A DNA stretch of 64,000 bases from Escherichia coli. Its GTDB lineage: Bacteria; Pseudomonadota; Gammaproteobacteria; Enterobacterales; Enterobacteriaceae. The notes under the pieces were generated by a model that saw only the letters and a program-made list of their open reading frames with translations, was not told where the DNA came from and searched no databases. Shown here piece by piece: positions 1 through 64,000 of this stretch (positions within the stretch are counted from its first letter, which is position 1; every line of letters starts with the position of its first letter). A program made the position numbers and the translations under genes. The stretch lies in NCBI RefSeq assembly GCF_024223415.1, contig NZ_CP100500.1, one strand, 5' to 3'.

Positions 1-170
1 CCCTCACTGTCCAGCACCGGCGTACTGTTCAGCAGCACACTTTTTAATCCGTCCACCGGACCTTCAACCGGCCCTTCACTGATGGCGTCTATCACGCTCA
101 GCATCTGGGATGATTTCAGGTTGTCCTTCGCTTCGCGCGGGGTATGCCCCTTACTGCTGCCTTTACCCAT
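1..170 (-). CDS. J: Tail tip/host specificity protein J, N-terminal 56 codons (truncated by window edge)
   Basis: Reverse-strand translation from ATG at 170-168 gives MGKGSSKGHTPREAKDNLKS..., matching lambda gpJ N-terminus as recalled. Confidence 0.75.
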   Translation of the reverse strand, partial: MGKGSSKGHTPREAKDNLKSSQMLSVIDAISEGPVEGPVDGLKSVLLNSTPVLDSE

Positions 171-230
171 TCCTCACGCTCCAGAAACGACAAAACCGCC
201 CTGAGGCGGTTTCACATAAAACGTTTTTCA

Positions 231-878
231 TCAACGACCAATCACCACAACCTGACCACCGTCCCCCTCGTCTGCCGTGCTGATCTCCTGAGAAGCCACC
301 CGCGACCCCACGCGCATTTCACCGTACAGAACCGGCAGAACATTGCCCTGAGCAACCATGTTATCCAGTGAGGAGAAATAGGTGTTCTGTTTGCCGTTAT
401 CTGTACTGGCTGCCGTGGGCGTCCTGGCTTTCGGTGCCAGCATCTGCGCCACACCGCCCAGGATCATACTGGCCCCTGCCGCATACATGCCCGATACAGC
501 CGCGGCACCCAGCCAGCCCACAGGGTTCCACCATGCCACCGCAATCAACGCCGCCCCCAGCACCACCTGAAATACACCGCCACTTTTAGCCCCCGCCAGA
601 CGCGGCACGATATGGATCACGGCACCATTTGCCAGCGGCTCATTAAGACGGGCAGATAATTCGGTTTCACCTGCATCACGCCCGGCAATGCGCACCTGAT
701 ACCAGCCATCATTCAGTTTCTGACGAAACGCCGGGACCTGTGTGGACAGCGCCCGGATGGCTTCAGCCCCCGTTTTCACACGAAGGTCGATGCGGCGGCC
801 AAATCGTTGTAAATCCCCGTAAAGGCAGATGCGTGCCATGCCCGGTGACGCCAGAGGGAGTGTGTGCGTCGCTGCCAT
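231..878 (-). CDS. I: Tail assembly protein I
   Basis: 215 aa; MAATHTLPLASPGMARICLYGDLQRFGRRIDL... and C-terminal NGKQNTYFSSLDNMVAQGNVLPVLYGEMRVG near-identical to lambda gpI as recalled. Confidence 0.9.
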   Translation of the reverse strand: MAATHTLPLASPGMARICLYGDLQRFGRRIDLRVKTGAEAIRALSTQVPAFRQKLNDGWYQVRIAGRDAGETELSARLNEPLANGAVIHIVPRLAGAKSGGVFQVVLGAALIAVAWWNPVGWLGAAAVSGMYAAGASMILGGVAQMLAPKARTPTAASTDNGKQNTYFSSLDNMVAQGNVLPVLYGEMRVGSRVASQEISTADEGDGGQVVVIGR

Positions 879-1519
879 TTGTCGGTATACCTCTCTCGTT
901 TACTCAGTTGTTCAGGAATATGGTGCAGCAGCTCGCCGTCACCACAGTAAATAGCGGCATGATTCGGCACCGATGAACCAAAACAGCACAGCAGCACATC
1001 GCCCGGCTGCGCCGCTGACAACGGCACCTGATATAGCCCCGTTGCCTCCAGATTATCCAGATAGAGATTCTGACCGTGACGCCACCAGTCATCCTCACGA
1101 TGAAAATCCGGCATCTCAATCCCCGCCAGATGGTAAGCATCCCGGAACAGCGTGTAACAGTCCGTCACCCCGTGCTCAAAGCGCCGCCCGGTGAGATGCG
1201 GCACACAGCGGAATTTATGAATCTCACCCCGGCAGACCAGCCACCACGGCAAATCACTCTGCACCTGCAGCCGCCGGTCGGCCTCACTCAGCCAGGGCAG
1301 ACCACCGGGGTGGCTGTGGACCAGCGCCACAATCTCACCCTGCATCTCTGCCCGCAGCCAGTCCTCCGGCGACATCCGGAAATACGCCTCCGGCTCACCG
1401 GAGATATTCACGCAGGGAAAATATCTTTCCCCCTCCGGTGTTCTCACCACGAAGCCGCACGACTCCGCTGGCGCACATCGCCGGGCGTGCGCCAGAATCG
1501 CTGATTCTGTCTGTGTCAT
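776..1519 (-). CDS. K: Tail assembly protein K (NlpC/P60 + JAB-like)
   Basis: From internal Met MTQTESAILAHARRCAPAESCGF...; near-identical to lambda gpK; ORF extends upstream to 1594 but lambda-like start is at 1519. Confidence 0.9.
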   Translation of the reverse strand: MTQTESAILAHARRCAPAESCGFVVRTPEGERYFPCVNISGEPEAYFRMSPEDWLRAEMQGEIVALVHSHPGGLPWLSEADRRLQVQSDLPWWLVCRGEIHKFRCVPHLTGRRFEHGVTDCYTLFRDAYHLAGIEMPDFHREDDWWRHGQNLYLDNLEATGLYQVPLSAAQPGDVLLCCFGSSVPNHAAIYCGDGELLHHIPEQLSKRERYTDKWQRRTHSLWRHRAWHASAFTGIYNDLAAASTFV

Positions 1520-1523
1520 GGGA

Positions 1524-2222
1524 TTACTGCGAAAGTTTGTTAATGGAAAGGAAGCCGCCAAAGTTGCCGACGTTATTGCGAAACTTACAACCACTCAGGC
1601 ATTTGCTGCATTTATCCTTCGTGATATCGGACGTCGGCTGGTCATATTCATCAGCGACAGCCGGACCGCTATAACCGCACTCATCACCGCGATAGGTCCA
1701 GGTGCAGGTGTTGGCCAGCATGATGCGCCCCGGAAAAACAGCACCATCCGTTTCCGTCGGTGTGGAGAGCACAAAGGAGGCACTGACCGCACTCAGTTCG
1801 CTGCACTGCTCGATGCGCCAGCGGCTGATCACCTCCTGCTCCGGATCGGCGTCACTGTTTCCGTTGACGAAGTTCACCGCATCCAGAAAACGGGCGTAAA
1901 CCTTACGCCGGACCACCGTTCCTCCGACCAGACTCTGCAGGTCTTCCGCCATCCCGGTGACCATGCCGTGCAGGTTAGAAACCGTCAGTGTCGGACGGGC
2001 AGCACTGCCTTTGCCGTTCAGTTCAAATCCCGTCCCCTGAATGGGATACGCCTGATACTGTCGCCTCTGCCAGGTGACCGGCTCACCTTTATCGTTCTGC
2101 TCATTACAGAAAAAATAACGTTCTCCACCGACCACTGTCAGATCGATTTCCCAGAGCACCACCTGGGCTGACTGAGTGAGGCGTGTCGTCTCATGATGTG
2201 TTTCCTGTGGAATATCCTGCAT
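1524..2222 (-). CDS. L: Minor tail protein L
   Basis: 232 aa, MQDIPQETHHETTRLTQSAQVVLWEIDLT...; lambda gpL-like including C-terminal Cys cluster CSKCLSGCKF. Confidence 0.9.
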   Translation of the reverse strand: MQDIPQETHHETTRLTQSAQVVLWEIDLTVVGGERYFFCNEQNDKGEPVTWQRRQYQAYPIQGTGFELNGKGSAARPTLTVSNLHGMVTGMAEDLQSLVGGTVVRRKVYARFLDAVNFVNGNSDADPEQEVISRWRIEQCSELSAVSASFVLSTPTETDGAVFPGRIMLANTCTWTYRGDECGYSGPAVADEYDQPTSDITKDKCSKCLSGCKFRNNVGNFGGFLSINKLSQ

Positions 2223-2231
2223 CAGAGACTC

Positions 2232-2561
2232 CTATGCCACGACCTGTTCAAAATCTGCCGTTATGGTTACCCACAACGCCCCCACGCTTGCCGACCATTT
2301 ACGACAAACCACCCTGATCGGCTTCCAGTCATAAGGTGGCGTCCACTGAAATGCGCGGACGCCACCGTGCCGTTCCAGAAAGGCTTTTAAAGATGGGTGT
2401 TCACATTTACGAACACGTATCGTCACGCTGTAAATCGACAACTGGTTATTCAGTCCCGCCGCACGACGCTGTTCATAACCATCGCCCAGCTTCACTGTCA
2501 CCACTTTCGGCTCTGATACCACATTCATATCCGGGCGCACTTTCCAGTGAAACGTCTCCAT
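2232..2561 (-). CDS. M: Minor tail protein M
   Basis: 109 aa ORF at the lambda M position between L and H. Confidence 0.8.
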   Translation of the reverse strand: METFHWKVRPDMNVVSEPKVVTVKLGDGYEQRRAAGLNNQLSIYSVTIRVRKCEHPSLKAFLERHGGVRAFQWTPPYDWKPIRVVCRKWSASVGALWVTITADFEQVVA

Positions 2562-5500
2562 TACCGATATGCTCCACTTAACCGACCACCATCACGGGCC
2601 TGCTGTTGCATAAAGTCCGCTGCCGCTTTTTTCCCAAGGTCATAAACCACCTTCAGGGCAGCCGGACCTATCTGCCCGTTCGTGCCATCGTTATTGATCT
2701 CGATGTTGTACTGCGGGGCAAACATCGCCATACCTGAACCACCAATATCCGCCACAACCCCCAGCTTACCGTCAGCACCACGACGCAGTGGCAGAATGGC
2801 TTCAGGTCCAGCTTCCCCCATCACACCCGCGCCTTTTGCAAAAGCAAAAAACGTCGGACGGTTAACCACCGTGCCACTGTAACGACTCAAATCAGCAGAC
2901 TGATAAATCCCCCCATTGGCATTCAGGGAAAGGCTGCTGAGATCAAATCCCAGTACACTGCCAATCCCTTTTATCGATTTCATCATGGTTGCCTGCGCCA
3001 GGATTTTCGCCATATCTGACAGCACCGAAGAGGTGAAGGATTTGAAGTTGAGTTTGCCGGTAGTGACAAAAGTTGCCAGGCCATTTCCCATGTTGCTGAA
3101 GGCTGATGAGAACACCTGTTCTGCTGTTCCTGCCGTATTGTCTGCATCCACGGTAAAATCCTGAAATGCACGCAGGACTCCGTTTTTCCAGTTACCCTGC
3201 ACAACTTCAAGCTGTTGCCAGTAACGGCGATTCTCATTCAGTTGTCGGTTCAGGCTCTCCGTCAGCGCCTGCTCGGCCTTTCTGTAGTCATCCGTGTTAT
3301 ATGTCCCTTTCTGCTCACTATCCCGCCTCAACTGCTCCAGCTGTTGCTGGTATTTCTGGCGAAGACTCAGTTGTACCTGATATCGCTGCCGCTGCTGATC
3401 ACCCATACCCACCGTGGCGATATCCAGGTCATGTTGCTGACGCTGAGCGCGCTCTTCTTCAGCCAGTTGACTGGTCAGCTGAATTGTTTTTTTCTTCAGA
3501 TCGTTGAGTGCCGTTTGTTTCTGAAGCTCCTGCTGTTTTACATCCAGCAGCGTCAGTGCCTGAATCAGTTCATCTTTACGGGCCAGCACACTCTTTTCAT
3601 CTGCCGTCAGTTTTTTCCCGTCCAGGTCGCTGATGCGCTGCTGCAGAGCCAGAAGCTGTTTATGCGCTTCTGTCATCCTGTCAGTGGCAATGCCTGCTGA
3701 CTGTCTGGCAGCAGCAATCTGCCCTTCCACCTGTGCCTGTTGCTGGCTGTACTGCAGCAATAACCGGGTGGCCTCATCATTACGGGTTTCGCGTGTTTTT
3801 TTCTTACCGGATGCCAGGGCTTTCTCGTAACGTTCATTTTCACGTTGTATCGCCGCATCCCTGACAGCCTGATCGGCGTACTGCATGGCATTAATACGCG
3901 CAATTTCACGCTGATGTCGTGCTGCTTCCGTTTCATTCATCCGGTTCAGTGCAGCATTTTCAGCATTACGGCGTTTCTGTTGCTCCTGATAATTCCGCTC
4001 TGCCTGCTCTTTTGCATCCTGCAAATCCTTCTGGCGTTTTTTCTCCTGAAGCTCGTTAAGACGCTGCTGATCGTATTCAACCTGAGAAGATGATGCCGTC
4101 CAGGGGAGTCTTTTCGCCCGCGATACTTTCTCCTGCAAAGTGGCAATCTGCGCATCCAGCGAATCTTCACGACCAATATTCATGGCCGCATCCCAGAACT
4201 GCTTCCACCAGTCAGACAAGGTTTGCAGCGTACTACCCAGCGCATTGAGGTTATTATCAATATCCGCAGTACGCCGACCGGTTTCCTCTGCCAGTGCAGA
4301 CATGGCTATCCGTGCCGCATCACTGGAGCGCCCCTGCTCTCCAAGGACGCGTATCTGCTCAAGCTGAGTGGCAGTAAGAAAATGCAGCTCATTGTCCAGA
4401 GCCTTCGCGGCATTTACAGGATCATCCTTCAGCCGCTTAAACTGATTTATGGTATCGCTGATCGACTGGCCAACCGATCGCTCCATCTGTGCGGCAGCTC
4501 TCGCCACCATACCGATATCGTTTCCACGAAATGCACCACTCCCCACCACCTGAGCCAGCGCACCGGCTGCAGCATGTTGCGTGATACCATTCCCGGAAAT
4601 AGCACGACTGAGCGTCCACAGCTGCCCGGCAGTGACTCCGGCATAATGCCCCGTCAGCGACAGCTGGCGGTTAAATTCTTCCCCCTCCTTCTGACCGTCA
4701 TACCAGGCTTTACCCAGACCATAGACGGCCGCGGTAATACCGCCAATAACCCCGCCCAGCATCATGCCTTTCGGTGACATCAGTGTGTCTATCCATCCGG
4801 CACGGTTAGCCAGCGTTATCCCGGATCCCCTCAGCGCCCCTAAATTGCCGCGGGCCAGTTCACCTATCAGAACGCCTATCTCCTGGCGGGCCGCTGCACT
4901 TTTCAGACCCAGCGAATGCGTGGCTTTTCCTGCCCGCTCCATTTTGCGGATATACACTTCTGCAGCACTGCTTACCCCCAGCTGGGCAGCCCTGGCACGA
5001 AGCAACTCAGAAGAAGAAAGATTCTGGCGGGTTGCCTGCTCTTTAAGCTGACGGATAAACGCCACTTTCTGTCGGGTAGCCTCTGCCTCAGCCTGCGTAA
5101 GAACACGGGTTTTCGCCGTAACCTCAGAAATCAGCGCCAGATAATCCTGCTGACCAATCCCGCCACTGTTTCTGGCCTGTCGGATCTGCTGCTGAATACG
5201 CTGTAACTCCTGCAACCCCGCACTGGCCTGTTTCACACTGTCAATCTGACGATAAAACGCGGCAGCCGCTTTATCCTGAGCCTCCGCCAGAGCCATGGCC
5301 TGCGCCTGTTCCTCGCGCATTTTCTGGCTCAGCGCCTCCATGCGCTGGCGGGTTTTCTCCACCTCGCGGGCCATGCGTTCATGAGCCTGTGCGTTCTTCT
5401 CCACCGTCTGCGCATGGACGGATGCGGCTGTTGCAGCCGAAGAAGCCGCCTGCGTTGTCTGCCGGGCGGCCTGAGTCTGACGCTCCATAAAACGCTGCAT

Positions 5501-5656
5501 ACGGGCAGAAGACCGTTCTGCATCGCTGGCTGCACCATTCAGAAGGTTTTTGATACGGGGAATTTCATTTTTAAATTCTGCCGCATCAATCCCCAAATCA
5601 ATGACCAGGTTGGCTATCTGGTCCATAACGCACACCTCCGGAAATACCTTCCCCAA
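2561..5656 (-). CDS. H: Tail tape measure protein H
   Basis: 1031 aa, long coiled-coil/Q- and A-rich central region, Gly-rich hydrophobic C-terminal segment; position between G/T and M. Confidence 0.85.
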   Translation of the reverse strand: MGKVFPEVCVMDQIANLVIDLGIDAAEFKNEIPRIKNLLNGAASDAERSSARMQRFMERQTQAARQTTQAASSAATAASVHAQTVEKNAQAHERMAREVEKTRQRMEALSQKMREEQAQAMALAEAQDKAAAAFYRQIDSVKQASAGLQELQRIQQQIRQARNSGGIGQQDYLALISEVTAKTRVLTQAEAEATRQKVAFIRQLKEQATRQNLSSSELLRARAAQLGVSSAAEVYIRKMERAGKATHSLGLKSAAARQEIGVLIGELARGNLGALRGSGITLANRAGWIDTLMSPKGMMLGGVIGGITAAVYGLGKAWYDGQKEGEEFNRQLSLTGHYAGVTAGQLWTLSRAISGNGITQHAAAGALAQVVGSGAFRGNDIGMVARAAAQMERSVGQSISDTINQFKRLKDDPVNAAKALDNELHFLTATQLEQIRVLGEQGRSSDAARIAMSALAEETGRRTADIDNNLNALGSTLQTLSDWWKQFWDAAMNIGREDSLDAQIATLQEKVSRAKRLPWTASSSQVEYDQQRLNELQEKKRQKDLQDAKEQAERNYQEQQKRRNAENAALNRMNETEAARHQREIARINAMQYADQAVRDAAIQRENERYEKALASGKKKTRETRNDEATRLLLQYSQQQAQVEGQIAAARQSAGIATDRMTEAHKQLLALQQRISDLDGKKLTADEKSVLARKDELIQALTLLDVKQQELQKQTALNDLKKKTIQLTSQLAEEERAQRQQHDLDIATVGMGDQQRQRYQVQLSLRQKYQQQLEQLRRDSEQKGTYNTDDYRKAEQALTESLNRQLNENRRYWQQLEVVQGNWKNGVLRAFQDFTVDADNTAGTAEQVFSSAFSNMGNGLATFVTTGKLNFKSFTSSVLSDMAKILAQATMMKSIKGIGSVLGFDLSSLSLNANGGIYQSADLSRYSGTVVNRPTFFAFAKGAGVMGEAGPEAILPLRRGADGKLGVVADIGGSGMAMFAPQYNIEINNDGTNGQIGPAALKVVYDLGKKAAADFMQQQARDGGRLSGAYR

Positions 5657-5927
5657 GATGCATCAGTTCTTCGTCCGTTCGCTCCGGTATCCCGTTCTCT
5701 TCCGGTAAAAGGCTGAAATCAGCCACCGCAGCATCACTGCTGCCGGACACCATTCTCACGATCAATGCCTTCAGCGAGGCAAACTGCGCATCCATCCACA
5801 CATCACTGAAGCTCTGCATCCGGAAATAATCGCCCCACTCACCAAGCTCAGTGGCCGACATTTCCGACAGCATCCGCCGCCAGTCTGCCCGCCTGAACTC
5901 CCGGGCAAGCCGCATGACAAACTGCAT
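5598..5927 (-). CDS. T: Tail assembly chaperone T-frame segment (probable G-T fusion by -1 frameshift)
   Basis: 109 aa ORF in -1 frame relative to G, overlapping start of H; lambda G/GT arrangement. Confidence 0.6.
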   Translation of the reverse strand: MQFVMRLAREFRRADWRRMLSEMSATELGEWGDYFRMQSFSDVWMDAQFASLKALIVRMVSGSSDAAVADFSLLPEENGIPERTDEELMHLGEGISGGVRYGPDSQPGH

Positions 5928-5935
5928 TTCCCGCG

Positions 5936-6364
5936 TCAGGACTTTTCCGGCGTCAGCACCTCATGCTCCAAATCCCCGACATTCTCAATGGCTCCCATAC
6001 CGCTCAGCGACAGAACCATCTCCGCCCCCGCTCCCAGGGCATCATACGACCATGTTGTAATAACGGATGCGCAAAGCGTCTCAACATCCTGAGACTGTTC
6101 CGCATTCCACAGTGAGCGGGAAACCAGCCAGGCATTGATATCCATCCCCATCCGTAGAAAAGCAATCTGTCGTTCAGCCTCCGGCAGTTCTCCCTCTTCG
6201 GCATCAAACTTTGCCGTTCGCTGCTGAACAAACGCCAGATATTCAATTCTCTGCAGCCCGGACAGCTCACTGAGCACCACGGACTGCTTTTCATAATTAA
6301 ACGTGCCCTGTTTCAGAAACATCATGTTCTCCACCTGCAAAAAAGCCCCGGATAATCGGGGCAA
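5936..6364 (-). CDS. G: Tail assembly chaperone G
   Basis: 142 aa acidic protein directly downstream of V; ends ...HEVLTPEKS just before T frame. Confidence 0.7.
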   Translation of the reverse strand: MPRLSGAFLQVENMMFLKQGTFNYEKQSVVLSELSGLQRIEYLAFVQQRTAKFDAEEGELPEAERQIAFLRMGMDINAWLVSRSLWNAEQSQDVETLCASVITTWSYDALGAGAEMVLSLSGMGAIENVGDLEHEVLTPEKS

Positions 6365-6382
6365 ATGATGAGTATCGTCCTG

Positions 6383-7126
6383 TTAACCTGCGGCGCTGAC
6401 GGCCACCGTAGCCACTGCCACAAAATCGCCGTCAGAAGTCATGCCCACAATGCTGACACTGCCCTGCTTCACGCCTTTCACCGTGACCACAAGCCCGTTC
6501 AGGGTCACCGTGGCAGTCTGTGGATCTGTCGAATGCACACTGATCGCTTTGTCACTGGCTCCGTCAGGTTTTACTGTAAAGGTCAGCGTGGTGGTTGCTC
6601 CCACTTTTACACTGGCAGATGCCGGTGCCACCGTCAGCCCGGTAACGCCCACGATTTCAGTGCCTTCTTCTGCCAGATACGGACGCCCCACACCGCTGAT
6701 TTTCACTGTGCGGGTCATCACGTCTTTTGAGGCAATGGTTTTACCCAGTGAACTCAGCCAGCCACGGAAAACATCAACAGTACCGTTGGGATATTTGATA
6801 CGAAACGCGCAGACTTCACCGGAGTCGAACAACTGAACCAGTTTTTTCTGCCCGCTGTCACCCGGACGCCAGGCCAGCGTCGCCGAAGTATCACCGACGG
6901 ATTTCTGCCCCTGGGTTGTCGTTTTCCAGTCTGCATCTTCATCATCGAGATAAGTGTCATCTTCTGCATCAGCGGTCATTTCGCCAGGCTGCAGATCCTT
7001 CACCATCGCAAGACGCAGCCAGTCAGTGTCCGATAAAGGGTTCGCAAACGCATCGCCCTTGCCGGTGTACATCCAGAACGTCGTTCCCGCACCTTTCGTT
7101 TTTGCCAGTGGATTTGGTGTGGTCAT
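6383..7126 (-). CDS. V: Major tail protein V (with C-terminal Ig-like domain)
   Basis: From MTTPNPLAKTKGAGTTFWMYTGKGDAFANPLSD...; lambda gpV-like; C-terminal Big_2-like segment; ORF extends upstream to 7201. Confidence 0.85.
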   Translation of the reverse strand: MTTPNPLAKTKGAGTTFWMYTGKGDAFANPLSDTDWLRLAMVKDLQPGEMTADAEDDTYLDDEDADWKTTTQGQKSVGDTSATLAWRPGDSGQKKLVQLFDSGEVCAFRIKYPNGTVDVFRGWLSSLGKTIASKDVMTRTVKISGVGRPYLAEEGTEIVGVTGLTVAPASASVKVGATTTLTFTVKPDGASDKAISVHSTDPQTATVTLNGLVVTVKGVKQGSVSIVGMTSDGDFVAVATVAVSAAG

Positions 7127-7136
7127 TGCCACCTCC

Positions 7137-7550
7137 TTAATTCGTGTACGTGATCTGGTACGTGATTTCCGCCATCGCCCAGGTGGCCATCTCATTATCA
7201 CGTTGATAGTTAAAACCGAGTGGGATCAGGGTGTCGATGAGTCCGGAAAGTGCCGGTACATCATTCAGGGCCGGGAAAATGGTGCTCTCCATCCACATAT
7301 CCAGCTCTGAATCCGGTGCCTGTGCCCGGATGAAGACGGCAATATGCAGAACAGCCTGCCAGTCATCTTCATCCGTCATTTTTCCGGTGTACTGAGCATC
7401 ACTCAGCCACACCGCCACGGCAGGCAGTTCCTGCGCATCAATAAATGCCGGAAGCCCGTCAAAAAATGTGGCGCTGTCTCCACACTGTTCCCGAAGGCGT
7501 GCCAGTACGGCCTGGCGGATTTGTGTATGTCGGTTCATCGGGTCAGCCAT
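7137..7550 (-). CDS. U: Tail terminator protein U
   Basis: 137 aa at lambda U position between Z and V. Confidence 0.75.
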   Translation of the reverse strand: MADPMNRHTQIRQAVLARLREQCGDSATFFDGLPAFIDAQELPAVAVWLSDAQYTGKMTDEDDWQAVLHIAVFIRAQAPDSELDMWMESTIFPALNDVPALSGLIDTLIPLGFNYQRDNEMATWAMAEITYQITYTN

Positions 7551-8113
7551 AACCTCAGTTGTTGTTTCAGTGCATACCCCAGCTGTTTCGGCATTTCCGC
7601 AGCAATGATGCGCTCGCGGGCATCTTCAAATGCCTGTGTCAGCGGTCCGGACAGCGGGATTTTCACCACATCAATGGGGTAACGATTTTTGCCATCAATA
7701 CGCCGCATCACATGCCAGCGACCATTCGCCAGTTGCTGAATAAACGCATCCCGGAAAAGATATTTACCCACCTTCAGCACGCTGCCACGGTACTGCAGTT
7801 TTCCACCACGCCGGGCCAGTCTGACCCGGGCTGTCCCCAGCTTAATGGCGGGCAGATTGCCCCGGTTAACGCGGATCCTGGCCGTCATTTTTCCTGACGG
7901 ACTGGCTTTAAACACCCGGACACGCTGACGTACCAGTTTCAGGGGGATCCCTTTCACCTGGTTATCTCCCGCAACGGTATTCCCGGCAACCTGCCGGGTG
8001 GCAACCGAGACCGCTTTCTGTGCCACACGGTTTATCGCCCATGCGCTGGCCTGTGGCACCATACGGGTATCAAGGCTGTTCAGATTGCGGATGGCATTCT
8101 CAAGCCCCTTCAT
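7535..8113 (-). CDS. Z: Tail completion protein Z-like
   Basis: 192 aa basic protein at lambda Z position. Confidence 0.65.
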   Translation of the reverse strand: MKGLENAIRNLNSLDTRMVPQASAWAINRVAQKAVSVATRQVAGNTVAGDNQVKGIPLKLVRQRVRVFKASPSGKMTARIRVNRGNLPAIKLGTARVRLARRGGKLQYRGSVLKVGKYLFRDAFIQQLANGRWHVMRRIDGKNRYPIDVVKIPLSGPLTQAFEDARERIIAAEMPKQLGYALKQQLRLWLTR

Positions 8114-8124
8114 CCCACACCTCT

Positions 8125-8400
8125 TTACTCAATAAAGATCATTGGCTTACCGTTAAAGCGTTCATGCCGTGTGACCGTCCATTGTTGTCCGTCATAAACA
8201 ACGCGATCCCCGCGCCGTGGGCGGTATCCCGAAGAAAACACCACCAGAGAGACCGCAGGTCCGGACAGAGCATTCAGCTCTGCCAGTGTTTCTCCCGGGA
8301 TCACGGTCATATCGACATCATTAATCGAGGCTGTCTTTCCCATCTTTCTGACCGTGATAGCATCCATACGCGCTGCCAGCCGGGAAAAGGGATCAGACAT
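8125..8400 (-). CDS. Head-tail joining protein (FII-like)
   Basis: 91 aa ORF between head and tail modules; assignment by position. Confidence 0.45.
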   Translation of the reverse strand: MSDPFSRLAARMDAITVRKMGKTASINDVDMTVIPGETLAELNALSGPAVSLVVFSSGYRPRRGDRVVYDGQQWTVTRHERFNGKPMIFIE

Positions 8401-8716
8401 TGAGTTTTACCGGCACTTCTTCTGCACTGGTTCCGGCATCTGCCCAGACAACCCCGACCAGCGGATCAGAGCCGCTGTTAGTCAGCTGAACTTTTCCGGA
8501 CTTCAGATAAACCTTCTTACCCGTTTTCATGTCATCCGTTTTCAGCTTAGGCAGCATAAACACACCTTCGGTCATACCGTCGCCTGTTTCACCCTGTGGA
8601 ATATCGGTCAGCGCCACCGCAAAAACATCACCCACCTGCACCAGATCTCCGCTGCTGATGGCTGCACTGGCAACAATCGCCACCGTTTTTCCTTCTTCTA
8701 CAAAATTCTTTGCCAT
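8393..8716 (-). CDS. Small head-associated protein (decoration/DUF2190-like), start uncertain
   Basis: ORF downstream of capsid gene; start set at MAKNFVEEGK; family assignment tentative. Confidence 0.4.
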   Translation of the reverse strand: MAKNFVEEGKTVAIVASAAISSGDLVQVGDVFAVALTDIPQGETGDGMTEGVFMLPKLKTDDMKTGKKVYLKSGKVQLTNSGSDPLVGVVWADAGTSAEEVPVKLNV

Positions 8717-8802
8717 AACTGTCTCCACACAGCCCCGTTCAGGGGCTGATTTCAGGTACAAAAAAAGCCCTTACGGGCCATCAGAGTTGTTGTCTGCGAT
8801 GT

Positions 8803-10761
8803 TTACGCCGTACATTTCACCAGACCGCGGTGATCAACTGGCGCGACACCGGCGTCAATACGCACTTTCGTTGTCACGCCATCCACACTGAAGCCCTCCA
8901 TCTGATCAATATATGGCGTATCCACACCGTTGAGATAAGCCACTTCAATCGTATCGGAGCCTTTTGACGCAGCCAGGTAGAAGGTGGTCTGGCTGTTATC
9001 ATCAAGACGAGGCTCTGCAATAACGGTCGCAAAATCTTTCACCGGGTTAATAATACCGGCGTTAATGTCAGCCCCCTTGACACTTGAGGAGCGAATGACC
9101 TGGTTAGCAACAGACTCCATCGCCGTCGGTACCAGTACGAACGCAGGACGAATATTCAGATGACGCTCCCCCTCTTTCTGAACACGCATCAACTGGCGGG
9201 CTTTATCCAGCGATGCCACGTCCATTGCAGCGTCCTCCAGTACGTTTGCATGTTTCGCTTTATCGAACAGACTTACATTATCTGTGGAGATTTTCGGGTT
9301 AGACGTCAGAATGGCATAAACCAGATCGGCAATAGTGGATTTCGCCGCACGGCCCAGCTTCATCGGGACATCGGTCAGCATATTCAGATCATCATTGATA
9401 ATGGCCTGACGGGTGATACTGAACAGCTCGCCATAGGTCGCCAGTGCAATAGTGGCCTGTTTATCTCCGGTGGTGACGTATTTATATTCCGCCCCTTCAC
9501 GCACCTGACGCAGAGCACTGAAGCCCCCTATACCCACGCGATGGGCAATTTTAAAATCAGACAACTGACCTTTCCGCGTCCACTGTTCATAGGTTTCAGG
9601 GGCATCTTCCCAGCCCTGCAGAATGGCTTTGTTCGCAACATCCAGCAGAATATTACCGAAGTCAGACGTACTGTGTGTGAACGCCGCACCGACCATCTGC
9701 ATCGGGTTATAACCGGAAACCCCAATACCCCGTTCAGTCAGTGACATACGGGCATATTCACGCAGGGTCATCCCGTTGTAGACATTATCACGTTCGGTTT
9801 TTTCAAATCCGGCACGCGCCATCAGCGCCTGGCGGATCCCGTCCCCCACAAAATTACCGTTACCGGCATAAATATGAGCCGGGGTATTTTTATTGGATGG
9901 CGTGGACTCGCGCCCCATCTCGTTCAACAGCTTTTCGCGGGCCTGCTCCAGCGAACATTCAGGATCGGCAAGACACTGAGCCTGCAGCGTCTGATAACGC
10001 CCGCCAAACATGGCAAACAGATCATTAATACCGTTTACACGCGCTTTTTGCTCTGCCAGTACCTGCGCACGGATACTGTTTTCATCCACCACGGGTGCTG
10101 CTGCCTGCACTGGCGTCCGGGAGGCTGCAGGTTCATTATCCTGTACGCGTGGAGCACTGTTGCGTGGCGGAGTAATCATGTTTCGAATGGATTCCGGCAT
10201 CTTTTTAAATTCCTCTGTACGTTTTGACTGAATACATGCCATTGCCTTAACGGCTGGCGTCACCTGATCAGCAAATCCATGTGCCAGACATTCGGCACCG
10301 GACATCCAGGTCTCATCCGCCAGCATGGCAGCAATTTCATCGGTGGTTTTCCCGGTTTTCTGTGCATAAGCGGGTAACAGAACCGCCTCAACCTTATCGA
10401 GCAGGTCGGCATAGGTGCGCATGTCCTCCGCATCACCGCCCGTAAAGCCAAATGGTTTATGAATCATCATGAAGGTGTTTTCCGGCATAATGACCGGTTT
10501 TCCCACCATCGCAATGACCGACGCCATTGACGCCGCCACACCGTCGACATAAACGGTAATGGACGCACCATGTGTTTTCAGCGCATTAAAAATGGCGATG
10601 CCTTCAAAGACATCGCCACCCGGTGAATTGATATGGAGATTAATGTGGGTGATATCGCCCAGTGCATTCAGATCACTGATAAACTGCTTCGCTGTAACAC
10701 CCCAGAAACCAATCTCGTCATAAATATAAATATCCGCGTCACTCTGGTGACCAGCCTGCAT
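8803..10761 (-). CDS. Head maturation protease (ClpP/S14-like) fused to major capsid protein
   Basis: N-terminal region IYIYDEIGFWGVTAKQF...HINSPGGDVFEGIAIFNALK...MASVIAMVGKPV is ClpP-like; about 450 aa C-terminal domain; lies between portal and head-tail genes; start set at MQAGHQSD (ORF extends to 11022). Confidence 0.7.
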   Translation of the reverse strand: MQAGHQSDADIYIYDEIGFWGVTAKQFISDLNALGDITHINLHINSPGGDVFEGIAIFNALKTHGASITVYVDGVAASMASVIAMVGKPVIMPENTFMMIHKPFGFTGGDAEDMRTYADLLDKVEAVLLPAYAQKTGKTTDEIAAMLADETWMSGAECLAHGFADQVTPAVKAMACIQSKRTEEFKKMPESIRNMITPPRNSAPRVQDNEPAASRTPVQAAAPVVDENSIRAQVLAEQKARVNGINDLFAMFGGRYQTLQAQCLADPECSLEQAREKLLNEMGRESTPSNKNTPAHIYAGNGNFVGDGIRQALMARAGFEKTERDNVYNGMTLREYARMSLTERGIGVSGYNPMQMVGAAFTHSTSDFGNILLDVANKAILQGWEDAPETYEQWTRKGQLSDFKIAHRVGIGGFSALRQVREGAEYKYVTTGDKQATIALATYGELFSITRQAIINDDLNMLTDVPMKLGRAAKSTIADLVYAILTSNPKISTDNVSLFDKAKHANVLEDAAMDVASLDKARQLMRVQKEGERHLNIRPAFVLVPTAMESVANQVIRSSSVKGADINAGIINPVKDFATVIAEPRLDDNSQTTFYLAASKGSDTIEVAYLNGVDTPYIDQMEGFSVDGVTTKVRIDAGVAPVDHRGLVKCTA

Positions 10762-10774
10762 CCTGAACCAGGAA

Positions 10775-12355
10775 TTATTCTTCGGACTGGTCGTCGGTGT
10801 GCTGCGGCTCCTGTCGTTTCGTTGCGGCACTGCTGCCTCCTTTATCACTGGCCGGATCGGTATCAAATACCAGATCCAGCTTGCGGTTTTCATCAATTTC
10901 GGCCTTGCGCCGACGTTTGACATCATCCGGATTACGACCACCTGCACGTACCCAGTCTGATTCTGTCGCCGCTCCACCACGAATCTGGATTTTCCAGGCC
11001 TCAGCCTCCTTAACAGGGTCAATCCACGGCATCACCGGTCCGGAATACACCGCGGTATACAGTGAAGAACGGTCAAGATCGCGGGGTAGCCTGATAACAC
11101 CGGATGCCACAGCCTGTTTCAGCCAGGCACGGTACATCGGGCGGGTGACGGCACCAATAAACCAGTCCTGCAGGATCAGGTAGCCATCAGTGGATTCAAC
11201 CAGCTCCTGACGCTGGGCGCTGTAAGTGCCGTTATAGTTGCGCGCTGTACTGGAAAAACTCAGACGACTGCCAGCCGCCACTGCACGCAACTGACCATTA
11301 CGAAAAGTTTCAAGATTAGGATTGGGGCGATCCGACTTCACCATTCCGATTTCTTCGCCGGGTTTCAGATCGTCGTAAATAATGCCTGGCTGAATGGTAA
11401 GCTCGCGTTCCTTATCCTTGCTGCCATTACCATCCGGTTCATAGCTCTGCCCGTCGCCTTTGCGGATGTACATCCCCAGAGCAGCGGCGATCCTTGCTGC
11501 AGTCAGCTCATAATCTTCATAATCTTTCAGGGCACTGAGGCGGATCAGCACACCGGACAACAAAGACGTCCCGCGCATCTGGTGCAGACGGCGAACAAAT
11601 TTAAGATGCAGCATTCGCTCTGCATCCACTTCTTTGGTTTCCATCTGCCGTCCGGATACGGGACGGCTTTTATACACCAGATATTTTTCGGGACGCCCCC
11701 AGTCATCAACAAACACGCCCTGATTCAGCCTGTTGCTCTCATCACTGGTCATGGGAATAAAGTCCGGCTCGAGCGCCTCCAGCCAGAAATGAACACCGGC
11801 AGAAGGCGTCAGGCTGTTTATGCGCCCGGAAACCATCTGGGCAAACACCTCACCATCGCGCAGCCAGGTACGCAGCATCAGACGTTCCAGTATCGGACGG
11901 GTAAACTGCCCGGTGACTTCCGGGCTGACAGACCATTCACTCCATCGGGTGCGAATCTCCGCTGCCAGATCACGGGCAATGGCCCCATTGCGTAATACCG
12001 GATGTGGCTCGACAATAATCCCGTTTTTCCCCACCACCCGTTCTTCCCGCTTGTCAAATACACCAATAACCAGATCGTGGTTGTTATCAAGGTAACGGGC
12101 CTGCTCACGTAACGACACGGCCCCGTACTGGCTTAGCTGGTCGGCAGTTCGGTTCTCCCGTCGGGCTTTGTGTGTCCGCGTCGTTTTTACGGCTTCATAA
12201 GCCTGGATCACCGCACGGGAACGCAGCCTTGCCGCTTTCCATCCAGGTGAAAAAACGCCAATCACATCATCAAGAATTGCCATCAGAACCTCGCCAGCCG
12301 GTACCCGGGATGCCCCCGTCGTCGTGTAATCAGAGCCGCAAGGCGGCGCTCCCAC
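10775..12355 (-). CDS. Portal protein (lambda gpB-like family); true start possibly 12283
   Basis: 526 aa ORF immediately downstream of terminase/W; portal-like size and position. Confidence 0.75.
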   Translation of the reverse strand: MGAPPCGSDYTTTGASRVPAGEVLMAILDDVIGVFSPGWKAARLRSRAVIQAYEAVKTTRTHKARRENRTADQLSQYGAVSLREQARYLDNNHDLVIGVFDKREERVVGKNGIIVEPHPVLRNGAIARDLAAEIRTRWSEWSVSPEVTGQFTRPILERLMLRTWLRDGEVFAQMVSGRINSLTPSAGVHFWLEALEPDFIPMTSDESNRLNQGVFVDDWGRPEKYLVYKSRPVSGRQMETKEVDAERMLHLKFVRRLHQMRGTSLLSGVLIRLSALKDYEDYELTAARIAAALGMYIRKGDGQSYEPDGNGSKDKERELTIQPGIIYDDLKPGEEIGMVKSDRPNPNLETFRNGQLRAVAAGSRLSFSSTARNYNGTYSAQRQELVESTDGYLILQDWFIGAVTRPMYRAWLKQAVASGVIRLPRDLDRSSLYTAVYSGPVMPWIDPVKEAEAWKIQIRGGAATESDWVRAGGRNPDDVKRRRKAEIDENRKLDLVFDTDPASDKGGSSAATKRQEPQHTDDQSEE

Positions 12356-12501
12356 TCCTGCCGTCCCTGCCGGATCTCAGATAAGTTTTCCATGGTCATC
12401 TGCTGACCATTAAAGGTGACGGATTTTCCGTCCAGCACCGCCATTTCAGCTTCCATATAACGCTGAATCATGGCTTCGATATCATTCTGGTTCATAACCA
12501 T
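12283..12501 (-). CDS. Head-tail joining protein W-like
   Basis: 72 aa, ends ...RRRGHPGYRLARF; lambda gpW-like size, position after terminase large subunit. Confidence 0.6.
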   Translation of the reverse strand: MVMNQNDIEAMIQRYMEAEMAVLDGKSVTFNGQQMTMENLSEIRQGRQEWERRLAALITRRRGHPGYRLARF

Positions 12502-14594
12502 CCTCCGGAAGTCAGCCAGGGGTTAACATCGTCAGTTACTGTTTTCTTCCGTTTTTGTTTTTTAACAGGCGTGGATACCGGTTCCGGTGAGGATGACGGT
12601 TCGGTACTGTCCTGGACACACTCCAGCCAGGTTTCCCGGCTCGCCCACTCCGGTGCATCCGGCCAGCGGATCTTTTCGTATCCATGCAGAATGACCAGAG
12701 CCTCGGCATACACCATCAGGTCAAAAGCTTCGTTGGCACCGCGACCCGGCTTACTCCATTTCCCGTCACTGCTCCGCTCTTCATACGTCAGTTCGTCGTA
12801 AAACCAGCTCCCCAGCCAGTCAGGGAAATGCACATAGCCGGGACCTGGCGAGTCACGCCATAACGCGTTATTCACCCGGTCTTTCAGTGCATCCGTCTGA
12901 AGAAGCCAGAGCGGCACATCACCTGCGGCCTGCGCCCGTCGGCCCGTTCGTCCGGTGTTATCAGGGAATGTACGGGTGATCAGTTTTGCGCGCCGGATGC
13001 TGTCGCCCTTAAACAGGTAAATACGTTTACCAAGGCCATCACGACGGCAACGACGCCAGAATTTATAGGCATTATCAGTGACCCCGTCTTCACCGCCGGA
13101 GTCCACCGCCATTGCCATCAGTCGCATTTGTTGAGAAGGATCGGAGGCCAGCGGCCAGCTTTTATGAAAAACATCCGTCAGCAGGACATCCCAGTCTTCC
13201 GGATAGCTGGCCGGATCAATTCGCTGGCTCTCCCCGTCGCTGTCACCGCGCAATGACTGCGTGATGTTGTAACGATCAATAATCCAGCGTTCGCCACGGC
13301 TGCCATAGCCCGTTACCTGAACCACAAAACGGCGATGACGTCCCGCCTGCACATCCACTGTCGCCACAAGGAAATTAACGCCATCCGGCACACTGCGGGA
13401 AGGAACTGGCTCTGCCCGCTGCTCAAGCAGTTCACTTTTTCGTTGCTCCATGCTGGCGCGGGGAAGATAAGGTAATCCCCAGTCGGTATTGATAACCGTC
13501 TTGAGTGTTTCTTCACTTCCGGTTGTCTCGTATTCCTGTTCTGCAGTAAGCAGTTTGTAAACGAGTTGCGAGAGTGTCTGGTAAGCAGCTGCCGGACCCT
13601 CCATCCAGAATGACGCAATACGTGAGCGTCGGGGATCACCATAACGACTGCCATCCGCATTGATGGATTCACCATCCCGCAACCAGACCCCACGTCCGTT
13701 CAGCTCACGTTTGTGTTCAGGCATAATCCGTCCTGAACAGGAAGGACACTGAATATAAGCCGCCTCACTTGCCAGCACGGGATCGGCAATATCACGGAAA
13801 CCAGCAACCACATCGCCGCAGGGCTGAAAATACTCACCACAGTGTGGACAGGGCCAGTACCAGCGACGGCGATCACCACGGTTATAGAGCGACAGGATCC
13901 CCGTGGTTGGTGGAGCCTCATGCGGTGAAGTCCGTCGCCATTTCACATCCTTCACATCCCTGCCGGGGGAACTCTCCACCAACGTCATACCGCTGGACAT
14001 AAATGTGGTGGTACGTTTTGAGGCAAGAGAGAAGGCATCCCCCTCGCCATCAATATCTTCCGGAAAACGGTCATAATCCGTCAGCGCGACGCATTTATAA
14101 TCTGATGAGGACATGATATTGACTGACGGCCAGCCGATTTTCAGGTAGTTGCCAGCAAGGAATGTTCTGTCATAAACGTTGTTGTCATTTTTGTTCGGAC
14201 TCAGGCGACTGACCACTTCCGGGCTGACGCGAAACGTTCTGGCGAGTCGTTTTTTGGAGTGTTCGCGGGCTTTTTCCTCCGTCATCTGAATGATCAGCAT
14301 ATCAGCAGGATCGCAAATCACGTTGTAAATCACCCAGCCGTCAATCAGGCCGATAGTCTTGCCGGTTCGTGCCGGGCCAACAAATATCACTGCGTCGTAT
14401 TCACGCGAGGCCAGGCAGTTCATCGGCTCAATAACATACGGTGCCACCAGCGGATCCCACGGGACTGAGTTCCCGGCCCCCATGGGCACCCGCATATACT
14501 GAGCAACGGCATCAGCAACCCGCATTCGTCTCGGTGCGCGAAGGATATAACCTGAATCGGTTCGTGCTGCCTTTGCGGTTTCCTGATTCAGCAT
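12492..14594 (-). CDS. Terminase large subunit (lambda gpA family)
   Basis: 700 aa; N-terminal ATPase region with FVGPARTGKT Walker A; lambda A-like. Confidence 0.9.
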   Translation of the reverse strand: MLNQETAKAARTDSGYILRAPRRMRVADAVAQYMRVPMGAGNSVPWDPLVAPYVIEPMNCLASREYDAVIFVGPARTGKTIGLIDGWVIYNVICDPADMLIIQMTEEKAREHSKKRLARTFRVSPEVVSRLSPNKNDNNVYDRTFLAGNYLKIGWPSVNIMSSSDYKCVALTDYDRFPEDIDGEGDAFSLASKRTTTFMSSGMTLVESSPGRDVKDVKWRRTSPHEAPPTTGILSLYNRGDRRRWYWPCPHCGEYFQPCGDVVAGFRDIADPVLASEAAYIQCPSCSGRIMPEHKRELNGRGVWLRDGESINADGSRYGDPRRSRIASFWMEGPAAAYQTLSQLVYKLLTAEQEYETTGSEETLKTVINTDWGLPYLPRASMEQRKSELLEQRAEPVPSRSVPDGVNFLVATVDVQAGRHRRFVVQVTGYGSRGERWIIDRYNITQSLRGDSDGESQRIDPASYPEDWDVLLTDVFHKSWPLASDPSQQMRLMAMAVDSGGEDGVTDNAYKFWRRCRRDGLGKRIYLFKGDSIRRAKLITRTFPDNTGRTGRRAQAAGDVPLWLLQTDALKDRVNNALWRDSPGPGYVHFPDWLGSWFYDELTYEERSSDGKWSKPGRGANEAFDLMVYAEALVILHGYEKIRWPDAPEWASRETWLECVQDSTEPSSSPEPVSTPVKKQKRKKTVTDDVNPWLTSGGWL

Positions 14595-15088
14595 TACTCC
14601 TCCTGCTGTAATTCCTCCTCATCATCCGCACCTGCTTCAGTCACCCGCAGGGCTATCTGATCGCGCAGATCATCAATAATGGACTGAACACGGCTCACAG
14701 CGGCAGGCTGCAGACCGCAGTCACGTTCAAGAATATCCGGTAATGTCTCCAGCACCTGCACGACCGCTTTTGCCCAGATGGCAAACTCCCGTCTGACATC
14801 ACTGGCCGGAATGAGTTGTGCCGTTTCCTGTTCGAACTTAAGACGCTCACGTTCAGACTGATACCAGGCTTTGCGCTCATGCGCGTCCATTTCGCCTTCT
14901 GCAACCGGCGGTGGTAATGCCAGAAATGCCGACACAATATCAACCACCCGATAAAGCTTGAGGTTGCTTTCATGCCCCCCTGCAACGGGTAGATTTTGCA
15001 GCCTTGCCGCAGCAGTCTGGCGATGTACACCTGACAGTGCCGCCAGTTGACTGATATTAAGCGTCAGATTTTTTAACTCTCGATCCAT
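14594..15088 (-). CDS. Terminase small subunit (Nu1-like)
   Basis: 164 aa; N-terminal HTH LNISQLAALSGVHRQTAAARL; acidic C-terminus; precedes terminase large subunit. Confidence 0.75.
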   Translation of the reverse strand: MDRELKNLTLNISQLAALSGVHRQTAAARLQNLPVAGGHESNLKLYRVVDIVSAFLALPPPVAEGEMDAHERKAWYQSERERLKFEQETAQLIPASDVRREFAIWAKAVVQVLETLPDILERDCGLQPAAVSRVQSIIDDLRDQIALRVTEAGADDEEELQQEE

Positions 15089-15409
15089 ACCCGCTCCAGA
15101 ATGTTTTAAACATGCATCTTGCGAACAACTTTAGGCAAACGGTGTTAGTGATGAACAAAAAACAATCAAAATCGACACTACAAAAATAAAACCACTGTAA
15201 TATCAATCTATTACAGTAGTGGTGATGACGAATGAAATTTCAAAAACTAGCCTTTTTCCGCGATGCTCCCGCCCCGTGCCAGCCTCCCCCATTAGGAGGA
15301 CCCACATTTCTTATCAGGTATTCAAAACGCCCACCTCAATGAGGTCGGATCAGATTGATGTGAGAGAACAAATCATGCAAACTATCTAAGCTCATGGTAA
15401 GAAGTAGCA

Positions 15410-15835
15410 GTGACAAGAGGATATTTCCTGATGGAGCAGGCAAATATTTTTCAAGAGATATTCGAACACGTTAGAAGTAATTTATACTTCCCATGGTTTT
15501 ACTCCGAATTAAAACGCCATAATATTGCGCATTATATTTATTATCTGGCTACTGATAATATAAGACTAATTACTCATGATGATAATGTTTTATTAGTTCG
15601 AGGCAGTAGAGGACTTGTGAAAGTTAGCACATCAAAAAAACCAGAGTTAATTAAAGAAGCAGCCAGGAATCTTATATCAGGTAAATCTACATTTCACCAA
15701 TATCGTCTCACTTTAGCAAAAGCAGGTGTTTATCGCTGGATTACAGATATAGATAAAAACATACGGTTTTACTATTCGTTTGATCACGATCTTTTGTACA
15801 TGGAAGATGTTGAAAATAACAGACCATTAATATAG
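15410..15835 (+). CDS. Hypothetical protein (AT-rich orphan cargo gene)
   Basis: 141 aa ORF on opposite strand to the late operon in an AT-rich island between Rz and terminase; Tyr/Asn/Ile-rich; no recognisable family. Confidence 0.4.
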   Translation: MTRGYFLMEQANIFQEIFEHVRSNLYFPWFYSELKRHNIAHYIYYLATDNIRLITHDDNVLLVRGSRGLVKVSTSKKPELIKEAARNLISGKSTFHQYRLTLAKAGVYRWITDIDKNIRFYYSFDHDLLYMEDVENNRPLI

Positions 15836-16152
15836 GAATTAATTAAATCAGCAGTCCGGTTTCATACACCTCTGTACCGGACTAGCTGCATGAAGAGCAA
15901 ACCCGCGAAGCATAAAAGCGGTAAACCCAGGTGTGTATCGTTTTTTATTATTCCCACACACTCGTGCTCCCCGTCGGACTACACTCATGGTTAACGAAGG
16001 AATACAGCGACGATACGGCGCACAGAAATAAATCAGGCATCTATTGACCTCATAAAAACGATGCATTGCCTTGCTATGAGTAATGGTGTCAATTAAAGCT
16101 TTGGCTCTCTCTAGCCCCGGCGAATCTTCAGCGGATTATCCTTGGCCGGTTT

Positions 16153-16617
16153 TTATCTGAGGCATTGCTCTCGAATGTATAGCTGTGCCCCTTCAAGTTG
16201 TTTTTGCATTATTATCAGTCGCTCTCTGAGGGTGAAATAATCCCGTTCAGCGGTGTCTGCCAGTCGGGGGGCGGCTGCATTACCCACGCCGGAGGCGGCG
16301 GTGGCTTCACGCACGGTCTGACAGACTGCTCTGATGCGCAACCGACGACGACCAGCGGCAATATCATCACGAAGAGCATCATTTTCAGCTTTCGCATCAG
16401 CTAATTCCTTCAGGTATTTTGCATCGAGTGCAGTAATATCACGCTGGCGCTGCTGCATGTCAGTAATGGCTGCATTCGCCTGGCTGAGTTTTGTCTTCGC
16501 ATCATCTCTCTGCTCTTTGTAGATGATGGCATTATCGCGGTAATGGGCTATTGCCAGCAACAGCGCACCACTGACCACCAGTAGAATAACAATCACCGCA
16601 TACAGAACCCGTTTCAT
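16153..16617 (-). CDS. Rz i-spanin
   Basis: From MKRVLYAVIVILLVVSG (N-terminal TM) with coiled-coil periplasmic region; Rz1 ORF embedded in +1 frame. Confidence 0.85.
   Translation of the reverse strand: MKRVLYAVIVILLVVSGALLLAIAHYRDNAIIYKEQRDDAKTKLSQANAAITDMQQRQRDITALDAKYLKELADAKAENDALRDDIAAGRRRLRIRAVCQTVREATAASGVGNAAAPRLADTAERDYFTLRERLIIMQKQLEGAQLYIREQCLR
16215..16397 (-). CDS. Rz1 o-spanin lipoprotein (embedded in Rz)
   Basis: 60 aa; lipobox LVVVGC and Pro-rich body PPPPPAWVMQPPPDWQTP; fully nested within Rz in another frame. Confidence 0.8.
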   Translation of the reverse strand: MRKLKMMLFVMILPLVVVGCASEQSVRPCVKPPPPPAWVMQPPPDWQTPLNGIISPSESD

Positions 16618-16914
16618 TTCACCACCAGCGTATCTGAGCAATGAAATAACCGGAGGCCATAATCGCAAACACCAGCCAGAAAAGAATGAATTTCCAGGTG
16701 GATAATTTTTCAGCCATAGTTCGAATCTCCCGAATCAGTTTGCTAAAATCAAACACACTTTCTCCTTTGGCTTTTCCGGAGTCAGGAAACACAAAAAACC
16801 CGACTGTTCGCGCAATCGGGGGTCTGCTCTTATTCACTACTTCAATTCATTTATGACTAATATCGTGTTATCCACCCGCGTTGGCCAACGTCATTTTTCA
16901 GAGAAATATTCTGC

Positions 16915-17448
16915 TTATCTGTCGATCCCCCAGCACACTAACGCGCTCTCCTGATCACGACGAATAACCTGACCGTAACAGTTATTTGAACGAATGCGGC
17001 AATCACGCCCCCTGTCCTTAATCCACCAGCGAATCGCCTCGCATGCACCTTTACGATCACCAGCATTCAGCCGTTTATAAAACGTCGACGGAAAACACTT
17101 ACCGGGGCCAATGTTATAGGGACAAAATGACGCGATACCCGCTTTTTGTGGTTCGGTCAGTGGTACTTTAATATTGCGCTCCACCCATGCCAGAGCCTTA
17201 TCACGCTCAATAGCGTTAACCTGGTCGCATTTTTCCTTCGACAGTTTCATATTGGGAAAAACGGGTTTTCCATCCACCACTGTGGCACCCCGACAGATGG
17301 TCCATATGCCGGAACCATCACGGTATGCCATTGTGTGGTTACCTTCTTTTTCGTCCAGAAACTGGTCAAGTATCTGAGGAGCAGATGCACCAGCACCAAT
17401 CAGCGCCAGAACGGCAGCCGACAGGCCGTATTTGACTTTTACGTTCAT
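16915..17448 (-). CDS. SAR endolysin (phage lysozyme)
   Basis: 177 aa; N-terminal signal-anchor-like hydrophobic stretch YGLSAAVLALIGAGASA followed by lysozyme-like region (…GSGIWTICRG…). Confidence 0.8.
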   Translation of the reverse strand: MNVKVKYGLSAAVLALIGAGASAPQILDQFLDEKEGNHTMAYRDGSGIWTICRGATVVDGKPVFPNMKLSKEKCDQVNAIERDKALAWVERNIKVPLTEPQKAGIASFCPYNIGPGKCFPSTFYKRLNAGDRKGACEAIRWWIKDRGRDCRIRSNNCYGQVIRRDQESALVCWGIDR

Positions 17449-17553
17449 GGATATTTATCAGGATTTATCGATTTCTGAACCCAGGATATGTTTATCTGTC
17501 CCAACCTGTTGAATCAGGCGGAGAACAGGTAAATACAATCAAGAGGATTATTT

Positions 17554-17826
17554 ATGGACAATAACACCATTTCTCTTCAGGAGTTGCTCGACTGCATTTC
17601 CAGGCTTCGGGATGATGTTAATGCCCTTACTGTCGCATTTTCATATCTGGCATTGTCAATTCCCAGGGAACAAATGCAACCAACACTGGCATCGCTCCAG
17701 CTTGAATCACACAGCCCAAAATGGTCCCAGGAACAACAAAATTCCTTCAAGTGGCTGGTGGCATTACTGGAAGATAAATATGCTGTTAAAATTAAAATTC
17801 CGGCGGAGTCTTCAGAGAACCAGTAA
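17554..17826 (+). CDS. Hypothetical protein (inserted in lysis cassette)
   Basis: 90 aa ORF with AAGAGG RBS about 6 nt upstream and promoter-like TTGAAT/TAAATA; convergent with the 114-aa ORF. Confidence 0.4.
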   Translation: MDNNTISLQELLDCISRLRDDVNALTVAFSYLALSIPREQMQPTLASLQLESHSPKWSQEQQNSFKWLVALLEDKYAVKIKIPAESSENQ

Positions 17827-18136
17827 TTTTTCCCGGTAGCTTTACTTTGTAAGTTATCCACACATTCTGCGCCTCTAAAATTATGGGGTGCTTTTCTGGC
17901 GACAGCTCATTCCCTTCACATAACCCGGCAGCAACATCCAGGAAGACCTGTCTGATTCTCCTTCTGGCTGCTGCCTCATAAAACTCCAGTGCAGCACCTT
18001 CAACACGATCCATAGTGATATCAAGGTCAAAAATCTCACCGTCAAAGCGTTCTTTGTCTTGTAAGGCTAAAGTTACCGCAACTTTATTCTCAAAATTACG
18101 GACTCCTTTCACAACCAGTTCGTAGACTTGAGTCAT
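17792..18136 (-). CDS. Hypothetical protein between holin and endolysin
   Basis: 114 aa ORF starting 5 nt after the holin stop on the same strand; no TM segment, no recognisable family. Confidence 0.45.
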   Translation of the reverse strand: MTQVYELVVKGVRNFENKVAVTLALQDKERFDGEIFDLDITMDRVEGAALEFYEAAARRRIRQVFLDVAAGLCEGNELSPEKHPIILEAQNVWITYKVKLPGKITGSLKTPPEF

Positions 18137-18140
18137 TGGA

Positions 18141-18356
18141 TTACTCTCCTCTCTCAGCCTTACGCCTGTCTTCTTTAATCTTGAAATAAAGGTTAGTCAG
18201 ATACGTCAGCATGCCAAATACCAGACTACCCAATACACCTATTGCCGCCCACTGTGAGGGCGTGACTTTATCGAGCAACTGTAAAAACCAGTAGCCAGCA
18301 CTGCCTGCAGAGGTGCCGTAGGCGATGCCCGTTGTTAACTTATCCATGGATTTCAT
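18141..18356 (-). CDS. Holin/pinholin (S21-like, class II) with dual-start motif
   Basis: 71 aa from [28 protein letters not shown]...; two TM segments; the M-K-S-M dual start suggests holin/antiholin forms. Confidence 0.8.
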
Positions 18357-18445
18357 AGCCTCACCTCCGCAGATAACGGATGGTGTACACGGTTTGGTTC
18401 GAAGAAGGAAAAAAGTTACATTAACGTAAGGCCCGAACATCTATT

Positions 18446-18478
18446 CAAAAAGAAAAACGCCAGCAATTATTCTGGCGT
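18446..18478 (-). terminator. Rho-independent terminator downstream of AraC gene, upstream of holin
   Basis: Minus-strand hairpin ACGCCAG-loop-CTGGCGT followed by a T-run. Confidence 0.5.
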
Positions 18479-18539
18479 AGCTGAAAGCATCATACAATTA
18501 TCAAATACGAAAATTACAAAATCATTAAAACGCATCACG

Positions 18540-19280
18540 TTACATCATGTCTTTTTCTAAAAAAAATCTTGATGAATATTGATGGGGAGGAACACCAAAA
18601 TATCTTCTGAAAACACTTACAAAATATGACGTGTTTTCATAACCGCATATCTCAGCAACTTTTCCAACAGAATATAAATTGTAGCTTAATAACCTTTCCG
18701 CCATCACCATTCGCTCTTCAAGAATTAACTTACTAAATGATAAGCCTTCGTGCTTTAATTTTCTTTTTAACAGGCTTTCACTCAGATACAGTCTTGAAGA
18801 TATATCACAAAGTCTCCATGCTGCAGATATATCCGTGTGAATAATAGCCTTAACTTTACTTCCTAAACTATTAAGACATCCAAATAAAAAACTTTGCACT
18901 GTTTTCTCTGAAGATAAGATAGCAAGACATGCAAGTGATATTTGATTTCTAACAAAATCCACAGTTCTGCCATCAAAATTCAAGCATGCAATCAAATTCT
19001 TTAACAATGAAAAATCTTCACATTCCACCATCAAGTATGCCGGATAAAACCTTCTTACAGAAAAAGGTGAGAGTGTGTTGTTTTTAAAGAAATCATTAAC
19101 TGTTTTCTCTTCAACATCTACGATCATTACATGATCTATATTTGATGAAAAAAAATCTTTTAAATTGTAATCAATGAGAACAGCACTTCCTTTTTTAAAC
19201 AAAATATCTTCTTTACCAATTCGGACATCAAACGAGTTCAACACCAAAATGATAGAACATATGTATGGCATATTATCCAC
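18540..19280 (-). CDS. AraC-family transcriptional regulator
   Basis: 246 aa; C-terminal AraC HTH (...VGKVAEICGYENTSYFVSVFRRYFGVPPHQY); AT-rich. Confidence 0.8.
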   Translation of the reverse strand: MDNMPYICSIILVLNSFDVRIGKEDILFKKGSAVLIDYNLKDFFSSNIDHVMIVDVEEKTVNDFFKNNTLSPFSVRRFYPAYLMVECEDFSLLKNLIACLNFDGRTVDFVRNQISLACLAILSSEKTVQSFLFGCLNSLGSKVKAIIHTDISAAWRLCDISSRLYLSESLLKRKLKHEGLSFSKLILEERMVMAERLLSYNLYSVGKVAEICGYENTSYFVSVFRRYFGVPPHQYSSRFFLEKDMM

Positions 19281-19622
19281 CTGATATCATTGGGGTTACA
19301 CCAGGTAAGTATAGGTGGAAAATCAATATTCGCCAGTTCAACAATAAGGAAAATCTCATTGCATCACAAGTATAAAATTATGTATTTAACTCACAAAGAC
19401 AAATTATTAAACCAATCTGTTATATTATATATAGCTGCGTGGAATCATAATATTATATATTTTGACTGGCATGTTTACCAACTTTAAGTTGCATCTCAAT
19501 GGTTTCTTCAGCGTAAACAGAGTTTTTATACAAACTGACACTCTGGGTATCATAGTGTAGTTTTTACGATTGTAAATATCCTGCATGCAGGAACTCATCC
19601 TTTTGGATGATATCGCATACAA

Positions 19623-20582
19623 TTAATTTACCATCAGTCTTAGAGCCAGTTCGTCCGGATAGGGATCGAAGTAATTCTGTGTAAGCAAGTAGTCATTAGG
19701 ATACTCACCCAGATAATGCTTCAGCAGAGTCAACGGCGCAAGAAGAGGTAATGTGCCAGAACGATAGTTAAGTATAACCTCGCTCAACTCTTTACGCTGG
19801 CGTGTACTTAAGTAGTTACTAAAATACCCCTGTATATGCATCAGCACATTCGTGTGATTTTTACGTGATGCAGGTTTTCTGAGAATCGCCATCAGCTTAT
19901 CACGATACACCTCAAAGTATGATTCAAGGTCCGCCCACTCGTGTATTGCAGCCACAAATGGTCCCATATCTTTATAGCCTGCCTGACTATGCGCCAACAA
20001 CTGAAGCTTATAACGACTATGAAAAGCTAATAACTCTCTTCTTGATAATTTCTCCTTGTAAAGGTGATTGAGCTCATGCAAAGCAAAAACTCTTTCAACA
20101 AAATTCTCACGAAGCACTGGATCATGTAATCGCCCATCCTCTTCAACCGGTAGCCAGGAAAACTTTTCCATCAAAGTGCTCGTAAATAGTCCCACTCCAT
20201 CTTTACGACCTCGATTACCATTTTCATCATAGACACGCACGCGCTCCATGCCACAGCTGGGAGATTTAGCACAAACCACAAACCCCGATACATCCTTTAA
20301 TTTGTCCATATAAGAACGACTAAACTCTGTCATTCTCTCTGTCACATCCTCATTCTGGTCGTGGCTGAAACACATCCGTATATTTCCTTGCGTCGAGCGC
20401 ACAAGACGTAGAGCAGGACGCGGAACTGGCAGCCCTATAGCCATTTCCGGACATACTGGTCTGAATGTTACCCATTCCACTAATTTGTCCATTAAAAAGT
20501 CAGCTCTTTTGTGACCACCATCAAAACGAACAGCAGAACCGGCCAAACAACCGCTGATTCCAATCACAGGTTTTTTTATCAT
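19623..20582 (-). CDS. DUF523 (TudS/YbbK-like) - DUF1722 (YbgA-like) fusion protein
   Basis: 319 aa; N-terminal GISGCLAG Cys-containing motif typical of DUF523, C-terminal YbgA-like region; assignment from motif recall. Confidence 0.6.
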   Translation of the reverse strand: MIKKPVIGISGCLAGSAVRFDGGHKRADFLMDKLVEWVTFRPVCPEMAIGLPVPRPALRLVRSTQGNIRMCFSHDQNEDVTERMTEFSRSYMDKLKDVSGFVVCAKSPSCGMERVRVYDENGNRGRKDGVGLFTSTLMEKFSWLPVEEDGRLHDPVLRENFVERVFALHELNHLYKEKLSRRELLAFHSRYKLQLLAHSQAGYKDMGPFVAAIHEWADLESYFEVYRDKLMAILRKPASRKNHTNVLMHIQGYFSNYLSTRQRKELSEVILNYRSGTLPLLAPLTLLKHYLGEYPNDYLLTQNYFDPYPDELALRLMVN

Positions 20583-20774
20583 ATCCTCCCCCTTGACTAA
20601 TTCATTAACACATAAACTGTGTAGTGCACGGAATAAATTGCCTTTCTGGCGTCATCACTGACAATTTTTCTGTTATGGACTATTCCTAATATAGTATGAA
20701 AGTTCTTTAAGTGATCGGTCGTAATCATCTATCTTTCATACTTACTCTCAACTATCAAAAGTACAGGATTTATT

Positions 20775-21299
20775 ATGAAGTTATGGCCTGTGTTGACTGG
20801 CATTGCACTCTCTTTCACTCTTATAGCATGTAAGGCCCCGACACCACCTAAAGGTGTGCAGCCGATTACAAATTTTGACGCCAACCGCTACCTCGGAAAA
20901 TGGTATGAAATAGCTCGCCTCGAGAACCGGTTCGAACGTGGTCTGGAACAGGTCAGCGCTACTTATGGAAAACGGAACGACGGAGGGATTCGTGTACTTA
21001 ACCGTGGATACGATCCAACGAAAAATAAATGGAGCGAGAGCGAAGGTAAAGCATACTTTACTGGAGATACTAAAACTGCAGCGTTGAAGGTTTCGTTTTT
21101 TGGCCCCTTCTATGGTGGCTATAATGTAATCAAACTGGATGATGAGTATAAGTATGCTCTTGTCAGTGGTCCGAACAGAGAATACCTATGGATTCTGGCA
21201 AGGACCCCAACTATTCCAGATAAAGTAAAAGCAGACTATGTGCGAACCGCTCAAAAGTTGGGATTCAATGTCAATGAATTATTATGGGTTAAACAATAA
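20775..21299 (+). CDS. blc: Outer-membrane lipocalin Blc homologue (lipoprotein)
   Basis: 174 aa; lipobox LIAC; GKWYEIARLENRFERGLEQVSATY and KVSFFGPFYGGYNVI closely resemble E. coli Blc as recalled. Confidence 0.85.
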   Translation: MKLWPVLTGIALSFTLIACKAPTPPKGVQPITNFDANRYLGKWYEIARLENRFERGLEQVSATYGKRNDGGIRVLNRGYDPTKNKWSESEGKAYFTGDTKTAALKVSFFGPFYGGYNVIKLDDEYKYALVSGPNREYLWILARTPTIPDKVKADYVRTAQKLGFNVNELLWVKQ

Positions 21300-21327
21300 A
21301 ATCCCTACCCGAAATGATACTTATTAG

Positions 21328-21355
21328 AAAAAAACCAGCCTTTGGGGAGGCTGGC
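21328..21355 (-). terminator. Intrinsic terminator downstream of Q (tR'-like)
   Basis: Minus-strand hairpin CCAGCC-loop-GGCTGG followed by TTTTTTT, about 100 nt downstream of Q stop. Confidence 0.55.
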
Positions 21356-21454
21356 TAAATCAGAAAACAAGCTGTTATATGATAATAACTACGTTGCGAT
21401 TCCAACATTTAAAATGTTAGACTAATGACAATCAGACAGCAACTTTTCCTTTAA
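21356..21454 (-). promoter_or_regulatory. Probable late promoter pR'/qut region
   Basis: Position between Q stop and the tR'-like terminator by analogy with lambda; promoter elements not identified. Confidence 0.3.
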
Positions 21455-21847
21455 TTATTTCGGACAATCAGCATCCATCTCCAATCGGAGATCCAACACC
21501 ATCAGCATGCCCTCCACTACGCCCTCAGCTTTCTGGAGCATCCTGCCAACCCAACAATCAGATCGCCCATGCTTACGTGCAAGCGCCATAAAAGTCATGC
21601 CGCCGACATAATAGTCCACCAATAAATCATGCAAATCGCTGTTGTTTTTTTTCAGGCGAGCCATACATCCACAAATGATCATCGCGTCATCGTCACAACA
21701 TTGCGGGCGAGATTTTACTTTTGAAGGAATTAATCCCTTAAAACCGGCGGCAATGGACGACCAGGTCACATCTTCATGATTATTAGCCGCCCACGCTCCC
21801 CAACGCTCAAGAACCATCTGAATATCACGCATCAACTTTCTCCACAA
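21455..21847 (-). CDS. Q: Late antiterminator Q (phage 21/82-type)
   Basis: 130 aa with Cys-rich zinc-binding region ([16 protein letters not shown]...CWVGRML); followed by terminator; start may be MRDIQ at 21832. Confidence 0.8.
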
Positions 21848-21849
21848 AA

Positions 21850-22845
21850 TCAGGCCAGCACACCAATCGCCAGCGCACGATCGATAAAACGAAATATCAG
21901 CTCCAGCTGGGAGCCATACTTCTCTTCGAATGCCACATTATCCGCATGCAGCTCGTCGTGATGCTTTCTGCACAAAGGCAACACAAAGAGGTCATGCGCT
22001 TTTGTCCCCATTCCACCCTGACCGTGGCCTATCAGGTGGTGGGGATCATCAGCAGGTTTTCCACAACATGCGCACGGCTGCGTCTTAACCCATCGCGTGT
22101 ACTTTTCATTAACCCAGCGGCGACGTTTTGGGCGTAACATAAAAGAGTCCGGCGACTCCGGATCCACTTTCAGCGCCAACACCTTTTTCGCTTTATCCTG
22201 GATGATGCTGGTGGCAGGAACCGAAGGCACCAGGTCACTTTCCCGGGTGACAGACGGCACAACAGGCTTCGGTAATCTCAGTGCCTTACGGGCTGCACTT
22301 TCCGGTAAGGCATCCGCCAGATCATTACGAATCAGCCACCAGCACAGTTCCGGCATTGTCACAACGTGACTGTCATCAAAACCGAGATCCCGACGCACAA
22401 CAGACAACACCCAGCGGGCACAGTTATCCGTTGCCATTGATTCCAGCCGTTCCGTGAACTGATCGCGCAGTTGGTTATCGCAGTGCCAGCACAGACGGAT
22501 TGCGCCCGGCGCGTGTCGCATTGTGGTCATGTTCTCGCTGTGCCAGTCGGAATGAGGCCACTGGCAGCCTTTTTCACGAAGTAACCAGCTTTCAAGACAT
22601 TCCACGCCACCAGCACGACGGATCACTGCCTCATTGCGGAACACGGCCCGAACGGCAGGATCATCCGCCAGCGGTTGTGATGCAGCCGGAACGGCACCAC
22701 TGGCAAAAGATGAATAACGTTCCGGCTCAGGCTCCAGCAGGACACGCCCCTGCATAAACAGGGGCATCAGCTCTGAACCTGGCCTGAACAATACGATCCC
22801 CATACGCGGGGCAATTTCAGGGGTCAGTAGTGCTCTCACGGTCAC
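21850..22845 (-). CDS. DUF968-family protein (HNH-like, nin region)
   Basis: 331 aa; C-terminal CxxC...HH...H motif (QPCACCGK...[10 protein letters not shown]...CRKHHDELH). Confidence 0.65.
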
Positions 22846-22846
22846 C

Positions 22847-23656
22847 TCAATGAACGGTATCGAGCAGCTTTAACAGCTCAGGGAATCGGGATTCGAAGAA
22901 ATGCGGCTGCGTCTCGCGCGGATTTGCGGGACTGGTGATGTTCTTGCCGAACATGCAGCCTTTCGCTGTCAGCGACCAGAATTTTTTGATGTTGTTAATC
23001 GCGGTACGGCTGTATCGTTCGCGTTGTTCAACGATCCCCAGCTTCGCCATCTGGTGATATGCCTGATTAGCCGTCAGGCGGATACCATACTGCTTCAGCA
23101 GTGCACTCAGCGACAGCGTCGGGCGGCTTGAGCCATCAGGCGCGTCAGCAGGTGCATCAATGGCATAGCGCGGTGCCAGATTCGGTAAGCCAACAGCCTC
23201 CTGGAGTTTCTGACAGGCCCCAAGCACAGATGAGTTAGACAGATTTAACTCCCGGCGCATAAAGTCCAGCAGAATCACGCCAGCCTGCATCTTGTCAGCA
23301 GCCTGTCCGGATAACTTTTCCGGCGCGCTGGTTACCATATCGAAAGTACGGATCACCTTCAGATGGAATGACGGGCTGATCCACATTGCATAGGCATACA
23401 CCAGTTCCTTACAGACATACGTTCCCCGTTCATTTCCCCCATGAATCACGCTCACCGGGTCAACACCCAAATTCTGGGTGTTGGTTAATTCATGAACAAG
23501 CTCAACAGTTTGTTGGCTGGAAAGAAACTTTCCTGGCTCCTTGGTTCTGGCATTTGCACCAGATGCTACTGCTGCGCGATGCAGATCGTTCAGGCTGTAA
23601 CGCCCATAAGCATCACGACGAACTTCAATACCATCAATGACCATCAGATTATTCAT
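22847..23656 (-). CDS. KilA-N domain protein (putative antirepressor)
   Basis: 269 aa; N-terminal KilA-N-like region (IDGIEVRRDAYGRYSLNDLHRAA...). Confidence 0.65.
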   Translation of the reverse strand: MNNLMVIDGIEVRRDAYGRYSLNDLHRAAVASGANARTKEPGKFLSSQQTVELVHELTNTQNLGVDPVSVIHGGNERGTYVCKELVYAYAMWISPSFHLKVIRTFDMVTSAPEKLSGQAADKMQAGVILLDFMRRELNLSNSSVLGACQKLQEAVGLPNLAPRYAIDAPADAPDGSSRPTLSLSALLKQYGIRLTANQAYHQMAKLGIVEQRERYSRTAINNIKKFWSLTAKGCMFGKNITSPANPRETQPHFFESRFPELLKLLDTVH

Positions 23657-23675
23657 ACTTCGTTTCTCCTCTTAA

Positions 23676-24065
23676 TCAGGCAGCTGCACCCGCCGTTTTC
23701 TCGTACTTACTGATAGTGATCTCGACCTTCCCTTCCGGGATAACCGGTCCCCACTCCACCAGCATTCTTTTCACCTGACTGTCGTCTTCCCACACCCCCG
23801 CGTGGGTCAGGGCGTCAAACAGCGCCTTGTTATAGTTGTCCAGATCGCGGATCCTGTTATCCGGAGGAAACAACACGATCTCCACTGAAGCAGGTGCCGA
23901 CGTTGGTTTCGGCAGACGACGTAACTGCTCAACTATTGCTGCGCACGCCGCGCTCTGGAATTTTCGCCCCGCCGCGCTTATCAGGCTCTTACCTGCAAAC
24001 GCCCCTTTGTTAGGGTGTCGCCAGTAAGTGTTCACGCTGGGCGGGAAAGGCAGGATAAGCTTCAT
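23676..24065 (-). CDS. rusA: Holliday junction resolvase RusA
   Basis: 129 aa; LPFPPSVNTYWRH...DLDNYNKALFDALTHAGVWEDDSQV matches RusA motifs. Confidence 0.85.
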   Translation of the reverse strand: MKLILPFPPSVNTYWRHPNKGAFAGKSLISAAGRKFQSAACAAIVEQLRRLPKPTSAPASVEIVLFPPDNRIRDLDNYNKALFDALTHAGVWEDDSQVKRMLVEWGPVIPEGKVEITISKYEKTAGAAA

Positions 24066-24388
24066 ACTTTCAGGCCCCTCTCATGTAACCAGTGAGTTGC
24101 ACGCAGCCTGGCGTTTTCCTCACCGGCAAGCAGTGCGCGGATAATCCCGGCTGCCTCGCTGTCGTCGTCCTTCACTGTGGTATGAAGCGTGATACCCCGG
24201 GCCACGCCACGCTTTATCGTGATGACGCCTTTTTTCTCCAGTGCGCGAAGATGCTCCACCGCTGCATTCACCGAACGGTATCCCAGCATGGCTGCCACCT
24301 CCTGATTGGTTGGCGGGAAACCACGTTCTTTCTGATAAGAAATCAGCATATCCAGCACCTGCTGCTGGCATTGAGTTAACGTCGTCAT
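24062..24388 (-). CDS. LexA-like winged-helix DNA-binding protein
   Basis: 108 aa; N-terminus resembles LexA DNA-binding domain (LTQCQQQVLDMLISYQKERGFPPTNQEVAAMLGYRS). Confidence 0.5.
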   Translation of the reverse strand: MTTLTQCQQQVLDMLISYQKERGFPPTNQEVAAMLGYRSVNAAVEHLRALEKKGVITIKRGVARGITLHTTVKDDDSEAAGIIRALLAGEENARLRATHWLHERGLKV

Positions 24389-25071
24389 GCCGCCATCTCC
24401 CTGACCAGTTTTTCTGCCTGCTGGCGAACCTGCGCCAGAAAGGCCTCACCACATGCCTCAAGTTCATCGCGCCCGATGTAGCTGATTGCCGGTCCCTTCC
24501 AGGTCTTGTCGAAAACAGCAATAGCACCAGCGAAGAAAGCGCCTGTCGGCACCTGCTTCTCATCCTTCGGGATAAACCAGGCAGGCAGTTCAAAACCAAT
24601 ACGCCCGCGAATAAAAGCAATATGATCTACATCTTCCGGCCACCACACTTCGCTGGTGGCAGCTTTGATCAGGAAAACATAGCGCCCGCCTTTATCACGC
24701 ATGGCACTGGCATGCTTCATGATGTAACGCATGCCGGTGATGTATTGCCCCTCATGCTGACTGGCGCGGCTGTATGGGGGATTACCAAAGGCAGCACCTT
24801 TAAGCTCCGCAAGGCGTTCTGACCAGTCATGCGCCAGCGCGTTGTCTTCCGCCGTGTAATACGCAGCACATTTGGCGTTATCACCGTCAGTGAACAGATC
24901 CAGAACAAACGGGCCAAACAGGGTGTTAATTCCCCAGAAAATGTTGTCCGGCGTGCGCCACTGATCGCCCACTTCCTTCAGTTCATGGGCTGGTTTGTTC
25001 CGCAGTTCCACCAGCGCCTGGCAATATTTATTACTCATTAAGCCCCCACGTAATTCCCTGAGAGATACCAC
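24385..25071 (-). CDS. Phage DNA N6-adenine methyltransferase (orphan)
   Basis: 228 aa; NPPY catalytic motif (FGNPPYS); no adjacent restriction endonuclease. Confidence 0.8.
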   Translation of the reverse strand: MVSLRELRGGLMSNKYCQALVELRNKPAHELKEVGDQWRTPDNIFWGINTLFGPFVLDLFTDGDNAKCAAYYTAEDNALAHDWSERLAELKGAAFGNPPYSRASQHEGQYITGMRYIMKHASAMRDKGGRYVFLIKAATSEVWWPEDVDHIAFIRGRIGFELPAWFIPKDEKQVPTGAFFAGAIAVFDKTWKGPAISYIGRDELEACGEAFLAQVRQQAEKLVREMAA

Positions 25072-25532
25072 TCTTCACCTGATGCAGCCCGCTTACTGCT
25101 TTTCCGTAAACACCGTTCACGACGCGCCAGAAAATTGTTTCGTTCTGGCAGGGAGTGGCTTTCACGGAATGCCGCCATCCACACCGTTGCAGCACGACGG
25201 TATAAGCCCCTGGACTCCAGTTCTTCCGCCTGGCGGGTCAGGCACAAAATCACCCGCGGGTCGTTAGTGCCGACATAGAAATTGCGCACAGGTCTGGTTT
25301 CACGAACTGGTTGTGGTTCCGGATCCTGCGCTCTCTCAGTCAGGCGCGGGAAATGTCTGTGTGTATCTCCTTCACAACGGTGAGCCACACGCCCACTCTG
25401 ACGTAACTTGCTTGCTGACTGCAGAACGCGCTGCCGTGAGTAACCTGCAAAAGCATCCGCAATGTCTCCGGAAGTACAGCCCGGATGGGCTTCAATGAAT
25501 TTCTGAACGTCATTCAAAAGACTCATGCTCAC
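25038..25532 (-). CDS. PerC/ANR-like putative transcriptional regulator
   Basis: 164 aa; motif EELESRGLYRRAATVWMAAF; a paralogous motif occurs in ORF 58540-58812. Confidence 0.4.
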   Translation of the reverse strand: MSMSLLNDVQKFIEAHPGCTSGDIADAFAGYSRQRVLQSASKLRQSGRVAHRCEGDTHRHFPRLTERAQDPEPQPVRETRPVRNFYVGTNDPRVILCLTRQAEELESRGLYRRAATVWMAAFRESHSLPERNNFLARRERCLRKSSKRAASGEEWYLSGNYVGA

Positions 25533-26470
25533 CCCCTGAATCCTGCCGGGATCTGGCTGTAGTCCACATTGTCGTAACTGGCTTTGAAGTACGGGTCTTC
25601 GCGTTTTTCTGTGTACGTGCTGACGGACGGCGATAAGCGCAGGGAAAGCTCATCCCATTTTTCCCGCAGCTTCGACGGGCTGAGCACGTTACGGCACCAG
25701 AACGGATCGCGGCTGACGCGGCTGTAAATCTCGCAGATTTGTTTGTGAGTACGACCATCCTGCACACACATCAGGCGAATTTCGTTTGCCCAGGCTGTCC
25801 AGTTCGGTTCTTTGGGACGAACCACCTCGCCGTCACATTCGGCAGCCTGCTCGTACAGGGCGATGATTTTTTTCCAGAGCCACTGTGCGCAGGTCAAATC
25901 ATCCTGCGTCCCCCACTGGCGTTTTTTAGGGCTGAATACAACCGCATCAGGATGGCGAGTTAAAAAATCCTGTTCAGCCGTCTGCGTGTCCGGTTGCGAA
26001 GAGTCCGGACGAGAAGGTTTTTTATCTGACGGATCATGTTTTGATTTTACTGACGGATCCCCGCCAGATTCTGACGGGTGAAAACCCGCTTTTTTGCCAG
26101 ATTTCGACGCATCAAATTTTGACGGGTCAGATTTTGATGCGTCAGATTTTGACGGGTCAGAATCTGACAGTTGAGAAAATGCCGCTGCCTGAAGCTTCGC
26201 AACGTTAAGCTGATAAACATTCGACGCATTGCGGTTACCCTGGCGACGCGCCTTACGCGTTAACCAGCCTTCTGCTTCCAGCCGTGCGATAGCCGTTCTG
26301 ACGGTACTCATCCCCGCGCCAATCTGGCGGGCAATGGTTTCAATCGATGGCCAGCACACACCTTCGTCATTACTGAAATCAGCCAGGCGGGCCATAATTG
26401 CCACGCTGGATAATTTCATGCCTGACGCTGCGCAACCATCCCATACATAGCCGGTTAATTTAGTGCTCAT
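25529..26470 (-). CDS. Replication initiation protein (O-like, HTH N-terminus, iteron-containing)
   Basis: 313 aa; N-terminal HTH; central SDPSKSD repeats encoded by DNA iterons; lies between Cro-side genes and nin region. Confidence 0.7.
   Translation of the reverse strand: MSTKLTGYVWDGCAASGMKLSSVAIMARLADFSNDEGVCWPSIETIARQIGAGMSTVRTAIARLEAEGWLTRKARRQGNRNASNVYQLNVAKLQAAAFSQLSDSDPSKSDASKSDPSKFDASKSGKKAGFHPSESGGDPSVKSKHDPSDKKPSRPDSSQPDTQTAEQDFLTRHPDAVVFSPKKRQWGTQDDLTCAQWLWKKIIALYEQAAECDGEVVRPKEPNWTAWANEIRLMCVQDGRTHKQICEIYSRVSRDPFWCRNVLSPSKLREKWDELSLRLSPSVSTYTEKREDPYFKASYDNVDYSQIPAGFRG
26042..26172. repeat. Replication origin iterons inside O-like gene
   Basis: About 7 direct repeats of GATTTTGACGGGTCA-like units at 15-16 bp spacing. 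Confidence 0.6.
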
Positions 26471-26681
26471 GACCGACCTCTATTTCCCTGAATTTACGAC
26501 GAAACTGTTCGAGCGGACTGAAGCACTCATGCTCATAGCCTTCGCGGAGGTAGATAACCCGTTGTGTTTCCGGTTCCCAACGAATGACTCTGACGGGCAC
26601 TCCGTAGTGATCTTTGAACCAGCGGTTAACTTGTCGCAAAGGACTGTCTCCTTCTGCCGGTTGAAATCCCCCACAGCCCAC
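26460..26681 (-). CDS. Small conserved protein upstream of replication gene
   Basis: 73 aa; C-terminal ...[24 protein letters not shown] is paralogous to ORF 61519-61818 (...RITYRREGYEYDCVMPVYQFRRDF); overlaps O start. Confidence 0.5.
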
Positions 26682-26814
26682 TCTGCAAAGCTGTGGGTTA
26701 CAATTTCCCTGTCACCTGGTACATTCACTGCATAGCAATATTCCACCTTCGCTTTTCCACCCGGTACAGGAAGCGCAATCAGTTGCGAGCGACGGTAGTG
26801 TGTTGTTAAACTGT

Positions 26815-27429
26815 TCATGCGTTAGTTTCTCCACAACCAGAAGCAATCGACGCCACGACGCCCGGAGCTGCACACTCGCGGGCGTCATTACTTTCTGAAA
26901 TGCAAAAGATTTTGTAGACCAGTGCTGCATGCTCCTGCAGCTTCGAAATTGAGAGATACAGCTCGTCGTTAATTGCTGTCTTCTCATGCGGTTCCACTAC
27001 ACCGTCTTCGATTGCTGAACGAATCTGTTTTGAATAACTGCCGATCTGTTCAATGACTTCCAGCAGACGCTGGTTAATATCGGCGTTGTCCACATCCTCG
27101 ACGTCAGGAAGAGACACAAAGACGCCATTTGCAGACTGCGCCACAGCGTCAGCAATGAAGTGAGTTCCACCAGCACGTTGCAAAATCATTGCCCATCCCA
27201 GCGGGAAAATCTGATCGCCATCGGCACGAAGGCGGTTAAATAATGCGTTCTCTGTTACATCCAGCCAGTCAGCTGCTTCAGCGTAACCACCCGGCAACTT
27301 TGCGATAGTTTTTCTGACAGCTTTCACGTACCACTCAGGCTGTTTTTCTACTTTCCAGTGATGCTTACCCACGGTTAGCCTCATCGTTCTGTGGTTTCTG
27401 TTAATCGATTTATCCATTAGATTTTTCAT
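26815..27429 (-). CDS. YdaT-like regulatory protein (CII-position gene), start uncertain
   Basis: ORF immediately downstream of Cro-like gene; Rac-type racR/ydaS/ydaT arrangement; candidate starts at 27429, 27417, 27384 (ORF extends to 27486). Confidence 0.45.
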
Positions 27430-27610
27430 AAAGCTCAGGTTTAAATGGCAACCGTCCGCAAGTTCTATATGCAGCTTCTGCTGCACGTCCTTTTGGAATT
27501 AACTGGCCCGGACGGTTTCGCCACTGATAAACGGCTTCAGTTGTTATGCCGAAAAAAGCAGCAACTTTCTCAATACTGCCGAAGTAGCTTTCGATATCGT
27601 CAGTTGTCAT
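27410..27610 (-). CDS. cro: Cro-like repressor (YdaS-type HTH)
   Basis: 66 aa HTH protein (FGITTEAVYQWRNRPGQ) divergent from cI across an operator region. Confidence 0.7.
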   Translation of the reverse strand: MTTDDIESYFGSIEKVAAFFGITTEAVYQWRNRPGQLIPKGRAAEAAYRTCGRLPFKPELYEKSNG

Positions 27611-27707
27611 ACGCCCTCCAAACTAAGTTTTGTTAGATGCTAATTACAAATCTATCTTTGGTCAATAAAAACTAAGATTACTTAGCAATTAAAGAAATGG
27701 TGCTCCT
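27611..27707. promoter_or_regulatory. OR-like operator/promoter region between cro and cI
   Basis: Divergent intergenic region with ACTAAG half-sites including palindrome CTAAG-N4-CTTAG at about 27672-27685. Confidence 0.5.
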
Positions 27708-28334
27708 ATGGAAACGGTTGGTCAGCGTATAAAAGCTCTGAGAAGAGTTACCAGAACGTCCCAGAAAGAATTGGGTAAATTTTGTGGAGTAAGCGACGTT
27801 GCTGTGGGGTACTGGGAGAAAGACATCAATACCCCTGGTGGGGAGGCACTTTCGAAATTAGCGAAGTTCTTCAATACGTCAATAGATTACATTCTTTATG
27901 GTGCTGAGTTTGAAGGCAAACTCGTCACAAACATGCGCAGAGTTCCTGTAATATCGTGGGTTCAGGCTGGGCAGTTTACTGAGTGCAGGGCAGCAGAAGT
28001 GTTTAGTGAAGTGGACAAGTGGGTAGATACATCATTAAAGGTTGGTGATAACTCATTTGCATTAGAGGTTAAAGGTGACTCCATGACTAACCCTAATGGC
28101 CTCCCAACAATACCAGAAGGCGCAACAGTGATTGTAGATCCAGATGCAGAACCTCGTCATGGAAAAATAGTCATCGCTCGACTTGATGGAACAAACGAAG
28201 CTACAGTAAAAAAATTAGTCATCGATGGCCCTCAAAAGTTTTTAGTGCCATTAAATCCTCGGTATCCCAACATCCCTATCAATGGTAATTGCCTTATCAT
28301 TGGTGTAGTCAAAGGAGTTCAATACGAACTCTAA
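27708..28334 (+). CDS. cI: CI-like prophage repressor (HTH_XRE + S24 peptidase)
   Basis: 208 aa; N-terminal HTH; C-terminal LexA-like autocleavage domain with GDSM and KKL catalytic motifs. Confidence 0.9.
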   Translation: METVGQRIKALRRVTRTSQKELGKFCGVSDVAVGYWEKDINTPGGEALSKLAKFFNTSIDYILYGAEFEGKLVTNMRRVPVISWVQAGQFTECRAAEVFSEVDKWVDTSLKVGDNSFALEVKGDSMTNPNGLPTIPEGATVIVDPDAEPRHGKIVIARLDGTNEATVKKLVIDGPQKFLVPLNPRYPNIPINGNCLIIGVVKGVQYEL

Positions 28335-28339
28335 GGCCT

Positions 28340-28415
28340 CTCTTCTCTAACTAAGGCACCGAACTAAGAAAAGTTTGGTGTTTTCTCTTGCCATAATAAC
28401 TAAGTTAAGTTAGAT
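28340..28415 (+). promoter_or_regulatory. OL/pL-like operator region downstream of cI
   Basis: Recurrence of ACTAAG operator-like half-sites (about 28350, 28363, 28400) as in the cro-cI intergenic region. Confidence 0.4.
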
Positions 28416-28499
28416 TTTATATCAAAGATAACGAACAGGCAGGACGCCCACGAAGTAGCCGCCTGGGGCATATAAAGTCCAGGATGATTCGTTAGCAAC

Positions 28500-28521
28500 A
28501 AAAAAGCGCCCTACAGGACGC
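28500..28521 (-). terminator. Intrinsic terminator of the antisense immunity-region gene
   Basis: Minus strand GCGTCC-TGTA-GGGCGC hairpin followed by TTTTTT, 44 nt downstream of the ORF stop. Confidence 0.5.
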
Positions 28522-28564
28522 TTAGCTCTTTAACAATCTGGGTATCATCCAACCAATGCAAGAT

Positions 28565-29086
28565 TTAAGGAATCCAAGGCGAATTCAGATCTCGCCCCAA
28601 CTCACGTAATGATCTTGGTCGTTCGTACATCGGATTTTTTTCCATAAGAAATTTATTTTCACAGTGAAGGCAACGGCTTGTAAGAAAATGAGAAGTTTTA
28701 CCTACTGGAAGCGGATGAAGTATCGATTTTATATTTTTGGAATAACAAAGTGGGCACAGATGCACAGTTATTTCTTTTCCACTCACAATTTCATTTTTAG
28801 AGTAAACAAAAGCACCAGAGTCAAGCTGATCAAGGACATATCCTTCTACCTTGGCACAAAAATCTTCAAACTCTGCAATTTTTGCTTTGAGATGCATCAC
28901 CTCTTCATCACGAAGGCGGATCGCATCGCCAAGAGAGAAGCATTCTGCCTGAAGCGTGATTAGTTTGTTCTGGAGTTCAATGGTTGCAGCTTTAACTTCT
29001 GCATCCGTTTTCGCGTCATTAATAACCTTAGCAAGACCGGCAGTCTCCTTTATAGCGGCCATAGCCGCAGACAGTTCAGCTATCAC
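28565..29086 (-). CDS. Hypothetical coiled-coil / zinc-ribbon protein (antisense cargo gene in immunity region)
   Basis: 173 aa; Ala/Lys/Glu-rich helical N-terminus; C-terminal CPLCYS...CLHCENKF two-CxxC motif; AT-rich; own terminator. Confidence 0.55.
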   Translation of the reverse strand: MIAELSAAMAAIKETAGLAKVINDAKTDAEVKAATIELQNKLITLQAECFSLGDAIRLRDEEVMHLKAKIAEFEDFCAKVEGYVLDQLDSGAFVYSKNEIVSGKEITVHLCPLCYSKNIKSILHPLPVGKTSHFLTSRCLHCENKFLMEKNPMYERPRSLRELGRDLNSPWIP

Positions 29087-29089
29087 GTT

Positions 29090-29555
29090 GAATACTCAGC
29101 TAGTTGTTGGGGATATCCAGATTAACCAAATCCTTGTTGTTGGGGAATAACTAGGTCCACCTCGCCTGATGTGGCTAAAAGCAGGCACATAACAGCTAAG
29201 TATTTTCAACCAGAGAGAATCCTTAGCGTTGTGGTGAATGCGGCTCAGCGCACGCGGGTTAAGGTTGAGGCTGACAGTCGACCTTCTGTGGATACCCACC
29301 CGCCTGGTGTGCAACCTTCGCCAGGCACCGGGAGGCACCCGGCACCACAACTTTATGCTGTGTGTAGTCCTGGCGGTACCAGCTTGTACCCTTGCTTCCG
29401 GCTGGTACCGTCCTTTTTACAAAACAGAGAAGAGCATCACCGGACGACGGGCTCATAACCCAATCCATCCGGGCGGCAGTCACCGCAGGTGTTCTTCTCT
29501 GTTTTGTGGAGAAACTAACCGACCTTGCAGGGTCGATATGATGAGGAGCAGCAAA
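29090..29555 (+). other. GC-rich structured leader with multiple long inverted repeats (candidate antitermination/ncRNA element)
   Basis: Inverted repeats CGGTACCAGC/GCTGGTACCG (10 bp), CAAAACAGAGAAGA/TCTTCTCTGTTTTG (about 14 bp), CACCGGG/CCCGGCACC, and duplicated TTGTTGTTGGGGA; no convincing ORF. Confidence 0.3.
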
Positions 29556-29918
29556 ATGGCTAGCGAACGCAGTACTGATGTGCAGGCATTTATCGGGGAG
29601 CTGGACGGCGGCGTATTTGAAACCAAAATCGGCGCAGTTCTCAGTGAAGTCGCTTCCGGTGTGATGAACACGAAAACCAAAGGTAAGGTCTCGCTCAACC
29701 TAGAAATCGAACCGTTTGATGAGAACCGAGTGAAAATCAAACACAAACTCTCATATGTTCGCCCGACTAACCGCGGGAAAATTTCCGAAGAAGACACCAC
29801 CGAAACGCCGATGTATGTCAATCGCGGTGGTCGCCTGACTATTCTGCAGGAAGACCAGGGACAATTACTGACTCTTGCCGGTGAGCCTGACGGAAAACTC
29901 CGCGCAGCAGGTCGTTAA
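29556..29918 (+). CDS. YfdP-like early-left protein
   Basis: 120 aa from MASERSTDVQAF... with AGGAG RBS 7 nt upstream; directly precedes YfdQ/YfdR-like genes. Confidence 0.5.
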   Translation: MASERSTDVQAFIGELDGGVFETKIGAVLSEVASGVMNTKTKGKVSLNLEIEPFDENRVKIKHKLSYVRPTNRGKISEEDTTETPMYVNRGGRLTILQEDQGQLLTLAGEPDGKLRAAGR

Positions 29919-29983
29919 TATCGTTCTTAATAAACTGATTATTTATCTCATCACTGAATATCTTTATATAGTGAGGACTTATT

Positions 29984-30808
29984 ATGTCTCAGAACTTAGA
30001 CGCAACCGCAATTAATCAAATCCATGCCCTTATTTCTGCTCAGGGTGTTAATGAAATTATCAGTAAGATTGGTGCCGATGCTGTGGCATTGCCTGAGAAT
30101 TTCCGCATTCATGATCTGGAAAAACTTAATTTAAATCGCTTCCGTTTCCGTGGTGCGCTTTCCACTGCCAGCATCGATGACTTTACCCGTTATTCTAAAG
30201 ATCTTGCAGATGAAGGCACCCGCTGCTTTATCGATGCCGATAATATGCGAGCCGTCAGTGTGCTTAACCTGGGTACTATTGATGAACCAGGTCACGCAGA
30301 TAACACCGCCACTCTCAAACTGAAAAAGACAGCACCGTTCTCTGCCCTGTTGTCTGTTAACGGCGAGCGTAACTCCCAGAAGTCACTGGCAGAATGGATT
30401 GAAGACTGGGCCGACTACCTTGTGGGCTTTGATGCTAATGGTGACGCCATTCAGGCAACCAAAGCGGCTGCGGCGATCCGTAAAATCACAATTGAAGCGA
30501 ACCAGACCGCTGATTTTGAAGATAATGACTTCAGCGGCAAACGCTCCCTGATGGAGTCTGTCGAAGCGAAGACCAAAGACATTATGCCAGTGGCATTTGA
30601 ATTTAAATGCGTTCCGTTTGAAGGTCTGAAAGAACGTCCGTTTAAATTACGCCTCAGCATTATCACTGGCGATCGTCCTGTACTGGTACTACGCATTATT
30701 CAGCTGGAAGCAGTGCAGGAGGAAATGGCTAACGAATTTCGTGATCTGCTTGTTGAGAAGTTCAAAGACAGCAAAGTAGAAACCTTTATTGGTACTTTCA
30801 CCGCCTGA
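29984..30808 (+). CDS. YfdQ-like protein (DUF2303)
   Basis: 274 aa; size and order match the CPS-53 yfdQ/yfdR arrangement as recalled. Confidence 0.6.
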
Positions 30809-30936
30809 TTTCATTACTGCAAATGCCCCTGCGGGGGCATTTATGGAAACGTAATTGACTCAATATTCGCCTGATGGCGAGGTTTTTCTTTAACCAAATT
30901 TCAGCGCGGTGCAGCGCATATAACGTGGAGAACAAA

Positions 30937-31473
30937 ATGTCATTTATTAAAACTTTTTCCGGGAAGCATTTTTATTATGACAGGATAAATAAAGACAACA
31001 TCGATATTAACGATATCGCGGTTTCCCTTTCAAATATCTGTCGCTTTGCAGGACATCTTTCACACTTCTACAGCGTCGCCCAACATGCGGTGCTTTGCAG
31101 CCAGCTGGTACCGCAGGAATTTGCTTTTGAAGCGTTAATGCATGATGCAACAGAAGCTTATTGTCAGGACATCCCCGCGCCACTGAAACGCCTTCTTCCT
31201 GACTATAAACGGATGGAAGAAAAAATAGACGCCGTAATCCGTGAGAAATACGGGTTACCCCCGGTTATGAGCACGCCTGTGAAATATGCCGATCTCATCA
31301 TGCTGGCAACCGAACGCCGCGATCTCGGGCTTGATGATGGCTCTTTCTGGCCTGTACTGGAAGGCATCCCGGCAACAGAGATGTTCAACGTGATTCCACT
31401 GGCACCGGGCCATGCCTACGGGATGTTTATGGAACGTTTTAACGAGTTATCGGAGTTACGCAAATGCGCATGA
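30937..31473 (+). CDS. YfdR-like HD-domain phosphohydrolase
   Basis: From MSFIKTFSGKHFYY...; HD-type His/Asp residues (…FAGHLSHFYSVAQHAV…MHDATEAY…). Confidence 0.65.
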   Translation: MSFIKTFSGKHFYYDRINKDNIDINDIAVSLSNICRFAGHLSHFYSVAQHAVLCSQLVPQEFAFEALMHDATEAYCQDIPAPLKRLLPDYKRMEEKIDAVIREKYGLPPVMSTPVKYADLIMLATERRDLGLDDGSFWPVLEGIPATEMFNVIPLAPGHAYGMFMERFNELSELRKCA

Positions 31474-31742
31474 ATGTTTTCGAAATGGAAGGGTTTCTTC
31501 GTGGGAGATGTGTACCGCGAGATCTGAAAGTGAATGAAACAGATGCTGAATACCTAGTGCGCAAATTCGATGCGCTTGAAGCTAAATGTGCAGCACAGGA
31601 AAACAAAGCAATACCAGTGTCAACTGAACTGCCACCAGCAAATGAAAGTGTTTTGTTATTCGATGCTAACGGAGAAGGCTGGCTAATTGGCTGGTGTTCT
31701 CTCTGGTACACCTGGGGACAAAAAGAAACCGGAGAATGGTAG
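31464..31742 (+). CDS. Hypothetical early protein
   Basis: 92 aa ORF overlapping the upstream stop (coupled). Confidence 0.35.
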   Translation: MRMNVFEMEGFLRGRCVPRDLKVNETDAEYLVRKFDALEAKCAAQENKAIPVSTELPPANESVLLFDANGEGWLIGWCSLWYTWGQKETGEW

Positions 31743-31825
31743 TGGACATTTCAGGTCGGGGACCTTGAAAACGTCAATATCACTCACTGGGCAGTAATGC
31801 CAAAAGCACCGGAGGCTGGAGCATA

Positions 31826-32131
31826 ATGACCACATTTACCAATAAAGGACTGATTAAAGAAATCAAAGAACGAATCAGCAGCCTAGATGTTCGAGACGAT
31901 ATTGAGCGCCGTGCTTATGAAATCGCACTCGTATCTCTGGAAGTAGAGCCAGATGAACGCGAAGCCTATGAATTATTCATGGAAAAGCGTTTCGGTGACT
32001 TAGTAGATCGTCGGAGAGCAAAAAACGGCGATAACGAATACATGGCATGGGATATGACTCTCGGTTGGATCGTCTGGCAGCAACGAGCTGGTATCCATTT
32101 TTCAACAATGACACAGCAAGAGGTGAAATAA
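31826..32131 (+). CDS. Hypothetical early protein
   Basis: 101 aa ORF upstream of xis. Confidence 0.35.
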   Translation: MTTFTNKGLIKEIKERISSLDVRDDIERRAYEIALVSLEVEPDEREAYELFMEKRFGDLVDRRRAKNGDNEYMAWDMTLGWIVWQQRAGIHFSTMTQQEVK

Positions 32132-32502
32132 TGGAGCCATACAGCCTCACACTCGATGAGGCCTGTCAGTTTCTTAAGATATCCAGACCAACCGCCACCA
32201 ACTGGATACGAACAGGCCGCCTACAGGCAACACGTAAAGATCCAACCAAGCCAAAATCTCCTTACCTCACAACACGGCAAGCCTGCATTGCGGCGCTTCA
32301 GTCTCCGCTGCATACTGTCCAGGTGAGCGCGGGTGATGGCATAACAGAGGAAAGAAAATGTCACTCTTCCGCAGAAATGAAATATGGTATGCCTCGTATT
32401 CGCTCCCGGGCGGGAAACGAATTAAGGAATCTCTTGGCACAAAGGACAAGCGGCAAGCTCAGGAGTTGCACGACAAGCGAAAAGCAGAACTCTGGCGAGT
32501 AG
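32131..32502 (+). CDS. xis: Excisionase (AlpA/Xis-type HTH), unusually extended C-terminus
   Basis: From [35 protein letters not shown]; frame stays open to 32502, overlapping int start by about 145 nt. Confidence 0.5.
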
Positions 32503-33521
32503 AAAAGCTAGGGGATTTACCTGATGTCACTTTTGAAGAGGCCTGCCTAAGATGGCTTGAGGAAAAAGCTGATAAAAAATCTCTCGATTCAGATAAAAGC
32601 CGGATTGAGTTCTAGCTTGAACATTTTGAGGGTATAAGGCTTAAAGATATCTCGGAGGCAAAGATTTACTCTGCTGTAAGCAGAATGCATAACAGAAAGA
32701 CGAAAGAAATATGGAAACAGAAAGTTCAGGCCGCCATCAGGAAAGGTAAAGAACCGCCTGTTTATGAACCAAAGCCAGTATCAACTCAGACAAAGGCAAA
32801 GCATCTTGCCATGATAAAGGCCATTCTCCGTGCTGCAGAACGCGACTGGAAGTGGCTGGAAAAAGCGCCTGTCATCAAGATACCAGCGGTCAGAAACAAG
32901 CGAGTCAGATGGCTGGAAAAGGAGGAAGCAAAACGCCTTATTGATGAGTGCCCCGAACCACTGAAATCTGTCGTCAAGTTTGCGCTGGCAACTGGTCTGA
33001 GAAAGTCGAACATCATAAATCTGGAATGGCAACAAATCGACATGCAGCGACGAGTTGCCTGGGTGAATCCAGAAGAGAGCAAATCAAACCGCGCCATTGG
33101 TGTGGCGCTGAACGATACCGCCTGTAAAGTGTTGCGTGATCAAATAGGCAAGCATCACAAATGGGTGTTTGTACATACCAAGGCGGCTAAGCGAGCAGAT
33201 GGAACATCAACGCCTGCGGTCAGGAAGATGCGCATCGACAGCAAGACATCATGGCTATCAGCTTGTCGTCGTGCAGGAATTGAAGATTTCCGTTTCCATG
33301 ACCTCAGACACACCTGGGCAAGCTGGCTGATCCAGTCAGGCGTCCCATTATCAGTGCTTCAGGAAATGGGCGGATGGGAGTCCATAGAAATGGTTCGTAG
33401 GTATGCTCACCTTGCGCCTAATCATTTGACAGAGCATGCAAGGAAAATAGACGACATTTTTGGTGATAATGTCCCAAATATGTCCCACTCTGGAATTATG
33501 GAGGATATAAAGAAGGCGTAA
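32358..33521 (+). pseudogene. intD: Tyrosine integrase (IntD-type) interrupted by in-frame TAG at codon 86
   Basis: [19 protein letters not shown]...SRIEF then TAG at 32613-32615, then the same frame continues [11 protein letters not shown]... to the catalytic domain (…HDLRHTWAS…RYAHL…). Confidence 0.8.
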
Positions 33522-33536
33522 CTGATTGAATTGTAA

Positions 33537-33613
33537 TGGCGCGCCCTGCAGGATTCGAACCTGCGGCCCACGACTTAGAAGGTCGTTGCTCTATCCAACT
33601 GAGCTAAGGGCGC
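33537..33613 (-). tRNA. argU: tRNA-Arg (anticodon UCU)
   Basis: 77-nt cloverleaf on minus strand, anticodon loop CTTCTAAGT, T-arm GGTTCGAATCC, 3' CCA; immediately downstream of int. Confidence 0.9.
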
Positions 33614-33855
33614 GTTGATACCGCAATGCGGTGTAATCGCGTGAATTATACGGTCAACCCTTGCTGAGTCAATGGCTTTTGATCTGGTTGCTGAACAAGT
33701 GAACGACCGCGTCTGATTTTCTGATTTATTTCGCTATAGCGGCAAACAAATGCACACCGCTGCGCGTCTGAATCAAGAAAACCCGTATTTTCATGTATCA
33801 AAGTACAATTTACCGCCCTAACGGAAAATTGTCCGCTCCTATGAGACTGGTAACT

Positions 33856-34488
33856 ATGAAACCAACGTCGGTGATCATTATGGATACTCATCCTATCATC
33901 AGAATGTCTATTGAAGTTCTGTTGCAAAAAAACAGTGAATTGCAGATTGTCCTGAAAACGGATGATTACCGCATAACCATCGATTATCTCCGAACCCGTC
34001 CTGTTGATTTAATCATTATGGATATAGACTTGCCCGGAACAGACGGTTTTACCTTCCTGAAAAGGATCAAACAAATCCAGAGCACAGTGAAAGTGTTATT
34101 TTTATCATCGAAATCAGAATGCTTTTATGCTGGCAGAGCGATACAAGCTGGTGCTAACGGTTTTGTCAGTAAATGCAATGATCAGAATGATATTTTTCAT
34201 GCCGTTCAGATGATCCTCTCCGGATACACGTTTTTTCCCAGCGAAACGCTCAACTATATAAAAAGCAATAAATGTAGTACGAATAGTTCAACGATCACTG
34301 TACTATCTAATCGTGAAGTGACGATATTACGTTATCTGGTTAGCGGATTATCTAATAAAGAAATTGCCGATAAGTTATTACTTAGTAATAAAACAGTTAG
34401 TGCGCATAAATCTAATATTTATGGCAAGCTAGGTTTGCATTCAATTGTAGAGCTTATCGACTACGCCAAATTATACGAATTAATATAA
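33856..34488 (+). CDS. fimZ: Fimbrial response regulator FimZ (LuxR family)
   Basis: 210 aa from MKPTSVIIMDTHPII...; receiver domain plus C-terminal LuxR HTH. Confidence 0.9.
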   Translation: MKPTSVIIMDTHPIIRMSIEVLLQKNSELQIVLKTDDYRITIDYLRTRPVDLIIMDIDLPGTDGFTFLKRIKQIQSTVKVLFLSSKSECFYAGRAIQAGANGFVSKCNDQNDIFHAVQMILSGYTFFPSETLNYIKSNKCSTNSSTITVLSNREVTILRYLVSGLSNKEIADKLLLSNKTVSAHKSNIYGKLGLHSIVELIDYAKLYELI

Positions 34489-34490
34489 TA

Positions 34491-35006
34491 TTAATTATAA
34501 TTGATCATAAATATCGCATCCGCTTTCGCCACACCTGGCCGAACACCGCTGGCTAACGCTCGATAATTGGCAAAAAAGTTTAGTGTGACATTGCCATTTG
34601 CATCTACTTCCTCAGTCGGGCTCGCCTCCCCCAGTGCGAGCCGGGAGCGATCGCTATTACGTAATTCGATGGCGACGGTTTGTGCCATTGCGGGATCATC
34701 CAGAGCCAGCAGGTTGACATCAGATGCCGGCGTTCCCGTAAATAAAATCGCAACTGAACCCGGAGGACATCCCTCCAGCCGCAGGCTAAAAGGGACGAGT
34801 GCCGTGGTATCGCCAGCGGTCAGTAGTTGTGTCGTAGGCCATCTGCCTAAATCTACCGTCTTATCCTTATCTGCTGTGTTTACGGTACAGGAGAAATCAA
34901 CCACGTTACCGTGCAAATTGATATTAATCGTTCCTAAAGGGTCAACTGCCCATCCACTGGAACTCCACAGTAGCCCGCAGAAACAGCTAAAGAGTACTCT
35001 TCTCAT
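34491..35006 (-). CDS. sfmF: Fimbrial minor subunit SfmF
   Basis: 171 aa from MRRVLFSCFCGLL; type 1 pilin fold; downstream of sfmH. Confidence 0.85.
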   Translation of the reverse strand: MRRVLFSCFCGLLWSSSGWAVDPLGTININLHGNVVDFSCTVNTADKDKTVDLGRWPTTQLLTAGDTTALVPFSLRLEGCPPGSVAILFTGTPASDVNLLALDDPAMAQTVAIELRNSDRSRLALGEASPTEEVDANGNVTLNFFANYRALASGVRPGVAKADAIFMINYN

Positions 35007-35016
35007 TCTCCGTACC

Positions 35017-36024
35017 TCATTGATAATCGACGCGTAAATACCCCAGCGCGCTAAACGGCCCTTCGGTCGGTTTTTGACCGGTAATACTGATAGGCCAGGC
35101 GCGAAGTGTGACATTGGCTACCGCAGCTGCATCCAGACGGAAAGGAATAACGCTATTGAGATCGTTAGGCGTGATCGGCGTATCGTTCTGATCGGCGACA
35201 ATAAAACCTAAATCCTGATTGTCCGACACCATCGCCTGACCAGAAACGGCACTGGCTTCCAGACGCATTGTTAAATAAGCCTGCGCAGCAACATTCGTAC
35301 ATTTGACCGCAATGCTCTTGGTTTGCGGCATGACACCAGCAGGTCGATTACCCGGCCCTGCCGCACTAAATAACGATGCGCCGATATCACCAAAATCAAA
35401 TTCAACAATCTGCCCGGCATTTAATTCGCAGTTTTGCGGTACTTCAACCCGGCCACCAAAACTAATGGTATAAACAGGTGTAACCAACGGATCGTAAGGC
35501 GTTGATGTCACATACACGGTAAACATCACCTGTCTGGGGATCTCCACCATGTTAATAAAGGGCCGAATAACCTTTAAACGAAATATCAAACGAGAATCCA
35601 TCACCCCGAACGGAAGGTTTTGCGAAACGTTAGGATCTGTTCCCATACGAATATAATTTTGCGGGGAAAATTGAATATCCATCACACTATCAACCAGACT
35701 CATCGCACCTAATAGATAATCATTTAATTGCATATATTTATAATTATCTATAGTTTCCTGAACAATAAAGTTAGTGACATAACTACGGTATGTATAATTC
35801 ACCAGCGTGCCGGGTGGACAAATTGCTGACACACCTACCCAGCCGGATTTTTCCGGTAAAACAACAATCTGCCCTGGCTGGTTATTGGTGCTATTAAAGA
35901 CATTTGAGAGATCATAGTGCTCATCTTCTGCTACGCCAGTACTATTTGCACAAACAGTAGCCCAGGATATGTTTGCCAGACACAAACATGCCATCGCCAA
36001 TAATAATCTGCAGATTATCTTCAT
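35017..36024 (-). CDS. sfmH: Fimbrial adhesin-like protein SfmH
   Basis: 335 aa, signal peptide MKIICRLLLAMACLCLA, FimH-like two-domain size. Confidence 0.85.
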   Translation of the reverse strand: MKIICRLLLAMACLCLANISWATVCANSTGVAEDEHYDLSNVFNSTNNQPGQIVVLPEKSGWVGVSAICPPGTLVNYTYRSYVTNFIVQETIDNYKYMQLNDYLLGAMSLVDSVMDIQFSPQNYIRMGTDPNVSQNLPFGVMDSRLIFRLKVIRPFINMVEIPRQVMFTVYVTSTPYDPLVTPVYTISFGGRVEVPQNCELNAGQIVEFDFGDIGASLFSAAGPGNRPAGVMPQTKSIAVKCTNVAAQAYLTMRLEASAVSGQAMVSDNQDLGFIVADQNDTPITPNDLNSVIPFRLDAAAVANVTLRAWPISITGQKPTEGPFSALGYLRVDYQ

Positions 36025-36036
36025 TGATAATTTCCT

Positions 36037-38646
36037 TTATGAGCCAGGATGTGTGCAAACTGCCGAAATAACAGTGACGGCTTGCTGTAAGCTTTGCTTC
36101 GGCAATACATAGTGCGCAATGCAGCGTGAGTTCGCGCCGTCTCCCCACTGAACCAGTAATTCACCAGACAATGGCGCACCACTTAAATAAACTTGCCCGT
36201 CATCACCCACCATACTGGTTATTCCGGTACTGTTTTCCCGTACCAGTGATCCAAACGGCACCGGTTTTCCGCCCTGGGTAACGGTAATGAGCGCCCGCAC
36301 GCCTATGCGGGTATCAAAATTGGCACGAACCAACGCGCCTTGCGTCGGCACAACGCTGCTAATATTTTTTTCAACATCGATGGAATTCCCCATCGTATTG
36401 GTATCAAGCGCGATACGGTTATACCGATAAACCGTGGCATACGGCATCACCGCATAGCCGCGCCAGTCGGTTAAAATGCCAGTTTGATTTTCAATGCGTA
36501 CACCGCCTGCGCCAGGCGCTTTAATCAAAACATTGGTATCCCCTAAAGGCTGGCTCAGCGTTATGCCATTTTCATGCCCGACCACACCGCCAGACAGCTG
36601 CCAGTTAACGTCATGTTGATCGCGGTCGTAGTTATACCCGATCCCCAGCGTACCGTAAGCGGCCTGCCAGTTTGCCGTGGCGCTGCCCGTGTACCCATTA
36701 TTCGAAGTATCGCCCTGGCTTACGTGATAACTCAGGTTGTGGCCTTCCAGTAAGGTCCCACCAACGCCTGCCAGCCAGCTATTTTGCCCGTTGCTATTAC
36801 GGTTAGCGTTAAAGGAGGCATAAGCGCGGTCGAGCGCATTTTCCCGGGTGTAGCGACGTTTGGTCAAAACATTGAAAGGCACTGAAACATTAAGTCCGAC
36901 AATACGTTCATTATCGGGGATCCCTACAGATTCATTCCACGAAAATGAGAGCGAATAACTGATGCCAACCCAGCTGCTGGTATACCCCACCTGATACCAC
37001 GTATCTGAATCCGAAGTATTCCAGTATTTTTGATGGGTACCAGAAATATAAAGCGAGCCAAAGTCATTAAGTGATTGTGAAATATTTAACTGCAAACGGT
37101 CTTTACGGCTAAAGCGTAAATTGTGGTAATTCACGATTATCGGTTCATCGCGATGCTCACCGTCGTAATCGTAATCATATTCGTACCCCTCCATTCGACG
37201 ATACGCAACATCATCAAGGGTATAAAAACCTTGTGTCGAATAGCGGTAACCCATTAACTGAAAATTGGTGCCGAAGGTGTTCATCGATTTCGCATAGAGG
37301 AAGCGAATAGAATCCCCCTCATGACGACTATCGTCGGCTAACTGACTGCGCGCATGGGTCACATCCAGAGATACTGCCCCCCAGTTTCCGAGATTGCGCC
37401 CCAGCCCTAATAAAAAGGCGGTGTAATTGGCAGATAATTGTGTCCCGCCGTAGGCAGTAAATTCCTGTGGTAAACCACCGAGTGCCGTGCCCTGAAAAAA
37501 GAAAGGTGATGATTGCTGACTATTACCGCTACGAAAATCGCCCGCCGTCAGGTCAAATTTGAAACGCCCTTCGCGTTGTAAAATTGGCACTGTTGAATAC
37601 GGAATTGTGTAATTCTGCTGATTACCATCGCGCTCGTCGATGGTGACGTCCAGATCGCCATTTGAAGATGTCGGGTGCAAATCTGTAATTTCAAAAGCGC
37701 CGGGGGAAACATAGCTTTGATAGATAATAAAACCATTTTGCCGAATCGTTAGCTGGGCCGCCGTACGGGCAATCCCACGTACTGTTGGGGCAAACCCTTG
37801 CTGGCTATCAGGATACATATTATCGGAAGAATAAAGCCGTACACCACGAAATCCAACACCATCGAAAATATCACTTCCTGTATTGCCGTCTCCCATTACC
37901 AGTTCACTTTTCAGTGGAATAATGGCGCGCTGTACCCAGGTGCCAATATTATTCCACTGTTCTGAATGATATCCATTTCCGCGAAAATAGTTCCAGGAAC
38001 CATTGTTGCGTAAACGCCACGGGCCAATATTAATCCCGCTGAGCTCACTAAAAAAATAGCTATCGTTACCATTACCTCTGTTACCGGTGAAATTATAATT
38101 CAGGAGTAAAGCAGGAATACCTTCATCCCACTCTTCAGGCGGAATGTAACCGTGAGCGCTACTCAGCAACGCTATCTGTGGAATAGTGATGTTCAGGCGC
38201 ATCGCTGCAAAATCAAAGTTAATTGTGGCATCAGGTACAGCTTTCAGTAAATTAATACATTTATTATTTTGCTGCTGGGCTAACTCGGGAAATGCACTGC
38301 TATTAAGGCCAATTCGTTCAAGGAGTACCTGGTTAAAACAGGGCATTAACCCACCTGATTTATCACCTGTATTTTCTGTTGTCGATTCAAATACGATATC
38401 CTGTGAACCAATGAACTCATCATTACGCCAGAGATCCACCCGATACACACCCGCAGGTTGATGATTACCTCTCTCAAAGCGCGATAAATCAGCAACGGAT
38501 GTGCCATTCTCTAATAAAAATGCCGGGTTGAAATAACTTTCCGCATAGCTTAAAAAGGAGGGTAAAATGGCAAGAGATGAATAACAAATTCCGGCCAGAC
38601 ACCAGGTATACCTCTGCGGAATATCCGTAGTAGTGGGTATTTTCAT
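36037..38646 (-). CDS. sfmD: Fimbrial outer-membrane usher SfmD
   Basis: 869 aa usher-family protein. Confidence 0.9.
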
Positions 38647-38676
38647 AATTAGCTCTGATATTGTCAGATGATTCGG

Positions 38677-39369
38677 TTAGTTTAAGTTCACTTCTCTGAC
38701 CGGGGTTACTGAACCATAATCATTAACGGTCTGAAATTTCAGCTTTCCCTGCACTCCTGAGGGTAAGGGAATTTGTGAATTAACTCTGGGTGCAGCCATA
38801 GCATTCCCCAACTTTTGGCTGCCCACTTGTAAGTTAACCAGGGTGACATAAAAAGGTGATGGATTATGAACATTGATATAGTTACCGGATCGCGAAAACT
38901 TGAGTGTGTCCGGCGCTTCTGCGGGTAATTCTTGTAGTTGAATTGGACGGAGAAATAACTTCATGCGCGATAAAATCGCCAGTTGCAAAACATTCCTGCC
39001 GTTCAATGCATTTTTATCTACCGAAGGGATCGTCTTAACATTCATCCAGAACAGAGACTCACGATCTGCCGCCAGCGGTGGACCGGTGTAAATAATACGC
39101 AAAGTATTTTCGCTTTTGGGTTCACTAACAAATAGTGGCGGTGTAATGATGAATGACTTTTCTTTTACACCGCTGCTGTTTTCAATCCACGAATTGACCA
39201 GAAAACGCTCATTGGTATGGCTATTTCTAATCCATACCGCAGTCTGTTTAGCATCAGCGGGATAAATAATACGCGTGGCACCTAATGCGATCCCTCCGGC
39301 AGCATGGGCGCTGGCCGAAATGATTAAATAAAATATAATGAGCATCAATAACTTTATTTTAGTCATCAT
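38677..39369 (-). CDS. sfmC: Fimbrial periplasmic chaperone SfmC
   Basis: 230 aa PapD-like chaperone with signal peptide. Confidence 0.9.
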
Positions 39370-39588
39370 AGTTAATACGCCTTGTGTATTCCTGACGGCA
39401 AAAATAAGAAATATAAAGAAATGATTGCTTTGGTTTCTTACAACACATCATTCCCTTTTCATTTAATAAAGCGGCATGATACAAAGTGAACATGATTTCG
39501 ATTTACATTGCCACCATACCGCTTCAGACAACCGGTACATTACTTTGTTATAAGACGTGATATATAATTCAAAACAACGTGGTTTTGA

Positions 39589-40131
39589 TTATTCGTATCT
39601 CATAATAAAAGTCGCGTCAGCATTTGCTTGCCCTGCTGATGCACTTGTACCGGTGCCTTTATAACGTGCAGAAAAATGAAGAACGTTGGTCCCGGGGATC
39701 AAGTTCTGGTTGGTTGAGAAGCTATTCCCATCAGGTTTGAGAATTGCGGATGTATTATCAAGTATTTCAATACCGACACCCGTTGCTGTTGTTGTATTGG
39801 TACTGGATGCAATGGCCAATAAATTATCATTGATTGCATCAGCCTGACCAGAAAATGCAACGGCAGCATTAGCGGCAACAACAGGATCGCAGTCGTTCAA
39901 CTGTATAGTGAATGGAATTAATGCAGAGGTATTACCAACAGCATTGAAAATATCGGTACGATATTGACCGAGTGTGACAACCTGGTCTGCCGAGTCAGTA
40001 TTCACTGAACAGGCAGCATTCACCAGTTCGCCTTCAAAGTGAATTGTACCGCCATCTACAACGGCAGCATAACTACCCGTAGCGGCGAATAGTGCGGCAG
40101 CCAGCGCAGACGAAATAAATCTTAATTTCAT
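39589..40131 (-). CDS. sfmA: Fimbrial major subunit SfmA
   Basis: From [22 protein letters not shown]; pilin-like; ORF extends upstream to 40164. Confidence 0.85.
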
Positions 40132-40601
40132 ATATATTCCTTCAATCTCATTTATCGACTCCACATCCGTATATAACCGATTACTTTATTTAAGACACTG
40201 ATAGTAGTAAATTCCTTTTTATCCTCTAAGAATGTCTTAATTGAAAATATGCACTCTATTCTAAAAAATAGAGAGCCCCGTTAGATGAATACTTCCGCGC
40301 AAAATATATTCAACACAAATATAGACCTGAAGCGGTAAATTACCAGGCTGAAAATTCTTTTTATATTGTCAGGTATTTCTTAAATTATCTTAATCCTTTG
40401 ACAAGGAAATAAGTCAGTTCCAGATTTACAACGCCATCATGGACGAAAAATGAAGCTTTCAATCTCAGCGACAGTGCGCCTCACCTTCGCAAGAGGTCGC
40501 TTCACGCGATAAATCTGAAACGAAACCTGACAGCGCGCCCCGCTTCTGACAAAATAGGCGCATCCCCTTCGACCTACGTAACAGATGGAATCCTCTCTCT
40601 G

Positions 40602-41468
40602 ATGGCAGCAAAGATTATTGACGGTAAAACGATTGCGCAGCAGGTGCGCTCTGAAGTTGCTCAAAAAGTTCAGGCGCGTATTGCAGCCGGACTGCGGGCA
40701 CCAGGACTGGCCGTTGTGCTGGTGGGTAGTAACCCTGCATCGCAAATTTATGTCGCAAGCAAACGCAAGGCTTGTGAAGAAGTCGGGTTCGTCTCCCGCT
40801 CTTACGACCTCCCGGAAACCACCAGCGAAGCGGAGCTGCTGGAGCTTATCGATACGCTGAATGCCGATAACACCATCGATGGCATTCTGGTTCAACTGCC
40901 GTTACCGGCGGGTATTGATAACGTCAAAGTGCTGGAACGTATACACCCGGACAAAGACGTAGACGGTTTCCATCCTTATAACGTCGGTCGTCTGTGCCAG
41001 CGCGCGCCGCGTCTGCGTCCCTGCACCCCGCGCGGTATTGTCACGCTGCTTGAGCGTTACAACATTGATACCTTCGGCCTCAACGCCGTGGTGATTGGCG
41101 CATCGAATATCGTTGGCCGCCCGATGAGCATGGAACTGTTGCTCGCAGGTTGCACCACCACCGTGACTCACCGTTTCACTAAAAATCTGCGTCACCACGT
41201 AGAAAATGCCGATCTACTGATCGTTGCCGTCGGCAAGCCGGGCTTTATTCCTGGTGACTGGATCAAAGAAGGCGCAATTGTGATTGATGTCGGCATCAAC
41301 CGTCTGGAAAATGGCAAAGTTGTGGGCGACGTCGTGTTTGAAGACGCGGCTAAACGCGCCTCATACATTACGCCTGTTCCGGGCGGCGTTGGCCCGATGA
41401 CGGTTGCCACGCTGATTGAAAACACGCTACAGGCGTGCGTTGAATATCATGATCCACAGGGTGAGTAA
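40602..41468 (+). CDS. folD: Bifunctional methylenetetrahydrofolate dehydrogenase/cyclohydrolase FolD
   Basis: 288 aa, [19 protein letters not shown]... Confidence 0.95.
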
Positions 41469-41469
41469 C

Positions 41470-41682
41470 ATGGCGACATTTTCTTTAGGTAAACATCCGC
41501 ACGTTGAGCTGTGCGACTTGCTGAAACTGGAAGGCTGGAGCGAAAGCGGCGCGCAGGCGAAAATCGCGATTGCCGAAGGCCAGGTGAAAGTCGACGGTGC
41601 GGTTGAAACGCGCAAACGCTGCAAAATCGTCGCCGGGCAGACAGTGAGTTTTGCAGGTCACAGCGTACAGGTTGTTGCCTGA
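41470..41682 (+). CDS. ybcJ: S4-like RNA-binding protein YbcJ
   Basis: 70 aa from MATFSLGKHPHVELCDLLK. Confidence 0.8.
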   Translation: MATFSLGKHPHVELCDLLKLEGWSESGAQAKIAIAEGQVKVDGAVETRKRCKIVAGQTVSFAGHSVQVVA

Positions 41683-41789
41683 TCCCTTTCCCGGCCTGTA
41701 TCAACAGGCCGGTTCTCTTTTCAGACTTTTGCCCTCTACGCCCCGTTCATCCATGCTGATAGCATCGACATTTTGCCGAAGCGACCATC

Positions 41790-42311
41790 ATGCCAACCGT
41801 TATTACGCACGCCGCCGTTCCCCTATGCATTGGTTTAGGGTTGGGTTCGAAAGTCATCCCTCCGCGTCTGTTATTTGCCGGAATCATCCTGGCGATGCTG
41901 CCCGACGCAGACGTATTGTCGTTTAAATTTGGCCTTGCTTACGGCAATGTTTTTGGTCATCGCGGGTTTACCCATTCGCTGGTGTTTGCGTTTGTTGTCC
42001 CGCTGTTATGTGTGCTGATTGGACGCCGATGGTTCAGGGCTGGGCTGATTCGCTGCTGGCTGTTTTTAACCGTCTCGTTGCTATCGCACAGCATGCTGGA
42101 TTCGGTAACCACTGGCGGTAAGGGTGTTGGCTGGCTGTGGCCGTGGTCAGATGAACGCTTTTTCGCTCCCTGGCAGGTGATTAAAGTCGCGCCGTTTGCA
42201 TTGTCTCGTTACACCACAGCGTACGGGCATCAGGTGATTATTTCTGAATTGATGTGGGTGTGGTTGCCGGGGATGCTACTGATGGGAATATTGTGGTGGC
42301 GCAGACGATAA
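41790..42311 (+). CDS. ybcI: Inner-membrane metal-dependent hydrolase YbcI
   Basis: 173 aa multi-TM protein. Confidence 0.8.
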   Translation: MPTVITHAAVPLCIGLGLGSKVIPPRLLFAGIILAMLPDADVLSFKFGLAYGNVFGHRGFTHSLVFAFVVPLLCVLIGRRWFRAGLIRCWLFLTVSLLSHSMLDSVTTGGKGVGWLWPWSDERFFAPWQVIKVAPFALSRYTTAYGHQVIISELMWVWLPGMLLMGILWWRRR

Positions 42312-42346
42312 CCGGATGCGAAAACTCGCATCCGGCAATAGCGCAA

Positions 42347-43732
42347 TTACTTACGACGCCAGGTGGTCCCTTGCGGGCCATCTTCCAGCACGATCCCCAT
42401 CTCGTTAAGACGGTCACGCGCCGCATCTGCCGCCGCCCAGTCTTTCGCTTTACGGGCATCCAGACGCTGTTGAATTAACGCTTCAATCTCAGCCACTTCG
42501 CTGTCATCTGCCTGCGCGCCGCTTTGCAGGAACGCTTCCGGTTCTTGCTCCAGCAGGCCCAATACAGCGGAAAGTTTACGCAGGTGAGATGCCATTGCAT
42601 TCGCCGCTGCCATATCTTCTGCTTTCAGACGGTTCACTTCACGCGCCATATCAAACAGCACGGAATAGGCTTCCGGGGTGTTGAAATCGTCGTCCATCGC
42701 TTCAATAAAGCGCGCTTCAAACGCTTCGCCACCGGCAGGCGCAACGGTTTTATCTGTGCCGCGCAGCGCAGTGTAGAGACGCTCCAGCGCCGCACGCGCC
42801 TGCTTCAGGTTCTCTTCGCTATAGTTCAGCTGGCTGCGATAGTGGCCCGACATCAGGAAGTAACGCACGGTTTCCGCGTCGTAGTATTTCAGCACATCGC
42901 GCACGGTAAAGAAGTTACCCAGCGATTTGGACATCTTCTCGCGGTCAACCATCACCATCCCCGAGTGCATCCAGTAGTTAACATACTGACCATCATGGGC
43001 ACAGGTGGACTGCGCGATTTCATTCTCGTGGTGCGGGAACATCAGGTCTGAACCGCCGCCGTGGATGTCAAAGTGGTTACCCAGCTGCTTGCAGTTCATT
43101 GCCGAACATTCAATGTGCCAGCCAGGACGGCCCGCGCCCCACGGAGACGGCCAGCTCGGTTCGCCCTCTTTCGACATCTTCCACAGAACGAAGTCCATCG
43201 GGTTGCGTTTGTCGTCGACCACGTCAACGCGCGCGCCTGCCTGCAGCTGGTCGAGATCCTGACGCGACAGCACGCCATAAGTTGGATCGGTCGGGACGTC
43301 GAACATCACGTCGCCGTTGTCCGCCACATAAGCGTGACCTTTGGCGATCAGTTGTTCAGTGAGTTCAATAATTTCTGCGATATGGTGCGTCGCGCGCGGC
43401 TCCATATCCGGGCGCAGAATGTTCAACGCATCAAAATCTTTGTGCATTTCGGCGATCATGCGATCCACCAGCGCCACAAAGCTTTCGCCATTTTCATTGG
43501 CGCGTTTGATGATTTTGTCGTCGATATCGGTAATGTTGCGTACATACTTCAGCTTATAGCCGAGGAAACGCAGATAGCGCGCAACCACGTCAAAGGCAAC
43601 AAAGGTACGCCCGTGACCGATATGACAGAGATCGTAAACGGTGATTCCACACACGTACATGCCGACTTCCCCGGCGTGAATAGGCTTAAATTCCTCTTTT
43701 TGGCGTGTCAGAGTATTGAAGATTTTTAGCAT
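42347..43732 (-). CDS. cysS: Cysteinyl-tRNA synthetase
   Basis: 461 aa; HIGH motif (CHIGHGRT) and KMSKS motif. Confidence 0.95.
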
Positions 43733-43905
43733 CGAAGATTCCGTTTAGACATGTGTGGGTAATTGAGTTGCGTATAATACCCATATTTCCCGCGCGAATC
43801 AGCATACATTGCGTGATGATCCGATCGTGCGGTTATGCTATAACACCACCCTATATATGACCCGAACTGGGTTGAAGCACCAATCAAACGGAACAGGATG
43901 CAAAA

Positions 43906-44400
43906 ATGGTTACTTTCCACACCAATCACGGCGATATTGTCATCAAAACTTTTGACGATAAAGCACCTGAAACAGTTAAAAACTTCCTGGACTACTGCCG
44001 CGAAGGTTTTTACAACAACACCATTTTCCACCGTGTTATCAACGGCTTTATGATTCAGGGCGGCGGTTTTGAACCGGGCATGAAACAAAAAGCCACCAAA
44101 GAACCGATCAAAAACGAAGCCAACAACGGCCTGAAAAATACCCGTGGTACGCTGGCAATGGCCCGTACTCAGGCTCCGCACTCTGCAACTGCACAGTTCT
44201 TCATCAACGTGGTTGATAACGACTTCCTGAACTTCTCTGGCGAAAGCCTGCAAGGTTGGGGCTACTGCGTGTTTGCTGAAGTGGTTGAAGGCATGGACGT
44301 GGTAGACAAAATCAAAGGTGTTGCAACCGGTCGTAGCGGTATGCACCAGGACGTGCCAAAAGAAGACGTTATCATTGAAAGCGTGACCGTTAGCGAGTAA
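43906..44400 (+). CDS. ppiB: Peptidyl-prolyl cis-trans isomerase B (cyclophilin)
   Basis: 164 aa cyclophilin, [21 protein letters not shown]. Confidence 0.95.
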
Positions 44401-44402
44401 TC

Positions 44403-45125
44403 GTGGCGACACTCTTTATTGCAGATCTTCATCTCTGCGTGGAAGAACCGGCGATCACCGCCGGTTTTCTGCGTTTTTTAGCGGGGGAAGCTCGCAAGGC
44501 CGACGCGCTGTATATTCTTGGCGATCTGTTTGAAGCGTGGATTGGCGACGACGATCCCAACCCACTCCATCGCCAGATGGCGGCGGCGATCAAAGCGGTG
44601 TCCGATTCCGGCGTTCCCTGTTATTTCATTCATGGCAACCGTGATTTTCTGCTCGGCAAACGCTTTGCCCGTGAAAGCGGCATGACGTTATTGCCGGAAG
44701 AAAAGGTGCTCGAACTTTATGGTCGCCGGGTGTTGATTATGCATGGCGACACGCTGTGCACCGATGACGCGGGTTATCAGGCTTTTCGCGCCAAGGTCCA
44801 CAAACCCTGGCTGCAGACGCTATTCCTCGCCCTGCCGTTGTTTGTGCGCAAACGCATTGCCGCGCGAATGCGCGCGAACAGTAAAGAAGCCAACAGCAGT
44901 AAATCGCTGGCGATCATGGACGTTAACCAAAACGCGGTGGTCAGTGCGATGGAAAAACATCAGGTGCAATGGCTGATTCACGGGCATACCCATCGCCCGG
45001 CGGTACATGAACTTATCGCCAACCAGCAACCTGCTTTTCGCGTGGTACTCGGTGCCTGGCATACAGAAGGTTCGATGGTGAAAGTCACGGCGGATGACGT
45101 TGAGCTGATTCATTTTCCGTTTTAA
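44403..45125 (+). CDS. lpxH: UDP-2,3-diacylglucosamine hydrolase LpxH
   Basis: 240 aa calcineurin-like phosphoesterase, [11 protein letters not shown]. Confidence 0.9.
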
Positions 45126-45242
45126 AAAACCCGCAACTTTGCTGATTTCACAGCCACGCAACCGTTTTCCTTGCTCTCTTTCCGTGCTATTCTCTGTGCC
45201 CTCTAAAGCCGAGAGTTGTGCACCACAGGAGTTTTAAGACGC

Positions 45243-45752
45243 ATGTCTTCCCGCAATAATCCGGCGCGTGTCGCCATCGTGATGGGGTCCAAAAGCGACT
45301 GGGCTACCATGCAGTTCGCCGCCGAAATCTTCGAAATCCTGAATGTCCCGCACCACGTTGAAGTGGTTTCTGCTCACCGCACCCCCGATAAACTGTTCAG
45401 CTTCGCCGAAAGCGCCGAAGAGAACGGTTATCAGGTGATTATTGCGGGCGCAGGCGGCGCAGCGCACCTGCCAGGCATGATTGCTGCCAAAACGCTGGTG
45501 CCAGTGCTGGGCGTGCCAGTACAGAGCGCCGCACTGAGCGGTGTCGATAGCCTCTACTCCATCGTACAAATGCCGCGCGGCATTCCGGTGGGTACGCTGG
45601 CGATTGGTAAAGCTGGCGCGGCAAACGCGGCGTTACTGGCAGCACAAATTCTTGCGACTCATGATAAAGAACTGCACCAGCGTCTGAATGACTGGCGCAA
45701 AGCCCAGACCGACGAAGTGCTGGAAAACCCGGACCCGCGAGGTGCGGCATGA
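45243..45752 (+). CDS. purE: N5-carboxyaminoimidazole ribonucleotide mutase PurE
   Basis: From [20 protein letters not shown]. Confidence 0.95.
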
Positions 45753-46816
45753 AACAGGTTTGCGTCCTCGGTAACGGGCAGTTAGGCCGTATGCTGCGTC
45801 AGGCAGGCGAACCGTTAGGCATTGCTGTCTGGCCAGTCGGGCTGGACGCTGAACCGGCGGCGGTGCCTTTTCAACAAAGCGTGATTACCGCTGAGATCGA
45901 ACGCTGGCCGGAAACCGCATTAACCCGCGAGCTGGCGCGCCATCCGGCCTTTGTGAACCGCGATGTGTTCCCGATTATTGCTGACCGTCTGACTCAGAAG
46001 CAGCTTTTCGATAAGCTCCACCTGCCGACCGCACCGTGGCAGTTACTTGCCGATCGCAGCGAGTGGCCTGCGGTGTTTGATCGTTTAGGTGAGCTGGCGA
46101 TTGTTAAGCGTCGCACTGGTGGCTATGACGGTCGCGGTCAATGGCGTTTACGTGCCGATGAAACCGAACAGTTACCGGCTGAATGCTACGGCGAATGTAT
46201 AGTCGAGCAGGGCATAAACTTCTCTGGTGAAGTGTCGCTGGTTGGCGCGCGCGGCTTTGATGGCAGCACCGTGTTTTATCCGCTGACGCATAACCTGCAT
46301 CAGGACGGTATTTTGCGCACCAGCGTCGCTTTCCCGCAGGCCAATGCACAGCAGCAAGCGCAAGCCGAAGAGATGCTGTCGGCGATTATGCAGGAGCTGG
46401 GCTATGTGGGCGTGATGGCGATGGAGTGTTTTGTCACCCCGCAAGGTCTGCTGATCAACGAACTGGCTCCGCGTGTGCATAACAGCGGTCACTGGACACA
46501 AAACGGTGCCAGCATCAGCCAGTTTGAGCTGCATCTGCGGGCGATTACCGATCTGCCGTTACCGCAACCAGTGGTGAATAATCCGTCGGTGATGATCAAT
46601 CTGATTGGTAGCGATGTGAATTATGACTGGCTGAAACTGCCGCTGGTGAATCTGCACTGGTACGACAAAGAAGTCCGTCCGGGCCGTAAAGTGGGGCATC
46701 TGAATTTGACCGACAGCGACACATCGCGTCTGTCCGCGACGCTGGAAGCCTTAATCCCGCTGCTGCCGCCGGAGTATGCCAGCGGCGTGATGTGGGCACA
46801 GAGTAAGTTCAGTTAA
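45749..46816 (+). CDS. purK: N5-carboxyaminoimidazole ribonucleotide synthase PurK
   Basis: 355 aa ATP-grasp protein, coupled to purE. Confidence 0.95.
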
Positions 46817-46832
46817 CCTGGTGCTCATTTGA

Positions 46833-46925
46833 TTGCCGGATGCGGCGTGAACGCCTTATCCGGCCTACACCGCTCCGGTACCCATTGTAGGCCTGATAAG
46901 ACGCGTCAAGCGTCGCATCAGGCAT
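46833..46925. repeat. REP/BIME extragenic palindromic repeats
   Basis: GCCGGATGCGGCGTGAACGCCTTATCCGGCCTAC and GTAGGCCTGATAAGACGCG...CGCATCAGGC REP-type palindromes between purK and ybcF. Confidence 0.65.
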
Positions 46926-46954
46926 GGTGCACCGATTGCTGGATGCTCTCATCA

Positions 46955-47848
46955 CTACAGCGAAATACAGGTCCCCGCTTCGCCCGCCAGCGTCTCTTCA
47001 ATTCGCGATAACGCCCCAATCCACGCGGGTTTACCACGGCTTCTGACATAACCACTCACCGCCGTTACCTTCGGCCCCATCGAACCATCGGCTTTGGCAA
47101 ATGGCGCTAACTCATCCGGTGTGGCATGGCGAATGGCACGTTGCTGCGGCGTTCCCCAGTTTTCATATACCGCATCAGCATCGGTGAGGATCACCAGTCC
47201 ATCTGCATTAATCTGCTCGGCGAGCAACGCAGCGGCGAGATCTTTATCAATCACCGCTTCACTCCCTGCTCCGTCATCCGTCACAGGCACACCGCCGCCG
47301 CCGCTGCAAATCACCACATGCCCCTCTTTGAGCAACAACTCGATGGCTTCGCTGTCGAGAATTTTACGCGGTTGCGGAGACGCCACCACCCGGCGCAAAT
47401 ATTTACCATCACGTTTCATCTGCCAGCCGTAAGCCGCTTCCAGTGCCTCTTGTTCTTCTGGCTGATAAACCGGACCAATAAATTTCTCTGGCTGCAAAAA
47501 CGCCGGATCATCAGGCGAAACTTCAATGCGCGTCAGCACCGTCGTGACAGGCGGCATCTGCGGCTGTGCGCTCAAACTCTGCGCCAGCATATAGCCAATC
47601 ATCCCCTGACTTTCTGCCACCAGCACATCCAGCGGATACGGTTCTACCTCTTTCCACGCCAGATTCTGCAATGCCAGCAACCCCACCTGCGGCCCGTTGC
47701 CGTGAACAATCGCCAGCCGATAAGAACGGGCCAGGCGCGCCAGCGCGGGTACAGCACTGGCGATATTGCGATATTGATTTTCTGCCGTCAGCGCCTCACC
47801 GCGCTGGAGTAAGGCGTTGCCCCCAAGAGCTACAACCAGTGTTTTCAT
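46955..47848 (-). CDS. ybcF: Carbamate kinase-like protein YbcF
   Basis: From [18 protein letters not shown]; amino-acid kinase family. Confidence 0.85.
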
Positions 47849-48660
47849 GGTTTTCCTTGTAATAATTGTTGGCCAAGCCAAAACCCCAGCAGCGTATCTG
47901 CCCCTGACGTATGCCCCAGCGCCAGCAGCGAATCAATCGCAACAGCGGTACGTTTCGGGCAACTCAGAGCATGAACAAAGTGCAGGAGTGGCGAGGCGAA
48001 ATATCCTTGCGCGGCATAACGTAAATAACTGACGCTCACCGCTGTGGTAACGAGTTGCAGATTGTCGGAACAGGCAAAAAACGGACGACCGGAGCGCGCA
48101 TCTAAAGCGCCATAATACCAGGCCGCCAGCAGCATTCCGCTCAGCGTGTCATCATGACTCGGCGTTAATCCGGGGCCTTTACCCAGCCAGTGCCGCCAGT
48201 CGGTCTTAACGCCATTGAGCGCGGCCTGAAAACAGTGACGAAACTGGCGTAACTCAGCAGGCAGCGGATCGCTTGCCGCCAACGCCAGTGGCCCGAAAAG
48301 CCCGTTTTCCTCCGCGCGTTGCATCCATGCAGCTGCAAGTGGTTGAGGATGCGCAGGCGGCGTAATACGCAGCAAACAATAACGCTGTGGCTGTTTAACC
48401 GTGAAACGCCCGAGGCGAATCCCTTGAGCCACAACCTGTGGTCGTTCATTGCCGCATAATCCACCGCATAACGCATCGAATTGCGCACGGCGAAGCACCC
48501 ATCCTCCGGGGCCGAAACCACTACCCTGACGATGCAGCGTTAACAGTTCGCCGCTTTCCGTCATCAGGTTAATCGCCCGCCGCCACACTCCCGCTAACCG
48601 CCAGGACTGGCGATAATTCGGTGCGCTACTACTGGCAAGCAGAGGATGGATGATCGTCAT
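47845..48660 (-). CDS. ylbF: DUF2877-family protein YlbF
   Basis: From [18 protein letters not shown]; start overlaps ybcF by 4 nt. Confidence 0.8.
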
Positions 48661-48670
48661 TGCGCGTTCC

Positions 48671-49930
48671 TCAACCAATCCCCATGCTTTCAGCCAGTGC
48701 TTCCAGCGCCTGTTCAAAACACGCCAGCGGTGCCCGCACGGTGCCTGCGCCAATCTGCCCGATCCCCGCCTCTTTATGGGCGATACCGGTATTGATGAGT
48801 GGCGTAATGCCGGTTTCTACCACGCGACGAATGTCCAGTCCCAGGCACGCGCCCTGAAAATCCCAGCTTGGGATCTGCAACTGCATATTGCGTTCAAGGT
48901 AAATTTCCGCCATCTCTTCAGATACCGCCCTGGCCGCTTCCATGCCACCCGCACCGACAAAGCGCGTTACGCCAGGCGCTGCGATCATTGCCGCACCTCC
49001 GATACCAAAGGTTTCGGTAATCGCGCTATCGCCCATATCCGGGTTCGCCTGCTCCTGCGAGAAGCCGGTGAAAAACAGACCTTGCGGAGTGTTTACAGGC
49101 GCAGTAAACCAGCGTTCGCCCAGCCCGCTTACCCGAATCCCGAACATATTGCCGTTGCGGGTCATTGCCGTGACGATGCTGCCTGCGCGGATCATCGCGC
49201 CAGCATCCATCGCCGCCTTGCAGTAAGCCATCGCGAGGTTGAGGAAGAACTGATCGGTCACGCTGAGGAAATCCATCACTTCCGCGATGTGCTGTTTATC
49301 ATGATCGAGGCGAGCAATTTGTGGGGCCAGCGCACGCATTAACAGTGCTGAGGAAGCAATATTGCGTTGATGGAACTCATCGCCCATCGTAATGCCCTGC
49401 GCCATCATCGCAGTAAGATCGATACCGCGCTCCATGCGCCCCAGCGCCGCGCTTAATACTGGCATTAACACATCGCGCATCCAGCGATGGCGAGTCAGGA
49501 CATCTTCGCCGTAAGCGCCAAAACGCATCACTTTGCCGATACCTTCGTTGAGGTTGCAGTACGCCCGGTTGCCGTCGGTCACGTTCTCGACCACCAGCAT
49601 CGGCATACTGGCAGAAGTAATACCGCCCATTGGCCCGACGGCATTCACATGGTGACAAGGAATGAAGTTCACTTCCCCCAGATCCAGCATCGCCAGTGCC
49701 TGCGCTTCATCTTTCGCCCAGCCTTCAAACAGACATGCGCCCACGCACGCCCCTTTCATTGGCCCGGTCATCTCCTGCCAGCGCATTGGTGGCCCGGCGT
49801 GAAGCAGTGTTTTGCCCTGGTTTAACGCACTGATGAGTGAAGATGCTGGTTTAACATCCAGCCAGTGTGGACGAGCGCGACGAATTTGTTCGATAACCGC
49901 AGCATTGGCTTGCGCCACTGATGTAAACAT
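48671..49930 (-). CDS. ylbE: DUF1116-family protein YlbE
   Basis: 419 aa ORF between fdrA and ylbF. Confidence 0.8.
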
Positions 49931-49939
49931 GGGAACCCC

Positions 49940-51607
49940 TTATTGCAAACGTTCTAATAAACGAGCCAGTTTTTTATTGCCGCCGGCGACTGGCGCCCAT
50001 TGGTAATGCACCACCGGTTTGCTGGCGCTTTGTAGTTCCAGCGCAAAACTGCGTAATCCGATGTTAATCACGGCGACGTTTTCCAGTAATGACGGTGTGT
50101 GTTGCTGTGCGGCAGGCGAGAGCGGATGAATTAACGCTGCCGCCAGCAAGGTGGCTTCCGGTAGCGAACTCACGACCGCAATCCCCGCATCTTCCAGCGT
50201 GGCGATTTGCTGCGAGCGGCATTGCGGGTCACGTTCAGTGCCTGTCACCGTGGCAATGGCATACAGTGGTTGATTGTCTGAACGCGCAGCACAGGCTTTT
50301 TGCCAGGCGCTTACCAGCGAGGCGGCAGGATCGGCGGTCGCACCGAAGCCAATCACGACATCAAGCAGCAGCACACGCACTTGCGGTTTAGCGCCGAGAT
50401 CGGCAATTAACTGGTTGCGTAAGGTTGGGTCGATCATCGGATGGGGACGCCCGACTGTGTAGAAATCATCGCCGAGGTCAATAATCTGGTGACCATCGGC
50501 GTCGAGCATCATGCCGTGATGATGGGCATCATCGGCTTCCACGCCAAGGTGTCCGGCAAGTAATCCCGCCGCTTCGGCAGCCAGCGTACCGCCGGTATAC
50601 AAACCGCAAATAAATCCGCTGCTGGCAGGCGTTATCGCGTTACGTCGCGCCGTAACGCGTGAAAGCAGGCAAGCCAGGCGTGCGGCCTCATCCAGCGAGG
50701 AGGCAAACCAGACATTCTCGTCGCGGGCCACCGCCGGGGTATAACCTAAAAACAGCGCCACCGTCGGTTTGCCGGTTGCTTTCATGGCATTAACAATTTT
50801 CAGACGCACCGCTTCGGCAGGTGGTTTTGAAACAAATGCCAGCACTTCGCTTTTCTCGTCTGCACTGAGCATCTCCAGCGCCGTCAGCGCACTGATGCCG
50901 CCCACTTCACGGCTGAGGTCGCGGCCGCCAAGGCCAATCGCGTGAGTAATTCCCTCCCCTGCCAGCGCAATCTGCGAACACAGCTCCTGAATCCCGGTAC
51001 CGGAAGCGCCAATGACGCCAATATTGCCTTCCGGCATCACGTTAGCAAAAGCCAGCGGCGTGGCGGCAATCATCGACGTACCGCAGTCCGGCCCCATCAC
51101 CAGCAAGCCTTTTTCCCGCGCGCGGGTTTTAAGTTGGATTTCATCTTCCAGCGTGACGTTATCGGAGAACATCATCACGTTGAGGTTGCGATCCAGCGCC
51201 TGATTCGCCAGCTCCGCCGCATACTCGCCAGCCACTGAAATCAGCGCCAGATTGGCATCGGGTAATTTCTGACAGGCACTGTCCCAGCGACGCACCTGCG
51301 TCAACGCCTGGCTGCTGCCTGACCCCTGCGCCAGTTGTTTTAGCGCCTCTTCAAGCTGCTGCATAATCGCCTGCGCGATCCCCGCATCCGCCGCTTCGCT
51401 ACGAATTGCCACGCAAATATCGTTCGGCGTGGCGTTATTAAAATCGTCATGCCAGAAACCTGTGGTATCTAATAACGCTTTATTGGCGGGCGTACCCATC
51501 ATTACGGAAACATCATCAACATTTTCTGATTCGCTGAGTTTTCGTGAAATAATCATTAAACTGACCGAATCCTGAAAACACCCTTTTTTAATAAAGGCGT
51601 GGATCAT
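49940..51607 (-). CDS. fdrA: FdrA (acyl-CoA synthetase/CoA-binding-like)
   Basis: 555 aa; succinyl-CoA synthetase-like domains. Confidence 0.85.
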   Translation of the reverse strand: MIHAFIKKGCFQDSVSLMIISRKLSESENVDDVSVMMGTPANKALLDTTGFWHDDFNNATPNDICVAIRSEAADAGIAQAIMQQLEEALKQLAQGSGSSQALTQVRRWDSACQKLPDANLALISVAGEYAAELANQALDRNLNVMMFSDNVTLEDEIQLKTRAREKGLLVMGPDCGTSMIAATPLAFANVMPEGNIGVIGASGTGIQELCSQIALAGEGITHAIGLGGRDLSREVGGISALTALEMLSADEKSEVLAFVSKPPAEAVRLKIVNAMKATGKPTVALFLGYTPAVARDENVWFASSLDEAARLACLLSRVTARRNAITPASSGFICGLYTGGTLAAEAAGLLAGHLGVEADDAHHHGMMLDADGHQIIDLGDDFYTVGRPHPMIDPTLRNQLIADLGAKPQVRVLLLDVVIGFGATADPAASLVSAWQKACAARSDNQPLYAIATVTGTERDPQCRSQQIATLEDAGIAVVSSLPEATLLAAALIHPLSPAAQQHTPSLLENVAVINIGLRSFALELQSASKPVVHYQWAPVAGGNKKLARLLERLQ

Positions 51608-51923
51608 AACAACTCCTTAAAAATTGCACCCATGGCAATTGCACGAGCAGTGTTAATGTGGCGATTACGGTATCGATGACAACGAGTAAATAAGGTGATG
51701 AATATCACACAGGGATTATTAACAAAAGAATTCAAATAACCGCCAGACTATTACGCGTTATTTTTTAATAAGCATGGTTGTTTTAAAAACCAGGTTAAAA
51801 GCGCGAAGATTATCAAATAAATTCTAACTATATTTTTTTGCCTGTCTGGATCACATAATCCAGATATTTTCCCTGTATGTTAATTGCAGTCATGCTTCAC
51901 ACCGTCGTTAAAAAGGAAGACAG

Positions 51924-52973
51924 ATGAAAATCAGTCGGGAAACACTCCACCAGCTAATTGAGAATAAACTCTGCCAGGCTGGGTTAAAACGTGAGCACGC
52001 TGCAACCGTGGCTGAAGTATTGGTTTACGCCGATGCCAGAGGGATCCACTCTCATGGCGCGGTGCGCGTGGAATACTACGCGGAACGCATTTCAAAAGGC
52101 GGCACCAACCGCGAACCGGAGTTTCGTCTTGAGGAAACCGGGCCGTGCTCGGCAATTTTACATGCCGACAATGCCGCCGGACAGGTCGCGGCGAAAATGG
52201 GTATGGAACATGCCATCAAAACCGCCCAGCAAAATGGCGTTGCGGTGGTCGGTATCAGCCGGATGGGTCACAGCGGCGCAATCTCTTATTTTGTGCAGCA
52301 GGCAGCCCGCGCCGGATTAATTGGCATTTCGATGTGCCAGTCCGATCCAATGGTGGTGCCGTTTGGCGGCGCGGAAATTTACTACGGTACTAACCCACTG
52401 GCCTTTGCCGCGCCGGGAGAAGGCGACGAGATCCTTACCTTTGATATGGCGACTACCGTACAGGCATGGGGAAAAGTGCTCGACGCCCGCTCGCGTAATA
52501 TGTCTATCCCGGATACCTGGGCGGTCGATAAAAACGGTGCACCAACAACCGATCCGTTCGCGGTACATGCTCTGCTCCCCGCAGCCGGGCCGAAAGGGTA
52601 TGGCCTGATGATGATGATTGACGTCCTCTCAGGCGTCTTACTCGGCTTACCGTTCGGGCGACAGGTTAGTTCGATGTATGACGATTTACACGCCGGGCGT
52701 AATTTGGGGCAATTACATGTAGTTATTAACCCGAACTTTTTCTCCTCCAGCGAATTATTCCGTCAACATCTTAGCCAGACCATGCGCGAATTAAATGCCA
52801 TTACCCCCGCGCCCGGTTTTAATCAGGTTTATTATCCCGGACAGGATCAGGATATTAAACAACGCAAAGCCGCCGTCGAAGGCATCGAAATTGTTGATGA
52901 TATTTACCAGTATTTAATTTCCGACGCGCTTTATAACACGTCATACGAAACGAAAAATCCCTTTGCGCAATAA
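51924..52973 (+). CDS. allD: Ureidoglycolate dehydrogenase AllD
   Basis: 349 aa Ldh_2-family protein. Confidence 0.9.
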   Translation: MKISRETLHQLIENKLCQAGLKREHAATVAEVLVYADARGIHSHGAVRVEYYAERISKGGTNREPEFRLEETGPCSAILHADNAAGQVAAKMGMEHAIKTAQQNGVAVVGISRMGHSGAISYFVQQAARAGLIGISMCQSDPMVVPFGGAEIYYGTNPLAFAAPGEGDEILTFDMATTVQAWGKVLDARSRNMSIPDTWAVDKNGAPTTDPFAVHALLPAAGPKGYGLMMMIDVLSGVLLGLPFGRQVSSMYDDLHAGRNLGQLHVVINPNFFSSSELFRQHLSQTMRELNAITPAPGFNQVYYPGQDQDIKQRKAAVEGIEIVDDIYQYLISDALYNTSYETKNPFAQ

Positions 52974-52994
52974 TTATTGAGACAGGACTTTCTT

Positions 52995-54230
52995 ATGATT
53001 ACACATTTTCGTCAAGCCATAGAAGAAGCGCTGCCCTGGCTTTCCTCATTTGGCGCTGACCCAACGGGTGGGATGACCCGTTTACTTTATTCGCCGGAAT
53101 GGCTGGAAACCCAGCAGCAATTTAAAAAAAGAATGGCCGCAAGTGGGCTGGAAACACGTTTCGATGAAGTGGGGAATTTATACGGTCGCCTGAGTGGCAC
53201 CGAATATCCACAGGAAGTGGTTCTGAGCGGTTCGCATATCGATACCGTGGTTAACGGCGGTAACCTCGACGGGCAATTCGGCGCGCTGGCGGCGTGGCTG
53301 GCAATTGACTGGCTGAAAACTCAATACGGCGCACCGCTGCGTACGGTTGAAGTGGTGGCGATGGCGGAAGAAGAAGGCAGCCGCTTCCCGTATGTTTTCT
53401 GGGGCAGTAAAAATATCTTTGGGCTGGCGAATCCTGACGACGTGCGGAATATCTGTGATGCCAAAGGAAATAGTTTTGTCGATGCGATGAAGGCTTGCGG
53501 ATTTACTCTGCCGGACGCCCCGCTAACTCCGCGTCAGGATATTAAAGCCTTTGTCGAACTGCATATCGAACAGGGCTGTGTGCTGGAAAGTAATGGGCAA
53601 TCAATTGGCGTGGTGAATGCAATTGTCGGGCAACGTCGCTATACGGTGACGCTGAACGGCGAATCAAACCATGCAGGCACCACGCCGATGGATTATCGTC
53701 GTGATACGGTTTACGCTTTCAGTCGCATTTGCCATCAGTCGATCGAAAAAGCGAAAAAGATGGGCGACCCGCTGGTGCTGACCTTTGGTAAGGTGGAGCC
53801 GCGCCCGAATACGGTGAATGTGGTGCCGGGTAAAACCACGTTCACCATTGATTGTCGTCATACCGACGCCGCCGTGCTGCGTGATTTCACCCAACAGTTA
53901 GAAAACGACATGCGGGCGATTTGCGATGAAATGGACATTGGTATTGATATCGATTTATGGATGGACGAAGAACCCGTGCCGATGAATAAGGACCTGGTCG
54001 CCACCCTGACAGAATTGTGTGAAAGTGAAAAACTGAATTACCGGGTGATGCACAGTGGTGCCGGGCACGACGCGCAAATTTTCGCGCCTCGCGTGCCGAC
54101 CTGCATGATTTTCATTCCCAGCATCAATGGGATCAGCCATAACCCGGCGGAACGCACCAATATTACCGACCTTGCCGAAGGGGTCAAAACGTTGGCACTC
54201 ATGCTTTATCAACTTGCCTGGCAGAAATAA
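52995..54230 (+). CDS. allC: Allantoate amidohydrolase AllC
   Basis: From MITHFRQAIEEALPWLS; M20 peptidase family. Confidence 0.9.
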   Translation: MITHFRQAIEEALPWLSSFGADPTGGMTRLLYSPEWLETQQQFKKRMAASGLETRFDEVGNLYGRLSGTEYPQEVVLSGSHIDTVVNGGNLDGQFGALAAWLAIDWLKTQYGAPLRTVEVVAMAEEEGSRFPYVFWGSKNIFGLANPDDVRNICDAKGNSFVDAMKACGFTLPDAPLTPRQDIKAFVELHIEQGCVLESNGQSIGVVNAIVGQRRYTVTLNGESNHAGTTPMDYRRDTVYAFSRICHQSIEKAKKMGDPLVLTFGKVEPRPNTVNVVPGKTTFTIDCRHTDAAVLRDFTQQLENDMRAICDEMDIGIDIDLWMDEEPVPMNKDLVATLTELCESEKLNYRVMHSGAGHDAQIFAPRVPTCMIFIPSINGISHNPAERTNITDLAEGVKTLALMLYQLAWQK

Positions 54231-54644
54231 GGAGTCATAAATGGGATATATCTATAACTTATTTTCAATAAGGTATTGATTTAATTAAACAACTTACACT
54301 ACAAAAAGTGCCAAAAATCGCAAATTAACTACACCATTAACTACACCGTTCGGCGCACTGTATGAAACAACGTGGAACAAATAGGCACAAGAAATATAAA
54401 GGCGGGTAATTTTAAGGGGGCGTTGCTGTCGATACGGGGATCCACATATCGAGATTGATACCTGGCTTTTTTTCCGGTTAACCTTTAATCAGGCTGGTGG
54501 GCTTTACCTGTTCTGTAGGAGTGGTCATTATGACCATTCAGCCAATGACCTTAATCAGAATTTTTCGCTAAAAAATGACGTTGGCCACGTCATCCGGAAA
54601 GCACAAAATCACGTCGATTTTTAATGGATGGTTAAACCGTCTTT

Positions 54645-54950
54645 TTGTCACGGTGTGTCACTGGTTGTCACGCTCTGTCACGATGTCCGGCCTCCTCACA
54701 TTGAGGATTGTGGAAGAATCAATGGGTTAGTCTTACTACCCAAACTACGGGTAGTTTCCGTAGTTTCATGGTCGAGTTGCAGATCTGCAACTCCCCCATC
54801 AACCACAGGCGAATTTCCGCCTTCGGTCATTCCTTAATCATCTGCGTAATCATAATGATTATTCAGCCACCTCAATTTTGAGGTTTGCTTTAAGTTCAGC
54901 GAGTTACCGCGCCGACTTCCTCAAATTGAGGTTTCCGAAAATATCAGTGG
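54645..54950. repeat. Repeat-dense non-coding region (phased TGTCAC repeats, CCTCA-N-TGAGG palindromes, 20-bp perfect palindrome)
   Basis: TGTCAC x4 at exactly 10-bp spacing (54645-54680); palindromes CCTCACATTGAGG (54693), CCTCAATTTTGAGG (54870), CCTCAAATTGAGG (54919); GAGTTGCAGATCTGCAACTC (54774-54793). Confidence 0.6.
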
Positions 54951-55087
54951 GTTAGCGATTAAGCTGACCATTAATTAAACTGCGAAAATTTCGTAGTTTG
55001 TGACTGTCTTTCAGGCAGCTTGTTATCAGTCCTCAGATGTGAGGGATGTAGCCAGCGCAATTTTGCGTTATCGGGAATATCAGCAAG

Positions 55088-55369
55088 TTACCGCCGTAAC
55101 CGTTCCGGCTTCTTCCACTGATAAGTGTTTTTCGCGCTCTCCTGATACATCGCCACGCGTCGACGGTATGCCAGCAACTCTAGTACTCTGATTCGTATGT
55201 CGCGCATATCCACGCCGTTAAGCTCAATACCATCACGGCGCATTACATCAGCAACAACACGCACGTAATTTTCGGCGATCACGCTGTCCGGCTGCGTGGC
55301 CTGTTCGTCATGCTGCTGGCTGATTCCGGTAACGCGGCGGATTAATCCCAGTAGTTCGGCTTCTGTCAT
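55088..55369 (-). CDS. Hypothetical protein
   Basis: 93 aa ORF at the end of the element's minus-strand gene series. Confidence 0.35.
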   Translation of the reverse strand: MTEAELLGLIRRVTGISQQHDEQATQPDSVIAENYVRVVADVMRRDGIELNGVDMRDIRIRVLELLAYRRRVAMYQESAKNTYQWKKPERLRR

Positions 55370-55661
55370 TGTGCCCCCATCGCTCTGATAGTCTGGTGTC
55401 GTCGGGTCCTTCTGGAATTATGGCCCGTTACGGGGCGTCGACCTCGCGGTTTTTCGCTATTTATGAGCTTTTTTAGAGGGAGGTTGTTGTTTAATTGTTT
55501 GTCATATCCATTTGATAACTAAGTAAAAATAAAGAGCAATACAACAACCTGATAGTGTTTTTTTGATGCTAAAAATAAAAAAATACTAATTGAATCAAAT
55601 AGTTTTAAAAAAATACGTGGTTGTTGTATTGCGTATTTGATGGCGTAACAGAAAGTGATTT

Positions 55662-56102
55662 TTAACTTTGCTGTTCTGTAACGACTGATTGTTCCATGCT
55701 GGCACGGCGAACGCTTACGGCATGACGCCACCCAGCCAGAAAGCCAGCCATTTTATTTCGTGCCTTGCTCACATCTTCCGGTGAATAGCCGTAAATATGC
55801 AAACCTTCATCAAATCGCTGTTCTGTTTCTTCACTGAAATACTCGTCGCGCTCTGACGCAATCAACCTGGCAACCATAATCTTTTCCAGTGCGCTGGTTT
55901 CTCCGTGGTACTCAATAGCATCAAGATGGCTTTTACCCATGCACCAGAATAATGTGTGTCCGATGTGATAACCGCCGGACTTTCCGCGATCCGCATCAAG
56001 ATATGGCATGCCCTGTTTGGTCCATGCGCGAATAGTGGTTCTGTTGACCTTGAAATGTTCTGCTATTTCCTGCTGACTCACAAAACAAGCTTTATCAATC
56101 AT
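55662..56102 (-). CDS. Nu1-like HTH protein (terminase small subunit-like / packaging specificity candidate)
   Basis: 146 aa; N-terminal SQQEIAEHFKVNRTTIRAWTKQGMPY...GGYHIGH resembles lambda Nu1 N-terminal DNA-binding domain. Confidence 0.45.
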   Translation of the reverse strand: MIDKACFVSQQEIAEHFKVNRTTIRAWTKQGMPYLDADRGKSGGYHIGHTLFWCMGKSHLDAIEYHGETSALEKIMVARLIASERDEYFSEETEQRFDEGLHIYGYSPEDVSKARNKMAGFLAGWRHAVSVRRASMEQSVVTEQQS

Positions 56103-56235
56103 AATGTTACCTTAATCATGCGATTAAATGTTAATCAAGTGGTGGTGGTGTCACCTTCACGGAAAAACGTCATAAATAGCGAAAACGCGCGAGGTCGACG
56201 CCCCGTAACGGGTCCACATGCCGGAAAGGACCCGC

Positions 56236-56258
56236 AAAAAAAGCCGGATTTCTCCGGC
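56236..56258 (-). terminator. Intrinsic terminator
   Basis: Minus-strand hairpin GCCGGA-loop-TCCGGC followed by TTTTTTT, downstream of ORF 56265-56678. Confidence 0.45.
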
Positions 56259-56264
56259 CTTGTC

Positions 56265-56678
56265 TCAGATGGTTTTCAGTATGCGATCGATGTCGCCGTC
56301 ATCGCCCTGGTTTGTGCCATCGTATGCCATGCCAGCTGATACGGCTTTCGGGCTGTGCATGTCCATAAAGTTTTCAAAGGCTGAAGTAAGCTCTGGTGCA
56401 ACCTTCGGGCGTTCCTGCTCTATGGTCATGCTAAGGATGCTTTTAGCCGTACCAACATCGATACAAGGCACGTTAGCCATTGCACGTAACAGCGGCTGGT
56501 AGTCGTCAGATTCATGAAGCGCCATAATCGCATCAGCGCGCGGCTTGTCCTGTTCTTCCAGTTTGTTGAGTCGGTGTATGGCCTCGTAGGTTGATAAACC
56601 TCTGTCAGCCATTGCCCGCGCTTCGGCTTTAAATTTACTCGCCAGCGGTAGCTTCATGATACTTTCATTCGTTGCCAT
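56265..56678 (-). CDS. Hypothetical head-module protein
   Basis: 137 aa acidic protein directly downstream of the gpD-like gene. Confidence 0.35.
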   Translation of the reverse strand: MATNESIMKLPLASKFKAEARAMADRGLSTYEAIHRLNKLEEQDKPRADAIMALHESDDYQPLLRAMANVPCIDVGTAKSILSMTIEQERPKVAPELTSAFENFMDMHSPKAVSAGMAYDGTNQGDDGDIDRILKTI

Positions 56679-56690
56679 CGTTCCCCCTGC

Positions 56691-57026
56691 TTATCGTGCC
56701 AGCGGCTGAACGGATACGCCGGAACCCGCAAAGGCGGCGCATTTTTTCGCATCGGTGTCGACGCTATCAGGCCAGTTAACGGCGGCAATATTGAATATCC
56801 CCGTTTTGTAACACTGTGCTGATTTCTGCTTTGACGTGTCCACGGGGTGCGAAGTCAGATAAACAGCTTTGCCAGATTCCTGACCATCCCACGCCTTAAA
56901 CTCGCCATTGTCTGCCAGCATCAGCGGGGTAAATTCCTGAATAACGCCAGCATCAGCGGCAAAATGTACCAGCGTCGTGGATACCTGCTGGCTGCCTGAA
57001 AATAACTCAATGTATGGAGCGTCCAT
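56691..57026 (-). CDS. Head decoration protein (lambda gpD-like)
   Basis: 111 aa; ...LMLADNGEFKAWDG...AAFAGSGVSV resembles gpD; adjacent to gpE-like gene. Confidence 0.6.
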   Translation of the reverse strand: MDAPYIELFSGSQQVSTTLVHFAADAGVIQEFTPLMLADNGEFKAWDGQESGKAVYLTSHPVDTSKQKSAQCYKTGIFNIAAVNWPDSVDTDAKKCAAFAGSGVSVQPLAR

Positions 57027-57037
57027 AGAATCCCCCG

Positions 57038-58093
57038 TTAAGCAATTTTGACGGTAACAAATTTGCGAATATCTGCCGGTACCGGCTGCGGTGCGCTGTG
57101 CGTCTGCACGTACTCAATCGCCGGATCGCCGTCCTCAATCCAGTTTTTCGGGTAGTACATGTTTTGCGTTGCGCCCGTTCTTACCGCTTCCTGATCCATA
57201 ATCGCACCATATGCCACCAGCCCTTTATTGTTGGTGTTACCCAGGACCAGCAAATCAGGCTCAAGGAAATATTTTTCGGTGCCGTCGCTGTCAGTGTATT
57301 TGCCGGAATAGACGATAAGGGCCAGATCACCAAGATAGCCTTTAAAGCTCACCACTTCGCCCAGGTTTTTACAGGCCAGCTCGGCGGCGGATTCTGACCC
57401 ACGGGAAAGATCGTACAGTTCACGGAATTTTTTAAAGCTGCGTAATGTGCGCCATACCTCACCGCCCATAATCATGACGTTGGCGGGGCAACCTGCCTGA
57501 TCAGCATAAAGCTCGATGTCATAGATTGGGTCGTGCATGTCTTTATCCTGCTGGGACCATTTTTTACCACTGGCCTGCTGTATGATGCAGTTTTCCGGTA
57601 TTTTCCAGTCGATTTCATAGCGTTCTATGCCTTCGCCCTCAATGATGTTTTTTCCGGTCGTTACCGCATTCACCGCCAGCCATTCAACACGCGCTTTAAT
57701 GGCGTTTACCTGGCGGCGCATGTTGCCAGTAATCAGGCGCATACGGCGATAGGTTGGGTCGTTAAGCTGTGCCGGATCTTCTCCAGCCATGCGCATGATG
57801 GTCTTTGTTGGATCGATTTCGTGCTTTGGCTTCATGTAGCCTGGTTTAATCGTGCTGGTTTCGTACCCTTTATCGCGCTGGACCTGACTACCCACCATAG
57901 GAGAACAGAACGCAGACATCGTAACCTCTTCAATGTCCAGGGTGTCCAGCATGATGTTTTGGGTGTTGAAGGTCGCCACGTTCGGGAAAAACAGCGTGGT
58001 AAACAGCGGACTAAATTTAAATTCCGAAATATCCCCGCGATTCAGGTACGCGAAAAGCTGGTTAGTTGTAAGTGCCGTTGCTTTGCCTGTCAT
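57038..58093 (-). CDS. Major capsid protein (lambda gpE-like)
   Basis: 351 aa; shares with lambda gpE the blocks PGYMKPKHE, EDPAQLNDPTYRR, YSGKY, YPKNW..GDPA, SAP. Confidence 0.8.
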   Translation of the reverse strand: MTGKATALTTNQLFAYLNRGDISEFKFSPLFTTLFFPNVATFNTQNIMLDTLDIEEVTMSAFCSPMVGSQVQRDKGYETSTIKPGYMKPKHEIDPTKTIMRMAGEDPAQLNDPTYRRMRLITGNMRRQVNAIKARVEWLAVNAVTTGKNIIEGEGIERYEIDWKIPENCIIQQASGKKWSQQDKDMHDPIYDIELYADQAGCPANVMIMGGEVWRTLRSFKKFRELYDLSRGSESAAELACKNLGEVVSFKGYLGDLALIVYSGKYTDSDGTEKYFLEPDLLVLGNTNNKGLVAYGAIMDQEAVRTGATQNMYYPKNWIEDGDPAIEYVQTHSAPQPVPADIRKFVTVKIA

Positions 58094-58299
58094 TATTCAC
58101 CTCCGTGAACCTGATTGATACCCAGCGCCGCACGTAAATAGGTGCGCACCTGCCAGCCTGTTGACGGCTCAACCATCGCCAGCGGATCAAGTCCTGCCGC
58201 AATGCCTGCTTTTACATTCTGCTGGTGGCGTTCCTTGAGCGCCTCCACGATGTCGGGGCTTATGTAGACCGTCACCCCGCCTTTTTTCTCTTCTGCCAT
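58093..58299 (-). CDS. Hypothetical small protein upstream of capsid gene
   Basis: 68 aa ORF whose stop overlaps the capsid start. Confidence 0.3.
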   Translation of the reverse strand: MAEEKKGGVTVYISPDIVEALKERHQQNVKAGIAAGLDPLAMVEPSTGWQVRTYLRAALGINQVHGGE

Positions 58300-58466
58300 A
58301 GTCAGAAATTCCTCTTTGACTTAAAAAATCATAACTGGATGTTCATCCAGTCCTGATTATAATCATGATTGCATTTTGTGCAATAATGTTGAGTTGTGTT
58401 GCAAATTATGAAATGATTATCCCGATCATGTGTGTCAGTGCACCATAAAAAACCTCGTATACAAAA

Positions 58467-58532
58467 GCCCGATAAGCCCCCTGTGACCTTATCGGGCTTT
58501 TTTTAGGCGTAAAAAAGCCGGATTGCTCCGGC
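58467..58532. terminator. Back-to-back intrinsic terminators
   Basis: Plus-strand hairpin GCCCGATAAG-loop-CTTATCGGGC + T7 (58467-58504) and minus-strand hairpin GCCGGA-TTGC-TCCGGC + T6 (58511-58532) just downstream of the PerC-like gene. Confidence 0.5.
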
Positions 58533-58539
58533 TGTGTGC

Positions 58540-58812
58540 TCACTTCTGCGGGTAGTTGCGCCATATTGCTTTGCCAATACCAGCTATCCCCATTTGTTTT
58601 TCAGTGCGATTAACTGACCTTTTCAGAGCGCCTAAATCATCCGGCGGCTCCGGTGGCCTCTGTGCCTTCCGTGAACATTCCAGCCGTCGCATTGCCACCT
58701 GTGCGCGTTCCTTGTCTGTCTCCACCAGCATCATCACTTCACCCCATCGCGCGGCCGCCCTCCGGTAAAATCCTTTCGCCTCCAGTTCCTCCGCTATCCG
58801 GTCATGTACCAT
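58540..58812 (-). CDS. PerC/ANR-like putative regulator
   Basis: From MVHDRIAEELEAKGFYRRAAARWGEV with GAGGGGG RBS; motif shared with prophage ORF 25038-25532. Confidence 0.4.
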   Translation of the reverse strand: MVHDRIAEELEAKGFYRRAAARWGEVMMLVETDKERAQVAMRRLECSRKAQRPPEPPDDLGALKRSVNRTEKQMGIAGIGKAIWRNYPQK

Positions 58813-58822
58813 CGTCACCCCC

Positions 58823-59233
58823 TCAGAACGGAATATCATCACCGTAAGGGTCATCGCCTCCCGCTGGTGGCTGATTACCCTGTGTGCCTGTGGTTTTGCG
58901 TCTGTTCCCGCCAGGACGTGCCGCACGGGCACTGATTACGCTGTCTGCGATGACCTGCCAGCCCTGCCGCGTTTCGCCGTTCTGGCCTGTCCACTGGCTT
59001 ACCTGCATGTTACCCGCCACGCTCACCAGTTCGCCTTTGTGGTGTCTGGCCAGTGCGTCGGCCTGTCTGCCAAACGCCAGGACGGATAACCACATCGTCG
59101 CCGTTCCGTCATCTGCCTGGCTGCATGGCAGGGGAACCGCCATACTCGCCATCGCCATTTGTGTCCCTTTGCTGGTCTGTTTTGTCTGCGGGTCGTCCAC
59201 CAGCCGCCCGTAAGCCGCTATCTGTGCTGTCAT
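58823..59233 (-). CDS. ssb: Single-stranded DNA-binding protein (SSB)
   Basis: 136 aa; OB-fold-like N-terminal region, Gly/Pro/Gln-rich linker, C-terminal acidic tip ...GDDPYGDDIPF typical of SSB. Confidence 0.7.
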   Translation of the reverse strand: MTAQIAAYGRLVDDPQTKQTSKGTQMAMASMAVPLPCSQADDGTATMWLSVLAFGRQADALARHHKGELVSVAGNMQVSQWTGQNGETRQGWQVIADSVISARAARPGGNRRKTTGTQGNQPPAGGDDPYGDDIPF

Positions 59234-59487
59234 GCTGTCTGCTCTCCGGTTTTAACATTGATGGTTGTCACCTGTTCCGCTCCGGCAATCTCCCGCTCTG
59301 TCAGCGTGGCAAAGTTTGCCGCCGTCGTTGTCATGAATGCGCTTATCAGTTCGGGATGTGCTTTCGCGTATCCTTCCCCCGTGTTGCGGTCGATGATTTT
59401 TATCGCCACCCTCAGCCAGTGCTCTGTAAGGTCAATGGCGCGGTTATGTGATTTCTTCTGATTGTTAAATTTTTCTGATGTGTGCAT
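59230..59487 (-). CDS. Hypothetical protein
   Basis: 85 aa ORF between origin and SSB, coupled to SSB start. Confidence 0.35.
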   Translation of the reverse strand: MHTSEKFNNQKKSHNRAIDLTEHWLRVAIKIIDRNTGEGYAKAHPELISAFMTTTAANFATLTEREIAGAEQVTTINVKTGEQTA

Positions 59488-59533
59488 TTTTATTTTTACC
59501 CCCTCGTTTAAAAAGTTTTGAGTTGTGGTGCAC

Positions 59534-59766
59534 CTCCTCTACCTCTCTACACAATCATCTTTCAGGTCAGTAATGGCGCGGCTTTCAGCGGGGTAGAGGG
59601 CTTTTTTGGCCCTCTACCCGCCATCTACCACCCCCTCACAAATGCCCTGAATTATGGTAGAGGGTGTAGAGGGCTTTTAAGTACCTTCTACCTGCCATCC
59701 ACCCAATCTATCCACATGAAATATATGTAATTATTTTCTTAAGGTAGAAGGGGTAGAGGGCTTTTG
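59534..59766. repeat. Iteron-type replication origin of the second element
   Basis: Multiple direct and inverted copies of GGTAGAGGGCTTTT (and variants GGTAGAAGG, rc CCCTCTACC) immediately 3' of the primase gene. Confidence 0.65.
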
Positions 59767-59773
59767 TCTAAAA

Positions 59774-61522
59774 CTATAAAAACGCGTCGCAGTCGTCTGT
59801 TGTTGTCACGTTGGTTTGCGTAAACCCTTTAATCCTGCGCGTTATATATTCATGACCGTAAACTTTCGCCGCTGGCTTCATGGCCTTGCTGAACTCAGCC
59901 ACGTTCAGCGGTTTGCTCCTGCCTGCATACGCCATAAACGCCAGATAGACGCGGTAAAGGCTGTTTCTGGTCGTGTACTTCACTGAATCGCCACCGCCGC
60001 CCATCATCAGGCCACGTGCTTCCTCCAGAAAATTCAGGAACTGGCAAAACTCAATAACCGGATCCGTCTGTTGCTTTATTGCCAGAGCTTCATCACCGTC
60101 TCGCTGTTCAATGAGTAAAGCCCGTGCCTTTTCAGGGTCGGCAAAGTTCGCCAGCAAGCGGCGGATAATGACAGGGATTTCAGCCGCGATCTTTTCCGGT
60201 AGCTCCCTGTCTTTTTCTGCCTCGCTTACGATGTTATCGAACCGGAATATCACCCGACGACGTGACACGCCTCCTGCCCGTTCGGTGAATATCATCGGGT
60301 TATTATTGGTTGCCAGCACAACCGCCCTGATTACCGCCGTGAATCGCTTTTCATATTTCGGGTTGATTTCCACGGGGTCGCCGCCCGTGATTTTCTTGAT
60401 GCCCGTTCCTTCGCCTGTATATTTCGGCTGGTCTGCCAGGACAATAAGCCTACTCCCGACAACCTGCGCACGCCCACCAGCATCATCAAGCGATGTCATC
60501 TCAGCGCTTACCGTGTTCTGTTTCCCTGCCAGAAGGCTGGCTATGTGTGTGAATGTACTTTTACCGCTCCCGCCGTCTCCGGTGGCCTCAATAAACATCT
60601 GCCAGTCGTACCGGTTCGCCATAATCATGTACAGCGCGGCACATATACGCATCATCTTGCGCGGGTCTTTTCCGGCAGCGTGATCAAGCCATTTATGAAA
60701 GTTTGGCGCGTTGTCGCGGATATTCTCACCTGGTACTGGCGGCGTGTACTCAATGCCGTTGTGTGTGGTGATCCAGTTCTCCGGCGTGTGCGGGGAAAAT
60801 TCCCCCGTTTTCAGGTCAAGCGCACCATTGGCGAACGGCAGCAAATCGCCGGACGGCTCGCCCATTGGTTCGGCAATAACTTTTAACGCTTCCACGGCGT
60901 TACTGATTACGCGCTTGCTGAAAGTGGCCCTGTGCTCTGAATAGATCGCCACCATTTCGCGGCTCAGTTCCATTGTGCTGACCGGACACCATACCCCGCC
61001 GCGCCATACGTGAACGATTTCACTTTCCAGATGCACACAAACGCCATCAAATCGACCAGCAAGCATCTGTGCGCGCTCACTGTCTGCCATTTGTGCCAGT
61101 TGCGTATTTTTCTGCTCCGGCATGGTAAGCCCTGCGGCAATATTTTCACGCTCAGCATTCAGATAGCGCCGCCAGTTTTCACACTTCTGACCGTGCATTC
61201 CTTCAGAGTAAAAATTCGCATCCTGAATATCTGCCGCCGCCAGCTTCTGACCAATCTTTTTGGTCTCCACTAAATCCAGTTCTCCGGCCTGGTACAGCCT
61301 TACGCGTTTTTTTCCATCCGGAACAATTTTCAGCGCATCAAGTTCAGCAAGCTGATTTGGCCCAAGCCACACAGGCGGCACATTATCGCCGGATGCGGGA
61401 CCGTCCTTCTCCTGCCACTGTTGTGCATGCGACCAGGCATCACTACCCGCAAAGATAATTACCTCTGTGTCTTTGTGTTTTATTCCGCGTGGCTGTTTTT
61501 TTACGTTCGGTGCCAGTTTCAT
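59774..61522 (-). CDS. Primase/replicative helicase (D5_N/Primase_C + SF3 helicase, P4-alpha/PICI Pri-Rep type)
   Basis: 582 aa; Walker A GDGGSGKST; origin iterons directly downstream. Confidence 0.8.
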   Translation of the reverse strand: MKLAPNVKKQPRGIKHKDTEVIIFAGSDAWSHAQQWQEKDGPASGDNVPPVWLGPNQLAELDALKIVPDGKKRVRLYQAGELDLVETKKIGQKLAAADIQDANFYSEGMHGQKCENWRRYLNAERENIAAGLTMPEQKNTQLAQMADSERAQMLAGRFDGVCVHLESEIVHVWRGGVWCPVSTMELSREMVAIYSEHRATFSKRVISNAVEALKVIAEPMGEPSGDLLPFANGALDLKTGEFSPHTPENWITTHNGIEYTPPVPGENIRDNAPNFHKWLDHAAGKDPRKMMRICAALYMIMANRYDWQMFIEATGDGGSGKSTFTHIASLLAGKQNTVSAEMTSLDDAGGRAQVVGSRLIVLADQPKYTGEGTGIKKITGGDPVEINPKYEKRFTAVIRAVVLATNNNPMIFTERAGGVSRRRVIFRFDNIVSEAEKDRELPEKIAAEIPVIIRRLLANFADPEKARALLIEQRDGDEALAIKQQTDPVIEFCQFLNFLEEARGLMMGGGGDSVKYTTRNSLYRVYLAFMAYAGRSKPLNVAEFSKAMKPAAKVYGHEYITRRIKGFTQTNVTTTDDCDAFL

Positions 61523-61818
61523 TTTTTACCCCTGAATACGTTAAGCATCTTTTTTATTTCCTGAATATTGGCGCGTGCTTTCTCCCTGCTGGTTGGTTTA
61601 CTGCGGGGCGCTGCCTGTACCAGAGAAAAATCACGCCGGAACTGATAAACAGGCATCACGCAATCATATTCGTAGCCTTCACGGCGGTAAGTGATGCGCC
61701 GTTCCTCCACGCCTTTAATCGTTACCGTGCCGCCGTACTGGTCGCGGTAAATATCGCCGTTCATAAATTCAGGCCGAGCGGGGCCGCTGGCATTAACGCC
61801 AGTATTTTTCATTCCCAT
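61519..61818 (-). CDS. Small conserved protein upstream of primase
   Basis: 99 aa; motif RITYRREGYEYDCVMPVYQFRRDF shared with prophage ORF 26460-26681. Confidence 0.45.
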   Translation of the reverse strand: MGMKNTGVNASGPARPEFMNGDIYRDQYGGTVTIKGVEERRITYRREGYEYDCVMPVYQFRRDFSLVQAAPRSKPTSREKARANIQEIKKMLNVFRGKK

Positions 61819-61822
61819 ATAA

Positions 61823-62065
61823 TTAAATTCCGTTTGTGTGGTGTTTTAATTCGTCAATTTTTTCTAATGCTTTGTTTATCTTGCTGGTGGAAATATCCAG
61901 CAATTCAGAAATAGCAAATATAAGTCTTGCCGTTGATTCATCTCTTTCGTTGTTTGACAGCAATTGAAACCACACGTTTGTAATTTCAATTGCCGAATTA
62001 TTATAGGTTATTGCACTGTTCATGTATTCCGACACCTCTGCAAGCGAAAGTTTATTATTCTCCAT
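61823..62065 (-). CDS. Hypothetical protein
   Basis: 80 aa ORF in tightly packed minus-strand operon. Confidence 0.3.
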   Translation of the reverse strand: MENNKLSLAEVSEYMNSAITYNNSAIEITNVWFQLLSNNERDESTARLIFAISELLDISTSKINKALEKIDELKHHTNGI

Positions 62066-62246
62066 AACGTTCTACCCTCTCATCAATTAACCACAGTGCA
62101 ACACTTCCTGACAGTCTTGCCAGAAGGCCAGCTAATGCGGATATATCATCATCATTTAATTTATTAGGGTACGCTTCAAGAAGTCTGCAAATAATTTCGG
62201 TTTGGTGGGCGCGTTCAGCGGCTTCGTGTAATGTAATTTCCTTCAT
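62055..62246 (-). CDS. Hypothetical protein
   Basis: 63 aa ORF, overlapping neighbours. Confidence 0.3.
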   Translation of the reverse strand: MKEITLHEAAERAHQTEIICRLLEAYPNKLNDDDISALAGLLARLSGSVALWLIDERVERYGE

Positions 62247-62431
62247 TAATGCACCTCTTTTAATTCATACACTGCTGAAATAATGACTTGTGATAAGCCA
62301 TATTCTGATGATTCGCTTCTCACCGCAGCAATAGCCGTCTGAACATTAACAGCCTTCACATTCTGAGCGATACCAATTGTGTGGCCTAGTGGGTTAACAG
62401 CTCGGGCAAATACACGGAAGGTTTTAAGCAT
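62246..62431 (-). CDS. Hypothetical protein
   Basis: 61 aa ORF, overlapping neighbours. Confidence 0.3.
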   Translation of the reverse strand: MLKTFRVFARAVNPLGHTIGIAQNVKAVNVQTAIAAVRSESSEYGLSQVIISAVYELKEVH

Positions 62432-62831
62432 GGCGCACCCCCTGAATAACCTGATATCCGCAACTGGTCAGCAATTCGATAAATTCCGGCAGAGTGCCAA
62501 AACAGCAATCAGTGCGTAGCTGTTCGCAGGATACCTCAACGCCGTTTTCGTAATGGCTCACTATGCGCCCGGTAAAATGCGGATCATCATCGTGATGGCA
62601 CGTTGACGGTTTCATCAGCCGCGCGCGTTCCGCCAGTTCCAGCAATGCTTCAACGCTTCCGGCAATTGCACCATCCGGCAGGTGATAATTACTTACTACG
62701 CGTCCATTCTCTACATTGACCAGTAGCTGTCCGGTAAATTTCTCACGAAACTGAACGCGGTTAAGATCGGTAAGTGACAGGTTAATCATGGCACACCTCC
62801 TGACGAATACGGGCGGCGAATACAGCGACAC
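62424..62831 (-). CDS. Hypothetical protein
   Basis: 135 aa ORF at head of the minus-strand operon. Confidence 0.35.
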   Translation of the reverse strand: MSLYSPPVFVRRCAMINLSLTDLNRVQFREKFTGQLLVNVENGRVVSNYHLPDGAIAGSVEALLELAERARLMKPSTCHHDDDPHFTGRIVSHYENGVEVSCEQLRTDCCFGTLPEFIELLTSCGYQVIQGVRHA

Positions 62832-63172
62832 AACCGGACGGGCAACGGTTACGCGCTTCGCGTTCTGTCCAGGCGGTCACGTGGATAATTTGAGATTCTC
62901 CGGCACTCAGTGCCAGAAAACGCCACACAAAGGCGGTTTGTGTGTGCGCAAGGCGTGGGGTATGCTGTGTTCCAGCCATAATCGTTACCTCAATTAATGG
63001 TTTGGTTAGAAGCCCGTTGGTGTTCATAGCGCCAGCGGGCTTTGTCTTTTCATCGATTACCTCAATAAAGGTGTCAGCCACTATACTAGTAACAGGTGTC
63101 AGCCACGTCAATAGTGTTTTTCCATTTTCTTGTGTGTATACTGTCAGCCACCTAATAACAAGGAAATCAGAT

Positions 63173-63352
63173 ATGGCAACGAAAGCAGTTAATGGAAAAT
63201 CCAAAAAACTTGAGGCACGAGTCCCCCATGCAATAGCTGACGCTTTAGAAAATTTAAAGGAAGAAGGCGAAAGCACTGGGCAATTTATCGTTTCGGCACT
63301 TGAAGGCGAGATCAAACGCCGCCAGCGCCGGAAGGCCAAAGAATCAGAATAA
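63173..63352 (+). CDS. Small basic protein (possible DNA-binding regulator)
   Basis: 59 aa from MATKAVNGKSKKLEARVPHAIADALENLKEEG...; divergent from the minus-strand operon. Confidence 0.35.
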   Translation: MATKAVNGKSKKLEARVPHAIADALENLKEEGESTGQFIVSALEGEIKRRQRRKAKESE

Positions 63353-63409
63353 TCACTATCAGCGCCGTGGTGTGAGGTACTGCGGCGCATTGTTTTAAAG
63401 GTGATAATT

Positions 63410-63601
63410 ATGAATAACCAAGAACTACAAAATAAAGCATTATCAATTATCATGCGCCAGCGTGAGAAAACCCGCAGGGAAATAAATAAGGCATTAACCC
63501 GCACTGAAAATCTTAAAGTTCCTGATAAGTTCGCCCTTGATCCTTTTGTCGAGAAATACCCTCGGCGCTTAAAAGCAAACAAAAACCGCCCACCTGGCTG
63601 A
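63410..63601 (+). CDS. Hypothetical small protein
   Basis: 63 aa ORF followed by an intrinsic terminator. Confidence 0.3.
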   Translation: MNNQELQNKALSIIMRQREKTRREINKALTRTENLKVPDKFALDPFVEKYPRRLKANKNRPPG

Positions 63602-63635
63602 CAATCCACCAGCAAGCCAGGACACTGATCACATT

Positions 63636-63663
63636 GGCCACCGTGACAGGTGGCCTTTTCTTT
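63636..63663 (+). terminator. Intrinsic terminator
   Basis: GGCCACC-GTGACA-GGTGGCC hairpin followed by TTTTCTTT. Confidence 0.5.
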
Positions 63664-64000
63664 GCCCGTTATCCGGCAATTGTGGCGCTTCGCCACACGG
63701 TTGATATAATCCCACTGCTCATATTCATTTTTTGCGCAGTAGGTTAATTGTTCAGAAAGGCGGCTCCTTATCGGGGCCGCTTTTTTTATGTCTGAAAAAC
63801 CGCGATTTTGTTGTTTTTCAGTTTCACAAGGCCGAACGAAGCCCCGCCCCTGTTCGGGCGTATATCCAGTCTTCATGGTTAAATCTCTGTATTAGTGGAT
63901 GGGTGGCGGCTGTGTGCCGCCAGTCTTTTTAGTGAACTGCCTCGCAGCTTTCCTTCCATGCCAGAACTTCGGATAAAGACCAGCCAACGGAACGACCGCC

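What the first reader, a model, noticed from the sequence alone, without database searches (positions are those of the whole stretch)
55470..55640. AT-rich control region with long-range inverted repeats upstream of ORF 55088-55369
GGTTGTTGTTTAATTG (about 55481), CAATACAACAACC (about 55546) and GGTTGTTGTATTG (about 55621) form direct and inverted copies of one 13-nt motif separated by A/T tracts. This suggests an operator set or a bent-DNA packaging/recombination site between the Nu1-like gene and the terminal ORF.
Basis: seen in the sequence. Interest (0 to 1): 0.3.

Follow-up and report, generated by a model that had tools for sequence, protein, structure and literature searches.

The report
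Phage-type packaging site (cosB) in a satellite island
The three repeats are the small-terminase binding sites (R3, R2, R1) of a complete, phage N15/Monarch-type cos packaging signal. It is the second, inverted cos site of an E. coli phage-satellite island of the EcCICFT073 family, so it is a known kind of element whose specificity had not been worked out.

Summary
GGTTGTTGT occurs three times in the 64-kb window, all within 146 bp (55482 +, 55541 -, 55619 +), in 25% GC DNA.

It is not primarily a gene-control region. It is the cosB part of a complete lambda-like cos site: cosQ ~55400-55414, cohesive end 55433-55444, R3 55480-55495, IHF-like core 55505-55517, R2 55537-55550, R1 55617-55631. 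R3 matches phage N15 bp 48-63 at 16 of 16 bases, which includes the experimentally defined R3. The +,-,+ layout is that of the "Monarch" group of N15-specificity prophages.

About 55 phage or prophage contigs carry the same cosB, followed by a TerS gene with an N15-type HTH. In the island, homology to phages stops just after R1.

The "Nu1-like" gene is Rpp (RppC, PDB 6HLK, E 1.7e-32). The island belongs to the EcCICFT073 PICI family, known to carry two cos sites. The window's inverted second copy (56203, directly upstream of rpp) is cos1; the finding lies in cos2.

The papers found call the cos2 cosB unidentifiable. Here it is a phage-derived module: N15/Monarch-type in this island, PhiR12-type in EcCICFT073.

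Function as an Rpp-independent packaging start for N15/Monarch-specific helpers is inferred, not shown.

The parts
55400..55414 (+). cosQ of cos2. It reads CGTCGGGTCCTTCTG, the same variant as EcCICFT073 cos2.
   Evidence: It aligns with lambda cosQ CGGGTCCTTTCCGG. It matches the EcCICFT073 cos2 sequence TCGTCGGGTC..TTCTGGAATTATGGCCCGTTACGGGG in Fig S1A of PMC6739421.
55433..55444 (+). cosN of cos2. The 12-nt cohesive-end sequence is GGGCGTCGACCT; lambda has GGGCGGCGACCT. This position is bp 1 for the numbering used here.
   Evidence: Alignment with the lambda and PhiR5_1 cos sites.
55445..55479 (+). The cosN-to-R3 interval (CGCGGTTTTTCGCTATTTATGAG...), corresponding to the lambda segment that holds I2.
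   Evidence: 77% of columns for bp 1-47 are invariant across 47 distinct cos sites. It aligns with lambda.
55480..55495 (+). R3, sequence GAGGTTGTTGTTTAAT, at bp 48-63 from the nick.
   Evidence: It matches phage N15 bp 48-63 at 16 of 16 positions. R3 of N15 was defined by linker scanning at bp 48-59/60 (PMC4669245; PMC9026076).
55505..55517 (-). IHF-like core (TATCAAATGGATA, one mismatch to WATCAANNNNTTR) at the I1 position between R3 and R2.
   Evidence: The TTGATAA core is invariant in all 47 distinct homologous cos sites.
55537..55550 (-). R2, which reads AGGTTGTTGTATTG on the - strand, at bp 105-118.
   Evidence: 86% of its columns are invariant across 47 distinct cos sites, although R2 was not part of the search pattern.
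55593..55605 (+). A second IHF-like core (AATCAAATAGTTT, one mismatch) between R2 and R1.
   Evidence: The pattern ATCA.A...TTTT is conserved in the alignment.
55617..55631 (+). R1, sequence GTGGTTGTTGTATTG, at bp 185-199. Homology to phage cos sites ends just after it.
   Evidence: In phages the RBS and ATG of the TerS gene follow R1; in the island the 3' flank of rpp follows it.
55662..56102 (-). rpp, the 'redirecting phage packaging' gene (146 aa). It converges on cos2.
   Evidence: It matches PDB 6HLK/6HN7 RppC at E 1.7e-32. Its N-terminus is identical to RppA over the first 35 residues printed in Fig S1 of PMC6739421.
56139..56156 (-). cosB of cos1. This is the proposed R3-PICI, bp 48-65, sequence AGGTGACACCACCACCAC.
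   Evidence: The sequence is. It matches the EcCICFT073 cos1 sequence. The position was proposed by Murialdo and Feiss.
56192..56203 (-). cosN of cos1, GGGCGTCGACCT on the - strand. The rpp ATG lies at bp 102 from this nick.
   Evidence: The figure legend in PMC9026076 gives the rpp start at bp 102.
56221..56234 (-). cosQ of cos1, CGGGTCCTTTCCGG on the - strand.
   Evidence: (inverted repeat I1).
55088..55369 (-). The terminal 93-aa ORF of unknown function (phrog_1561). Its start codon lies about 30 nt from cosQ of cos2. It is probably read through from rpp.
   Evidence: No terminator was found between rpp and this ORF.

Best explanation
The AT-rich region is the cosB subsite of 'cos2', the second of two lambda-like cos packaging sites in an EcCICFT073-family (Rpp-type) phage-inducible chromosomal island.

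Shown here: cos2 is a complete phage-derived module made of cosQ, cosN, the I2 interval, R3, an IHF-like I1 core, R2 and R1. The three GGTTGTTGT repeats sit in +,-,+ orientation at bp 48-63, 105-118 and 185-199 from the nick. R3 is identical to the experimentally defined R3 of phage N15. The tripartite layout is that of 'Monarch'-group lambdoid prophages, which encode a TerS with the N15-type HTH.

Inferred mechanism, by analogy with lambda: a helper phage TerS of N15/Monarch specificity binds the R sites. IHF bends the A/T-rich spacer so that R3 and R2 are brought together. TerS then positions the helper's large terminase subunit (TerL) to nick cosN at 55433-55444. Packaging runs rightwards through the island concatemer until the next cos2.

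This would give the island a route into capsids that does not depend on Rpp. The other route uses the inverted cos1 (nick at 56203, just upstream of rpp), which the Rpp-TerS heterocomplex recognises.
For: - Each arm of the 64-nt inverted repeat aligns with lambda cosQ-cosN-I2. Similarity to lambda stops where lambda's cosB begins.
- Window 55480-55495 matches N15 bp 48-63 at 16 of 16 positions. R3 of N15 was mapped to bp 48-59/60 by linker scanning, and Monarch-group prophages have N15-like R sequences in a three-R plus IHF cosB.
- An IMG/VR pattern scan that specified only cosN and R3 returned about 74 cos sites with further copies at about -110 and +176/188. About 55 of them are followed by a Nu1 homologue starting near bp 230-241, on contigs up to 50 kb.
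- The TerS of those phages has the N15 gp1 N-terminus and HTH...LLNKSDMASS(I/L)GISVQAFDKWGV....
- Across 47 distinct sites, 86% of R2 columns and 67% of R1 columns are invariant, against 35% in the R2-R1 spacer. The TTGATAA core at the I1 position is invariant. Island-to-phage homology ends right after R1.
- The neighbouring gene is Rpp. The right-hand cos equals the published EcCICFT073 cos1 and the left-hand one shares the cos2-specific cosQ variant.
- In EcCICFT073 both cos sites were shown to work: the double deletion abolishes transfer and cloned cos2 mobilises a plasmid.
- Rpp loci that are 88-100% identical carry either this cosB or a PhiR12-type cosB. The latter is about 97-100% identical to phage PhiR12_1 from the nick to the last R site.
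- Islands with a different cosN carry that cosN in both cos sites and still keep the GGTTGTTGT R sites.
- Monarch-type cosB plus terS prophages occur in 256 of 5426 complete E. coli genomes. Strain 300709 holds both such a prophage and this island's cos2 region.
Against: - No binding or packaging experiment exists for this cosB in an island.
- In EcCICFT073, cos2 is dispensable. Its deletion slightly or significantly raises transfer by phi80 and lambda, and RppA did not increase transfer of a cos2 plasmid as it did for cos1. Those tests used non-cognate helpers only.
- The cosB is not followed by a terS gene here, unlike in phages.
- The IHF sites are only one-mismatch consensus matches in AT-rich DNA.
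- R3 conservation in the IMG/VR set is partly by construction, because the search pattern required GGTTGTTGT at that position.
- Co-residence with a cognate prophage was seen in single cases only and was not tested statistically.
Confidence: 0.8

Rival explanations
1. The region is a decaying relic. A fragment of a lambdoid phage cos was captured by recombination, stays in the island by hitch-hiking, and has no present function.
For: In EcCICFT073, cos2 is not required for transfer by lambda or phi80, and its deletion raises transfer. The module is truncated exactly at the end of cosB and lacks terS.
Against: R2, R1 and the IHF-like core stay invariant while the spacers diverge. The complete module is kept in every Rpp island in which both cos sites were located, including islands with a different cosN in both cos sites. 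At least two phage specificities are found at the same position, each intact from cosQ to the last R site. This pattern is not what decay predicts.
Confidence: 0.1
2. The region is a decoy or interference site. It attracts unmodified helper terminase, either to divert it from phage DNA or to cut island concatemers, and does not yield productive island particles.
For: Deleting cos2 raises lambda-mediated transfer of EcCICFT073. This fits cos2 competing with or damaging cos1-initiated packaging. The two cos sites face each other only 770 bp apart.
Against: A complete cosQ is retained, and cosQ is needed only for termination of packaging. A pure decoy would not need it. Cloned cos2 does mobilise a plasmid.
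Confidence: 0.07
3. The region is an operator and promoter set, bound by an island-encoded HTH protein, that controls the 93-aa ORF.
For: The region lies upstream of ORF 55088-55369 on the - strand, is AT-rich, and contains inverted repeats.
Against: No promoter-like hexamer pair was found in 55470-55660 on either strand. A full cosQ-cosN unit lies between the repeats and the ORF. The same repeats occur in phages upstream of terS in the opposite orientation, with no such ORF. The sequence equals a mapped TerS site of N15.
Confidence: 0.03

Closest known systems
cosB of 'Monarch'-group lambdoid prophages (N15 packaging specificity, tripartite cosB; Feiss et al. 2015, PMC4669245)
   Same: It has the same R sequence (GGTTGTTGT core) and the same R3 position (bp 48-63). 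It has the same three-R layout in +,-,+ orientation with an IHF-like core between R3 and R2. It is homologous along its whole length to phage cos sites that precede a TerS with the N15-type HTH.
   Different: It sits in an 11-kb satellite island, not a phage. No terS gene follows R1; the 3' end of a convergent rpp gene does. The spacer sequences form an island-specific lineage (class A). I did not have the Monarch sequence itself, so the identification rests on the paper's description and on N15.
cos2 of EcCICFT073 (Fillol-Salom et al. 2018 and 2019; PMC6092414, PMC6739421)
   Same: It has the same position and orientation: downstream of rpp, inverted relative to cos1, and directly before the homologue of the 93-aa ORF. 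It has the same unusual cosQ variant. The island organisation is the same: capsid, decoration protein, 137-aa protein, cos1, rpp, cos2.
   Different: The cosB is unrelated. EcCICFT073 cos2 has ATGTCCGG-type repeats, nearly identical to phage PhiR12_1. This island has GGTTGTTGT-type repeats. The papers describe the island cosB sequences as completely divergent from phage cosB and do not assign cos2 to any phage specificity.
Phage lambda cosB (R3-I1-R2-R1)
   Same: The architecture, the R3 distance from the nick (lambda bp 49-64) and the R3-R2 spacing of about 57-59 bp are the same. The R orientation is +,-,+, and cosQ, cosN and I2 are near-identical.
   Different: The R sequence is different (lambda CGTTTCC). 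R1 lies about 35 bp further from the nick. According to PMC4669245, lambda and 21 terminases do not package N15-specific DNA.
Phage N15 cosB (single R3)
   Same: R3 matches at 16 of 16 positions at the same location.
   Different: N15 has only R3, plus a remote rR2 inside gene 1, and no IHF site. The window has the full tripartite form. The N15 cohesive end also differs (GGGCGGCGTCCG).

Membership tests
lambda-like tripartite cosB | It lies immediately downstream of a cosN cohesive-end sequence, with R3 about 48-65 bp from the nick. | tested here: met
   cosN is at 55433-55444 and R3 at 55480-55495, which is bp 48-63.
lambda-like tripartite cosB | It has three copies of one R sequence, with R2 inverted relative to R3 and R1. 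| tested here: met
   The copies are at 55482 (+), 55541 (-) and 55619 (+). The lambda R sequences show the same +,-,+ pattern.
lambda-like tripartite cosB | It has an IHF site (I1) between R3 and R2. | tested here: inconclusive
   There is a one-mismatch consensus match at 55505-55517 (-). Its TTGATAA core is invariant in 47 homologous sites. No binding data exist, and the AT-rich background yields such matches easily.
lambda-like tripartite cosB | It is followed by the cognate small-terminase gene. | tested here: not met
   In the window the convergent rpp 3' end follows R1. The feature is met in about 55 homologous phage loci, where the Nu1 homologue starts at bp 230-241.
lambda-like tripartite cosB | TerS binds the R sites and this drives packaging initiation. 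| not testable with these tools
   This needs footprinting or EMSA and transduction assays.
N15/Monarch packaging specificity | The R sequence matches the mapped R3 of N15. | tested here: met
   It matches N15 bp 48-63 at 16 of 16 positions. The mapping is reported in PMC4669245.
N15/Monarch packaging specificity | The cognate TerS has the N15-type recognition helix. | tested here: met
   This holds for the phages that carry the homologous cosB. Such a TerS is not encoded next to the window's copy; it must come from a helper.
EcCICFT073-family Rpp PICI, cos2 | There is an rpp gene with cos1 directly upstream, the start codon about bp 102 from the nick. | tested here: met
   The RppC match has E 1.7e-32. 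With the nick at 56203 and the ATG at 56102, the start is at bp 102.
EcCICFT073-family Rpp PICI, cos2 | There is a second cosQ-cosN unit, inverted, downstream of rpp. | tested here: met
   The arms of the inverted repeat are 55410-55473 and 56163-56226. The same layout was found in all 19 cos2-bearing island loci examined and in most Rpp loci.
EcCICFT073-family Rpp PICI, cos2 | The cos2 cosB sequence is the same as in EcCICFT073. | tested here: not met
   EcCICFT073 has ATGTCCGG repeats and the window has GGTTGTTGT repeats. The window is therefore a variant of cos2, not the same allele.
EcCICFT073-family Rpp PICI, cos2 | The island has an integrase, an AlpA-like regulator and a pri-rep module. 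| tested here: inconclusive
   These are annotated in the near-identical island of strain AR_0085: an integrase, a small HTH regulator and a RepA-family helicase. The integrase end lies beyond window position 64000, and I did not test the regulator for AlpA identity.

The most novel reading that the evidence does not exclude
Rpp-type satellite islands may keep two convergent cos sites with a division of labour. cos1 is island-specific and read by the Rpp-TerS heterocomplex. cos2 is an exchangeable, complete copy of a real phage cos, whose cosB is swapped by recombination among phage packaging specificities (N15/Monarch here, PhiR12-type in EcCICFT073). The island could then be packaged by unmodified terminase of a matching helper as well. 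This would widen helper range and yield two genome permutations packaged in opposite directions. It would also explain the published observation that cos2 is functional, dispensable and slightly inhibitory with non-cognate helpers.
Probability: 0.5. Interest if true: 0.5.

Novelty: new member of a known kind. Interest (0 to 1): 0.35.

Why it matters
Two cos sites were reported in EcCICFT073 in 2018. The role of cos2 was left open, and its cosB was described as unlike any phage cosB.

Recognising cos2 as an intact phage cos of a defined specificity, different in different islands, yields a testable prediction. These pathogenicity-island satellites should be mobilised without Rpp by helpers of the matching specificity. 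About 5% of complete E. coli genomes carry an N15/Monarch-type cosB and terS.

This bears on which prophages can spread these islands. It also bears on the Murialdo-Feiss model of island packaging, which considers only the cos next to rpp.

For the scan itself, the result is mostly a clean explanation of an odd-looking repeat cluster.

Tried and rejected
- **blastn of the cosB alone against phage genomes.** Only chance-level hits were returned. The region is short, AT-rich and low-complexity filtered. The pattern scan and the whole-cos query found the relatives instead.
- **13-mer search with 2 mismatches.** It was not enriched and missed the first copy. The 9-mer core was the informative unit.
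- **Exact IHF consensus.** There was no hit inside the region. Only one-mismatch matches exist.
- **Promoter and terminator scan.** Nothing was found in the repeat region. The only terminator-like hit is the cosN palindrome itself.
- **Pfam on the 'Nu1-like' protein.** This gave only sub-threshold HTH and Phage_Nu1 hits. The PDB sequence search resolved it as Rpp.
- **Query L036:3050-3930.** The coordinates were mis-set, taking mostly DNA upstream of cos, so the result was not used.
- **Replication origin or iteron reading.** Considered and rejected. The repeats are in a +,-,+ arrangement tied to cosN, and the same module in phages sits upstream of terS.
- **Co-occurrence of cos2 type with resident prophage TerS type.** This could not be tested properly because result lists are capped. 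There are only anecdotal co-residences: strain 300709 and IMG genome 2585427729 (L028 and L037).

Full report
**1. The observation**

The three motif copies are present: GGTTGTTGTTTAATTG at 55482-55497 (+), CAATACAACAACC at 55537-55549, and GGTTGTTGTATTG at 55619-55631 (+). The repeat finder reports a 26-nt, 81% inverted repeat (55536-55561 / 55607-55632) and a perfect 10-nt inverted repeat (55481-55490 / 55541-55550).

The 9-nt core GGTTGTTGT occurs exactly three times in the 64-kb window, all inside 146 bp. Shuffles give 0.65 per window. The stretch 55470-55640 is 25% GC against 50% for the window. The only inaccuracy is a shift of about 9 nt for the middle copy.

**2. What surrounds it**

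Aligned with lambda and with phage PhiR5_1, each arm is a cosQ-cosN-I2 unit: CGGGTCCTT(T)C.GG ... GTTACG|GGGCGTCGACCTCGCG.TTTTCGCTATTTATGA. Similarity stops where lambda's cosB starts.

Two lambda-like cos sites therefore face each other. The left one has its nick at 55433, on the + strand, and is followed by the finding's region. The right one has its nick at 56203, on the - strand, and is followed after 101 bp by the start codon of the 146-aa 'Nu1-like' gene.

That protein is Rpp, the 'redirecting phage packaging' protein. It matches RppC (PDB 6HLK/6HN7) at E 1.7e-32. Pfam gave only sub-threshold HTH and Phage_Nu1 hits.

The window is E. coli. The element is an island of about 11 kb inserted after allC. 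Near-identical copies are annotated in strain AR_0085 (between allC and allE) and strain Ch1 (in tqsA). They carry an integrase, a RepA-family helicase, SSB, PerC, major capsid, decoration protein, a 137-aa protein, rpp and a terminal 93-aa ORF.

**3. What is already known**

EcCICFT073-family PICIs are known to carry two cos sites.

- cos1 is required for lambda- and phi80-mediated transfer. Its cosB is recognised by the Rpp-TerS heterocomplex.
- Deleting cos2 slightly or significantly raises transfer.
- Deleting both abolishes transfer, and each cloned site mobilises a plasmid.
- Both papers state that the phage cosB could not be identified in the island and that the island cosB sequences are 'completely divergent'.

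Supplementary Fig S1A prints both sequences. The window's right-hand cos equals cos1 (...TGACGTTTTTCCGTGAAGGTGACACCACCACCACTTGATTAA...ATG of rpp). The left-hand one carries the cos2-specific cosQ variant (TCGTCGGGTCC.TTCTGGAATTATGGCCCGTTACGGGG).

Murialdo and Feiss (2022) model island packaging using only the cos next to rpp, with the rpp start at bp 102 as here. They never mention cos2 or Monarch. Only the two Penades papers in the searchable library mention cos2 of EcCICFT073. EcCICFT073 also encodes the capsid and decoration homologues (c1499, c1500), so those genes are not new either.

**4. Identity of the repeats**

A weak phage hit extended into the first repeat (H16). It is a Ravinvirus (N15-like) phage whose cos reads ...ATGAGGTTGTTGTTTAATCA..., followed by the terS start. 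N15 itself has GAGGTTGTTGTTTAAT at bp 48-63, which matches window 55480-55495 at all 16 positions.

Feiss et al. (2015) mapped the critical TerS site R3 of N15 to bp 48-59/60. [quoted passage not shown] N15-specific DNA is not packaged by lambda or 21 terminase.

I scanned IMG/VR with a pattern that fixed only part of cosN and the first repeat (CGACCTCGCG N28-50 GGTTGTTGT). It returned 79 loci. About 74 are cos sites with further copies at about -110 and +176/187/188, none of which the pattern required.

- About 55 are followed by a Nu1 homologue (about 36% identical to lambda Nu1) starting at bp 230-241, on contigs of up to 50 kb. These are phages or prophages.
- Their TerS N-terminus (MAFLLNKSDMASSIGISVQAFDKWGVPPVERRGREV) is nearly that of N15 gp1 (MAVLLNKSDMASSLGISVQAFDKWGVQPVEKRGREV). 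I take them to be the Monarch group, from the paper's description and not from the Monarch sequence itself.
- The other 18 are islands with a convergent rpp or rpp remnant and an inverted cos1 535-770 bp away.

In an alignment of 47 distinct sites, the island cos2 is homologous to the phage cos from cosQ to R1. Homology to phages ends just after R1. Phages continue with the RBS and ATG of terS, whereas islands continue with the 3' flank of rpp.

| Segment | Invariant columns |
|---|---|
| R2 | 86% |
| R1 | 67% |
| R3 (partly fixed by the search pattern) | 81% |
| R3-R2 spacer (includes an invariant TTGATAA) | 61% |
| R2-R1 spacer | 35% |

One-mismatch IHF consensus matches lie at 55505-55517 (-), which is the I1 position, and at 55593-55605 (+). 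There is no exact match. The repeats are thus R3 (bp 48-63, +), R2 (bp 105-118, -) and R1 (bp 185-199, +). This is the same orientation pattern and R3-R2 spacing as lambda, whose R sequences are listed.

**5. cos2 is an exchangeable phage module**

- The cosB printed for EcCICFT073 cos2 (ATGTCCGG / CCGGACAT repeats) is that of Escherichia phage PhiR12_1.
- An EcCICFT073-type island (L102) is about 97-100% identical to PhiR12_1 from the nick to about bp 147, the last R copy. It is unrelated after that.
- A scan with the Rpp protein found 26 loci. Rpp proteins 88-100% identical sit next to either the N15/Monarch-type or the PhiR12-type cos2, always inverted about 640-770 bp from cos1.
- Three islands (L090, L091, L099) have a quite different cosN in both cos1 and cos2. 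They still keep the GGTTGTTGT R3/R2/R1 and the TTGATAA core.
- Some islands carry the phage 'class B' spacer sequences inside island flanks (L002, L020), and L026 is a hybrid. This points to recombination with phages.

These patterns argue for maintained function and against a decaying relic.

**6. How it most likely works**

Shown: the identity, anatomy and conservation of the site, and its homology to phage cosB.

Inferred from lambda and N15 biology: TerS of an N15/Monarch-specific helper binds R3, R2 and R1. IHF bends the A/T-rich spacer. TerL is positioned at cosN (55433-55444). Packaging then proceeds rightwards, antisense through rpp and through the inverted cos1, around the concatemer to the next cosQ-cosN of cos2.

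cos1-initiated packaging (Rpp-TerS) runs the other way. The island would thus have an Rpp-dependent and an Rpp-independent route.

Potential cognate helpers are not rare. The Monarch-type cosB plus terS is in 256 of 5426 complete E. coli genomes, and the island-type cos2 at 99% identity or more is in 31. Strain 300709 has both, and IMG genome 2585427729 yielded both an island (L028) and a class C phage contig (L037). I could not test the association statistically.

**7. Against the control-region reading**

No promoter-like or terminator-like site lies in 55470-55660. The intergenic segment between the 93-aa ORF and rpp is filled from end to end by the cos module. The ORF is most simply read through from rpp. 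A transcriptional role on top of the packaging role is not excluded.

**8. Verdict**

The element is a member of known kinds: a lambda-like cosB of N15/Monarch specificity, and cos2 of Rpp islands. The added value is the assignment of cos2 to defined phage specificities and the evidence that it is a swappable module. I did not find this in the literature available here. Interest is moderate to low (0.35).

Noticed in passing
window 55433-55444 and 56192-56203: Both cos sites of the island carry the same cohesive-end variant, GGGCGTCGACCT (T at position 6; lambda has G). The variant also occurs in the related islands L001, L002 and L023, and in two Monarch-type phage contigs (L050, L051). The two inverted copies seem to evolve in concert, or to track the same helper TerL.
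   Followed up: partly
L090, L091, L099 (IMG/VR Rpp loci), about 2380-2450 and about 3150-3250: These islands have a quite different cosN region in both cos1 and cos2 (…CACCGGGGGTAGCCATACGCGCAAAAACGCGCT…). They keep the Rpp-type cosB at cos1 and the GGTTGTTGT R3/R2/R1 at cos2. They presumably match a helper with another cohesive end.
   Followed up: partly
window 54640-55090: The island's left end, between the attachment junction and the 93-aa ORF, is a dense repeat field. It has four GTCAC at a 10-bp period (54645-54681). It has a unit of about 44 nt with a CCTCA-N4-TGAGG palindrome and ATCAGTGGGTTAG at 54687 and 54912, with further palindromes near 54870 and 55030. It has TTCCGTAGTTT copies at 54756 and 54989. 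The function is unknown; it could hold recombination-directionality, integrase arm-type or regulator sites.
   Followed up: no
window 56265-56678 (-): RefSeq annotates the 137-aa protein as a 'phage head-tail connector protein'. It belongs to phrog_1999 (unknown function) and has a weak match (E 5e-8) to the C-terminal end of head maturation protease profiles (phrog_53, positions 495-568 of 583). That is the region lambda C shares with the Nu3 scaffold, so it may be a scaffold-like protein and not a connector.
   Followed up: no
window 56139-56156 (-): The proposed Rpp site of cos1 (AGGTGACACCACCACCAC) has a triplet-periodic complement (GTGGTGGTGGTGT). This resembles the GGTTGTTGTTT core of the N15/Monarch R sites, but in the opposite orientation relative to cosN. 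It may be coincidence.
   Followed up: no
window 54249 onwards; L001 and L002: Nearly the same island sits at two chromosomal sites in different strains: after allC (window, AR_0085) and inside tqsA (strains Ch1 and SW4848). The match in the tqsA copies starts at window position 54249, which places the island's left boundary there. The integrase end lies beyond window position 64000.
   Followed up: partly
L087 (Escherichia phage PhiR12_1, PV340549) 432-580: This phage's cosB has three ATGTCCGG-type repeats and is nearly identical to the published EcCICFT073 cos2 cosB. Its TerS C-terminal half is nearly identical to that of the Monarch-type phages, while the N-terminal DNA-binding domain differs. 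This is an example of TerS domain mosaicism matching cosB type.
   Followed up: partly

What the first reader, a model, noticed from the sequence alone, without database searches (positions are those of the whole stretch)
61519..61818. The same small protein family precedes the replication gene in both the prophage and the satellite-like element
ORF 61519-61818, just upstream of the island primase, and ORF 26460-26681, just upstream of and overlapping the prophage O-like gene, share a clear motif block (Y-D-YG...REGYE..C..P..QFRR.F). A PerC/ANR-like motif (E-L-E-x-G-x-YRRAA-x-W) is likewise shared between ORF 25038-25532 in the prophage and 58540-58812 in the island. Shared replication-proximal regulators would be a route for the island to sense or interfere with this prophage.
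Basis: seen in the sequence. Interest (0 to 1): 0.45.

Follow-up and report, generated by a model that had tools for sequence, protein, structure and literature searches.

The report
RgdR-family gene before replication genes
Both small ORFs are real genes of the known DUF4222/RgdR family, which sits just upstream of the replication gene in lambdoid prophages and phage satellites generally, so finding it in both elements is ordinary and not a sign that they talk to each other.

Summary
ORF 61519-61818 and ORF 26460-26681 are both Pfam DUF4222 (E 3e-24 and 3e-19), with pairwise E 3e-11. ORFs 58540-58812 and 25038-25532 are both PerC family.

The island copy is an 85% ortholog of RgdR (ECs1581) of the cf-PICI EcCIEDL933, and the island PerC is 78% identical to PchE. 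The prophage copy is most likely 59 aa (26460-26639, TTG start). NCBI annotates exactly this CDS in about 2,000 E. coli genomes.

The position is generic. In 56 of 61 RgdR-type loci and 94 of 95 prophage-type loci, the next gene overlaps the DUF4222 stop codon. That gene is a replication protein of at least five architectures. So the shared family reflects a conserved module in each element class. Nothing points to specific cross-talk between these two elements.

The model is a Tudor/SH3-like barrel, and the mechanism is unresolved. I infer a host-directed factor co-translated with the initiator.

One side result: the prophage copy lies out of frame inside ymfM, the e14 'SfiC' division inhibitor. 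The DUF4222 frame is under purifying selection, yet the ymfM frame is kept open. The published ymfM clone carries both frames.

The parts
61519..61818 (-). Island DUF4222 gene, an RgdR ortholog of 99 aa. Residues 20-22 read NGD rather than RGD.
   Evidence: Pfam PF13973, E 3e-24. 85% identity over all 99 aa to ECs1581/RgdR of Sakai Sp7. phrog_285. The AF2 model shows a Tudor/SH3-like barrel at residues 23-68 plus a C-terminal helix at 77-96, mean pLDDT 80.
59774..61522 (-). Island replication protein (primase/helicase, 582 aa). It has an N-terminal module of about 130 aa, followed by D5_N, DUF5906 and Pox_D5 domains. Its ATG overlaps the RgdR stop codon (ATGA).
61823..62831 (-). Four tightly packed small ORFs upstream in the same operon: 62424-62831, 62246-62431, 62055-62246 and 61823-62065. 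Function unknown.
   Evidence: ORF list. They match PHROG families of unknown function and have no Pfam match.
58823..59233 (-). Island single-stranded DNA-binding protein.
   Evidence: Annotated as SSB in 94%-identical relatives. Syntenic with ECs1587 of Sakai.
58540..58812 (-). Island PerC-family gene, PchE-like, 90 aa.
   Evidence: PF06069, 131 bits. 78% identity to PchE ECs1588.
56691..58093 (-). Island head genes: major capsid protein (57038-58093) and head decoration protein (56691-57026). They mark the island as a capsid-forming PICI-like satellite.
   Evidence: Annotation of the 93.8%-identical island in E. coli PKF11.
26460..26639 (-). Prophage DUF4222 gene. Most likely 59 aa from a TTG start with an AAGGAG Shine-Dalgarno sequence. 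It overlaps the O-like gene by 11 nt.
   Evidence: Pfam, E 3.2e-19. phrog_1343, E 2e-34. PGAP annotates this CDS. Codon-position pattern 11/2/30. Sequence.
26480..26818 (-). ymfM frame (112 codons). Its last 53 sense codons overlap the DUF4222 gene out of frame.
   Evidence: 96% identical to K-12 YmfM. phrog_1170. The frame is kept open in 62 of 64 unique related sequences.
25529..26470 (-). Prophage O-like replication initiator, 313 aa.
   Evidence: Pfam HTH_36, DnaD_N and RP-C matches. Annotated 'DNA replication protein O' in 98%-identical phages.
25038..25532 (-). Prophage YfdN, 164 aa, with a C-terminal PerC domain.
   Evidence: PF06069, 33.7 bits. phrog_1324 'transcriptional activator'. 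PGAP annotates it 'yfdN, PerC family transcriptional regulator'.
26815..28334 (.). Prophage immunity and early region: CII-like YmfL (26815-27372/27486, -), Cro-like gene (27410-27610, -) and cI/LexA-like repressor (27708-28334, +).
   Evidence: Pfam Phage_CP76. Annotations of close relatives.

Best explanation
**What it is (shown).** The two ORFs are paralogous members of the small DUF4222/RgdR family.
- The island copy is the ortholog of RgdR of the capsid-forming PICI EcCIEDL933 (CP-933C, O-island 51).
- The prophage copy is the 59-aa type found between the cII-like gene and the O-like gene of e14/SfII-like lambdoid prophages.
- In both element classes the gene is the last small gene of the early operon. 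Its stop codon overlaps the start of the replication initiator, an arrangement consistent with translational coupling.
- The pairing persists although the initiator itself has been exchanged among at least five unrelated architectures.
- The same family in both elements of this window therefore reflects a conserved, ancient module layout shared by lambdoid phages and PICI satellites.

**How it works (inferred).** The protein is a free-standing Tudor/SH3-like beta-barrel. In satellites it also carries a basic C-terminal helix.
- It keeps its position whatever initiator follows, and identical RgdR sequences occur with different initiator N-termini. It therefore probably does not dock onto the initiator.
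- It more likely acts by protein-protein contact on a conserved host component at the time replication starts. RNA polymerase is one candidate; a nucleoid or replication factor is another.
- On this view, the published activation of LEE1 and repression of motility by RgdR are side effects of that host-directed activity.
- PerC-family genes are often found just downstream of the replication genes (yfdN, pchE-like). They are a second, unrelated family with the same kind of history.

**Confidence.** The single figure of 0.55 blends two parts. The identity and the generic-module reading stand at about 0.9. The host-directed mechanism stands at about 0.3.
For: **Identity.**
- Pfam, PHROG and BLASTP matches.
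- 85% identity to ECs1581, with full synteny to Sakai Sp7: ECs1581, primase, hypothetical, SSB, PchE, head genes.
- EcCIEDL933 is the prototype cf-PICI (bioRxiv 10.1101/2022.09.08.507074).

**Coupling to replication genes.**
- 56 of 61 RgdR-type viral-contig loci have the next gene starting at an ATGA overlap.
- All 18 e14-like loci overlap by 11 or 44 nt.
- 76 of 77 further prophage loci overlap, and 68 of 75 of their next genes carry HTH_36, DnaD_N or Phg_2220_C.
- Distant members show the same pairing.

**Initiator types.** D5_N/DUF5906/Pox_D5, DUF927, AAA_25, HTH_36 O-like and Phg_2220_C.

**Mosaicism.** Identical RgdR sequences occur with different primase N-termini.

**Published behaviour of RgdR.** Pleiotropic effects on transcription, only weak non-specific DNA binding, and the authors' proposal that it acts as a co-factor (PMC3378721).
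Against: - Tight coupling to the initiator is equally what a replication accessory protein would show.
- The pairing is not universal. In some P4-like islands the short type lies 1.8 kb upstream of the primase, between Bro-N and Ash genes. One member is an orphan next to an AraC-family gene.
- All loci come from Enterobacterales-type elements, and many are related, so the counts overstate independent observations.
- The family is small: 121 representatives at 50% identity among 1.84 billion proteins.
Confidence: 0.55

Rival explanations
1. DUF4222 is a replication accessory or copy-number regulator that binds the initiator it is co-translated with. It would be functionally analogous to Cnr of P4, which is encoded just upstream of the alpha primase.
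For: The stop/start overlap with the replication gene holds in nearly all loci. In satellites, RgdR is followed by replicases that share one conserved N-terminal module of about 130 aa, even when the rest of the replicase differs. P4 has a small gene, ORF106/cnr, in the same position.
Against: The partner would have to be at least five unrelated proteins. RgdR and the N-terminal module recombine freely. An AF2 model of RgdR fused by a linker to the N-terminal module gave pTM 0.48 and lower confidence in RgdR than the protein alone. This is a crude test with no PAE output. There is no homology to Cnr (hhalign probability 0.06%).
Confidence: 0.25
2. One reading: the island and the prophage share these regulators so that the island can sense or interfere with this particular prophage.
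For: Satellites do exploit helper functions. Both copies could act on the same target if the family has one conserved target. Both elements also carry a PerC-family gene near the replication genes.
Against: The copies are only 39% identical and belong to different subfamilies with different termini. Each is generic to its element class. Both modules occur in about a third of E. coli genomes. PICI induction in Gram-negative bacteria is reported to run through AlpA.
Confidence: 0.07
3. RgdR-type genes are accessory virulence regulators (morons), selected for their control of LEE/type III secretion and motility. This is how the literature treats them.
For: Deleting ecs1581 lowers T3S, adherence and sheep colonisation, and the gene complements in trans (PMC3378721). 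PMC6092414 groups it with accessory genes.
Against: The gene sits inside the replication operon with overlapping start and stop codons, not at an element end. [quoted passage not shown] Short-type relatives occur in Klebsiella, Enterobacter, Citrobacter and Salmonella, genera in which LEE-type secretion is not typical (my own knowledge). The copy here has N at residue 20, and an engineered N at residue 20 reduced T3S.
Confidence: 0.12
4. The 73-aa prophage frame is not a gene. The real gene is the overlapping frame 26480-26818 (ymfM).
For: The curated K-12 record annotates ymfM and not the DUF4222 frame. ymfM has a published phenotype.
Against: Pfam E 3e-19. Amino-acid identity in the overlap is 87-90% in the DUF4222 frame against 43-57% in the ymfM frame, at 79-82% nucleotide identity, with variable columns 11/2/30 on DUF4222 codon positions. 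Homologues of 59-70 aa occur across many genera and stand alone in some phages. PGAP annotates this frame.
Confidence: 0.02

Closest known systems
RgdR (ECs1581) of E. coli O157:H7 O-island 51 / CP-933C / Sakai Sp7 / cf-PICI EcCIEDL933
   Same: The island copy has the same length (99 aa) and 85% identity. It has the same neighbours in the same order, and the same 4-nt overlap with the downstream primase.
   Different: Residues 20-22 are NGD here, not RGD. The primase that follows shares only its first ~130 aa with the Sakai one (D5/DUF5906 type here, DUF927 there). The head module is also of a different type.
DUF4222 genes of e14/SfII-like lambdoid prophages (phrog_1343; the unannotated ORF at NC_000913.3 1,204,001-1,204,180 in K-12 e14)
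   Same: The prophage copy matches the K-12 e14 ORF at all 58 residues after the TTG start. It has the same position between ymfL/ymfM and the O-like gene.
   Different: Nothing of substance. In K-12 the downstream O-like gene is truncated and fused (ymfN/oweE).
PerC/Pch family (PchE ECs1588; YfdN of K-12 CPS-53)
   Same: The island copy is 78% identical to PchE and syntenic with it. The prophage copy is annotated yfdN.
   Different: YfdN carries an extra N-terminal region of about 95 aa. PchA-C are the LEE activators and PchE is reported as inactive; this is my own knowledge and was not checked here.
Cnr (ORF106, DUF5375) of satellite phage P4
   Same: A small gene immediately upstream of the primase gene in a satellite.
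   Different: No sequence or profile similarity. It belongs to a different Pfam family.
Tudor-like RNA-polymerase-interacting domains (UvrD/PcrA C-terminal domain, CarD N-terminal domain)
   Different: Sequence identity is only 13-19%. The domain here stands alone rather than being part of a larger protein. RNAP binding is untested, and many unrelated SH3-like barrels score about as well.

Membership tests
Pfam DUF4222 (PF13973) | HMM score above the gathering threshold of 27 bits across the whole 53-position model | tested here: met
   84.8 bits (profile positions 1-53) for the island copy and 68.7 bits (positions 1-52) for the prophage copy.
Pfam DUF4222 (PF13973) | Conserved GYE and FRR motifs (Pfam description, recalled from memory) | tested here: met
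   REGYEYDC...QFRRDF and REGYEHEC...QFRRKF. D, G, V, R, Y, C and F are nearly invariant across 57 diverse members.
RgdR orthologs (Flockhart et al. 2012) | More than 77% similarity over the full 99 aa of ECs1581 | tested here: met
   85% identity and 89% positives over 99 aa with no gaps.
RgdR orthologs (Flockhart et al. 2012) | Location in a CP-933C/PICI-type island, immediately upstream of the primase | tested here: met
   Synteny with Sakai Sp7 and with 56 of 61 viral-contig loci.
RgdR orthologs (Flockhart et al. 2012) | RGD tripeptide at residues 20-22, which gave the protein its name and matters for T3S activation | tested here: not met
   The window protein reads NGD (M19 N20 G21 D22). 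An engineered N at residue 20 reduced T3S in the paper.
RgdR orthologs (Flockhart et al. 2012) | Activates the LEE1 promoter and represses motility | not testable with these tools
   Requires reporter and secretion assays.
PerC family (PF06069) | HMM score above the 22.6-bit cut-off | tested here: met
   131.2 bits, full length, for 58540-58812. 33.7 bits, profile positions 5-56 only, for 25038-25532.
Capsid-forming PICI (cf-PICI) | int, alpA and a pri-rep gene, plus its own capsid and packaging genes, and no tail genes, in about 15 kb | tested here: inconclusive
   The window holds the primase, SSB, PerC, major capsid, decoration, connector and small terminase genes. It ends at 64000, before any int or alpA. 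The 94%-identical island in strain PKF11 has both.
P4 Cnr (DUF5375) | Sequence or profile homology to Cnr | tested here: not met
   hhalign probability 0.06%, E 0.77.
Tudor-like RNAP-interacting domains (CarD/TRCF RID; UvrD/PcrA C-terminal domain) | Five-stranded Tudor/SH3-like barrel | tested here: inconclusive
Tudor-like RNAP-interacting domains (CarD/TRCF RID; UvrD/PcrA C-terminal domain) | Binds the RNA polymerase beta subunit | not testable with these tools
   Needs pull-down, two-hybrid or a multimer prediction with PAE output.
YmfM (phrog_1170), the alternative frame 26480-26818 | Full-length match to the family and to K-12 YmfM | tested here: met
   phrog_1170, E 6e-70, positions 1-112. 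96% identity to K-12 YmfM.

The most novel reading that the evidence does not exclude
DUF4222 is a replication-coupled, host-directed factor common to lambdoid phages and PICI satellites. In most of the lambdoid loci sampled here, including e14 of E. coli K-12, it is encoded out of frame inside ymfM, and both frames are maintained by selection.

The published ymfM clone and deletion both include the DUF4222 gene: its Shine-Dalgarno sequence, its TTG start and 53 of its 59 codons. The SOS-inducible division block ('SfiC') assigned to YmfM could therefore be due wholly or partly to the DUF4222 product.
Probability: 0.15. Interest if true: 0.6.

Novelty: new member of a known kind. Interest (0 to 1): 0.3.

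Why it matters
The finding as written adds little. Both genes already carry their family name in NCBI annotation. RgdR is already described as present in all the E. coli PICIs analysed, and there is no sign of element-to-element cross-talk.

Two points may be useful to specialists:
- The only characterised member of the family is treated as a virulence regulator. Its conserved, overlapping position in front of replication genes of five architectures, in both phages and satellites, says its native role belongs to the element's own replication phase.
- The prophage-type gene overlaps ymfM out of frame. The curated K-12 record and NCBI's automatic annotation each show only one of the two frames. 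The experiments that named YmfM the SfiC division inhibitor did not separate them.

Tried and rejected
- **P4 Cnr as a remote homolog:** rejected (hhalign probability 0.06%).
- **Direct complex of RgdR with the primase N-terminal module:** tested with a linker-fused AF2 model on a paired alignment of 21 loci. pTM was 0.48 and RgdR confidence fell, so there is no support. The tool gives no PAE, so the test is weak.
- **PDB by sequence profile:** no meaningful hit.
- **NCBIfam:** no model for either DUF4222 protein.
- **PADLOC defence models:** no hit for DUF4222, PerC, YmfM or the neighbouring small ORFs.
- **BFVD fold search:** only uncharacterised small phage proteins and DUF1653.
- **'Icd-like' label for 62424-62831,** suggested by annotations of relatives: rejected. 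There is no similarity to the Icd-like protein of strain PKF11.
- **Locus scan with a very diverse short-type alignment:** failed for lack of a conserved stretch. It was repeated with a narrower alignment.
- **Programmed -1 frameshift from ymfM into DUF4222:** considered. I saw no X XXY YYZ slippery site upstream of the TTG by eye. I did not search for one systematically.
Full report
**1. The observation**

The two small ORFs are present as described. Both hit Pfam DUF4222 (PF13973) far above the curated cut-off: 84.8 bits, E 3e-24, for 61519-61818, and 68.7 bits, E 3.2e-19, for 26460-26681. They align to each other at 39% identity over 49 residues, E 3e-11.

The second pair also holds. ORF 58540-58812 is a full-length PerC-family protein (131 bits). 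ORF 25038-25532 has a C-terminal PerC domain (33.7 bits). The two align at E 6e-9 through the EELE..G.YRRAA..W block.

**2. What the elements are**

The prophage is an e14/SfII-like lambdoid. It is 98% identical to Escherichia phages vB_EcoM-689R6 and vB_EcoS-569R4 over this region. The gene order is:
- cI-like repressor
- cro-like gene
- CII-like YmfL
- ymfM/DUF4222
- O-like initiator
- YfdN (PerC family)
- Dam methylase
- LexA-like gene
- RusA

This order comes from the annotations of close relatives.

The island is a capsid-forming PICI-like satellite. A 94%-identical relative in strain PKF11 runs as follows: int, hypothetical, AlpA, small genes, DUF4222, primase, hypothetical, SSB, PerC, major capsid, decoration, connector, small terminase.

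The same order is found in Sakai prophage Sp7: ECs1581, primase ECs1582, SSB ECs1587, PchE ECs1588, then head genes. Sp7 corresponds to CP-933C / O-island 51. That element is the prototype cf-PICI EcCIEDL933.

**3. Identity of the island copy**

It is 85% identical over all 99 residues to ECs1581, that is, RgdR. The island PerC is 78% identical to PchE.

RgdR is the only characterised DUF4222 protein. It activates LEE1, represses motility and binds DNA only weakly and non-specifically. Its authors proposed that it acts as a co-factor (PMC3378721; review PMC10877973). [quoted passage not shown]

The copy here reads NGD at residues 20-22 instead of RGD. An engineered N at residue 20 lowered T3S in the original study.

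**4. Identity and limits of the prophage copy**

Relatives begin MRE(L/I)(N/D)RW/Y at an ATG preceded by GGAG. In this window and in K-12, the aligned codon is a TTG with AAGGAG 8 nt upstream. NCBI's pipeline annotates exactly this 180-nt CDS as 'DUF4222 domain-containing protein', overlapping the O-like gene by 11 nt. The module is present in 2052 of 5426 complete E. coli genomes. The gene is therefore most likely 26460-26639 (59 aa).

Homologues of 59-70 aa are annotated in Klebsiella, Enterobacter, Citrobacter, Salmonella, Kosakonia, Cronobacter and others.

**5. The overlapping frame**

Frame 26480-26818 is ymfM. It is 96% identical to K-12 YmfM, the 'cell division inhibitor' of e14.

In 17 unique e14-like sequences, the variable columns within the overlap fall 11/2/30 on DUF4222 codon positions 1/2/3. 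Nucleotide identity there is 79-82%. Amino-acid identity is 87-90% in the DUF4222 frame and only 43-57% in the ymfM frame.

The ymfM frame is nevertheless kept open:
- It is open in all 17 of those sequences.
- In a second, much more divergent set, an ORF starting MNSL runs 113-117 codons and covers the whole DUF4222 gene in the same relative frame. It occurs with three different N-terminal sequence types.
- Over a 46-codon core, the alternative frame is open in 62 of 64 unique sequences.
- The only closed lineage (L167-L171) is the one whose upstream gene ends at the DUF4222 start.
- Valine codons followed by A, where GTG or GTA would create a stop in the ymfM frame, are never GTG or GTA (0 of 127). 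At safe sites the figure is 14 of 72, and in the neighbouring replication genes it is 41%.
- Synonymous resampling gives a chance of an open frame of 0.02-0.07 with E. coli codon usage over 52 codons. With local codon usage over the core, the median is 0.21.

The sequences are related, so these figures are not clean probabilities. The pattern still points to a genuine same-strand overlapping gene pair.

The curated K-12 record shows only ymfM. PGAP-annotated genomes show only DUF4222.

The study that assigned the SfiC phenotype to ymfM cloned the whole ymfM ORF into pBAD24. Its text does not mention the nested ORF. That ORF fragment (L004 4323-4661) contains the DUF4222 Shine-Dalgarno sequence, the TTG at 4502 and 53 of its 59 codons.

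**6. How general the position is**

A profile scan of IMG/VR returned 62 RgdR-type and 18 e14-like loci.
- In 56 of 61 evaluable RgdR-type loci, the next gene starts with an ATG that overlaps the stop codon (ATGA).
- In all 18 e14-like loci, the next gene starts 11 or 44 nt before the DUF4222 stop.

A second scan with divergent short-type members gave 80 prophage loci.
- In 76 of 77 evaluable loci the next gene overlaps the stop, 54 of them as ATGA.
- 68 of 75 next genes carry HTH_36, DnaD_N or Phg_2220_C domains.

Distant representatives looked up singly show the same pairing:
- DUF4222 then a Phg_2220_C protein
- DUF4222 then DUF927
- DUF4222 then AAA_25
- CII, small genes, DUF4222, O-like, lambda-P-like

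There are exceptions. In some P4-like islands the gene lies between Bro-N and Ash genes, 1.8 kb upstream of the primase. One member is an orphan beside an AraC-family gene.

The family is small. It has 121 representatives at 50% identity among 1.84 billion proteins.

**7. The replicases**

Identical RgdR sequences occur with different versions of this module. An AF2 model of RgdR linked to the module gave pTM 0.48 and no gain in confidence.

**8. Structure and mechanism**

With a 57-sequence alignment, AF2 gives mean pLDDT 80, and 90-94 across residues 21-70. The model has five strands at residues 23-68 that form a small barrel, a short helix at 57-63, and, in the long type, a C-terminal helix at 77-96.

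The gene keeps its place in front of at least five unrelated initiators and recombines freely with them. I therefore judge a conserved host target more likely than the initiator itself. On that view, the known effects of RgdR on LEE1 and motility are by-products. This step is inference.

**9. PerC**

A PerC-like gene lies downstream of the replication genes in three samples of loci of at least 7 kb:
- 16 of 42 RgdR-type loci
- 44 of 62 second-set prophage loci
- 0 of the 18 e14-like loci from the first scan

The arrangement of DUF4222, replication genes, then PerC is common but not obligatory.

**10. Verdict**

Both genes belong to a known, already annotated family. The island copy is an ortholog of a published protein. 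The shared position reflects a conserved module layout in each element class. The proposed cross-talk has no support.

The mechanism of the family remains open. The ymfM/DUF4222 overlap is the most interesting thing found on the way.

Noticed in passing
window 26460-26818 (-); K-12 locus L004 4323-4681 = NC_000913.3 1,203,822-1,204,180: ymfM and the DUF4222 gene are a same-strand, out-of-frame overlapping pair. The DUF4222 frame is conserved as protein. The ymfM frame is kept open in 62 of 64 unique sequences across three N-terminal types. The ORF cloned in the published ymfM (SfiC) experiments contains both frames.
   Followed up: yes
L004 4502-4681 (K-12 MG1655) against L098 2521-2700: Annotation disagreement. 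The curated MG1655 record has ymfM but no DUF4222 gene. PGAP-annotated E. coli genomes, including K-12 derivatives, have the DUF4222 CDS but no ymfM.
   Followed up: yes
window 61100-61522 (-), first ~140 codons of the primase: An N-terminal module of about 130 aa is shared by satellite replicases whose bodies are otherwise unrelated (D5/DUF5906, DUF927, AAA_25). It has no Pfam match and weak fold similarity to DnaG/T7/Twinkle primase regions.
   Followed up: partly
window 61753-61761 (-), residues 20-22 of the island DUF4222 protein: The name-giving RGD motif of RgdR reads NGD here. The same natural variant occurs in several viral-contig loci (L010, L014, L065).
   Followed up: partly
window 25038-25532 and 58540-58812; loci L007-L178: A PerC-family gene often lies just downstream of the replication genes: 16 of 42 satellite loci, 44 of 62 divergent prophage loci and 0 of 18 e14-like loci.
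   Followed up: partly
window 62782-63876 (-) and 62942-63352 (+): A 364-codon minus-strand ORF of odd composition overlaps a plus-strand 136-codon ORF. The C-terminal part of the plus-strand ORF (…KKLEARVPHAIADALENLKEEGE…) looks to me like a ribbon-helix-helix regulator diverging from the island operon. I did not examine it with tools.
   Followed up: no
window 33537-33613 (-): A tRNA-Arg (anticodon tct) lies at the junction between the prophage and the conserved chromosomal segment that begins at about 33.5 kb. It is probably the prophage attachment site.
   Followed up: no
window 62424-62831 (-): Relatives carry 'Icd-like cell division inhibitor' genes at this position. The ORF here has no detectable similarity to them, so the island's leftward small-gene block is variable.
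   Followed up: partly
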